Part shown: piece by piece, positions 1 to 38,182 of the stretch
Layout of the letters: each line of letters opens with the position of its first letter
Position numbering within the stretch: the stretch's first letter is position 1
NCBI GenBank assembly: GCA_010093995.1
Contig: ML992543.1
Span: forward strand, 1-38,182
Length of the DNA: 38,182 nucleotides
Reading direction: 5' to 3'
Source: Elsinoe ampelina
Lineage: Eukaryota
The notes under the pieces: model-generated
What the model saw: the letters and a program-made list of their open reading frames with translations, nothing else
Database searches by the model: none
What the model was told of the DNA's origin: nothing
Translations under genes and position numbers: made by a program

Positions 1-80
1 ATTGAAAGCAGGAAAGTAGAAAAACGTAGTTCTAATTCACTTCTAAGTACTTCTAAGTAAAAAAACCTCTAGGTCTATTT

Positions 81-110
81 CTAATGCAATCTAATGTAAT
101 CTAATGCAAT
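81..110 (+). repeat. 3x 10-bp tandem repeat CTAATGYAAT
   Basis: ctaatgcaat ctaatgtaat ctaatgcaat read directly. Confidence 0.8.
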
Positions 111-1513
111 TCCCTACGAAAAGTGTTTTCGTGACGTCTACTAGCCGTTTAACTATACTACGTAAACTAGATAGCTCTCTATTCGCTCTAATTCTCTCTA
201 CTAAAGTAGTATACTTCTCTTAGAAGTATACTATAATAGTATAGTTAGTATCTATTTCTATATTACGCTAGCTAATATAGTAACGAACGCCTCGAGATCT
301 ACTCCTCCCTCTAGTAGTACTCGCTAAGCTATTACGACTAATACTAGCGCTAGTCTCTATCTCTCTACTAGTACTACTACTAGTAGTAGATTCTATAATA
401 GTAGTAGTAGTATTAGTACCTTTAGCCTTCTTCTTCTCCTTCTTCTTTCCCTTATTATCTAACTAGTCCTCCTCGATCTAGTATAGGCCTTAGCGAGTAG
501 AAAGAGATATTAACTAGCGATTAAGATAAGTTACTTTAGCCTTAGTATTATTCTTCTCTACGCCCTTTAGCTTTTACTTATATAGCTCCTAAACCTCCTT
601 AATAAAGAAGTCTATCTATAGCTTTAAATCTAATATATTCTCTAAACTACTTAGATTATTATAATAGTACTACTTCTACTTCTTATACTAAGTACTAATC
701 TAGCCTTTAAAGGTATATATAAGGTAAGTATAATTCTTACTAGTCTTCTACCTCTAATTACTCCTTAGCTTCTTAAACTAAGCTAATAGAGGCTTACTCT
801 TTATAAGCGCTAGTCTAATCTCTTATACTATTACTAAGATTATCTTCTTCTAGGCCTCTAGCTAGTAAGTACTTAGCTTAGTACTAATACTTACCTTCTT
901 CTCCTTCTCTACTACTAGCGCTATAGCCTTCTACTTCTGCTTCTTCTTTAGTAGTGTCTCCTTTACTAGCTACTTCTACTTCTTTAAGATAATAGTAACC
1001 TCCTTCTCTTCCTTATTAGCCTTAGTATTCTTTTCCTCTAATACTACTAAGTCTACTACCTATAATAAATCCTAGTATACTACTAGTAGTATATATAAAC
1101 TTAAGGCTACTACTAGCAGCGTAGTAGGCTAAGTAATCTATATAGCTAGTAATAGTATTAGCTATAGAGGGAGCTATATTAATAAAGGTACTAGCGAGGC
1201 TAGTACTATCTACTCGAGTAGTTATAAGGCTTAAGGTTAGTACTAGAGAGGTAGTAGCTACGACAACTATACGCTACTATAACTACTATAGTAAGGGGAC
1301 AGTAGAGGCTATAATAATAGCTATAAATAAGGCTATAATTGCTAGTATCTAGCTAGATATTAGTACTACTATAAGTGCTCTATTTTACGTTACTTAGAGA
1401 GGTATAATAGCAAAATTTAATAATGCTAGCCTTAGAGGATAAAAGGTTGTCTAGATAGCCTTCTACTAACTCTAGCCTCTAGCCTCTTTAGTATATACTA
1501 TACCTCTTCTAAC

Positions 1514-1555
1514 AGCTAAATAGTTTATTTAGGTGCCTAAATAAACTATTTAGCT
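1514..1555. repeat. Perfect 20-bp inverted repeat with 2-nt spacer
   Basis: agctaaatagtttatttagg-tg-cctaaataaactatttagct; the arms are exact reverse complements. Confidence 0.95.
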
Positions 1556-2421
1556 CCTTTTACAGTTTAATAGCGTTATCTACTATTATCGATAGCGTGT
1601 CGACGGTTATTTAACAGTAGAGGATAGTTTCACGCTATTTCGCCGGAAGGAGGAGTGATAGCCCTTGGCTGAACAGACTGAACAGCTGCTAAAACCACCT
1701 ATTTACCGGGTCATCATTGTGCGGAGACATGCACGATTCAAAATGACTCTGCATCCAATCTAACAAGTGCACCTCCGAAGAAGCTTAATTTGCATGGTCG
1801 AGGAGGTGCCAATACTCCGTGAGGGACCGCGATCCCCCGAGGTTCCAGCCCCAGAGTTTGTGGGATTGCGACTCAGGTCACTCGGTGGCAGCTTCGAGCT
1901 TGAAGCTCTTGCGGGCGAGCCTGAATAAACAACACTCGAAGCGATATCAACACCGAGCCCTTTATCGCAGCGTCGTGCGACAAATATACCCAGCACTGAT
2001 CATGGATTGATCTGTCAATTTATCCGTCCTTAGCGTTCCTGGCGATATTCACTACTCCGGCTGTCAATCGTCTACCCATGAATCATTGTCCATAGAGACC
2101 AATGATCTTGCGCCGCTTTTCCGACCACTAGTCCTTGGATCCGCTGAAAGATATCAACTCGTCGTCCCTGTACCTGTTCGACCACACTATTCCCTTGACC
2201 ACGCCCAGCCCCCGAGGGCTGCCACGCTGCTCATCTTGCCTGGCGTCTGGGGTCCAAGGTAGATCATCCCCTCGCACACTTCCCTCGTGCGGCATGGGCA
2301 GAAGACTCGCTCACACACAACATCCTATTAAATCGTCTCCACCACTTTTTTTCTGCCTTTGTACTCTGCGGCCGAATGACTCCATGCGACAACTCAGGGA
2401 ATTCTCGGGCCGTCTTCCGAT

Positions 2422-5355
2422 ATGAGTTTCCAGCAGGATCGAGAGGCGAACCCTGCGAATCAGGCACGAAAGATCCGCTTCATCACAAATCAAGGAGCAC
2501 CACACCCGAAAAGACGTAGGGTCACAGCTGCCTGTCTGACTTGTCGGAGAAGGAAGATTGCTTGTTCTGGTGAACAGCCATTCTGTAACACCTGTAGGAA
2601 CAACAAAGTCGACTGCGCTGGCTTTGGCAAATCCACCGGGGATGAGATCAAACGTCCTTCTGGGGCAGAGTCCTCTTCTAGGTCTACCACGTCGCATGAA
2701 TTACAAGCTTCTCGCACGTCCTTCAATGGCTCCGCAGATGCACAAACCAAGACGAATCGACGGCTGGAGGCAAGCGAATCGAGTATTGACGACAGTAACA
2801 AGCCAGAGTCGACATTGTTCTCTGCCACTCGCAACCGCATGCCCTACTTTCGATGGCTAGGTCCCACAGCTATCATGCCAGGCTTCAAGCAGATGGTCGT
2901 CAAGGTCAACCGCCACGGGACCGGTGCCGCATCCTCCACCGACGAGAACATCATGTCACCAAACATGAGTACTTTCATGCTTGGAACGAGCCAAAAGTCG
3001 GGTAGTTTCTCGACAACACCCCTGCCCGTCGAATCCGACTTGAGGACTCCGCTGGCTTTGCCTTTCTACGATTCATCAGCCATGCCGCCAAGTGAATTGA
3101 TCACGCACCTTTGCGAGACCTTCTTCACTCATCTCGGTTGCAACTTTCCGTTCCTGCAGAAGGAGCGCTTCCTCAAGGATCTCGAAGGCAAACAGGTCGA
3201 CGCCATCCTGGTGGACTCTGTGTGTGCCATGGCTGCGAGATTCTCCACGCATCCACTCCTCGTTCAACAAGCTGACGACCAAGGCAAGGCTGCTCCCTGC
3301 GAGTATGGCAAAACATTTGCTGAACGTGCCAAGAATGCTCTTGTTGACACTTATGCTGTACCCAGCGTCGCCGCAGTGCAGGCAGCCCTCCTGCTCGCTT
3401 ACAACGAATTTGGAGAAAGCAGAGACAGCGGTCTGTGGATGTATCTGGGCATTTCCATACGCATGGCTCAGGACCTTGGCCTTCAGAAACTGCAAGGCCT
3501 TCGATATGAAGGACGAGATGGACCGACTCCAAGGATGGTCAAGCAAGGTCTCGACAAGGACATTTCACGGACCAAACCCGTATCTCCTAAGCACAAGGAC
3601 ACAAGCGATGAAGCTGAGCTCCGAGCTGTCGAGCGCGAGCGCGTTGACACCTTCTGGGCTGTTTTCTTCCTCGACCGCGTCGTCTCATCAGGGGTCGGTC
3701 GTCGCAGTACGCTGAGGGACAATGCAATCGAGCTGTCTTTTCCGGCCTTGAGGAGTAGTGACGGCGACGACGAATACCCTTCGCCCTTCCCTGCACTGAT
3801 TCGCATTGTCCATCTCTACGGCCGGGTCGCCGACCTTCTCAACTCTGTCAAAGAGCCAGGGGATATCACACCGGACACCGGGAAGCGACTTGCAGACATG
3901 GAAGCTCGTGTCACAGACTTTTACCAAAGTCTAGCCGAGCGATTACATTTCGAAGCTATGAACTTCCATCATTACGTCAAAGCCGGCGAAGGCACGAACT
4001 TTGTTCTGCTGCATTTCTGGTTTCACACTTTGGTCATTCTCTTGCACAATCCGACACTGCTAAAGACCTTTGAAGGAAGGATGCTCCAGCTCTTCCCCAA
4101 CAGTCAACAGCTTTCCATGTCCTCTGCGAAAACGATTGCCGATATACTCTCTTACTCCCAACTAATCGATGCAAAGGCGAGTCTTGGAAACCCCTTCACA
4201 ACCCAGCCTATCTATATCGCGGCCTGCGCATTTCTCAAAGAGACCGCAGATAGGACAGCAACCTCATCGGATCAGTCAAGGGCTCCCTCCCGCGAAGGCT
4301 CAAAGTCACACACGCCAGTCAAAGTCGGCTCTGCGGCCACCGAAAGCACTGCAGCCAATGATCCAGATACCGTCGAAGGGGCTTCCAAGAAGAATGACGC
4401 CCCGAAAGTTCCTGTTCCTTCTGCCGTCGCATTGGAAAAGTCTTTGGCTAAGCATACGCTTCTCGTCAAGCGGGCGAACCAGGATTACCAGCTATGCTAC
4501 CACGCATTGGAATCTATAGAGACGTACTGGTCTGGCACAAAGTATATCCTGACTGTTCTTGATCAAAAGTACAAAGGTGTTGGCGATCCTCTACTGTACA
4601 CGGCTGAAGAAGGTGAGTGCTCACTCGAGCAACCCGCACCTGAACCAGCCTTCACCTCACCGGGCTGGCGGCGGAAAATCAGCTGGGCACCTTCTGGACT
4701 GAACAGGCAAGAGGTTTTCAAGCCGCCGACTCTCGGAAACGATATCAAAGACCCAGGCTCCGCAATCGGTTGGACATTGACAGGTGACCTGAACTCTACC
4801 AACACCAATCTTGCTTGGCATTACCCGACTCGATCACCTCGCAAGATCAGCGCGCCAGAACCCGCATCTAACACAGCTGGCGAAGGATACAAATCTGGTG
4901 CTCAACATGTGTTTTCCGCCGCGAGTGACATCAATCATAATCGATCAGCTAGCTCTGGTAGTCTGCCTAGACCTTCGCTGTCTAACCAGCATTCCTACCG
5001 ATCGTCGTTCGGCATGTCCCCTAAGATCGATGGGCCATTGTCTATGACTTCGCCATTTTCGATGACAGGGGCATCCCCCATGTCCTATCCCGGCAGTCAG
5101 CCCATGCAATATACGTCCAATCCTGGATACGCTATGGCTGGAAGCTCTGGTCACGGACATGGATATCCGACCACAAACACGGCTCAATTTGGCGACATCA
5201 TGATCGAAAGCCAAGACGTTGATATGAGCGTGCTCGGAATGGACATGCTTTCGTGGCTGGATCCCGGTCAGGCTGATCTGATGAACATGTTTGACCCGAA
5301 TGAGATGGGCATGGGCACCATGCAGCCCCCTCCAACTACACAACCACCTCGATGA
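2422..5355 (+). CDS. Zn(II)2Cys6 fungal transcription factor with fungal-specific TF middle-homology domain (977 aa, apparently single exon)
   Basis: ACLTCRRRKIACSGEQPFCNTCRNNKVDC fits CX2CX6CX6CX2CX6C. Middle-domain motifs FFTHLGCNFPFL, WMYLGISIRMAQDLGL and RVDTFWAVFFLDR are present. The C-terminus is acidic/hydrophobic. Confidence 0.95.
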   Translation: MSFQQDREANPANQARKIRFITNQGAPHPKRRRVTAACLTCRRRKIACSGEQPFCNTCRNNKVDCAGFGKSTGDEIKRPSGAESSSRSTTSHELQASRTSFNGSADAQTKTNRRLEASESSIDDSNKPESTLFSATRNRMPYFRWLGPTAIMPGFKQMVVKVNRHGTGAASSTDENIMSPNMSTFMLGTSQKSGSFSTTPLPVESDLRTPLALPFYDSSAMPPSELITHLCETFFTHLGCNFPFLQKERFLKDLEGKQVDAILVDSVCAMAARFSTHPLLVQQADDQGKAAPCEYGKTFAERAKNALVDTYAVPSVAAVQAALLLAYNEFGESRDSGLWMYLGISIRMAQDLGLQKLQGLRYEGRDGPTPRMVKQGLDKDISRTKPVSPKHKDTSDEAELRAVERERVDTFWAVFFLDRVVSSGVGRRSTLRDNAIELSFPALRSSDGDDEYPSPFPALIRIVHLYGRVADLLNSVKEPGDITPDTGKRLADMEARVTDFYQSLAERLHFEAMNFHHYVKAGEGTNFVLLHFWFHTLVILLHNPTLLKTFEGRMLQLFPNSQQLSMSSAKTIADILSYSQLIDAKASLGNPFTTQPIYIAACAFLKETADRTATSSDQSRAPSREGSKSHTPVKVGSAATESTAANDPDTVEGASKKNDAPKVPVPSAVALEKSLAKHTLLVKRANQDYQLCYHALESIETYWSGTKYILTVLDQKYKGVGDPLLYTAEEGECSLEQPAPEPAFTSPGWRRKISWAPSGLNRQEVFKPPTLGNDIKDPGSAIGWTLTGDLNSTNTNLAWHYPTRSPRKISAPEPASNTAGEGYKSGAQHVFSAASDINHNRSASSGSLPRPSLSNQHSYRSSFGMSPKIDGPLSMTSPFSMTGASPMSYPGSQPMQYTSNPGYAMAGSSGHGHGYPTTNTAQFGDIMIESQDVDMSVLGMDMLSWLDPGQADLMNMFDPNEMGMGTMQPPPTTQPPR

Positions 5356-5715
5356 TCTTTGGGAGTTGGAACGTGATAGTATTGGTGTATTCTAGTGGGC
5401 TCTCTGTTACTAGCGCTGGCGCTGACGGACTCGAAAAGTTGTTTCTCATGATATCCAGGGAACGGTAGCATGATTAGTTATGCTGTACAAATGTATCAAA
5501 TGCAAATTTGGTTTCATGGAAAGACTTTGTCATGTATTAACCTTATGATTAAGAGTATCAAATACAATACAATACGTCGCTGTCTCCTCCGCAAAAGCTT
5601 CCCCTCTACCGAGCCGCTCTGCGGAGCACGTCAAGCCGACCACTTCAGCCTTTTGTTATGACGATTATGTCCAGCGCATGTGAAGATCACGCATGCCGCT
5701 GTCGAGACGACCACC

Positions 5716-7362
5716 ATGAAAGTCACCAGGTTTCTGCCCGTCCGGGCCAAGCTCCATTCACCGGGCTGCACCCCCGAACAAAGACGGCTCTTCCACGACT
5801 ACTTCGTCACGCACCTCCCCTCGTCCTCTCTCCACCCGGATCGGTCTCCAGTCGGTCCTCATCACAAGCTTCCTCGTGCGGACAGCTCACCTCACCAACC
5901 CGGTGAGGGGCAGCGATCACCCAGTGCCCTGCCCAGTGTTGGAGCATCGGTCGGTCCCTCGAGAGAGACGACCGTGGTACGAATACCACTCAAGTCGGCC
6001 AAACATCACTTTGGCGGAGTCACAGTCCGCGGAAGCAGACCTTACAACGAAGACACATACCAAGCAGGCTGTATAGAAGTGCCAGCGTTCGCAAAGAGAC
6101 AGCCATTGAGCATATCACGGAGACAAGCTGGACAATTCGACCCCAACAAGCAAGGACAAAGCGCCAGTGGGGACCCACAAGTATTCTACTTTGGAGTGTT
6201 CGACGGTCATGGAGGAGAGGAGTGCTCGATATTCCTGCGGGACAGGCTACATGGATACGTCGAGGACGCGGCTGAGAAGTTTGGGATGAAGAGCTCGATA
6301 CAGACGCAAGACAACATCGTGGGCTCACAGGATGCTATCGACAATGACCGGGTAAAGAGAGGAGTGGAGCTGCAGCGGTGGGTGGTGAACTCTTGGAAGG
6401 AGCTGGTCGGAGGATACTTCAAGCGGTTCAGGCCGGAGTATTTCACGGCGTTGCAGAAGGGAGGATCTGCCGCGCAAACTCCTGCAGAAGGGGAGGGACC
6501 GAGCGATCCACTGTCTATGGAAGCCATGCTTACCTTTGCATTTTTGAATGCGGATCTGGACTTTACGAGAGCGCAGGCGCAGAAGACGACGAATGCGCCT
6601 ACTTCGGAGATTCCGGTGCTGGATGACAGACCGATCAATGAGACTGATGTGCTGTCTCATCCGCAGAGACCGGCTAGTCAGAACCTTACAACGATGCTCA
6701 CTGCGCCGATTGGGGGTTCGAAGCGGTTCAAGGGCGGATCGACTGGATCGATTGCCATGGTTTCCACGCCTACACCGATGCCGTTCTGGAATCCGGCATC
6801 ACCTTCGACTGTTGTTGTGGCGCATGTTGGAGACACGCGAATACTGCTTTGCAAGTCATCGGACGGAGTGGCGGTACCATTGACGGCGAATCACCATCCA
6901 TCGACACCGGTGGAGGCTACACGATTAAGAAGATATGCGGCATCGTTCGTCACGGATAGCTTCGGCGAAGAGCGCATGCAAGGGCTAGCCAACACAAGAT
7001 CGTTCGGCGATATTTCGTCAAAACGATTAGGCGTCAGCGCAGAACCACAAATCACGACTGTACAGCTATCACCGGGAGAGTTTAGTTTCATGGTGCTCAT
7101 GTCCGACGGGGTCAGCGCTGTCTTGTCGGACCAGGAGACTGTAGATATTGTAAAGGAAGCTAGGACGCCGGAACAGGCGTGCAAAGACGTGGTGGCGTTT
7201 GCCACAGAGGTCAGTGAAGACGCAGATAATGCAACATGTCTGGTTGTCAGACTTGGAGGGTGGGAGAGAAGAAGTGAGGGCGGCGGTGGTAGCTTGGGTA
7301 CAAAGGAGATGCGAGACTTTAAGAAGCGGGATGCAGAGAATCCGAGGTCAAGACGACAGTGA
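5716..7362 (+). CDS. PP2C-family protein phosphatase, Ptc6/Aup1-like, probably mitochondrial (548 aa)
   Basis: PP2C motifs RPYNED, FGVFDGHGG, VAHVGDTR, LANTRSFGD, LMSDGV and DNAT. The segment EATRLRRYAASFVTDSFGEER is typical of Ptc6-like proteins. The true ATG is taken as 5716 (CCACCATG context) rather than the GTG at 5680. The N-terminus is basic. Confidence 0.9.
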   Translation: MKVTRFLPVRAKLHSPGCTPEQRRLFHDYFVTHLPSSSLHPDRSPVGPHHKLPRADSSPHQPGEGQRSPSALPSVGASVGPSRETTVVRIPLKSAKHHFGGVTVRGSRPYNEDTYQAGCIEVPAFAKRQPLSISRRQAGQFDPNKQGQSASGDPQVFYFGVFDGHGGEECSIFLRDRLHGYVEDAAEKFGMKSSIQTQDNIVGSQDAIDNDRVKRGVELQRWVVNSWKELVGGYFKRFRPEYFTALQKGGSAAQTPAEGEGPSDPLSMEAMLTFAFLNADLDFTRAQAQKTTNAPTSEIPVLDDRPINETDVLSHPQRPASQNLTTMLTAPIGGSKRFKGGSTGSIAMVSTPTPMPFWNPASPSTVVVAHVGDTRILLCKSSDGVAVPLTANHHPSTPVEATRLRRYAASFVTDSFGEERMQGLANTRSFGDISSKRLGVSAEPQITTVQLSPGEFSFMVLMSDGVSAVLSDQETVDIVKEARTPEQACKDVVAFATEVSEDADNATCLVVRLGGWERRSEGGGGSLGTKEMRDFKKRDAENPRSRRQ

Positions 7363-7970
7363 TCCGTCGACCAGGAATGGGATCTTGGGATCTTCATCAG
7401 GCTCAGGAACAGATCCAGAAGTGTGACATGTGGGGGCACCTAGATGCTCAAGGCCAAACGACCGGGAAGCGGTGACGACAGAACTTGGCATTCCATGCCC
7501 TGAGTTTACTGGGTGTTCTCAGTACCACGGAAAGTGACGATAGTCTACAGAACAGCGTCCACTGGACGGTCAGGCACAACGGCTGGCCTGCATGTCGCTT
7601 GGAATAGATGCAGTTCACAAAGACCTTTTATTTTGACCGAAATAATTGTCGCAGCTGTCTCGACCGTCAAACGCCATCAATCCAATCCCCATCAGCGACA
7701 GCGGCCCAAAGCCCACTGAAATTATCATCTGTGCGGGTCTGCGTCGCTCAGATCGTTCTCGTTCTCTTTCCCCACCAAGCAACGCGACTCCTTGTCCTGT
7801 CCCGACTGACAACATACCGCTTTCTCACAACTTGAATTTTGTCACTCCTTATTTCTCCACTCCTCAACCTTCAGTCACTACTCAGCAGCTCATCACTGCT
7901 GGTCACGGCTAGTCTCAAAGCAGTTGGAGGGAGCAGGCACGCATAAACACAACTCCCCGAAGGCACCACC

Positions 7971-10871
7971 ATGGATGTAAATGCGGTGCTCGAAGGGACT
8001 CTGTCTCCAAGTGAGCCTCAACGAATATTGCTCCTTCAAGCCTTTCACTAATATCTTCCCAGATGCCGAGACCAGAAAGAGCGCCGAACAGCAGCTGAAC
8101 ACTGCCGCCGAAGCTGATTTCGTATGTTTCCCCCCTTGTGTCCTTTTCCCGAGATGCCTATACAGATTGCTGACACGCCCACGCGCAGGCCGGCTACCTC
8201 ACCCGCCTATCCCAAGAACTCGCAAACGACAGTGCACAATCTCAAGTCCGGATAGCCGCAGGTCTCGCGCTCAAAAACTCATTCTCCGCTCGCGAGTACA
8301 ACAGACTTCAACAGGTCCAACTAAGATGGATCGAGCAGGTCGACGTCGGGATCAAGCAAGAAGTGAAATCTCTGGCGCTCAAGACACTCTCCTCCAACGA
8401 TTCAAGAGCCGGACAGTCAGCTGCACAATTCATCGCTGCCATCGCAGCTATTGAGATACCCCGCAACCAGTGGCCGGAGCTCATGCCCAGCTTGGTTCAA
8501 AACGTCGGCAACGGTGCAGACCATCAAAAGCAGGCTTCCCTGACCACCATTGGTTTCATTTGCGAGACGGACGATATAGACCTCCGCGAGAAGTTGACGG
8601 AGCATTCCAACGCCATCCTTACAGCCGTGGTACAGGGTGCACGCAAAGAGGAGCCAAACCAAGATGTCCGAAATGCCGCCATCACTGCGCTTGGGGACTC
8701 GTTGGAGTTTGTCAGGAGCAACTTTGAGAACGAAGGAGAGCGCAATTACATTATGCAGGTCATTTGCGAGGCGACACAGGCACCAGACAACCACATCCAG
8801 CAGGGCGCGTATGGCTGCTTGAATAGGATTATGGGACTTTACTATGACAAGATGAGATTCTACATGGAGAAGGCACTTTTCGGTCTTACGATTCAAGGCA
8901 TGAAGAATGATGAAGAGGATGTCGCCAAGCTTGCTGTGGAGTTTTGGTGCACAGTCTGCGAGGAGGAGATCTCGATAGAGGATGACAACTCGCAGGTCAG
9001 TCAAGTGCGGCGAGGGCATTTTGAACCCTTCACTGATAGGTTACAGGCCCAAGCGGAAGGTTCCACAGAGATGAGGGAGTACTTCAACTTTGCTCGCGTG
9101 GCGACTCAAGAAGTTGTCCCTGTGCTTCTGGAACTTCTGGCTAAGCAGGACGAAGATGCCACTGACGACGAATACAACCTTTCCCGTGCGGCCTACCAGT
9201 GTCTTCAGCTCTGGTCTCAGGCCGTAGGCAGCACCGCAGTGCCAGCCGTCCTACAATTCGTCGAGAAGAACCTGCGCTCGGAAGACTGGCGCTACAGGGA
9301 TGCCGCTGTATCTGCTTTTGGCGCTATCATGGAGGGACCCGACGAGAAGGTCCTCGATCCACTTGTCAAGCAGGCTCTGCCAGTGCTTATCAGCATGATG
9401 GAAGATCCAGTCGTCCAGGTCAAGGACTCTGCAGCTTATGCCCTCGGCCGCATTTGCGAAGCCGTCTCCGACTCGATCGACCCACAAACACATCTCCAGC
9501 CCCTCATCAGCAGTCTTTTCACCGGTCTCTCAAGTCATCCCAGAATGGCATCTTCTTGCTGCTGGGCCTTGATGAACTTGGCTGATCGATTTGCGGGTGA
9601 ACCAGGGTGCCAGACAAACCCTCTGTCTCCACACTTCCAGGCCAGTGTTACGCATCTCTTGCAGGTCACCGAGTCGACTACAGACGGTTCTCTTCGCACT
9701 GCTGCTTACGAGGTTCTGAACGCTTTTGTTACGAATTCAGCTGTGGACAGCCTTCAATTCGTCGCCTCGCTTTCCGACGTCGTCCTCGGCCGCCTCGAGC
9801 AGACCATTCCCATGCAGCAACAGGTTGTGAGCGTCGAAGACCGTCTTCAGCTCGAAGATATCCAGACCAGCTTGACCAGCGTTGTCATGGCCATCATCCA
9901 AAGACTCGAGGCTGAGATCAAGCCGCAGTCTGACAGGATTATGAATTTGCTCCTGCAAATTCTCAGCACCGTAGGCGGCAAATCGTCAGTACCCGATACC
10001 GTCTTTGCTACCGTCGGCGCCCTGGCAAATGCGATCGAGGAGGACTTTGTCAAATACATGGACCCGTTCTCAAATTACCTCTACAACGCACTCGGCAACC
10101 AGGAAGAACCCGCCATCTGCGCCATGGCTATTGGACTTGTCAGCGATATCAGCAGAGCTCTGAACGAGAAGATCCAGCCATACTGTGATGCACTGATGAA
10201 CTACCTGCTTAACAACTTGCGAGTAAGTGCTCAACCACTTTACATGGCGGCTGAAATCGAGGTATTCTAACATGATTTTAGTCTGCAACTCTTGGCAACC
10301 AATTCAAACCGGCCATTCTCCAATGTTTCGGCGATATCGCTCAGGCTATCGGTGGCGCATTCGAGACTTATCTCTCGGTCGTCGCGCAGGTGCTCCAGCA
10401 AGCCGCATCCATTACCGTTCCTGACACATCGTACGACATGCTCGACTATGTTGTCAGTCTTCGTGAAGGTATCATGGATGCTTGGGGCGGCGCTATCATG
10501 GCCATGCGTTCCGGAAACAAGAGTGAGTCGACACCGAAAGCCACAGAAAGCATTACTGACGTTTCTCAGCAAATCTACTCCAGCCTTACGTCGAGTCCAT
10601 CTTCCAGCTCCTGCAGACAATCGCCCAAGACCACAACAAGTCCGAGGCCCTGCTCCGCGCCAGCATGGGTGTCATTGGCGACATCTCCGAGGCTTTCCCT
10701 AATGGCGAGTACAGCCAATACTTCCGTCAGGACTACCTCACTGCAATGGCTCGCGAGACTCGCAGCAACAAGGACTATTCACCACGTACGACGGAGACAG
10801 CTCGATGGGCTCGAGAGCAGATCAAACGCCAGACTGCCGCTCCTGCTGGCACTGGTGTGATGACGAACTAG
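7971..10871 (+). CDS. KAP95: Importin subunit beta-1; join(7971..8010,8063..8121,8189..8995,9047..10222,10282..10522,10570..10871), 874 aa
   Basis: The spliced product starts MDVNAVLEGTLSPNAETRKSAEQQL. It contains AAGLALKN, ERNYIMQVICE, AVEFWCTVCEEE, DWRYRDAAVSAFG and KPAILQCFGDIA. All five introns are GT-AG with branch-like sites and the frame is preserved. Confidence 0.95.
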
Positions 10872-11752
10872 ACGTGGACGCATCATGCCTGCACTGGTTG
10901 TAGAGGCCCCGGTGCCCTGACCAATGGTGCATAAAGGCTCCCCGCAAGGCAAGAAGGATGACCAGGTTCGCCAGTACCCGGACTGCGGTGTCTAAACGCA
11001 ACGTTCATCGGTCTGGTACGAGTGAGTGATAACGCAGAGGGCGTAATCGACCACAGCCATTTCAGAAACCCGGGACCCCTGCAACAATGTGGCGAGCTCC
11101 AGTTCCTCAATCGTCGCCTTAGGATAAGCACATCGTCACGTCCGGTGCCCCCAATGCCATCACGAGCACGAACTTCTACGACCCATCGTCACGAAGAAAA
11201 TATCCAACATTCAGCATCAAATTCAGCCGATAACAACATCGAGCTTACCACCACCAACAATACCCCCAACACCCGAGCACAACACCAGTAGACACAAAGT
11301 CAGTCCCCGATTTGCATGACCATGATTCAATCGCCGGTCGCACTGCCACCATCATAGCCCCAATCGATCGACACGGCTCACTCACGACATTTACACCCCG
11401 CATAGGCATTGGTTCTTTTTCCTCACAAGGCATGGCTCAGCATGGCGCCCTTGGGAAGAAGGAAGAGAGGCGCGGCTAGATAGATCTGTGGTGGAGGGAA
11501 TCGATCGCTTTGCCTTGCTTTCCATCCTCATGAATCTTTAAGGTGCAGCGACTCGTTCGCTATGTCATTTGTTGCCGTCCTTTATGTGCCTGTGAAGTAA
11601 TCGTCCCAGCCCACAATGTTTGACCTCGGCATACATCCCCGGACTTGACCCCAGACCTCACCCCGCACTTACCTTATCCAACCACATCCCGCTTGATACC
11701 CTCTATACTCAATTCTCCACCCTCATTCAACGCCCGATACACCACAGCCCCC

Positions 11753-13974
11753 ATGGCCCCTCCCCATCCCAACGCCAAGCGAGTAGAAGGGGAGAAAGAA
11801 GCAGCCTACCTCTCCATCCGCGCCCGCAAACTCGCGCAGCGCCACGCCTCCATCCCGGAGGAATGGCGTCTCCCCCGTCCTCCTCGTCCTCCTCCCACGG
11901 CAGACCGGACGGACGTGCGGGACGTGCCGAGGACGTGTGGGGTGCTGACGGCGGAAGAGATCAGCATCACGGAGATGGGGGATGCGACGGCTTTGTTGGG
12001 GGAGATTGGGAGGGGGAGGTGGAGTGTGAGGGAGGTTGTGGGGGGGTTTTGTAAGAGGGCGGCGGTGGCGCAGGAATTGGTATGTCATCAATTTACTATT
12101 TTTCTTCTGTTGTCTCTGTTAAGGAGACTGTGCGGCTGGATGAGAGGGCAAAAGGAGGAGGCAAGGAAGGGGGATGGTAGGGTGGGTGAAGGGGTGAGGC
12201 GGCGCAGAGGAGCCGGGTTCTCGTTGTCTGGGTCACTTTGGATTGGGAGAGTGTAACCGAGAGTGGAAGACGCTGCATGGTCTGTTGAGATCCAAGTCGT
12301 GATGCGGGACTTGAGAGCATTTGTGCTACGGATACTTGCAATTACCGTGAGCAGAGATAGACTCTGGTGTCGTGAACTGGTGGCGATGAGCAGGCAGCAG
12401 ACAATGGCAGCCGCACTGGTCATGCAGCATCATGACTGACTGGCTAATAGACAAATTGCCTAACGGAAATCTTCTTCGACCGCGCCATGGCACGCGCGGA
12501 AGAACTCGATGAGCACTTTGCCCGTACTGGTAAACCAATAGGACCACTTCACGGCCTACCTATCTCCCTCAAAGACACTTTTCGCATTCCTGGTATCGAC
12601 TCTTCTATCGGCCTCGCCTCATTGTGCTTCAAACCCTCTACTTCCGCATCACCGCTCGTGACTCTCCTCCTCAACGCCGGCGCAGTATTGTACTGTAAGA
12701 CCAATGTTCCGCAAACAATGATGGCGTTGGACAGTCACAACAATGTCTTCGGACGCACCTTGAACCCAGCCAATACGAAACTCACAGCCGGCGGCTCATC
12801 AGGTGGCGAAGGCGCCCTCATAGCCATGAGAGGTAGTCTACTAGGCGTCGGCACCGACGTCGGCGGCAGCGTCCGCATCCCGGCCATGTGCAACGGCCTA
12901 GTGGGAATCAAGCCCTCCCACGGCCGCGTCCCCTACGCAAACCAAGAAGGAGGCGCCAAACCCGGAACCGACTTCCTCACCGTCCGCGCCTCAGCCGGTC
13001 CAATAGCCCACTCAGTCCGCGACTGCGAGCTCTTCTTCCGCGTAGTCGCAGGGCAAACACCATGGCACACCGACCCCGAAGTCGTGCCCCTACCATGGTC
13101 CCTCCCTTCCCCCGCCCCTCCCCGCCCTCTCCGCATCGGCCTCGTCCGCACAGACGGCACCACCACTCCCCTCCCTCCCATCGCGAACTTCCTCGAGGAA
13201 ACCGCCCGTCGCCTCTCCGCTCTCCCGGACATCGAGATCGTAGAGCTGGCCATCACACCCCTCATGGCGCAGACGCAGTCCCTCGTGAACAAGTTCTTCA
13301 GCGTCGACGGCGCAAACCAGATGTTCGACCTCATCGAAGCCACCGGCGAGCCGTTGTCGCCGTGGCTGCAGTCCCGACTCAAACGCCGACCGCAAGCCTC
13401 TCTCGATCGCGTGAGGGACCTGTTCGGGTCGCGGAACAAGTTGCAGACGGAGTTTTTGGATATCTGGCGCGAGGGAGGGGGGTATTGGCGGGGTTACCGA
13501 CCCTCGGGCTCGGCTTCTTCGCAGGTACCGCCTCGCCCTGCCGGCCAGGGGTCAGGCTTAGGCTCAGGATTTGGCTTAGCGCAGGAGAGAAGACTCGACG
13601 CCCTCCTCGCTCCTGTCGCCCCTCATCCTCTGCCTGAGATCGATCGGTGGAATACAGCGGGGTATACTTCGTCTTTTGTCCTGCTGGATTACCCGGCAGG
13701 CACGCTGACCGTGAGGGAGATGGAGGAGACGGATCTGCAGGGAGAGGTGCAAGGGCCGGTGCTCGGGGCTTGGGATAAGTATAATAGGACGTTGTGGGAG
13801 GGGGATAGGAGGAGGTATTTGGGGACGCCGCTTTGTGTGCAGGTTATTGGGGAGAGGCTCGGGGAGGAGAGGCTCGTGGAGGTTATGGGGAGGATGGAGG
13901 AGGGGTTGGGGTGTCGGGAGAGGAAGAACGGGGGAGGGAAGGGAGGGAGGGTGGAGAGGGGTGCGAGGCTGTAG
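11753..13974 (+). CDS. Amidase-signature family enzyme (acetamidase/FAAH-like); join(11753..12079,12451..13974), 616 aa
   Basis: FCKRAAVAQEL|TNCLTEIFF is joined across a 371-nt GTATGT...GCTAATAG intron. GPLHGLPISLKD carries the catalytic Lys. GGSSGGEG and GTDVGGSVRIP complete the Ser-cisSer-Lys triad motifs. Confidence 0.93.
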
Positions 13975-14087
13975 GAGAAAGGAGGCGAGAGTCGAGCAAG
14001 ACGAGAAGTACATGATGACAAGATGCTAGCATTGAGTGTCATGGCTGTCCCACACCAACTCATCTACCTGTAGGGGGGCTTATGAGT

Positions 14088-17000
14088 CTACACATTCTCC
14101 GATCCCTCTTTGCTCTGCTCTTCCTTCCTAGTCGTGGATCGACCAGCCAATTCCGAGGCACGTCTCCACCATTTGTTCTTGTGTACTGTCTCACGCCGCT
14201 TGAAATTTGCCAACACACTCAGTATCGACTCTACCTTGAACGCAAAGACAAGCAACGGCACTACAACAGCCGCGGACATGGCGACTGATCATGTCAGCAG
14301 GTGGGATCTGGACAATCTGGAGGATCGGAATGCTAGCTTACATATGTACGTCGCCACAAAGCCCAGACTCAAGCTGCCATCGCGGCGGGGAAACTCTGCA
14401 ATGTCGAGATCAAAGAAAGACGCCATGAATGAGAGGGGAAGCTGGGGACTGGATTAGCACGATGAGAGTCTCCCGCCTACAAGGAGGCCGATCGAAGGTG
14501 CTGCTTACGAAGACTATCGTCACGGCGGTAAACACCATGAGCGTATTCGACTGCTTAGCCGCTTCGCGGGCGAGCTCGCGCTGCGCTCTGGCCTCGTCCT
14601 TGGCTGAGCGGGACTCCAGCAAGTTATTCATCTTCTGCTTAAGGTCGAGGAGATGGTTGAGCTATGTCGGACAAGAGATGAGCGGAGAATGGGCCTACTC
14701 GGGAAAGTCAAATTACTCACCATTGAATCAGTATCATTAGCATCGCGACACATTTGCTGGGCTGTTGAGAGGCATGATTTTACCTGCTCGACGTAACGCG
14801 GAGTGTAACCTTCAGGGAATCCATCTAGTACAGACAGCTGGTCCCGGCAGATAACGATGAGGGTCCCGAGCTCGTCGCGAACATCCTGGATTTGACGCTG
14901 GAGTTCGACTTCTTCTACAATACTGATGCTTCCTGGATCGAGTCCCTTCTCCTGCTGTTGTTCCATATCGGCGACTTGAAGGGCGAAACCTCGGAAGCAT
15001 TCTGCGTTTCGATCGGCCTGTTTAGTACGGTCAGTGGAGCTGTCAATGACCCTCTGGAGTCGCTTACGATTCTTCGAATTTCATTTTGATAGCACTCGAG
15101 GACATCGAGCTCAGGCGCTGGTGGCCGTTTCGGGTTGAAGAGGGCGGAGACACAGTCCTCTATTATAAGATCGCGCAAGTCGTAGATATCATCGACTGTG
15201 GGTAAGCGGCGAACGACATTGTTCAACACGTCTGTAATAGCTCGTTCCGAGGGCTCTCCCTTTGTTCCAATACTCCAGCGCTCAGGAAAGCAAGTGAGGA
15301 CGCACCTGTCGTCCAACTTCCACAGCCATAACTGATCGACCATCAATAATGGTGTATCTGTAAGTGGTGGATCTCGTTTGTGGAGGCGAGTAAGTGTCTG
15401 ATCATTGTCGCGGGTCGTGATGTCTCGCAGAGAGTAGTAGCGATACTGGTCCAGGGTGCAACGAAAATGGAGCGGGTTGTGTTCGGCGGCGTTGAGATAT
15501 TCATTTGCCAACACCGCGTACCTATCCGATGCCTGGACTGATGAAGAATTTCGATGTCCAGCAGCGATATATCCAAGAGCGTTTTCAATACAGTGTTTCA
15601 TCCTCAAAAATTCGGTGGTCGTCTCCCAATGCACGTATGGTACCTGGGCCTGTCAGATCGAAGCCCAGGCATTGCTCAAGCTCATCTCACACATAGCGCG
15701 CTTGATAGGAATGCATGTTGCGTTCCCTCGTCGTCCCATCTGGGACGTAACGGTGCAGTCGAGTCCCGAGAAGTCGCTCTACGGCTGCTGTGCCACTTGT
15801 CGCCGGGAAGCAAATCTGATCGCTTGACTGTCTGATGGAGCCTTTCGTACTGCAAAAGGAGGATCTATATGAGTCAGCTGTAGTGCGCATAACGGCTTGG
15901 GCGTACATCACCTCCACCCATGACATCTAGATTGAGGTCAGTATTATCTCAAAATCCAAAAAAAAAACCATTGATAGGTGACTCACGTTGTTCATTGGCA
16001 GGTGTATCCACGCGAAGTCCCTGCCACCGGTGTCTTGATTGACAGCTCTTAGGAACTCCGTTGAAAGGATTTGATCAACATTGACTTCCACCTTTTGACT
16101 AAATTCAGAGCCGTCGAATCGTGCTACAATACCCTTAAACAACCCGTCGACTTTCGTGGAGTGCAGGATAGGGGAGTCCCTCAACCTAGGATTTGCCTCC
16201 TCTGCTGCACGTAAGAGATGTACGGCCATGGCGTGTCCGGTTTCTAAGTTCCTCTGTCCACTCTGATACTTCCCTCCCTGATGGGTCTCAGCCAGCTGCC
16301 GTGCTGTCTGCCCATTCACGTTGCGTGTCCAGATATTGGGTTGTGCAGTTAGCAGAACGCTTATAGCACCATCCTTGCCGCTGGCAGCGGCCGCGTGCAG
16401 TGCAGTCTCCGACTTGTTATTGATTTGGTCCACGGGAGCTCGCCGCTGGAGTAATTCGTGGACTATCGAGACATGCCCCGCATAGGCAGCGAGATGTAGT
16501 GCTGTGTTCCCTTCTTCGTCCTTGAGATACGGTATCATGCCATGATCCAGCAGTAGACATAGTACCTCCCTATGACCCGCCGTTGCAGCCAGATGTAAGG
16601 CCTTCTTCTCGCTTTGTATAGTGTCCTTAGTCATGAGGCGCAAACAGTGCTCGACCAAGACTTTCAAATCAAGATAGCAAGCTACTCTGATCCTGCTGTA
16701 TTCCAGACTTGGAGGCAGAGGCAGGGGATTATGGCCAGCATATACGCTGAACCATAGCCAGAAAATCGGTTCGTCAGGTTGACAGAGCACTCGACATTGA
16801 TTCAGTAGATCGGATGCACTCTCAGCACTTTGAATGTGCGCAACCCATTGAGTAGCAGCATAGGAAAGGAAAGGCCAGCGCACCAGATAGTCGCGGACTA
16901 GCGCCGTTGAACCCGTAAAGGTCCCATTGAAAGAATGCCGGATGTTCTCAGTATCATTTGACAGCTCGACTGATAGCAAGTAATCTGTACAAATACGTGC

Positions 17001-18716
17001 CATGGTCCGATGAAGGGTGTGAGCGCTCTTGGGGAGGCCCGGACATTGATAGTTGCCAAAAAGAAAATCGCGTACTGAATCATTCGCCAATTGGACCCCT
17101 TGATCGTGACGGGAGATGAACGTTTGATCAAGGATGTCAAGAGCCCTATGACAATCGAAAGATCCGGTGTTTTCCCGTTCGACAATTATCTGAAGCTCCA
17201 TCGCAGTCAATGGCCGTTTAGCCACTGCAACGAACCCCAGCAGTTGTCTCGCTTGATCACTCAGCTGCTTCCATCGTCCGTTCAGTGTGAACGTCCGGTA
17301 TAATTCACTACGAATGATTGAGTCGAGCGAATCCTCCGTGGAGCTCTGCTCGATCACGTCCAACATACCTTTAGCAGAAGCGAAAGACCCTCCAGCGTTG
17401 TCGACAACTTGTGCTCTGAGTTCTGCAGTCTGCGCAATCGTCAAGTGCTGTTTCAGAACAATTTGACGCATACGCATGTCGAGTAATTCCTCCAATGCCG
17501 AAGTGGTAGCCTGTTCGACGTCGACACTAGTACACGCCCGACTCTCGCCAACAATCTCTTCCACAGGTCCCAGTAATGGACATAAAAGAAGAAGTTTGAC
17601 TTTCCCGGCTGGTAACGCACTCATCTTGATGATTTTCATCAATTCAGCTCTGACACCTCCGAGTTGGTATTGCGATGCTGCCTCTGGTTCGAGCTGAGAT
17701 CCCAGGTTGAGGAAGCAGAAGACCCTCTTCTCCCGGATGACCTCGAAAGCTCGAGCTAGGCACGTTTCTGCTCCCATCGTGATGTCAAGATCATTTAAGC
17801 GGTGATCAGGGTCTTGCTCGACTAGCTGGAGCAGCAGCTGCCACATTACAATGTTCTCATAGCGTCCAGCTCCGTCGAGATGGGTCAAGTATGACGTGAC
17901 CTGGTAGTCTTGTAGCAGGTCTCCAGCCAGGAAGTGCGCTAGCGACTGCAAACTACTATCAGTACCGCCAGACAACACCAGAATCTCGGGCGTCGTCGCT
18001 CTGGTCCAATCGAGGTACTGGTCGGTGGACAAGATCCAAGACCAAGTATCAGACTCAGTGGCCATAGTAATTGCCTTCCTACTTGGATTCGGGATTTTCC
18101 GCCGTAATGCACGAAGCATCTCGGCCCGTCTGACATTTGGTTCTGGTCCGTCCAGTGAGCTATCTGAGCTATCTGAAGGGGGACCCATTGGCCGAGGGAC
18201 TGTCTTGGGGTCGTAAGGATTGACGGATTGGCTCGTAGAGGGATGATGTGGGAGACGATCTCTGACCCACGAGATCCTGTCTGCGTCTTGGGTGCCATTT
18301 TGCGTGAGGTGGTGTCGATATCGAGGTCGAGCATGAACCAGTGCTCGATCGGAAAACTGAGGGCCGATGAACTCCTTCCCGGTGGAACTCAGAGGAAGAT
18401 AAAGTGATGAAGCCCTCCGACGACTACCAAAGGTGGCGCGACGTTGAACAGGCCGTACTGTTCGATCCAGAAATTCCGTGGACGAATAGCTGCCTGGACT
18501 GGACCTCCTTGGCATGTAAGAATAGTCCATTGCCGCAGGCTGATGCTCTGACTCGTTCGAGCTATTGTCGCTGCGGTGCAGCAAACCTTCCGATCTCAAA
18601 TCGTGCCCTTCATGGCGATCTTGCGTGCTGTTTCTGGAATAAGCGCTGTGGCGAATGCGCCGATAGACGACGTCGTCCTCGGCACCACTACTATTCCTAA
18701 TCCAATCAATTGACAT
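14088..18716 (-). CDS. Degenerate NACHT-like + ankyrin-repeat + CorA-like (2-TM) protein; complement(join(14088..14284,14342..14441,14509..14661,14721..15017,15068..15643,15691..15864,15912..15926,15987..18716)), ~1413 aa
   Basis: Seven 47-67-nt GT-AG introns join the ORF pieces in frame. NACHT-region motifs: WILSTDQYLDW, VAVAKRPLTAMEL, PFLSYAATQWVAH. Ankyrins: ALHLAATAGH, GNTALHLAAYAGH, ETALHAAAASGK, GQTARQLA. Fungal CorA-like motifs: WIHLPMNNMSWVE, PYVHWET, TLDQY, LMVDQLWLW, LLDLKQK, VFTAVTIVFLPLSF. The start codon and the intron-2 donor (GTGATG) are less certain. Confidence 0.85.
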
Positions 18717-19315
18717 GCTACGTCGTCGACGTTGTGTTTGTTCTCTGGCTATGTGACAATCATTGTTGATTCGGAGTCAAGAATTCCCTCCATGTGTGAG
18801 GATTGAAATCAGAGGATGCTTCTCAGCCGCAGCTGAAGGCACACAGCTGAGCTCAAGTAGTGTGACACCTCATTGGGCGGACCAGATGCAGTAGCTCATC
18901 GGTAGCATCTCCAGGCAGGTCTGTGTGGCCATATTGGTCTATGGCTTGGCTACAGAACATCGCACGTTGATTGATAAGGCCGTGTGCGAGTGAAAGTAAG
19001 TGGGATGAATTAACATGAATGCAGCGGGAAGGCTGGCGACAACCGGTCCAGAAATCAACACACGGTATCTGTGCTTTCGACATCCTTCTCCGCTGACGTA
19101 AGAGCCTTTCAGAATGCAATGAAGGTGTATGTACGTGCATCTCCGCAAGTTTATCTGATACTGTCTGCTGTCACTCTGGCTGTCGTCGCGATGCCCACCA
19201 GATCTCAACTTCGAGCTGACCCGATCTAGCCGCGAGGGACGGTCGTGCAGCTGCGAACGAGACTTCGTCCCTGCACATTCCGATTGCCCTGGAGTAAATC
19301 CACACACCTACGGAC

Positions 19316-20711
19316 CTACCCAGTCATCCTCTCCAGCTTCTCCGGCAACATCCCCAACCACGTCGGATCCTCAGCCACGAACAAGAAGACCTCGTCCCTG
19401 CCCCCCTGTATCGCATAATCCGCCCACGTCTCCAATGTCTCCGCCAGGATCCTATCATCCGCCATTACAATAGCCTTCCCCGCAACATCCGGGTCCATAG
19501 CAAGGAGCGGCGCCGTCTCGTCTAGCTCGGAATACCTCCTGATCGATGCCAGACTGATGACGCCGGAGTCGTTGGTGAACTTTGACTTTGCAAGGGAGGT
19601 GCGGACGACGGCGCGGAGAGCGTTGTGGTCGGAGGAGAAGATGTCGCGGAAGACGTGGCAGATGGAAAGCGAGATGTTGGGAGAGATATGGTGTGCGACT
19701 GCTGGGAAGAGCGGGAAGTCAAAGGCACTAGACGCCATCGGTGAATCCATCCTTGTACTACTGTCGACTGCTTCTTGCTTGATGACTTGAATTTCGTCGT
19801 CGTCGATGATGAAAGGGTGGCTTTGAATCCGTCACCTCAGGGTCATGACCGATATGCGGCTCGTTTGGAGCGCGTATAGCGTGCGGGCCTGTCTGTGGTG
19901 TTGAGGCGGTAGAGGAAGTGTCTGATGACACAAGATCGACGTCCGGATCGGAGTGGATGACGGAGATTGCTGATAGGCTGGAGGTGGAAGCTCTTCCAGA
20001 TGACATGGCAGTGTGGCGTTCGGAAAGTTTGGATAGAGGCGATATTGATGCATCGTCCACCATGGTGCCCAGCTGTCCGTCTATTCCAGAGTCCCTCTTC
20101 GCCGATAGTCGCAAGTATATCTTAGGGGATTCCCCTTCTGATGTCGCTGTGACTGGTCCGCTGGCTGTCTGATTTTCCAGAGCTTCTTGAGCATGCTTCG
20201 CATTCGAGGTCTTCAACCCCCTGACGCCTTTCCCAGAAATGAGAGCACAAGACGATAACAGCAATCGCTGGAACGCGCAGGTGTGATCGGGCTGCGATTT
20301 GACCGAGAAGGCGCACTGAATGAACGCAGGCGGCTCCGAACCCACAGGCCACTGTCCTGTGAATAATCTATGCAGCTTTTCATGCTTGCCTGACAACACG
20401 TCTTGTTCGACTTGCCAACGGACTTCTCTTCCTTGTTTGCTTTTGCCCTCAAAGCTTGCGAGATCGTGTTTGCCCGTCTTTCTAAGCCAGGCCGTACACA
20501 TCACCCTGCACAGCTGCTTCTTGATCTCATTGAACGTTGGCTCCTCGGAGGACCAGTTGAAGAATTTGCGGAAGAATAGAGCATTTCCTCTTCCGTTGAA
20601 GTGCCTGTAGCTCAGAAGACCAGTGTAGTCATCGGACTCCCATGAGAAGATATCGCGCGGCACAAAGTCCATCCAGGGTTTCCCCTTGACATTCGTAACA
20701 TTGTGTGCCAT
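19316..20711 (-). CDS. Uncharacterised two-domain protein, paralog B; split by a +1 frameshift near 19811-19817 (ORFs 19758..20711 and 19316..19750; ~464 aa if joined)
   Basis: The N-part aligns with the N-terminus of the 21144..23370 gene and the 144-aa ORF aligns with its C-terminal domain. The frame of the second ORF is open upstream of its ATG and overlaps the first ORF. Confidence 0.7.
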
Positions 20712-21143
20712 CCTTGCAGGTTGAACTCACAATCGCTTCCAAGATCCGGCGTAGCTGATGACAGCTGAAGACCTGTCGCGTAAAGAGTAAACGTCGCACG
20801 CTTTGTAAATATTGACGCGTGATTGTCGTGCCAAAGTGGAGAAAGGCACGTGAAGTCGCGTGCCATTTTTCTCCTCTGTCACATGCCACCAGCAAGTGCT
20901 ACCAGAATTGGGAACAGGGAGATACCTAGCTGGTTGCAGATCTGATCTAATTTCAGCGTTATTATCTATGTTCATATTCACAAAAATCGATTCCGCCTCA
21001 TGATGTGCAAAGGAACACGGAACGGTCTACTCGCCTTTGCCACCCCTGCAATGTTCCATCTCACAACCCAAGCACCTCAATATGCATCTCATCCAGGACT
21101 CCCAATTCGGTATGGGCATCCATGTCTACACTCCATCCTTCAT

Positions 21144-23370
21144 TTACGCCTCCGCAGCTCCGTAAGCGCTTACACCAGTCCACCACCACCACCGTCCTTC
21201 ACCATGCGCCCACACCCTCCCCAGCTCACGCCGCGCCTCTTCAGCCTGATCCACCTCATCAATCTCTCTAGCTTCCTCGACCTCCTCGATCTCCTCAACG
21301 CCCTCCCAATCCCCGTCCCCCACAAAACTCCACCCCCCGTTTTCAGCCTCATCCATGCCAAGCATATCCTCAAACCCATTCACCAACCCTGTGCTCACAT
21401 TAGTCTCACCCTCCACCACCTCATATTTCGCCAGTATACTCACTGATCCCAATCTCCCCCGCCTCCTCCCCCTCCCTCCCATACACCCACAGCGCCACCA
21501 CCCCCTTCCCCCTAAGCCTACACTGCGCCGCCCCCGCCCCCGCCAACATGGTCAACTCAACATTCCCCAACACCCCCCTCACATCCGCCCAATGCAACGG
21601 ATCGATAACATTAACCCCCTCTCCCTCCTCCAAGCCGACCAAGTCGACCAGGCGGTCGTAATCCAGCGTCGCGTGGTCGGTCATGATGTCTTGATTCGAG
21701 AGGATGGTTTTGGAGACGGAGCTTAGGCCGGCGCCGGAGGGGTCGAGAGCGAGGCGCGTGATGATGAGGCGGTAGGAGGCCGGGGTTTTGGAGAGGAGAG
21801 GGAGGTAGGGGTGGGAGGGGAGGAAGGAGTAGGGGTCTGAGACGGGGTGGAGAGGGGGCGGGAGGCCGAAGGTGGTATCGTAGGTCGGAGATGGGGGCGG
21901 GGTGGGCGTCGTGGCGGGGGCGATGCTGGGGGTCGTGTTGGTGGCGTTCTCGGTGCGGGGCTCAGGGGCTGTCACGTAGTAAGGCACAGGGTTTGGGTCG
22001 GGGGGAGGGTCGGTGGGGGAGGCGATGGTGTATCTTGGGACTTCTGCGGGAATGAAGTTCGTGGTCGGGTTGTCGGTGGGTATGGTGGTGAATGTTGGTC
22101 CGTTCCCAGTTGTGAAGCTTCTGTTTGGTATTTCGGATGCAGGTCTGGAGGTGATGAGTGAGTCGTTGGCGGATACGACGGTGTTTTTCGGCGCAAGTGC
22201 TGGCGTGGAGCCTGTGGTGGATGCGGTGTCAGGTCCTGGGCGCGTCCTTGGACATTGTCTAGCAGCAGGCTGGGCATTGTAGGCGGTCCAAGACCCAGAC
22301 GTGTACACATACTTCTGACCAGTACTCTCCCCAGTGTAATCGTCTGAGAAAGATCCCAAAGGTGGAGCTCTGCCCAGCTTGGTGCTGGGGCTTGTGATGA
22401 CCTCCGCAGTAGAAGTATCGGCTGCCGTCTTATCCGTAGCTTTGCCACTCTCGTGATTCGTCTCGGTGCCGCGCTTGGTGCCCGTCCTGTCGATAGGTAC
22501 ACGACTCGACTTCGTGATAGTGGCGACGTGAGGAGAAGTCGATGTCTTCCCCTTGACCGCGCGGGCCGTGTCGAAGCGAGACTTTGACTCTTGAACGACA
22601 GAGCTGCTTGGTCCTGGTATGACTTTGGTAGAGTTATCGATGCCATCTCCGCGTGCCTTACGTGATACGATCCCAGCAACGCTACTTCTTGTACGCCTGG
22701 CGGGTGGTCCCTCCTCTGGTGCGACACCATCGATCTCCCCGATACCGAATCGCTTGCGCTTCTGAGTTGTCATCTTGAAGGCAGAATCTCCAGCTTCCCC
22801 GGCGTCTGCGACAGGATCTTCGTCCTCAGTAGTCGGTGTGGAGGTCTTGACCTTCGGCTTCTTTGCGTTAGAAGCATTCTTGTCCCTGTGCTCCTTGGTG
22901 TATCCCTCAGCGATGAGACGCTGGACAGCAGATGCGAGATTGATATATGCGCTGGGGGAGAAAGCGCACTGGTCGAAGAAGGTCGGCTTCTGCGTGCCTT
23001 TCCAGCCGTTCATGACTGCGGTGTGGAGCTCGGTATGGCGACCGCTGATGATGTTGTGCTCGAGCTGGAAACGCGCCGTTTTGCCGTTGTTGCTGTATGC
23101 TAGGTATCCTTGGAGATCCGACTTGCCCTCGAGCTCCTCCCAAATGTCGCGGAGGGCGGTGTGGATGAGCTTGGCGACAGCGGCGAATGCTTCGTGAGGT
23201 TGACCGATAGTCCAATTGAAGAATTTGGCAAAGAACATGGCGTTGGGCTTGTGCTTGTCGCGGTCTTGCTTGAGGACTTCTCTGACTTCTTGGAGTGTCC
23301 ACGTGCTGACGTCGCGTTTGATGAAGTCGCGTGAATTCCAATCACGAGGAAGCTTCGTATCGCCAGCCAT
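21144..23370 (-). CDS. Uncharacterised two-domain protein, paralog A; complement(join(21144..21388,21444..23370)), ~723 aa
   Basis: A 649-codon ORF plus a 55-nt intron (GTGAGT...ACTAAT...CAG, 21389..21443) that joins an acidic last exon in frame. Folded-looking N and C domains flank an S/T/P-rich linker with NLS-like KKPKVK and KRKR. Confidence 0.8.
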
Positions 23371-23926
23371 GATAGCGGCGTGTGACTGATGCTGTATATG
23401 CCTCAGATGTGGTAGAGGCGCTGAGACGGCAGATGATGATGGAACTGGTCGAGGGTGTGTTTATTGTTTGCTGGAGGAGGTGATAGAAAGTGATGGGAAG
23501 TAGTTGGAGATGTAATTGATCAAGGTGCGACACGGTGCATCTTGACATGAGCCAGTCATATGCAAGATGGTAGTAAAGCAGGTAACCGAGGGAGCGGTAG
23601 ACGTGGTTCGACCCGAGCTGTCGGGTCCATCTCAAACGCCACCAGACAAAGGCATTCTTAAGGTTTGGAGCACTTGATCTCAGTGGTCAAAGAAACATGG
23701 AGAGAATACCTACCTTCTTGTAAACACAGAACAAAGAGAAACTATATCATTCAAAGACTGTTCGCTTGCTCATGTTAATCATAAGGGGTATCTATCATAG
23801 CTCAACTGCGGCCGACTCCCAGGATATCCGTGACGCCAGGTTAGCCATTATGCCCACTATTCAATGTTCCTCCCCGGTCAGTCTTGTACACTAACTTGCA
23901 GTTGAAATACGCTCAGCCCGAGTCTG

Positions 23927-24511
23927 CTATTCCCTCAGCCGCTGAATGACCTGTGGCAAGCCGTTCGCGATGATGCGATTGCGAATTGTAGTCCACATCT
24001 CAAATCCCTTAATCCGATTACCAGGCCAAGAATGTAGTGTACGCACGGCGCCCCGACGACGACCACGACACGCAGACTGCATATTCGGTCCGACTATCGC
24101 GTCGACTTGAGCCAGACTGATGAGAACCCAGCTGAAAGACTCCACGTCCATTTGTTCCAGCTGTCGATCCAGATGCCACCAAACCGTGTCATGACGAGCC
24201 CGTGTAGTGGCCCAGCCTGCGCGACGAAAGGCTTGCACCACTCTGGTATATGCCGTCAGGATGTCGTGATACTCTGCAGGGAAGTCCTGAGTCCTAAACC
24301 TGTACGACGGCTCGAATTGGCCTGCACGCGAGGCTAAAAATAGCGTCTCACTGACAACTCTCCGACTTTGCTCCGAGGAGTAATTGTCGCTACGACGCCG
24401 CTGTGCCTGATTCGCTCGATGTCGGAGAGTACGTCTAGAAGGAGAACTGCCGAACTCCTCCTCCTCAATTACTGGGTCTTCTTCAATTGTTGCAGTGTCG
24501 GCGTAGAAATC
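23927..24511 (-). other. 194-codon open frame immediately after, and in frame with, the SPT20 stop codon
   Basis: Manual translation of 24511..24242 has no stop and no ATG and runs into the listed ORF 23927..24241: DFYADTATIEEDPVIEEEEFGSSPSRR...VVQAFRRAGW...QVIQRLRE*. Confidence 0.6.
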
Positions 24512-27328
24512 CTACATTCCTCGCCCATGACTCTGATTCAGCGCATTCTGCATCGAAGCGAAATGCTGACTCAAATCACCGCCGCCCGCCTGCTGCTGAG
24601 CCTGCTGTTGTGCCTGCTGCTGCATTCGAGCTTGCATCTGTTGCATTTGTTGCATGTTCATACCGCCGCCCATGCCATTCATGCCTCGCCCCATCCCATT
24701 CATACCTTGCATACCCTGCATACCGTTCATGCCTTGCATGCCGTTCATGTTCATCATGTTTTGATTCATCATGCCTTGCATGTTTTGCATGTTCTGCATG
24801 TTCATACCCTGCATGCCTTGCATATTCATCTGTCCATTTTGCTGGCTCATGCGAGCCATCATGGCTTGTTGGGTACGGAGGTTGCGCATGTACGTCTCTT
24901 GATCGCTAGGGTCGCCGAGGGCTTGAGTCTGCTGGACGGCTGCCTGTTGTGCTCGCATTGTCATTTGCTGCTGCTTAGCAAGGTACTGCTGATTGTTCTG
25001 TTGCATAATCTGCGCCTTGAGTTGTGCAGGCACTTGGCCACCATTTTGGGCTGCAGCAGCCTGAAGCTGCATGTTCAGTTGAGCTTGTTGCTGAGCACGA
25101 GCACGAGCAGCCAGCATCTGCTGCTGCGTCATCTGTTGATTTGGCTGAGGTGTTGGTGTCCCGACAGATGGATTCTGGGATGCACTGCGTACCATTGCCT
25201 CCCCGCCATGAGGCGCCTGCGCTTGAGCTTGAGTTTGAGCATGGGCTTGAGCTTGAGCCTGGGCCTGAGCATGAGCTGCGCGTTGTCGGAGAAGATTGAG
25301 CTGGTTCATCTGAGCCTGGAAGGCTTGAGGAGTAATGTTCCCAGTTTGTGCTTGCATCTGTAGATTCTGCATCCTTGCTTGAATCTGCTCCGCGGTGATT
25401 TGTTGTCCGCCATTCTGCATTTGCTGTTGCTGCATCATTTGGCGTTGCTGTTGCTGTTGCTGTTGACGTAGATGCATCACTTGCTGTGGCGTCAAATTTG
25501 GCTGTTGATTCATCTGAGGAGTCGACATATTCATCATGTTGGTGTTTGGTGTGCTCTGAATATTGGCCGCTGGACTTCCATGATTCATGCGGGGAGTTGC
25601 AGACATTTGACGATCCACACTCATCGGCATGGATGACGCCATGTGAGGAGTAGCTGCGGTCATGCCAGGTGTGTTATTTCTACTTGGATGTTGTTGTTGA
25701 CTGACTTGTCTTGCCATACCGGCTTGATGCATGGCGGACGATGGTCTCGGCGGGCTTCCAGCTGCCCCTTGATTCGAAGCTGTAGCCTGCATAGGGAACC
25801 CACCATTCATACTGGCGTTGGCGACCATCGGTGACGAGTTCATCATTGGGGTCTGGTTCCTGACGATTGGCGAAGAGTGGTTCATAGCCGCTTGCTGTTG
25901 AATAGCTTGTTGTTGTGGGTTCTGTGCAAGACCATTCATCTGTTGCATCTGGTTCTGCATCTGTTGTTGCTTTTGTTGGTTGAGCTGTTGCTGCCTCAAC
26001 ATCATCTGCTGTTGCTGAGCAGCGTGTTGACTCGCAGCAGTCTTGCGTTGCTCTTCCATCAACTTGCGCTTGCGAAGCATCTCAGCCTCGTGCTCTCGCT
26101 TGGCCAGCGTAGCTTGATGCTCTTCCTCCTTTCGTTGCCTCTCCTTTTCCTCGTGGCGTTGCTTGATAGTCTCGAGCGTCTTGAACTTGGTGAAGCCGAG
26201 TTGAGCAGTCCCGTTTTGCCCTTCGGCTGCTGCATCCGTCCCGACAGATGGCTTGACACGTTCGTCGAGGATGAGCATTCTCTGCTCTTCTCTTGCCACC
26301 TGCGCGTCATCCGCCGCCATATCGGCCTGCGTTCGTTTCCTGGTCTGCGTTGAAGTAGGCGCGTGAGAATGGAGGGGATGCTCTAGTGCGTCAAGAATGT
26401 TTCGTGCTTCGTCGGCGTCCTTTGCAGGTTCTAGTATCAATGGCGGCTCTGTAGCCAGTAGGTAGTCGGCTTCGAATGTGTAGAAGTCACTCTCCTCCAG
26501 CAGCATCTTGACTGGTTTGTTGCCAGCCCGAGCTCCTCCAGGGGTCGATGGTACAGGTGTTGATGAGCTTGTAGGAGTCATGGCTTCTCTAGTAGCAGAT
26601 GCCTTTCGCGCCTTCGTGTCTGGTAGAGGGACCGTGGACAGCCACATCATCTCGCTATGCCTGCTCAGATCCGTAGGATGAAGGACGATAGTAAAGATTT
26701 GAGCATCAGCGCCCTTCTTCTGCTTCGGTTCCGGCGCAGGCATGTCATGTTTATCCTTCTTCTCCTTCTCGGTTTCTTCAGTGTCGGGCGAGAGCTTCTG
26801 CTTCTTGTTCGCTGGCTCCTCCTGCTTGTCCGGGAATGGCGCATACGGAGATGGCGTGATGTGCTCATTGTACTTGTGGAGAGAAAACGTCTTCTCCGAG
26901 TCCGGCTCCTGCTCGTTCTTCTTCTGTGCCTTGACCTCTTGCGTTCTATGGTTGTGTACCTCCACGATCAAGCAGCCGTCGTAGAAAGGCACACCGGCCT
27001 TGAGGAATTCTTCGACCAATTCGTGTGGGATCGTTTCTTTTTGCAAGTGTTCGACGAAAGTGCGCATCTCCGACTTGTAAGAAAAGGTCCCTTCTTGCTG
27101 GTCGAACCTGAAGAAGGTGGGATGCAGATGCACCTTCAAAGAAGGCTTCTTGCCGCGAAACTTCTTGAGTATGTATCCAGTAGTGCGAACACATGGCTCA
27201 TTGAGGGACCGCGCACTCCAGTCATCGTCCTCTCCAGTCAAACTTGCTTTGTACGTGTTCCGGGTCGAGATGGAGGGTCGCGGTCGGCGGATTGCCTGGG
27301 TCGGTTTTGCTATTGTCGCGGTCGCCAT
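24512..27328 (-). CDS. SPT20: SAGA complex subunit Spt20 (938 aa) with Q/M/N-rich low-complexity C-terminus
   Basis: The Spt20 domain is recognisable: YILKKFRGKKPSLKVHLHPTFFRF, IPHELVEEF, FYDGCLIVEVHNHR, IVLHPT, LLATEPPLILEP. A poly-Q/GMN-repeat tail follows. Confidence 0.92.
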   Translation of the reverse strand: MATATIAKPTQAIRRPRPSISTRNTYKASLTGEDDDWSARSLNEPCVRTTGYILKKFRGKKPSLKVHLHPTFFRFDQQEGTFSYKSEMRTFVEHLQKETIPHELVEEFLKAGVPFYDGCLIVEVHNHRTQEVKAQKKNEQEPDSEKTFSLHKYNEHITPSPYAPFPDKQEEPANKKQKLSPDTEETEKEKKDKHDMPAPEPKQKKGADAQIFTIVLHPTDLSRHSEMMWLSTVPLPDTKARKASATREAMTPTSSSTPVPSTPGGARAGNKPVKMLLEESDFYTFEADYLLATEPPLILEPAKDADEARNILDALEHPLHSHAPTSTQTRKRTQADMAADDAQVAREEQRMLILDERVKPSVGTDAAAEGQNGTAQLGFTKFKTLETIKQRHEEKERQRKEEEHQATLAKREHEAEMLRKRKLMEEQRKTAASQHAAQQQQMMLRQQQLNQQKQQQMQNQMQQMNGLAQNPQQQAIQQQAAMNHSSPIVRNQTPMMNSSPMVANASMNGGFPMQATASNQGAAGSPPRPSSAMHQAGMARQVSQQQHPSRNNTPGMTAATPHMASSMPMSVDRQMSATPRMNHGSPAANIQSTPNTNMMNMSTPQMNQQPNLTPQQVMHLRQQQQQQQRQMMQQQQMQNGGQQITAEQIQARMQNLQMQAQTGNITPQAFQAQMNQLNLLRQRAAHAQAQAQAQAHAQTQAQAQAPHGGEAMVRSASQNPSVGTPTPQPNQQMTQQQMLAARARAQQQAQLNMQLQAAAAQNGGQVPAQLKAQIMQQNNQQYLAKQQQMTMRAQQAAVQQTQALGDPSDQETYMRNLRTQQAMMARMSQQNGQMNMQGMQGMNMQNMQNMQGMMNQNMMNMNGMQGMNGMQGMQGMNGMGRGMNGMGGGMNMQQMQQMQARMQQQAQQQAQQQAGGGDLSQHFASMQNALNQSHGRGM

Positions 27329-28062
27329 GACAGGCCAGTTTGGGGATCAAACGGATCGCGTCGAGTGATCAAGTAATATACATGTTGAAAGAAAGAAGGC
27401 GACAACAATCTGAGTTTGTCCGAGGCGCGGATGAGTCTTGTGGTTTTTGCGCTGCCGTCCGAGTACACAACTGACGTTGGTCGATCCAACCATCGAGCTT
27501 GGCATGAAGATCACGTGAGCACGTCTCCAGTTCGTGGTGGATTTCACTCTTGCCCTGCGTTTGAGCATTGGGGGGCCTGGCTGATCAGGATTCACAGGAT
27601 TGCTTGACATTCGAAGAACGGCCTCACTAGTAAAGTGATCAAGTAATGAAAATGTCTTCGGTATTGTACATGAAATGCCATTCAACGCTAGAAGGGACAT
27701 CCAATGATGCCCATGAAGTGCTCGCTATTGAAAGAAAAGGTCCGTAGATCGATGACTGAAATCCAGCTCCGCCATCCTCAAGGGACCCGATGCATTGCTT
27801 TCCTGGCCCACGATCTTTCCTAAAAAGCGTAGACAAGCCAGTCCGCCGTCATGCAAGAACAGCCATGCGGCTACCGCGCTCATCCTTTCAAAAACTCTCG
27901 TTCTGAGTGCGTGATTCCTCCATCGCAGAATCGATGTGCTGGTGCATTACCCAGTCCGCATTTCCGAGATTATCCTTTCGTTTCATCCATCTTCCGTCAA
28001 GTCACCCCATCCTGAACTCCCCTAGATTTGATGAAAATTACAAAACTGGCTATGCATCGTCA

Positions 28063-30318
28063 TTAGAAGAAGTGGGTGTGAGGTTTGGACAGCTCGTGAA
28101 CTTCCATCTCCTGTTCATAATTAGCAATGGTCGCCGAGTGTTCATTTTAAGATTCACTGACCATTTTGAAAGTGTTGAGCTCTTCCTTAATCTGCTGGGC
28201 CAGCATGGGCGTCAAGCGATTACAGGTGGCGATCTCGCCACGGCGGTCATATTCTGTGCTGGACCAAGCGTCGTGAAATTGAATCCTGGGGCTGAAGCTG
28301 ATATTACGGGAGGATTGCGGAGTAGCAGGCATGCTTCGTGTCGTGATATTAAGGCGAGGACTGAAATAGTCGTTGTTGGAACTGGTTGTAGAGGAGAGGC
28401 TTCGTGATTTGCGTTCGTCCTTGGGAGTTCCTGGAATGCTACCAGCAGGGCTGGCAGTGTTGGGACCATCTGTGAATGGGGCGCTTTGAGCACGGATGGT
28501 GGGGGAGCCTTGCGGCGATGATGTACCGTTCCGCTTGAGGATGCCCTTCTTGACCGCGGCCAAGACTTCTGCGCGCTCTTTATCACTGCCGACGATGCTC
28601 TTTCTAAGAGAGTCGTTCCTCTCAGCAGACCCGCGAGGCTCCATCGCAGGAGCAGGAATCTCCATAGAGTTCCTTTCCAGCTTTGGAAAGCCCGTCCCGC
28701 CAGCGGCCTGTTCAGAGACGTGAGCGTTAACGTTGACACGCTGCCGCTCTGCCTCGACGGTAACCATTGAGACTTCGGCGAGACTCGGCTGAATTGGACC
28801 ATCCGCAGCGGGGACGCCAATGACAGACTTTGGCCTGAAAAGACCCTTGAGCGAGCGACCACCTTTTCTCATGCTGGTACCCATTTTGCGGAGCATAACG
28901 GACGCAGATGATGCTGTTGAAGAGATGGACAGGTTATCCGTGGACCCAGCGAAATTGGCTTGACCATTCTTGTAGATGGACATGCCTAATCCACTTTCCT
29001 CATGACGACGGGCAATTTCCATCTGCTCGTCGTCAAGCTCTTGCGGGTTCTGCTGGCCAGGCGCTCTGGTTGCGGGAGGAGTGTTCTCGATGGGACGTCC
29101 AGCGTTAGCCTTGCGGAGTTCTGCAGCACTGCCGAATGAGAAAGCACGTCGAAGACGAGACTTCATGCCCTTGTTGAGATCCTTGTCTGAAAGAGCAGCT
29201 AGCTGCTGGGCAGCAGGACTGGGCTTGCTCGGGGACTTGGGTGGACTGGCAGGTGCCTTCTTCTCTTCCTGACCCTCGGTGGAGAAAGCTGAACGTGACA
29301 GTGGAGAAGGATGTGCAAGGCGTTTGCCTCCCTCAGAGTTGCCTCGTGCAGAGTTTCGGACGGGGCTAGTGTCCTTTCGCACACCACGGGCAGGTGAAGG
29401 TGGTCCGGACTTTACCGGCTCGTCTGCAGAGGCAGCTGAGCCTGTGGACGACTTTTCGCTGCTTGGCTTTCTGTGATGCGAGCTGACAGGTCGACCAGTC
29501 GATAACGACTTGCCCTCGGCATGAGACGAGCTCGGGCGCTGCAATGCTTGGGCATAAGACGGTGCGGGTGCAACAGTTGTGTCAAGTGTAGCAGTGCTCC
29601 TTCTCCTGTAACGCTTGGCTGCCTCCGGGGACTTTGCGTTCTGAGCATCGTCGCTAGCAGCTCTCTGGATGGTCGGTGGAACGGGTGGTGGTATGTACAG
29701 ATGTTCGACCGAAGACATGCCAGATCCAGATGGGATGGCTGTGGAAGTGTGGGGCAAACTCAGTGCAGCGCTGGCATCTGCCTTTTTGGAGGAATTGCGC
29801 CGGTAGCGGTCAGGAGATGCCTTTGAGGTTGACTCGAAAGTGGCGAGAGTCAAGTCGGGAATACTCGATGACAGGTTGATCACTGATTGTGGTCTTGTCA
29901 GATCTTCCTTTGACGCCATTCGACGTGTGTTGGTCGGCTTGTCCGAAGTCGAGCTCGATCTTGTGTGTGTCACCGGGGCCGATGCTGTTCTGCTCTGCAG
30001 AGTCGGTGTAGACTGAAAAGCATACGGTTGGACCGGTGCTGTGGCTGTCGCCCGGTATTGACCGGAAGGAGCATTTTGTGAGGATGTGAAGTTGGTTCGA
30101 GGCCCTTGAGAGTGTCTCTGGGTTTGTTGATATGATTGGGGTGTGTTCATGCTCATGGAGGGAGATGGAGCAAGAGGACTCATCACGTCCGCCATTTGGC
30201 TCTGGCGGCGTCTCTTGGGTGAGGGGGTCGTCGGAGGGGAAGGTCGATCGCTGTGAAAGGATGTGTTTTGAAGTGACTGCAGAGGAGACCTCATGTTAGC
30301 CGAATGCCGTGAAGCCAT
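28063..30318 (-). CDS. BNI4: BNI4-like PP1 (Glc7)-targeting protein; complement(join(28063..28110,28162..30318)), ~734 aa
   Basis: The conserved C-terminus NISFSPRIQFHDAWSSTEYDRRGEIATCNRLTPMLAQQIKEELNTFKM|EMEVHELSKPHTHFF* is joined by a 51-nt GTCAGT...GCTAAT...CAG intron. It includes an RVxF-like motif. The S/P-rich N-terminus and the start codon are uncertain. Confidence 0.85.
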
Positions 30319-33300
30319 AACGAAAGATGAGAAACGAAAGTCAACAGCACAGCCAAAGCAGCAGGAGAATTAGTATGAAGAGAGGACGGCCGCCATTGGT
30401 GACATGTCGAACAAGCCAGTCGAGAGACGGAGGTGAGATGTGCAAGATGTTGGAAGGTTTACTCCTTTGCAGTGAAAAGCCGACGGCAACGAAACGTGCC
30501 GTTTGAGAGGTTCGAGCTCTCGGTACGACGCAATGACGCAGTCCGTTATTGGTCCGAAAATTCACTCATCGATAGCGACGATGTGCTGGCATGACTATTT
30601 TCCGGCTCTTGCTTGCACGTGAAGGAATGTGGTATCGTACCTATTGTCCTTTGTATCCTCTAAAATCCAAACAAGCTGGGTCCTGCCGAGGGCAGACCGG
30701 GGTATCTTCAGAACTGCATGAACATGGGGAGGCGGGCCCTAGTCGAGTATTGGCCGGAGAAGGGTATCGATCGTCTTGTCGATATTTCTCGTCGTCGGTA
30801 GAAAAGGAAGTGAGGTCGGAGAGGCTGTAGAGTTGCTGGATGTTGGACCAACAGAATTGTGAGGGTGCCAAACGCGAGGGACGGAGATACGAGTGGTCCA
30901 AACTAAGCCTAGCAGCAAAGGCCAATAAAAACGCAACCGAGCAAAGGCAGACCAAGTCAATGGCTGGCAACAGCAGCGTCGTCGATAACAAGAAACGCAA
31001 AGGAAAGGATATGATATGGCAGGACGAAGGTGTTGGTCAGAAGGATGGATGGGGGAGATGTACGAGACGATGAGGGCAAAAGGAGGACACATTCATTCTA
31101 TGGACAGTGGACTGTGGACCGTGTGGTGGAATGCTGGGACAGGGCAATCGCTGAATGGATCCTTCAGGACTAGTGTGGATCTCAAGCGTGTTCGTCTCTG
31201 GCTCAGGCTGTGGCACGCTATGGGGCATGACTCTCTGGCTCGCTGGAGATGTCTCCGCTCTGCTCCCTCGGTCCCTCACCGCAGCGAGTCCAGCGAGAGA
31301 AATGGCACGGACTGTATTTGGTTCTGCGTGTTTTAGCTCTAGCGCCATGTGAGGGCGGAGCCCGGTCCAAAAGCACGCACGCCTCTACGCCCAAAGCCCC
31401 CATCGCTCCTCTCTACACTCTCACAGTATACACGGCATCAGCTTGGATCAGGGTTGACTTGTCACCTGCAGGATGATGGCGTCGTCATGGCAGATGGCCG
31501 GGTTCGACTCTGTGTCACTGCTTCAGAAACTCCTGTTCGCCCGTCGAAAAACTGTCAGACGTTTGAGGCTGCTACGATGTACCGAGCCTGCGACTCTGCA
31601 ACTCCAACGACGGCACAACCCTCACGATCAGACGTGGGGGCTTGGAGGCAATGATTTGCATACAGATTGCGGCTCGTCTGCTTGTCTCTGACTCTCGTTT
31701 CTGGTCTTTGATCTTGTCTCACACAATTCTCTGCTCTTTAGATCGATTCCGGCTCTACTGCCTCGTCATCAGTCCATTACCGTACATTCTATCTGCTCGA
31801 GTTGTTTCTCACTTCGTCTTGAAAAGCCTTTGCAGGTCGCGGCGGGCCCAACGCAACCCATTGGCACCCTCCCGCTTTTTTCGCCTTCGATAAATTTGCC
31901 GGTCTCAGCTTCTGGCTGGCTCACCCCTGACCCGTCCGTTCCGATATTTTTTTGTTCGAGATACGCATCTGCAATCTGCAGAAATGCAGCTGCCCTCACA
32001 TGTCTACGGCAAGTCGGCATGTCTGCTTTGAACATGTGAGGATAACATCGTCGAGGACAGATAACCTTGTAGGCATGAAGCAGGCAGGCCATTCAGGGTT
32101 GCAATTGACCAGTTGTGTGGAAGCGAAGCGCGCAGGTCCGGAGCCAACTCCTCGGAAATTCTGCTTTTGGACACAGCGTTCGGTCTATGCTCGCCTTTTT
32201 TGGGTACGAGACCTTCTGACGTCTTCCAAAGAGTAGATTCTATCTATAACCACGATAACCTCATGGGCTTGTCACCGTTGTCACGAACGTCGCCCGTTTG
32301 GACAACGGTGGAGATGCTCCACCGTTGTGACCAGCAATGCCAATTATGCCATTCGTCTACTTCGGGGGGGGGGAACCATTCAGTTATGTGACCGTGCCTT
32401 GCTGGCGGGCAGCAATTCTTCTGGGGCCGGACAACCATACCTTCAAGTCACCATAACGTTGCGATGAAAGCTCGACATTCAGACCTGCTATCAGTCTCAA
32501 TGATAACAACTTGTTGCAGAGGCACACTCCTCTCATTCCAGGCCAAGAAAGGCCAGTTCGAGCCTCGAGATGCATGCTGCATGCGCGAAGATCAAAGCTC
32601 AGTAGTGCCATCCTCCTTCTCATCCGCGTCACCGCCCGGGTCGCTCGAACACATCCTTTGAGAAGAGGGAAGGTCTGAGAACGCGTTGTGGACAGAGCGT
32701 CTGCGCGAATGTCGATCATCGACCGGGGTTGGGATGCTTCTTCGATTGACTTCTTCACTAGCCGTCTAATGATGAACGACAATATCGATACCGAAAGTAT
32801 GCTTGAGTTGTGGCGGCTCTCATACTTGCAACAACAACGACATGGACTCCAACGATCGCTTTTCATTCCCCAGGTACGAGGCTGTCGATGATATCCCTGT
32901 CCGCCCAGAGATTTCCCCGAGTCATTGACCTGCATATCATCGGCTTCTTGATTGAGCAGAACATCAACAGTGTCCTTTTCGAAGCGGCTGAGACGAATGG
33001 CAATCATTCATCCTTGATCCGATGACTATCACGCCATACTGTATCTGAACCCACACCGGAGTATCAGACTGTCGGCTTGCTGATGCAAGAATCAACCCCC
33101 ATTTCACAAAGACCCTGGCGCTAAATTTGCGCTCGAGCGTCGTTCACCATGTTTAAAAGCTTCGTTCTTCATGACATGTGTGTTGCCACCAAATCCTTCT
33201 TACATTTTTGATACAGTAGAGCAATGGGCTTGCCAGCCACGGACAACGATCAGGCGATCTGACATGGTAATTTCACCATGTCTGCCCGGATCCTTCCGAG

Positions 33301-33980
33301 CAGATTTTCGAATCTCACGGGGCACGCAATCTAAACAGTATTTACGAGCTGCAATGCAGATCTGGCGGCTATCCTGGCGAGTGGGGAAGCTCCGACTGAA
33401 ACGCTGGTGGATTGCGTTCACATCTTTTAATCTATTCCTCCCGTTTCCCGTTCACAATGCACTCACGTCCTCCCACCAACAATGTTGCCTGGCGCGAATA
33501 CCCGACTTGAGTTCATACCACACTGCTTTTTCGCCAGGCGCAGATTCTAGTTCGATACTTGTATCATGAATCTCATCAACTCTAACTTGGGCCTCATCGC
33601 AACATCCTTGCAAAAGAGCTCAGCGACGACATACCCGACGGGACAGCTGACCTCGTCCTGTGAGTGAAGCAATCACTTTCAAATATTACCAAGCACGGTT
33701 TTTTTGTGATGCACGTCGTATGCCACGACTGTACAGAATGGATGCTCGGACGATTTAAGTGCAGCTGGTCAGCGATCGTCTTGCACCGGATTACAAACAT
33801 CGAAGAACATTTAAGGTGCAGATGATCCGTAGTCACCTGTCGCGGTATACTGCACGACAGTCCCATCACTATCCCCGCGCCTCTTTCGGTGGTGGCCGAC
33901 AACGTTGCCGTCTACGGTTGCTTGCACAGTGAACTATACACCTCGTAAGATCTGACCATTACACCCGCTCGGGTCGTATA

Positions 33981-34352
33981 TCAATCCCAATCCCCGTGCG
34001 GATACATAAAGTCCAATTCGGCATCATGTGCGTATTCAAGACCAGACGACCTGAGCATACGGAAGCCTTCGTCCATATCAGACCATGGACATCTTGTCCC
34101 GGCCATTGTTTTTACAAACAATCGCTTCGATTCATAAGCGAGACCATCTGGCTGGTCTTGGGCGTTCCAGGCACTGTTGCATACCGGATGGTGTAACAGG
34201 TCAATCGTTCGCATGCGGCCACAAATTCCCGCAACCATTTCCAGACGAACAGCCCTTTCTGACCATGTCATCCATACGACGCAGTCATTAAAAGTTTCCA
34301 GGTTGTCAACTCTTGCCACGAGTCTCGATATTTTGGAGCGTTCCGATAACAT
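33981..34352 (-). CDS. Possible small hypothetical protein (123 aa)
   Basis: ATG-initiated ORF with protein-like composition and a TATATATATA element ~45-55 nt upstream. No recognisable domain. Confidence 0.25.
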   Translation of the reverse strand: MLSERSKISRLVARVDNLETFNDCVVWMTWSERAVRLEMVAGICGRMRTIDLLHHPVCNSAWNAQDQPDGLAYESKRLFVKTMAGTRCPWSDMDEGFRMLRSSGLEYAHDAELDFMYPHGDWD

Positions 34353-34763
34353 ATCTGGTTCGTCTAGACCTGCCGAATCTCACACAAGGTTAGGTATATA
34401 TATATACACGTGAGCGTCGCATCTACATTTCTCGTTGATACTCCACAAGTCACTCTCAGCTTTCTTTTCGCCCGCCTGTTCACCATCACGACTGCAGTCG
34501 CCGCAGTCAAAATCGACGCCGTCAAGGCGGTATTTACAATACGAACTATGCTTTGATGGGAGCAATTGGTCACACTTAGTGTACTTGTTAGTAATTCTAA
34601 TCTCGCATCGATATCATGCCACACTTCATCAGTAGAGAAGACGAAATTGCGGCCTATCTTGGCCTCAGATATGCCATCAGCACATCACATGTTTTAGTAG
34701 ACCATATCCACCTGTTCAATATGAGCTTTCCATTGAAATGACCAGCCACATCAACTAGCTCTC

Positions 34764-35672
34764 TCAGACATCGCCCACCATTCCCCTTCCCTCCCCCCTC
34801 GGCACCTGCATCCCATGCAGCCCCTTGTACGCCACCCTCTGCGGCTCCTCCCACCCCTCCAACACCGCCCTATCCTCCACTTCAAACACCTCCACCAACA
34901 AGTCCCTACAAACATCCCCCATTCCCTTCCCCTCCTCCCCCTCCGTCCCCCAACCCCACGCACTCAAATCCCCGCCAGGACAAGCACTGATCGCCACCAA
35001 CAAATCCGTCTCAGCAAACAACTCGACACAATCCCCCTTTCTCGCGGGCGACGCACTCATCGTATACCTCCCCTCCGCATCCAACCCCGTCACCTGAAAC
35101 AAATTAATCACATCGTGCACATCACTCTCCTGCAGCCCAAACGGCATCACCGCCCTGACCAGATTACTGTGGCAGTGGAAATCATACTCGGTCCCCGCGA
35201 GCAACTTGTTCACGTACGGATCGCATCTCGTCCCGAGCAAGTCGTGGCAGCGACTCCCCCATTTATCCTGCCCGTAGTCCGCCAAGGAGTCGTGGACGAT
35301 GGTCGCCAGGGGGCGGAGGTAGGGGAGGTTGCTCCATAACCTGTCGCGGGTGGTCAGGTGGGAGGCGTGGAGTTGGCGGGTTCTTGCGGCCCAGAAGCGC
35401 TCGGTGGTGTTGGGGAGGGACCAGATGTTCAGGTCGCAGACTTGTGGGCCGGAAGGGGTGGAGATGCGGATGATGGAGGTTTTGGGCGCGCGGACGGCGA
35501 TGCCGGAGCGGGGTGGGCAGAGGGTGGACGAGAGGAGGCGGCGGGGGGAGTTGTGCAGGGCGGTGCAGAAGGTGGGGGAGGCGGTGGGGGAGGGGAAGTA
35601 AGCGGGGACCGGGGCGGTGGGTTGGCGGCAGAGGGAGGGGTCGTGGGTGTTGCGTGATGGTTGGTCGGGCAT
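34764..35672 (-). CDS. DUF1989 (urea carboxylase-associated family) protein, 302 aa
   Basis: Motifs GPQVCDLNIW, ERFWAARTRQLHASHL, RLWSNLPYLRPL, HDLLGTRCDPY, FHCHSNL, DVHDVINLFQVTGL and SACPGGDLS. Confidence 0.9.
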   Translation of the reverse strand: MPDQPSRNTHDPSLCRQPTAPVPAYFPSPTASPTFCTALHNSPRRLLSSTLCPPRSGIAVRAPKTSIIRISTPSGPQVCDLNIWSLPNTTERFWAARTRQLHASHLTTRDRLWSNLPYLRPLATIVHDSLADYGQDKWGSRCHDLLGTRCDPYVNKLLAGTEYDFHCHSNLVRAVMPFGLQESDVHDVINLFQVTGLDAEGRYTMSASPARKGDCVELFAETDLLVAISACPGGDLSAWGWGTEGEEGKGMGDVCRDLLVEVFEVEDRAVLEGWEEPQRVAYKGLHGMQVPRGEGRGMVGDV

Positions 35673-35929
35673 GTTGGTGGGTTTGTGGTCTGGAGCTATC
35701 GGATGCTGAAACTTGTTTGCGCTTGCTACGGCTAAATGGAGGTGAGATTATAGTCTTTCAGCTAAGGCTTCCTGCCGCAAAAGGCCAAGACGTGGTTTGC
35801 CTTGTTCCCCTCCTAGATTTATTACTTCTTACGCTTCTCACGTCTTAATGTGATTCACAGTAACATCGACATTCCTCGAACTTTCATGAGCGTCGACGTC
35901 GTCTAGCTTCGCCCGAGAAGTCCACGAAC

Positions 35930-36535
35930 ATGGCAACGGTCTCCACGTCCAAGGCTGGTGTCTTCAGCAAACGGCACCGTCGCATCGTCTTTGGCTTTCA
36001 CCTCACTCTGGCACTCTCCATGATTGGGACATGGGCATGCCGTCTCTCACAAGAACCGAAAATCCACCTTGCGCCGATCACCGAGGCTGAAGGACCGTCA
36101 TATCAGTACGGCTACAAATACGAAACACAACGTCGCTTCGACTGGAACCGCCAGTACTATCTCTGCATCGTCAACACTGTGCTCGAGATCCCTCTCACGA
36201 CTGCTTTCCTATTCACCATCGTACAATTCCTTCGATCACGATGGCAGGTTGGCGCATTGCTTCTCGCCTTTCTTGTCGAGACTGTGTACTGGACCGTGGC
36301 TTTCGCTATTGGCCTCACATTCCACTCCTTCACTAATATTTTTGGCGGAGGCATCATCATGGGGTTCTGTGCCTTTTGGGATATCTACCTTCTCGTCATG
36401 TACTGGAGACAGAAGAAGAGTAAGTCGCCCTTCTTAGACAGTCGTACATATGCTGACATTGATACAGGCGCGGGCCATCAAGTCGACCCGGAGAAAGACA
36501 AGCAGGAGCAGCTCTCCGTGGCCGAGTCAGAGTAA
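35930..36535 (+). CDS. Hypothetical ~4-TM membrane protein (201 aa)
   Basis: The ATG is in good context (AACATGG). There are four hydrophobic segments and a charged C-tail. It is divergent from the DUF1989 gene across 257 bp. Confidence 0.75.
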   Translation: MATVSTSKAGVFSKRHRRIVFGFHLTLALSMIGTWACRLSQEPKIHLAPITEAEGPSYQYGYKYETQRRFDWNRQYYLCIVNTVLEIPLTTAFLFTIVQFLRSRWQVGALLLAFLVETVYWTVAFAIGLTFHSFTNIFGGGIIMGFCAFWDIYLLVMYWRQKKSKSPFLDSRTYADIDTGAGHQVDPEKDKQEQLSVAESE

Positions 36536-38182
36536 TAGGCCTTCGACACCTTTGCGGACAGATGTGTACGCACCCTTCACAATGTGTTCTTTTCTATAAC
36601 CAACTATTGTCGAATCAAATTTCTCAATGCAGCCGGCGTGCTCGACATCGCTTTCTCCTTTAGCGGCTTATGAGTAATGTCAATATCGATATCCTGTCCC
36701 CTTCCCTTTTCAACCTTTGTCGGTGTCCATTCATTGTGCTCATCATATTGCTGGATCCAATGATAGTGTCCTCATAGTCACTGATCCCGCCGCCGCCGCC
36801 GGCTCGAATTCGGAACTCGAATGGTCTCACCGATGGAGAAGCGTGCTCATCCGCAAATTCTCGCCGATGTCATATACACTTCAGGCCACGACGAACAAGA
36901 CGATTACTCTATCGTTCCGTCTACGTCTCGGCATGGATCAAGCCTCGCCAATATTATTACCGTATCAAGTCCCTGCTGGCGCCGAAGTCTACTTCTGTGC
37001 CGCTCTTTGGCCATCGCTCGTGCCCGCTGAAGAGTGTCAAATAGCTTGCTCTATTATGCTTACGCAGAAGGACCTGAAAGTGCCGGTAGGTGGACACACC
37101 ACTTCGCTTCGTTCGCCACGCGTTGTAGACACTATCACGTTTGATACGGTGCGAGTTGGTGCCGTCCGATTCCTGTACTGCGATTTTGGACGGGAGAGGC
37201 GTCGTGCAATGAGGATGATGGAGAGCATTGTATCCTTCGTGGCGATCTTCTGACTTCGGGGATCAGAATGGCACTGTGAGGACAGGCCTCGTCGAGGAGC
37301 AGCTCTTGATCCCAAGAGATTCACATTTCTGATCTCATCTAAGCGCCACTCTTTGCATGTCTTGTCACATCAGTAGAGCACATCGCATGGTCATCAAGTC
37401 CGGCGAAGGACGATCGCAAGATGGCAATCGGCACAGATACTCACCCCTCTGGAGACGAAAAACATGACAGCCCCTTCATCGTCATTGAGGAGAGCGATCA
37501 GGAGTCATCCTGGAGAAAGACTGTGGACCATGAGTCACGGTTCCGGTCTGGGTTCTGATTGCATCGATGCTGACTCCCAGCACGGTGTTGATGGCATCGA
37601 GGCCGTCACCGTGTCTCATCTGGCAAGACATCATGCCCAAGATACTCGCTTTGTACTTGCCAGCTGCTGACCTCGCGGATTCGGAAACCATCTGTGGGGA
37701 CATCGTCATGCAATTGTCATACCTGGAGGGTTCGCCGACACGGACCGCGATGTAGCGTGCTTATGGCGACGCACAGAAACATCTGTTTCCCTGCTGGAAC
37801 TGCCACTCGGATCATCGGGTTCCTCGCGGTCTTGTTCTGGAAAGACATCAATGTCAAGGCGATCAAACAAACAACGGGACAAGTGCTATGAGCTTATAGG
37901 GCTTATAGTAGAGGTTTTGATCGTCACGGCAGCGAAGCGGTCTCGAGGGGCGCCGCGCGTCGGTACAGGCAAGACAGATATGAAATAAAATAGACAAGCT
38001 CTTCCTCCCCGGTCAACAAGTCTGATACTCATCATCTCAACGAGACGTCTGCCGGGTTCGGTACTCAAAAAGTCTTTTCCGGCACCGGGCAAAAGATACA
38101 GCACCTGGGATTCACACGTGGTCACCCACCGCATTACTAATCAGGCGATCAGTTGCTTAAATATGGCAGATCTGACGGGATG

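What the first reader, a model, noticed from the sequence alone, without database searches (positions are those of the whole stretch)
14088..18716. NLR-like gene with an atypical layout: NACHT-like-ANK sensor fused to a C-terminal CorA-like membrane domain
Seen: the spliced model gives a disordered N-terminus, a NACHT-like/winged-helix region (~18070-16700), ~4 ankyrin repeats (~16700-16250) and a CorA-like domain. That domain ends in two TM helices (LMVFTAVTIVFLPLSFMASFF; FVATYIFAMSAAVVVPLLVFAF). The CorA GMN selectivity motif is replaced by DLD. Known: fungal NLRs normally have an N-terminal effector, then NACHT/NB-ARC, then ANK/WD/TPR repeats at the C-terminus. CorA folds oligomerise into channels, and a CorA homolog acts as a membrane effector in some bacterial type III CRISPR systems. 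Inference: this may be a single-chain sensor-pore for fungal non-self recognition or regulated cell death rather than a Mg2+ transporter.
Basis: partly seen in the sequence, partly recalled or inferred. Interest (0 to 1): 0.75.

Follow-up and report, generated by a model that had tools for sequence, protein, structure and literature searches.

The report
P-loop-dead NLR fused to CorA-fold channel
A grapevine fungus makes one protein that joins an immune-receptor-type sensor, whose ATP switch has lost its catalytic motifs, to a complete ion-channel-type membrane domain; relatives with an intact switch recur across filamentous fungi, which hints at an unstudied kind of receptor that carries its own channel.

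Summary
The gene is real. It has eight exons and encodes 1,413 aa. One transcript contig splices all seven predicted introns. Exon 1 alone encodes the NACHT-like part, the ankyrins and the start of the CorA domain, so the fusion is not a gene-model artefact. Residues 847-1348 fold as a whole CorA/ZntB domain (top 7 hits, Z 13.6-14.9). Residues 220-632 are T-NACHT-derived.

(1) Both Walker motifs are gone here, while 8 of 8 same-architecture relatives keep GK[ST], so this copy cannot be an ATP-switched NLR. (2) Loss of GMN is family-wide (GMN in 2 of 99 scored rows) and so says nothing special about this gene.

The architecture is tabulated but not discussed in PMC12258605, and this scan found it before on other DNA (e1-7860566). 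Best reading (0.45): a ligand-gated CorA-fold channel of a non-self or stress pathway with a nucleotide-independent sensor arm. Channel activity, toxicity and immune role are all untested.

The parts
14088..18716 (-). Whole gene: 8 exons, 1,413 aa; low-complexity N-terminus + pseudo-NTPase T-NACHT + ANK + CorA-fold domain
15987..18716 (-). Exon 1 (aa 1-910): carries the N-terminus, NACHT-like region, ankyrins and the first ~60 aa of the CorA-fold domain in one frame
18072..18716 (-). S/R/P-rich N-terminal extension (aa 1-215); no Pfam match; much shorter in most relatives
16647..18071 (-). T-NACHT-derived module (P-loop alpha/beta core, helical domain, winged helix, helical linker), aa 216-690; profile match aa 220-632
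17946..17969 (-). Degenerate Walker A (aa 250-257); the GK[ST] position is occupied by S255-L256-Q257
17694..17723 (-). Degenerate Walker B (aa 332-341); both acidic positions of hhhhD[GAS]hDE are lost (N337, S340, Q341)
16191..16697 (-). Ankyrin repeats (about 4 plus a cap), aa ~674-842
14235..16178 (-). Complete CorA/ZntB-fold domain (cytosolic alpha/beta funnel, stalk helix, TM1, loop, TM2), aa ~847-1365, spread over all 8 exons
15912..15926 (-). 15-nt micro-exon (exon 2)
   Evidence: table 5c
14412..14550 (-). TM1 (aa ~1302-1325, split by intron 6); family-conserved pore residues kept
14403..14411 (-). D1326-L1327-D1328 at the GMN position; D at the first position occurs in 1 of 99 scored rows (this protein)
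14235..14369 (-). TM2 (aa ~1340-1365, split by intron 7); incomplete in the database model, complete in the spliced transcript

Best explanation
A member of a widespread, uncharacterised Pezizomycotina family of ankyrin-CorA-like membrane proteins that has acquired a T-NACHT module at its N-terminus; in this copy the NACHT has lost nucleotide binding. Shown: the fusion, its splicing, the complete CorA fold, the loss of Walker A and B, and intact-switch relatives. Inferred: (1) like CorA/Mrs2, the C-terminal domain forms a membrane homopentamer whose TM1 lines a pore gated from the cytosolic funnel; (2) the non-GMN filter makes it something other than a canonical Mg2+-uptake channel, a job this genome can leave to its GMN-bearing Alr1-like genes; (3) the NACHT-ANK arm sits on the funnel and holds it shut until a partner or foreign protein binds the ankyrins; (4) in relatives an ATP switch would drive the release, but here it must be steric and nucleotide-independent; (5) the output is a cation flux or depolarisation serving a non-self or stress response, possibly cell death. 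The channel supplies its own oligomerisation, which would explain why the NTPase is dispensable.
For: Single exon joins NACHT, ANK and the CorA start, and the transcript contig is fully spliced. AF2 model pLDDT 87, pTM 0.83; top 7 fold matches are all CorA/ZntB/CmaX, Z 13.6-14.9, 227-284 residues aligned, next unrelated row Z 10.3. 73 of 83 family-conserved columns are kept, including the TM1 pore residues. 8 of 97 relatives have NACHT-ANK-CorA with GK[ST] intact; 6 of the 8 have no room for an N-terminal effector. The link arose at least twice (one clade rejected, p-AU 0.0025). Other relatives carry HET, WD40, cullin or ubiquitin-like partners. The genome has separate GMN-bearing CorA-family genes and an NB-ARC NLR flanked by two CorA-like genes. 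A CorA-like gene is a polymorphic candidate vegetative-incompatibility gene in Morchella (PMC8940278). CorA-type proteins are defence effectors in type III CRISPR systems (PMC11229360, PMC13294483).
Against: No experiment on any member was found in the 10 paper searches listed in the full report. The P-loop is required in the plant NLRs tested in PMC9975942, so a dead P-loop may mean loss of function rather than a new mode. The CorA domain is somewhat more diverged than the family median (73 vs 78 conserved columns; rank 29 of 101 from the bottom), with changes in otherwise conserved stalk residues. No allele variation was seen (0 other letters in X3; one contig, possibly the same strain). The neighbours are housekeeping genes, not an immune cluster. 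The Morchella gene is only a mapped candidate and was not shown here to be of this family. CRISPR CorA has a different cytosolic fold.
Confidence: 0.45

Rival explanations
1. Ordinary divalent-metal channel or transporter (Mg, Zn, Co or another ion) of the ANK-CorA-like family. The NACHT part is a vestigial passenger from an ankyrin-mediated fusion and is decaying.
For: NACHT is highly diverged (best relative 25% identity, E 1.7e-10) with both Walker motifs lost, while the channel part is much better kept (35-37% to its closest relatives). 82 of 97 relatives have ANK+CorA by Pfam and only 8 have NACHT. Position 3 of the filter stays polar (N 35, D 32 of 99) and the acidic loop with E-F-P is kept. 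Top fold matches include ZntB and CmaX, which have non-GMN filters (recalled).
Against: The 400-residue NACHT fold is kept without frameshift or stop and is transcribed. NACHT-CorA fusions with intact switches recur. The genome already has GMN-bearing genes.
Confidence: 0.27
2. Integrated-decoy or guard sensor. The CorA-like part is bait for (or a copy of) a guarded host membrane protein, and the P-loop-dead NLR signals through an unlinked helper NLR rather than through its own pore.
For: C-terminal non-canonical domains in Sordariales NLRs are discussed as possible integrated decoys, and CorA is among those tabulated (PMC12258605). A conserved NACHT-less ANK-CorA paralogue exists in this genome. 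A dead NTPase fits a sensor-only role.
Against: The CorA part does not group with the genome's own paralogue but with the CorA parts of other NACHT fusions (SH-aLRT 95.4), unlike the CHK-2-like kinase decoys of that paper. The whole pore, stalk and TM2 are kept. No partner NLR is adjacent.
Confidence: 0.18
3. A relic: a once-functional NLR-channel fusion that is now non-functional and drifting, still transcribed.
For: Loss of both Walker motifs; a filter residue unique among 99 rows; long terminal branch (0.90-1.09); no close orthologue found.
Against: 4,242-nt frame with no stop, seven correctly spliced introns including a micro-exon; no RIP signature over the gene; 73 of 83 conserved columns kept.
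Confidence: 0.1

Closest known systems
Fungal T-NACHT-ankyrin NLRs (TLP1-like NACHT; Pfam NPHP3_N), including the CorA-bearing entries chafim-1_g6473 and chalep-1_g4548 in supplementary file 5 (sheet S3) of PMC12258605
   Same: NACHT-type core, winged helix and ankyrin repeats in NLR order; the listed entries have the same T-NACHT-Ank-CorA order.
   Different: No N-terminal effector domain; Walker A and B lost in this copy; the paper tabulates CorA (4 NLRs) but does not discuss it in the section on non-canonical domains.
CorA/Mrs2/Alr1/ZntB/CmaX (2-TM-GxN) divalent-cation channels
   Same: Whole fold: cytosolic alpha/beta funnel, long stalk helix, TM1-loop-TM2; acidic loop ending in a hydrophobic residue plus Pro, like the MPEL motif.
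   Different: 8-13% identity for the top 7 matches; GMN replaced family-wide; fused to ANK and NACHT; pentamer and ion flux not shown.
Pezizomycotina ankyrin-CorA-like proteins (database-annotated only; e.g. 949-member ESM Atlas cluster; A. nidulans AN6960 listed as WD-ANK-CorA in PMC5371717)
   Same: Same C-terminal module and family motifs.
   Different: NACHT-derived N-terminal half (8 of 97 relatives), here catalytically dead.
CRISPR-associated CorA effector (type III-B and III-D2)
   Same: CorA-type TM domain used as a ligand-gated defence effector: a precedent for the proposed output.
   Different: Bacterial; gated by SAM-AMP through an N-terminal domain of a different fold; no NLR; no homology to this protein was tested.
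Morchella importuna mimpvic32 (PMC8940278)
   Same: Fungal CorA-like-domain gene, polymorphic (92.6% allele identity), mapped as a vegetative-incompatibility candidate.
   Different: About 770 aa, no NACHT or ankyrin reported; candidate only; its sequence was not compared here.

Membership tests
Fungal NLR (T-NACHT type) | NACHT-type STAND domain with helical and winged-helix subdomains | tested here: met
   Profile match aa 220-632, 77.8 bits; ESM Atlas NPHP3_N 0.96, 216 of 256 features; 71 relatives at E<=0.001, of which the 5 scanned are all NPHP3_N-ANK proteins; alpha/beta plus helical secondary structure in the model, pLDDT 73
Fungal NLR (T-NACHT type) | Walker A GK[ST] | tested here: not met
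   S255-L256-Q257 at that position; 8 of 8 same-architecture relatives and 45 of the 46 NACHT relatives that cover the site have GK[ST] (25 of 71 do not cover it); sequence confirmed in DNA and spliced contigs
Fungal NLR (T-NACHT type) | Walker B hhhhD[GAS]hDE | tested here: not met
   N337-L338-G339-S340-Q341 (motif definition from PMC12258605)
Fungal NLR (T-NACHT type) | Repeat sensor (ANK, WD40 or TPR) after the NOD | tested here: met
Fungal NLR (T-NACHT type) | N-terminal effector or amyloid signalling domain | tested here: not met
   No Pfam match in aa 1-215 at E<=0.05; no dedicated amyloid-motif search was run
Fungal NLR (T-NACHT type) | Ligand-induced oligomerisation and cell death | not testable with these tools
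   needs experiment
CorA/Mrs2/Alr1/ZntB superfamily | Cytosolic funnel domain plus stalk plus two C-terminal TM helices | tested here: met
CorA/Mrs2/Alr1/ZntB superfamily | GMN (GxN) selectivity filter after TM1 | tested here: not met
   DLD here; GMN in 2 and GIN in 3 of 99 scored rows; role of GMN from PMC3629940 and PMC11919701 passages
CorA/Mrs2/Alr1/ZntB superfamily | Homopentamer | not testable with these tools
   the complex tool takes at most 4 copies and 1,000 residues
CorA/Mrs2/Alr1/ZntB superfamily | Mg2+ or other divalent-cation transport | not testable with these tools
   needs experiment
Pezizomycotina ANK-CorA-like family (database-level) | Family motifs in the cytosolic domain and TM1 (columns at least 80% conserved) | tested here: met
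   73 of 83 columns kept; ESM Atlas 0.92 to a 949-member cluster, CorA in 91% of members
NLR with integrated decoy | Integrated domain is a close copy of a host single-copy protein | tested here: not met
   The CorA part groups with other NACHT fusions, not with the genome's paralogue
CRISPR-type CorA effector | Nucleotide second-messenger-binding N-terminal domain and type III CRISPR context | not tested
   Eukaryotic gene; only ankyrin-type matches in PADLOC for P0002; no direct comparison run

The most novel reading that the evidence does not exclude
NACHT-ANK-CorA proteins are a class of all-in-one fungal immune receptors in which the effector is a C-terminal CorA-fold ion channel, not an N-terminal enzyme, HeLo or amyloid domain. 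Because the channel oligomerises by itself, the NTPase switch can be lost, as it is here. The wider ANK-CorA-like family and NLR-adjacent CorA-like genes would then be an unrecognised channel arm of fungal immunity, parallel to the CorA effectors of bacterial CRISPR defence.
Probability: 0.3. Interest if true: 0.85.

Novelty: new variant of a known kind. Interest (0 to 1): 0.55.

Why it matters
Known fungal NLR effectors sit at the N-terminus. A recurrent NLR with a complete CorA-fold channel at the C-terminus and no N-terminal effector would be a new output route for fungal immunity, and a eukaryotic parallel to the CorA effectors of type III CRISPR. It would also change how CorA expansions in fungal genomes are read: the two papers checked treat them as Mg2+ uptake, yet 97 of 99 scored members of this family lack GMN. 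This P-loop-dead copy is a natural test of whether such a receptor needs ATP. If the transporter or relic rival is right, it is a modest annotation result.

Tried and rejected
Complex prediction of two copies of aa 851-1348: no verdict (ipSAE 0.01, mark 0.32; the alignment was not used). This is not evidence either way. Fold searches of the NACHT-ANK model were filled by ankyrin proteins, so no solved NACHT structure was matched; inconclusive. Sequence searches of the PDB gave ankyrins among the rows shown and nothing significant for the NACHT part (best E 0.18). Pairwise BLASTP of the NACHT part against P0011 was marginal (E 0.001). The word-indexed search with aa 215-700 found only the protein itself. 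No RNA holder is on record in the run list. Runs X4 and X5 did not cover the gene, which shows nothing. Rejected: two separate genes (exon 1 spans the junction); the database C-terminus (the transcript removes intron 7); an assembly error or hidden intron at Walker A (DNA and spliced contigs agree); RIP damage (TpA/ApT 0.48-0.67 over 14-20 kb against 2.18 at 1-2 kb); a single origin of all nine NACHT fusions (p-AU 0.0025; 46 rows chosen by me from 100, fast search, 2,000 RELL replicates). Horizontal transfer is not claimed: the nearest relatives are Sordariales proteins at 35-37%, and no rooted test was run. Hits for 'cora' in PMC4986451, PMC12881547, the A. fumigatus preprint and PMC10684091 were 'coral' or author names. 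The genome-wide NPHP3_N count and a Foldseek search of the CorA model got no answer, so both remain open.
Full report
Gene model. The window is contig C43 of a 28.3-Mb fungal assembly. The first homologue search labels the encoded protein as Elsinoe ampelina BDZ85DRAFT_270281, 'partial'. I built the minus-strand model from splice signals: eight exons, seven GT-AG introns of 47-67 nt, 4,242 nt, 1,413 aa, no internal stop. It equals the database protein P0002 for 1,348 residues; P0002 then reads into the last intron and loses most of TM2. Relatives P0006 and P0007 match the extra exon. Run X3 has one 6,126-nt contig covering 20647-14138 with six listed joints. Five are single introns of my model; the sixth spans two introns with the micro-exon letters between. 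There are no other letters. X3 is from another sample and study than the possible DNA source, and its RNA status is the tool's guess, though the splicing shows it. Caveat: the contig also runs unspliced through two upstream ORFs, so it cannot by itself prove one transcript. The fusion does not depend on it, because exon 1 encodes aa 1-910, which includes NACHT, ANK and the first strands of the CorA domain.

C-terminal domain. Pfam sees only aa 1203-1341, below the cut-off (24.6 against 27 bits). An AlphaFold2 model of aa 847-1348 on a 67-row alignment has pLDDT 87.2 and pTM 0.83. Against 48,161 PDB representatives its top seven matches are ZntB (3ck6, Z 14.9, rmsd 3.2, 227 aligned), T. maritima CorA (5jrw, Z 14.7, rmsd 16.7, 284), CmaX (7nh9, Z 14.5, rmsd 3.7, 254), M. 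jannaschii, C. jejuni and E. coli CorA, and full-length ZntB. The next row is Z 10.3. The high rmsd of full-length matches probably reflects the angle of the long stalk (inference). So the domain is a complete CorA fold that starts directly after the ankyrins.

Family. A search with aa 850-1364 returned 97 relatives among 8,000 scored candidates; all named ones are filamentous ascomycetes. By precomputed Pfam, 82 have both ANK and CorA, 9 CorA only, 6 ANK only, and 8 also have NPHP3_N. The ESM Atlas places the domain beside a 949-member Ascomycota cluster (0.92). N-terminal partners among 19 relatives scanned include NACHT, HET, WD40, cullin and a ubiquitin-like domain. At the GMN position, 99 of 101 rows could be scored: ALD 17, TIN 12, AIN 11, AIP 11, GMN 2, GIN 3, DLD 1 (this protein). 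The loss of GMN is thus a family trait, and only the aspartate at position 1 is peculiar. GMN forms the Mg2+ filter, and its mutation impairs function in CorA and Mrs2 (passages of PMC3629940 and PMC11919701). The genome has seven other CorA-profile matches: six ORFs of which five show GMN in the fetched stretch and the sixth is Alr1-like and cut before the filter, plus one NACHT-less ANK-CorA paralogue with TIN. The query keeps 73 of 83 columns conserved in at least 80% of the other rows (median 78; rank 29 of 101 from the bottom), including the TM1 residues. The ten changes include R1035C and four in the helix at 1205-1211.

N-terminal half. Pfam NPHP3_N is weak (E 0.02). A profile built from the NACHT regions of the eight relatives, which were selected by their CorA part, matches aa 220-632 at 77.8 bits. 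The ESM Atlas gives NPHP3_N at 0.96. A full phmmer scan of 1.84 billion representatives finds 71 relatives, the best at 25% identity; the five of them that I scanned are NPHP3_N-ankyrin proteins. The model shows a P-loop-type alpha/beta core followed by helical and winged-helix elements (pLDDT 73), but fold searches were filled by ankyrins. The new point is that Walker A reads S-L-Q where relatives have G-K-[ST], and Walker B has lost its acidic residues. All 8 NACHT-ANK-CorA relatives, and 45 of the 46 other relatives that cover the site, keep GK[ST]; 25 of the 71 do not cover it. None of the 71 carries the channel domain. This copy is therefore a pseudo-NTPase (inference from motifs). Residues 1-215 have no Pfam match, and six of the eight relatives have Walker A at residue 59-68. 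The lack of an N-terminal effector is thus typical of the architecture.

History. In a tree of the CorA part (46 rows that I chose from 100; 503 columns) the query joins four Naviculisporaceae/Rhypophila NACHT fusions (SH-aLRT 95.4), not its own genome's paralogue. One clade of all nine NACHT fusions is rejected (p-AU 0.0025); eight without the lichen protein P0016 is not (p-AU 0.082). The search was the fast mode with 2,000 replicates (wider FastTree, P0042 dropped for coverage). So NACHT and CorA were linked at least twice, or swapped. The locus has no RIP signature and lies among housekeeping genes: amidase, importin-beta, PP2C, a Zn2Cys6 factor and Spt20.

What is in print. Ten full-text searches were run, five of them for CorA together with NLR, NACHT, ankyrin or incompatibility terms in fungi and two more with looser terms. 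I found no study of this architecture. PMC12258605 (passages, sections 11 and 14, supplement searches; files 13-17 not searched) lists four Sordariales NLRs with CorA, two of them T-NACHT-Ank-CorA, out of 4,613, and does not mention CorA in its section on non-canonical domains. PMC8940278 (passages, section 15) maps a polymorphic CorA-like gene as a vegetative-incompatibility candidate in Morchella, without functional proof. PMC3897900 and PMC10694956 (passages) read fungal CorA expansions as Mg2+ uptake. PMC5371717 (passage) lists a WD-ANK-CorA gene; PMC12720139 (passage) lists a Zn2Cys6/CorA-like gene. PMC11229360 and PMC13294483 (passages) describe CorA as a ligand-gated defence effector in type III CRISPR, with a cytosolic domain of a different fold. 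PMC7475262 (cyanobacterial caspase homologues) and PMC8195603 were seen only as search listings and may bear on CorA in cell-death architectures. Subscription papers and bioRxiv supplements are outside the library.

Earlier scan notes. e1-7860566 reports the same architecture in a lichen fungus; my own searches agree that it recurs. e1-7558503 reports an NLR flanked by two CorA-like genes in this genome. I confirmed an NB-ARC ORF with TPR-like exons between two GMN-bearing CorA-like genes at C1 1.944-1.955 Mb, but not its recurrence in other fungi.

Mechanism and verdict. Shown: an expressed fusion of a nucleotide-dead T-NACHT-ANK arm to an intact, non-GMN CorA-fold domain, with intact-switch counterparts in several other ascomycetes. 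Inferred: a pentameric pore, gated by the cytosolic arm, with cation flux as the output of a non-self or stress pathway (0.45). Rivals are a metal channel with a vestigial NACHT (0.27), a decoy sensor working through a helper (0.18) and a relic (0.10). It works like an inverted NLR at most in its relatives; this copy fails the Walker A and B tests for NLR membership and the GMN test for a Mg2+ channel. It is a new variant of a tabulated but unstudied architecture; interest 0.55.

Noticed in passing
window 19319-19750 and 19761-20711 (- strand): Two ORFs (144 and 317 aa from the first ATG) directly upstream, with no Pfam match, covered unspliced by the same X3 contig as the NLR-CorA gene; they may be overlapping transcripts or a polycistronic-looking RNA. 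A 301-nt contig of run X4 differs at 22 listed sites in the 144-aa ORF (9 amino-acid changes in 18 changed codons in that frame, no stops), which fits a coding, divergent allele or relative.
   Followed up: partly
window 19761-20711 and 21424-23460 (- strand): The 317-aa ORF is a tandem paralogue of the N-terminal part of the next ORF upstream (30% identity, E 4.6e-21); neither has a Pfam match.
   Followed up: partly
L012 (G000:C1:1943000-1952999) and L006: CorA-like gene with GMN, then a gene with an NB-ARC ORF and TPR-like exons, then a second CorA-like gene with GMN, all on one strand. A separate NLR-CorA link in the same genome, from a different CorA-like subfamily.
   Followed up: partly
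L010:5756-9187 (G000:C1, about 15-18 kb from the contig start): Single-exon 1,143-aa ANK-CorA paralogue without NACHT, filter TIN; sits in a conserved, short-branched clade and is probably the ordinary family member.
   Followed up: partly
P0042, P0009, P0010, P0088: The same CorA-like domain is fused behind HET, WD40, cullin and ubiquitin-like domains in other fungi; P0042 also keeps a NACHT winged-helix remnant.
   Followed up: no
window 1-2000: AT-rich stretch with a RIP-like signature (GC 0.33-0.40; TpA/ApT 2.18), probably a mutated repeat at the contig end.
   Followed up: no
window 14088-14284 with P0002: The public protein model retains the last intron and so lacks most of TM2 and the tail; the spliced contig shows the intron is removed.
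   Followed up: yes
L014 (G000:C1:2236522-2239980): The nearest in-genome relative of the NACHT part is an ordinary NACHT-ankyrin ORF with an intact P-loop (E 8e-5).
   Followed up: no

Follow-up and report, generated by a model that had tools for sequence, protein, structure and literature searches.

A long open frame behind the conserved UAG stop of a dothideomycete SPT20 gene: a candidate for conditional stop bypass

In the 38,182-nt stretch of DNA analysed here (the window), the SPT20 gene ends in a UAG that is followed, in the same frame, by 194 open codons. We propose, with a probability of roughly 0.45, that this UAG is conditionally bypassed, through A-to-I-like stop-loss editing or through readthrough, and that bypass adds a weakly constrained, lineage-specific tail to Spt20. 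We infer that the UAG may be bypassed at all, together with the putative route and the presumed role of the tail, from the organization of the locus, its transcript-like contigs and its relatives. The locus comprises the following features:

27329 to 27437, minus strand: 5' leader of the SPT20 transcript contig (X1), which reaches 27437
27328 to 24515, minus strand: Spt20 coding sequence, a single open frame of 938 aa
24500 to 24525, minus strand: predicted RNA hairpin of 10 base pairs with one bulge and a 5-nt loop, GUAGG, presenting the UAG
24512 to 24514, minus strand: SPT20 stop TAG, then G; position conserved in relatives, TAG in the contigs of four of four runs
23930 to 24511, minus strand: in-frame open extension of 194 codons, with no Met before codon 121 and of no known family
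23927 to 23929, minus strand: second in-frame stop TAG, the end of the extension, read from the sequence
23785 to 23926, minus strand: 142-nt trailer from the second stop to the end of the X1 contig, a contig end not being proof of a poly(A) site

Spt20 keeps the SAGA co-activator together. The Spt20-like frame of the window spans 944 codons from stop to stop (27346 to 24512, minus strand), has its first Met at 27328 and ends in ...GGA ATG TAG, the TAG occupying 24514 to 24512. Its upstream part contains the Spt20_SEP domain (PF12090) at residues 65-319, with 139.9 bits against a Pfam cut-off of 27.1 (E 9e-41), and the protein is 73% identical to an Spt20 family protein of Elsinoe australis and 72% identical to a protein of Sphaceloma murrayae. 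Judged by its Spt20, the host is a plant-associated, Myriangiales-like Dothideomycete near Elsinoe and Sphaceloma. Within the family of this SAGA core subunit (PF12090), the 938 upstream residues make up a regular Spt20, with the SEP domain and a Q/M-rich tail, whereas the 194-residue tail encoded beyond the stop has no counterpart in the 120 relatives listed. The C-terminal ends of all five aligned relatives fall a few columns from the ...GM of the window's Spt20, and in 58 of the 120 relatives listed, 5-36 residues separate a conserved C-terminal motif from the protein's terminus. A recent nonsense mutation, which the earlier note on this DNA had offered as an alternative, is thus refuted, since the TAG stands at the conserved, ancestral end of Spt20.

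The description of the open frame given in that note was accurate. From 24511 the frame runs without a stop to 23930 and closes with the TAG at 23929 to 23927 (minus strand); its first Met is codon 121, leaving the first 120 or so codons without ATG; and the acidic stretch, basic linker and aromatic-rich helices ascribed to the peptide agree with the translation and with an all-helical, low-confidence AlphaFold model (mean pLDDT 48.8). The accompanying statement that other genes stop early stands for seven of the nine other long ORFs, whose next in-frame stop comes no more than 32 codons on, but not for two that continue for 79 and 143 codons and are probably exon/intron cases. With a local stop rate of 0.040-0.044 per codon, the chance of 194 open codons is about 2-3e-4 per gene. 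The codon usage of the extension is nearer to coding than that of stop-free random frames (P 0.004), and its GC content is 0.53-0.55, against 0.47 in the spacer.

The extension has no detectable family or kin. No Pfam family was found for it, and no homologue among near-length and longer proteins; a phmmer search of 1.84 billion representatives returned nothing beyond two spurious matches (E 9e-5 and 3.7e-4), to a 5818-aa repeat protein and a 1453-aa K/E-rich protein, both of them compositional. The proteomes of E. australis and S. murrayae hold no protein resembling it, none of three sequences looked up exactly (Spt20, its extension and the combined read-through protein) was present in the protein collection, and the best tblastn match of the extension among 46 metagenomic loci had an E of 3.0. 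Its ESM Atlas recognition (1912) falls within the range of shuffled sequences. Two candidate identities were rejected: a ribonucleotide reductase small subunit (ESM Atlas, 0.91), PF00268 being absent in Pfam at E up to 1 and shuffled proteins scoring as high 4-10 times per 100, and a repeat or transposon, there being no second copy in the window.

Evidence on transcription comes from the X1 contig (3667 nt), which covers 27437 to 23785 colinearly with the DNA and unspliced, taking in SPT20 and the whole extension and ending 142 nt past the second stop. A 13-letter loose end, which we take to be sequencing adapter, starts at 27437. Counted from the first TAG, the 3' UTR of this contig would be 727 nt long. 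X1 behaves like RNA, the kind of every run being a guess ('RNA?'); it is taken as RNA-like because the depths of neighbouring contigs range from 3.7 to 537 and 21936-23573 is without cover. The transcript-like contig suggests that the 194 codons belong to the SPT20 mRNA, with the proviso that a contig spanning two genes is not proof of a single transcript. At 24512-24514 the contigs of four of four runs, taken from five that are listed, read TAG, and the A-to-G mismatch (minus strand) at 24513 that had been put forward as a sign of editing appears in none of them, contigs being of a kind that conceals minority variants.

The sequence around the stop is predicted to fold into a hairpin of -12 kcal/mol (z -3.57, with 0 of 200 shuffles folding as well), as calculated on a 30-nt window picked after an 81-nt fold that gives the same hairpin with a z of only -0.95. 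The only strain difference in the stem, at 24521, turns an A-U into a G-U pair, with pairing judged by eye. For 9 of the 16 metagenomic relatives whose SPT20 ends in TAG, the stop A is predicted to be part of a hairpin loop, where 4.3 would be expected (P 0.012). The U at -1 of the UAG is present as previously remarked, with G at +1 and +2 (AUG UAG GAU), although only the G at +2 is informative, since U at -1 and G at +1 are true of any UAG. The leaky context of plant viruses is UAG CAR YYA, and the SPT20 stop carries neither this nor UGA CU. Its context, UAG GAU UUC, also differs from the known leaky stops described in the part of PMC4207609 available, in keeping with the earlier assessment that UAG-G is not a classic leaky context; in Ustilago, the same part of that source reports efficient readthrough of UGA followed by CU and lowered readthrough with UAG. 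According to the portion of PMC4817773 at hand, fungal A-to-I editing sites prefer U at -1, A or G at +1 and G at +2, and 62% of them lie in hairpin loops. In motif and in predicted hairpin loop, the SPT20 stop fits these ADAT-type sites.

Three further runs (X2-X4) represent a second strain, compared over 505 nt of the extension (24007-24511). The extension stays open in this strain, with 26 substitutions, no indels and no new stops. Twelve of the 26 substitutions are synonymous, against 8.3 expected (P 0.08; range P 0.08-0.11), and 14 change an amino acid, two of them to proline. Omega, obtained by arithmetic from these counts, is about 0.55, and the dN/dS below 1 that the earlier note had named as a check on the extension is not significant between the two strains (P 0.08); nor is the bias in codon position (4/10/12; P 0.14). 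The 75 nt just after the TAG show no strain changes (P 0.02) and are the least variable part of the extension. In the Spt20 coding sequence, 13 of 14 substitutions are synonymous. Hyper-editing was rejected as a source of the strain differences: three runs show all four transition types at full depth, and T-to-C changes (plus strand) account for only 3 of the 26. RIP-like mutation was rejected for lack of a one-directional C-to-T bias.

Of 20 metagenomic relatives, 16 end SPT20 in TAG, compared with 9 among 51 other long ORFs (P 1.6e-6), and 11 of 15 do so when lineages are collapsed by our own grouping (P 1e-4); G comes next in 13 of the 16 TAG relatives. Conservation of the TAG, which the earlier note had listed among its checks, is hence found, and conservation of the extension across lineages is absent, the extensions of different lineages being unrelated. 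In-frame runs of at least 50 codons follow the SPT20 stop in 9 of 20 relatives; the two other frames have such runs in 5 of 40 cases (P 0.007). Under a conservative null, in which the comparison is with other ORFs of at least 300 codons at the same loci, the contrast is 9/20 against 12/51 (P 0.07), or P 0.17 with three related loci counted once. It is these three (L007, L010 and L012) that alone show a coding signature beyond the SPT20 stop. They carry homologous in-frame extensions of 108, 113 and at least 101 codons, in which three of three indels are multiples of 3; identity drops from 0.765 to 0.61-0.67 directly past the extension stop, where indels are no longer multiples of 3. Omega in this trio is 0.31-0.68, and the codon-position bias, taken over all three loci together, is weak (24/27/40; P 0.09). 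None of six relatives' extensions reached a Pfam cut-off, the single row being DUF1580 at 16.3 bits against 24.4.

Alternatively, the 194 codons may be part of a long, untranslated 3' UTR, open by chance and evolving near-neutrally, with the TAG and hairpin serving other ends (mRNA stability, localisation or termination efficiency, for instance), and we regard this reading as quite possible. Divergence between the strains is far higher in the extension than in the coding sequence (26/505 nt against 14/~2381 nt, the latter a sum of contig pieces; P 2e-11), over half of the changes (14/26) alter an amino acid, and no measure of constraint is significant. The lack of a homologue or family, the low-confidence fold and the low Atlas recognition point the same way, as do the open runs of 121, 116 and 174 codons that occur in the wrong frame right after the stop in relatives, and the conservative null that is not beaten. 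Furthermore, a chance of about 3e-4 per gene makes such a run rare in one window, yet expected occasionally in a very large scan. Against these points, 26 substitutions placed at random would preserve an open frame in only 29% of cases, and the 26 observed ones come with no indel, where the non-coding stretch past the extension in relatives has about one for every ten (a ratio derived from aligned lengths, identities and gap lists). Codon usage above the non-coding null (P 0.004) and, in the trio, indels that preserve the frame and a conservation edge at the extension stop are likewise at odds with an untranslated trailer, which does not by itself explain a TAG kept in 16 of 20 relatives.

A separate small gene, or its decaying remnant, lying behind SPT20 in the same direction and sharing its frame by chance, and either translated from an independent start, at Met 121 or at some non-AUG codon, or not translated any more, is unlikely. 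Such a gene should have its own start near the 5' end and annotated homologues; the frame is instead open right from the SPT20 stop with no Met in its first 120 codons, and no similar annotated or predicted protein was found, the proteomes of E. australis and S. murrayae included. A remnant in decay should gather indels and stops, of which the second strain shows none, and the 75 nt after the stop are the least variable. The coding-like composition (GC and codon score) would nevertheless suit a gene, a contig that spans two genes need not come from a single transcript, and a 304-codon run after the SPT20 stop in one relative (L002) could be such a neighbour. Alternative splicing, proposed earlier as a source of a longer Spt20, would remove the TAG and make the extension a second C-terminal exon of SPT20. 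By the splice-site consensus, GTAGGA at the stop loosely resembles a 5' splice site and TAG/G a 3' splice site, but the only contig spanning the site is colinear with the DNA, with no joint listed between 23785 and 27437, and lends the idea no support. An intron running from the nearest upstream GT (68 nt) to the TAG would put translation out of frame, with a stop about 10 codons further on, the last 25 codons contain no in-frame GT codon, and the trio with the best coding signal reads CAATAGGG, with no GT at that place, all of which renders splicing highly improbable.

Under the conditional bypass that we favour, the majority of Spt20 molecules would still stop at the conserved ...GM terminus. 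The UAG, presented in a hairpin loop in the context U-A-G-G, would suit a fungal ADAT-type A-to-I system that converts UAG to UGG (Trp), and ordinary ribosomal readthrough of the UAG would provide an alternative route. A small or stage-specific fraction of Spt20 would then carry a weakly constrained, lineage-specific tail, probably helical or disordered, which, by analogy with FgDbf2, may be likelier to tune stability or dosage than to supply a conserved domain. The wider generalization, that in Dothideomycetes SPT20 has a conserved UAG, presented by a hairpin and edited A-to-I at some stage, giving part of the Spt20 pool a fast-evolving tail (194 aa here) and altered stability or partners, is doubtful. 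A second, extended Spt20 isoform could alter transcription programmes at a particular life stage and, if true, UAG editing in SPT20 would provide a first indication of ADAT-type stop-loss mRNA editing beyond the Sordariomycetes and Pezizomycetes, on a core SAGA subunit. The combination of a hairpin-presented TAG across many Dothideomycete SPT20 genes and an open frame provides a single-site test case for editing or programmed readthrough in a large plant-associated class. Should bypass prove negative, the locus would serve as a warning that a 194-codon run, open in a strain some 5% diverged there, can be untranslated 3' UTR.

Drosophila readthrough candidates have reportedly been recognized from a coding signature past the annotated stop. 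The extension of the window ends in ...QRLRE, which is unlike the PTS1 tripeptide consensus. Programmed readthrough at UGA CUA, which in fungi and animals yields peroxisomal isoforms, would share with SPT20 an in-frame extension after a conserved stop and dual isoforms; the stop there is UGA-CU, as opposed to UAG-G here, and replacing UGA with UAG lowered readthrough (PMC4207609, in the part available). Mammalian candidates identified by a coding signature past the stop (PMC4132726, likewise in part) have in common with the trio a conserved stop followed by an open frame, indels that keep the frame and a conservation edge at the next stop. Those candidates draw on many genomes and are partly confirmed by reporters, whereas the signature here comes from three related metagenomic contigs only, and no relative can be aligned to the extension of the window itself.

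The closest parallels lie in the stop-loss A-to-I editing of fungi, with FgDBF2, FgMOB1 and FgCDC14 as studied cases and 323-403 genes reported in the available parts of PMC4817773 and PMC13123824. As far as the sources were accessible, they place A-to-I mRNA editing of the sexual stage in Sordariomycetes and Pyronema and report none in Leotiomycetes; its origin is debated and independent origins have been argued. For Dothideomycetes these sources gave no report of it, and one paper on RNA editing names the class in an ortholog comparison only. The earlier note invoked the Fusarium/Neurospora type of editing; the host here is a Dothideomycete and no relative of theirs, outside the Sordariomycetes and Pyronema. 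No paper was found that joins Spt20 to stop-loss or A-to-I editing, and the accessible part of the stop-loss table of PMC13123824 has no entry named Spt20 or SAGA, though unnamed annotations could hide one. In length, the extension differs from the three studied cases, with 194 codons against 11-27. On the other hand, to judge from what was available of PMC4817773 and PMC13123824, SPT20 shares with fungal stop-loss editing the UAG, the U at -1, the G at +1 and +2, the predicted hairpin loop and an in-frame extension little conserved outside close relatives, and the stop type TAG is kept across species here, as it is for DBF2 in Sordariomycetes.

SPT20 lies on the minus strand of the window, and its product carries the Spt20_SEP domain (Pfam, E = 9e-41) and is followed in the same frame by a long open extension.

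Features of the SPT20 locus
27346..24512, minus strand: Spt20 frame from stop to stop, 944 codons
27328, minus strand: start of the Spt20 CDS at the first methionine, product of 938 aa
24514..24512, minus strand: SPT20 stop, in the sequence ...GGA ATG TAG
24511..23930, minus strand: in-frame extension, 194 codons without a stop
23929..23927, minus strand: second in-frame stop, TAG, ending the extension

Minus-strand translation bears out the earlier note's central observation of an open 194-codon frame directly behind the SPT20 TAG. With stop codons arising locally at 0.040–0.044 per codon, such a run has a probability of about 2–3e-4 per gene; its first methionine is codon 121. The companion claim, that other genes soon meet an in-frame stop, holds for 7 of the 9 other long ORFs (within 32 codons) but fails for two. 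These are the ORFs at 15927-18776 (-), with 79 in-frame codons open after its TAG, and at 8174-10270 (+), with 143 open after its TAA, and both are probably exon-intron-exon cases. GC content is 0.53–0.55 across the extension and 0.47 in the spacer beyond. With the window's long ORFs as reference, the codon usage of the extension (score -0.022) is intermediate between coding and non-coding: stop-free frames simulated with the composition of the window outside its ORFs have a score of -0.141 (sd 0.047) and attain the value of the extension with P = 0.004, and true coding windows of 194 codons score 0.133 (sd 0.11), 6% of them falling below the extension.

The nearest Spt20 proteins are those of Elsinoe australis (73% identity), Sphaceloma murrayae (72%), Myriangium duriaei (60%) and a further Dothideomycete (52%), which places the gene's host among the Dothideomycetes, near the Myriangiales, and not in the Fusarium/Neurospora setting from which the earlier note had argued. 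In the alignment, all five closest relatives terminate within a few columns of the ...GM of the window's Spt20, and an F..M..AL-type motif occurs in the last 60 residues, 5–36 residues before the end, in 58 of the 120 best of 212 relatives (E <= 1e-10). Because the ends of the relatives and the position of this motif agree, the TAG is the ancestral end of Spt20, and a recent nonsense mutation, previously offered as an alternative origin of the stop, is ruled out.

Transcript coverage was assessed in four sequencing runs (X1–X4), all seen as contigs of unrecorded kind, and a contig proves neither a single molecule, nor a true end, nor the absence of rare variants. X1 behaves like RNA in its uneven depth (3.7, 211.9, 6.4, 74.8 and 537.3 in neighbouring contigs) and its cover gaps (21936-23573 and 27438-27679). 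One X1 contig of 3667 nt spans 27437..23785, running from an adapter-like loose end at 27437 through the 5' leader, the complete SPT20, its TAG and the entire extension into a further 142 nt. It is colinear with the window, skipping a repeat at 25209-25279, and shows no differences and no splice joint within its span. Since the contig is colinear through both, at least some transcripts would be neither spliced around the TAG nor terminated before the extension, and alternative splicing around the TAG becomes very improbable. Measured to the contig end, the 3' UTR is 727 nt from the first TAG, as against 142 nt from the second stop. Elsewhere, a 679-codon ORF at 21421-23460 (-) is uncovered over most of its length (21936-23573) in all four runs, with flanking genes covered; lack of contig cover proves nothing in itself, and the ORF may have been silent in the conditions sampled. 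Another X1 contig (3797 nt, depth 212) meets the window only at 21275-21296 and 21453-21475, C/T-rich pieces of 22-23 nt that are separated in the contig by 952 other letters, and this contact is best explained by chance similarity to the C/T-rich repeat family D1, not by a real joint.

Runs X2–X4 share the organism code but belong to a different study, and represent a second strain, with 40 listed differences from the window. The SPT20 TAG is retained in the contigs of all four runs. The Spt20 CDS shows 14 differences in about 2381 covered nt (sum of contig pieces), 13 of them synonymous third-position changes, whereas the covered part of the extension (24007-24511, 168 of 194 codons) carries 26 substitutions (18 supported by three runs, 4 by two and 4 by X4 alone, at depth 3.6) and neither indels nor new stops. 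Difference density is higher in the extension (P = 2e-11), and the ratio of synonymous to nonsynonymous changes is 13:1 in the CDS against 12:14 in the extension (P = 0.004), where two of the 14 residue changes are to proline; the first 75 nt behind the TAG are unchanged (P = 0.02). The same change types placed at random give a mean of 8.3 synonymous changes (P(>=12) = 0.08), and the frame stays open in 29% of trials when the 26 changes are placed randomly. By codon position, the extension differences distribute as 4/10/12 (P = 0.14), with two other frames scoring about equally. The omega computed from the strain counts is about 0.55. We read constraint on the extension as far weaker than on Spt20, and as compatible with weak purifying selection or neutrality; the absence of indels and stops mildly favours a kept frame. 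Divergence between the strains is patchy, with 0 differences in 354 nt of a neighbour's 3' region (27647-28000), none over about 26785-27437, and roughly 5% between 24007 and about 24900, a segment comprising the extension and the last 370 nt of SPT20, the latter changed at synonymous sites. This pattern points to mosaic haplotypes or to constraint that varies strongly along the sequence, and the high rate in the extension may be partly a haplotype effect. At 25443, X3 and X4 carry a 6-nt insertion (GTTGCT, plus strand) within a perfect hexamer repeat in the Q-rich part of SPT20, an in-frame length polymorphism.

None of Spt20, the extension and the product with TAG read as W is present in the protein collection by exact look-up. 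The extension contains no Pfam family at E up to 1, finds no match in word-indexed searches among similar-length and longer proteins, and has no further copy within the window. Two phmmer matches among 1.84 billion representatives (E = 9e-5 and 3.7e-4), to a 5818-aa repeat protein and a 1453-aa K/E-rich protein, were dismissed as compositional. Single-sequence AlphaFold predicts six helices at a mean pLDDT of only 48.8, and ESM Atlas recognition (1912) is in the range of shuffled sequences; a ribonucleotide-reductase likeness from the same source (0.91), being without Pfam support, was rejected.

A profile scan yielded 46 metagenomic loci encoding Spt20 relatives, and tblastn searches using the tails of known relatives placed the C-terminus in 19 distinct loci; six duplicates of identical DNA were left out, and three loci ran off their contig. 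Together with the window, these end in TAG in 16 of 20 cases (TAA in 2, TGA in 2), and the base after TAG is G in 13 of the 16. All ten confidently placed ends, from the window and nine loci with a tail at least 80% identical to a known protein, are TAG; the remaining ten, placed at 35–52% identity in low-complexity tails, are less sure. TAG closes only 9 of 51 other ORFs of at least 300 codons in the same loci (Fisher P = 1.6e-6; P = 1e-4 with lineages collapsed under our own grouping, 11/15). In-frame runs of at least 50 codons follow the stop in 9 of 20 cases (304, 194, 113, 108, 101+, 97, 62+, 55 and 53), against 5 of 40 in the two other frames (P = 0.007), or 7/18 against 4/36 (P = 0.02) when the related loci L007, L010 and L012 are counted once. 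The excess over other long ORFs (12/51, many of them probably internal exons), which serve as a conservative null, is not significant (P = 0.07; 0.17 with the trio counted once), and three loci have long wrong-frame runs (121, 116 and 174 codons). The extensions of the relatives show no likeness to that of the window or between lineages, and no Pfam family above cut-off. In one locus (L002:3580-4494), 304 in-frame codons without a stop lie behind the SPT20 TAG; they encode a globular-looking, non-repetitive peptide with no Pfam family and no likeness to other loci, and may be a neighbouring gene in frame by chance.

The L007/L010/L012 trio, among whose species dS in SPT20 is 0.65–0.77, has homologous extensions of 108, 113 and 101+ codons at 64–70% amino-acid identity.

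SPT20 stops of the trio
L007:7854
L010:7839
L012:3194

Nucleotide identity is 0.849 in the CDS, 0.765 in the extension, and 0.608 and 0.67 in the two following blocks of 150 nt; the extension contains three indels, of 6, 9 and 6 nt, and the blocks beyond have gaps of 11, 3, 1, 5 and 7, 2, 15, 35 nt. The extensions of L007 and L010 terminate at the same column. Omega is 0.31, 0.42 and 0.68 in the extension versus 0.08–0.12 in SPT20. Differences between L007 and L010 fall 15/24/38 by codon position (P = 0.005), the three-way count being only 24/27/40 (P = 0.09), and frames +1 and +2 contain 3–6 stops, save one L010 frame with none. These features are moderate evidence that, in this lineage, the segment directly behind the TAG is evolving as protein-coding sequence in frame with SPT20. 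Conservation begins at the first codon behind the TAG, and the first methionine common to all three is at column 44.

The UAG of the window is predicted to lie within the 5-nt loop GUAGG of a hairpin at 24500-24525, with 10 base pairs and one bulge (-12 kcal/mol, z = -3.57, equalled by 0 of 200 shuffles in a 30-nt window chosen after the 81-nt fold had been seen). The 81-nt fold retains the hairpin, at a z of only -0.95, and the single strain difference in the stem, at 24521, turns A-U into G-U. Among the 16 TAG sequences (windows -30..+32), the A of the stop falls inside a hairpin loop of at most 8 nt in 9, against 4.3 expected from flank shuffles (P = 0.012), or in 7 of 14 against 3.6 with the trio counted once (P = 0.043); 48 of 175 other nearby TAG triplets lie in such loops. 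The arms up- and downstream of the TAG pair in all three trio loci, with both L012 differences preserving pairs (judged by eye).

We consider it possible, with a probability of roughly 0.45, that the SPT20 UAG is conditionally bypassed, which would give rise to an extended Spt20; within such a bypass, an editing-like route is somewhat favoured over readthrough, since it is TAG in particular that has been retained. A less likely but still serious reading is that the extension is untranslated 3' UTR, open by chance, with the TAG and hairpin having some other role. A small gene behind SPT20, separate or in decay, seems improbable. Against a translated extension, the contigs of the four runs carry no direct sign of bypass, constraint between strains is not significant, the extension has neither relatives nor a confident fold, the cross-lineage excess of long runs vanishes under the conservative null, and the stop sits outside leaky contexts in a host class without known editing. 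A translated extension is favoured by an open frame that begins exactly at a stop of conserved type, by the fit of that stop to the editing motif and structure, by a transcript-like contig covering the extension, by the persistence of the frame through 5% divergence with no indel and no stop, and by the coding signature at the same place in the trio. If real, conditional bypass would produce a stop-bypass extension of a kind already known, unusual in that a core subunit of SAGA would carry a long tail and in that the host class lies outside the fungi known to edit mRNA. The new point most open to testing is the conserved TAG-in-hairpin of Dothideomycete SPT20.

A-to-I mRNA editing in F. graminearum favours hairpin loops (62%) and a sequence context of U at -1 (86%), a purine at +1 and G at +2; the UAG stops of 323 genes are among its targets (PMC4817773). 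A study from 2026 puts the number of stop-edited genes at 403, finds stop-loss extensions to be poorly conserved and TAG to be retained in 94% of Sordariomycete DBF2 genes, and shows that stop editing lengthens the FgDBF2 product by a disordered tail of 24 aa, which reduces protein dosage (PMC13123824); the generality of stop-loss adaptation has been contested in a comment and a reply. Editing requires Tad2-Tad3 plus Ame1, an interaction that originated in Sordariomycetes. In one paper on A-to-I editing that mentions the Dothideomycetes, the class figures only in an ortholog comparison. Among the papers listed, none connects Spt20 to stop-loss or A-to-I editing, and the stop-loss table of PMC13123824 has no entry named Spt20. 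It does list SPT7 (FG3G23900) of F. graminearum, with a stop-loss site at 13% editing (supplementary file 2, row 296), so that another core SAGA subunit undergoes stop-loss editing in an editing fungus. Fungal readthrough is efficient at UGA followed by CU and reduced at UAG (PMC4207609). Set against these systems, the SPT20 stop of the window, UAG-G, differs from the leaky UGA-CU context, and its host, unlike the known hosts of A-to-I editing, belongs to a class without known editing; in its motif and its predicted hairpin loop, the stop agrees with fungal A-to-I editing sites.
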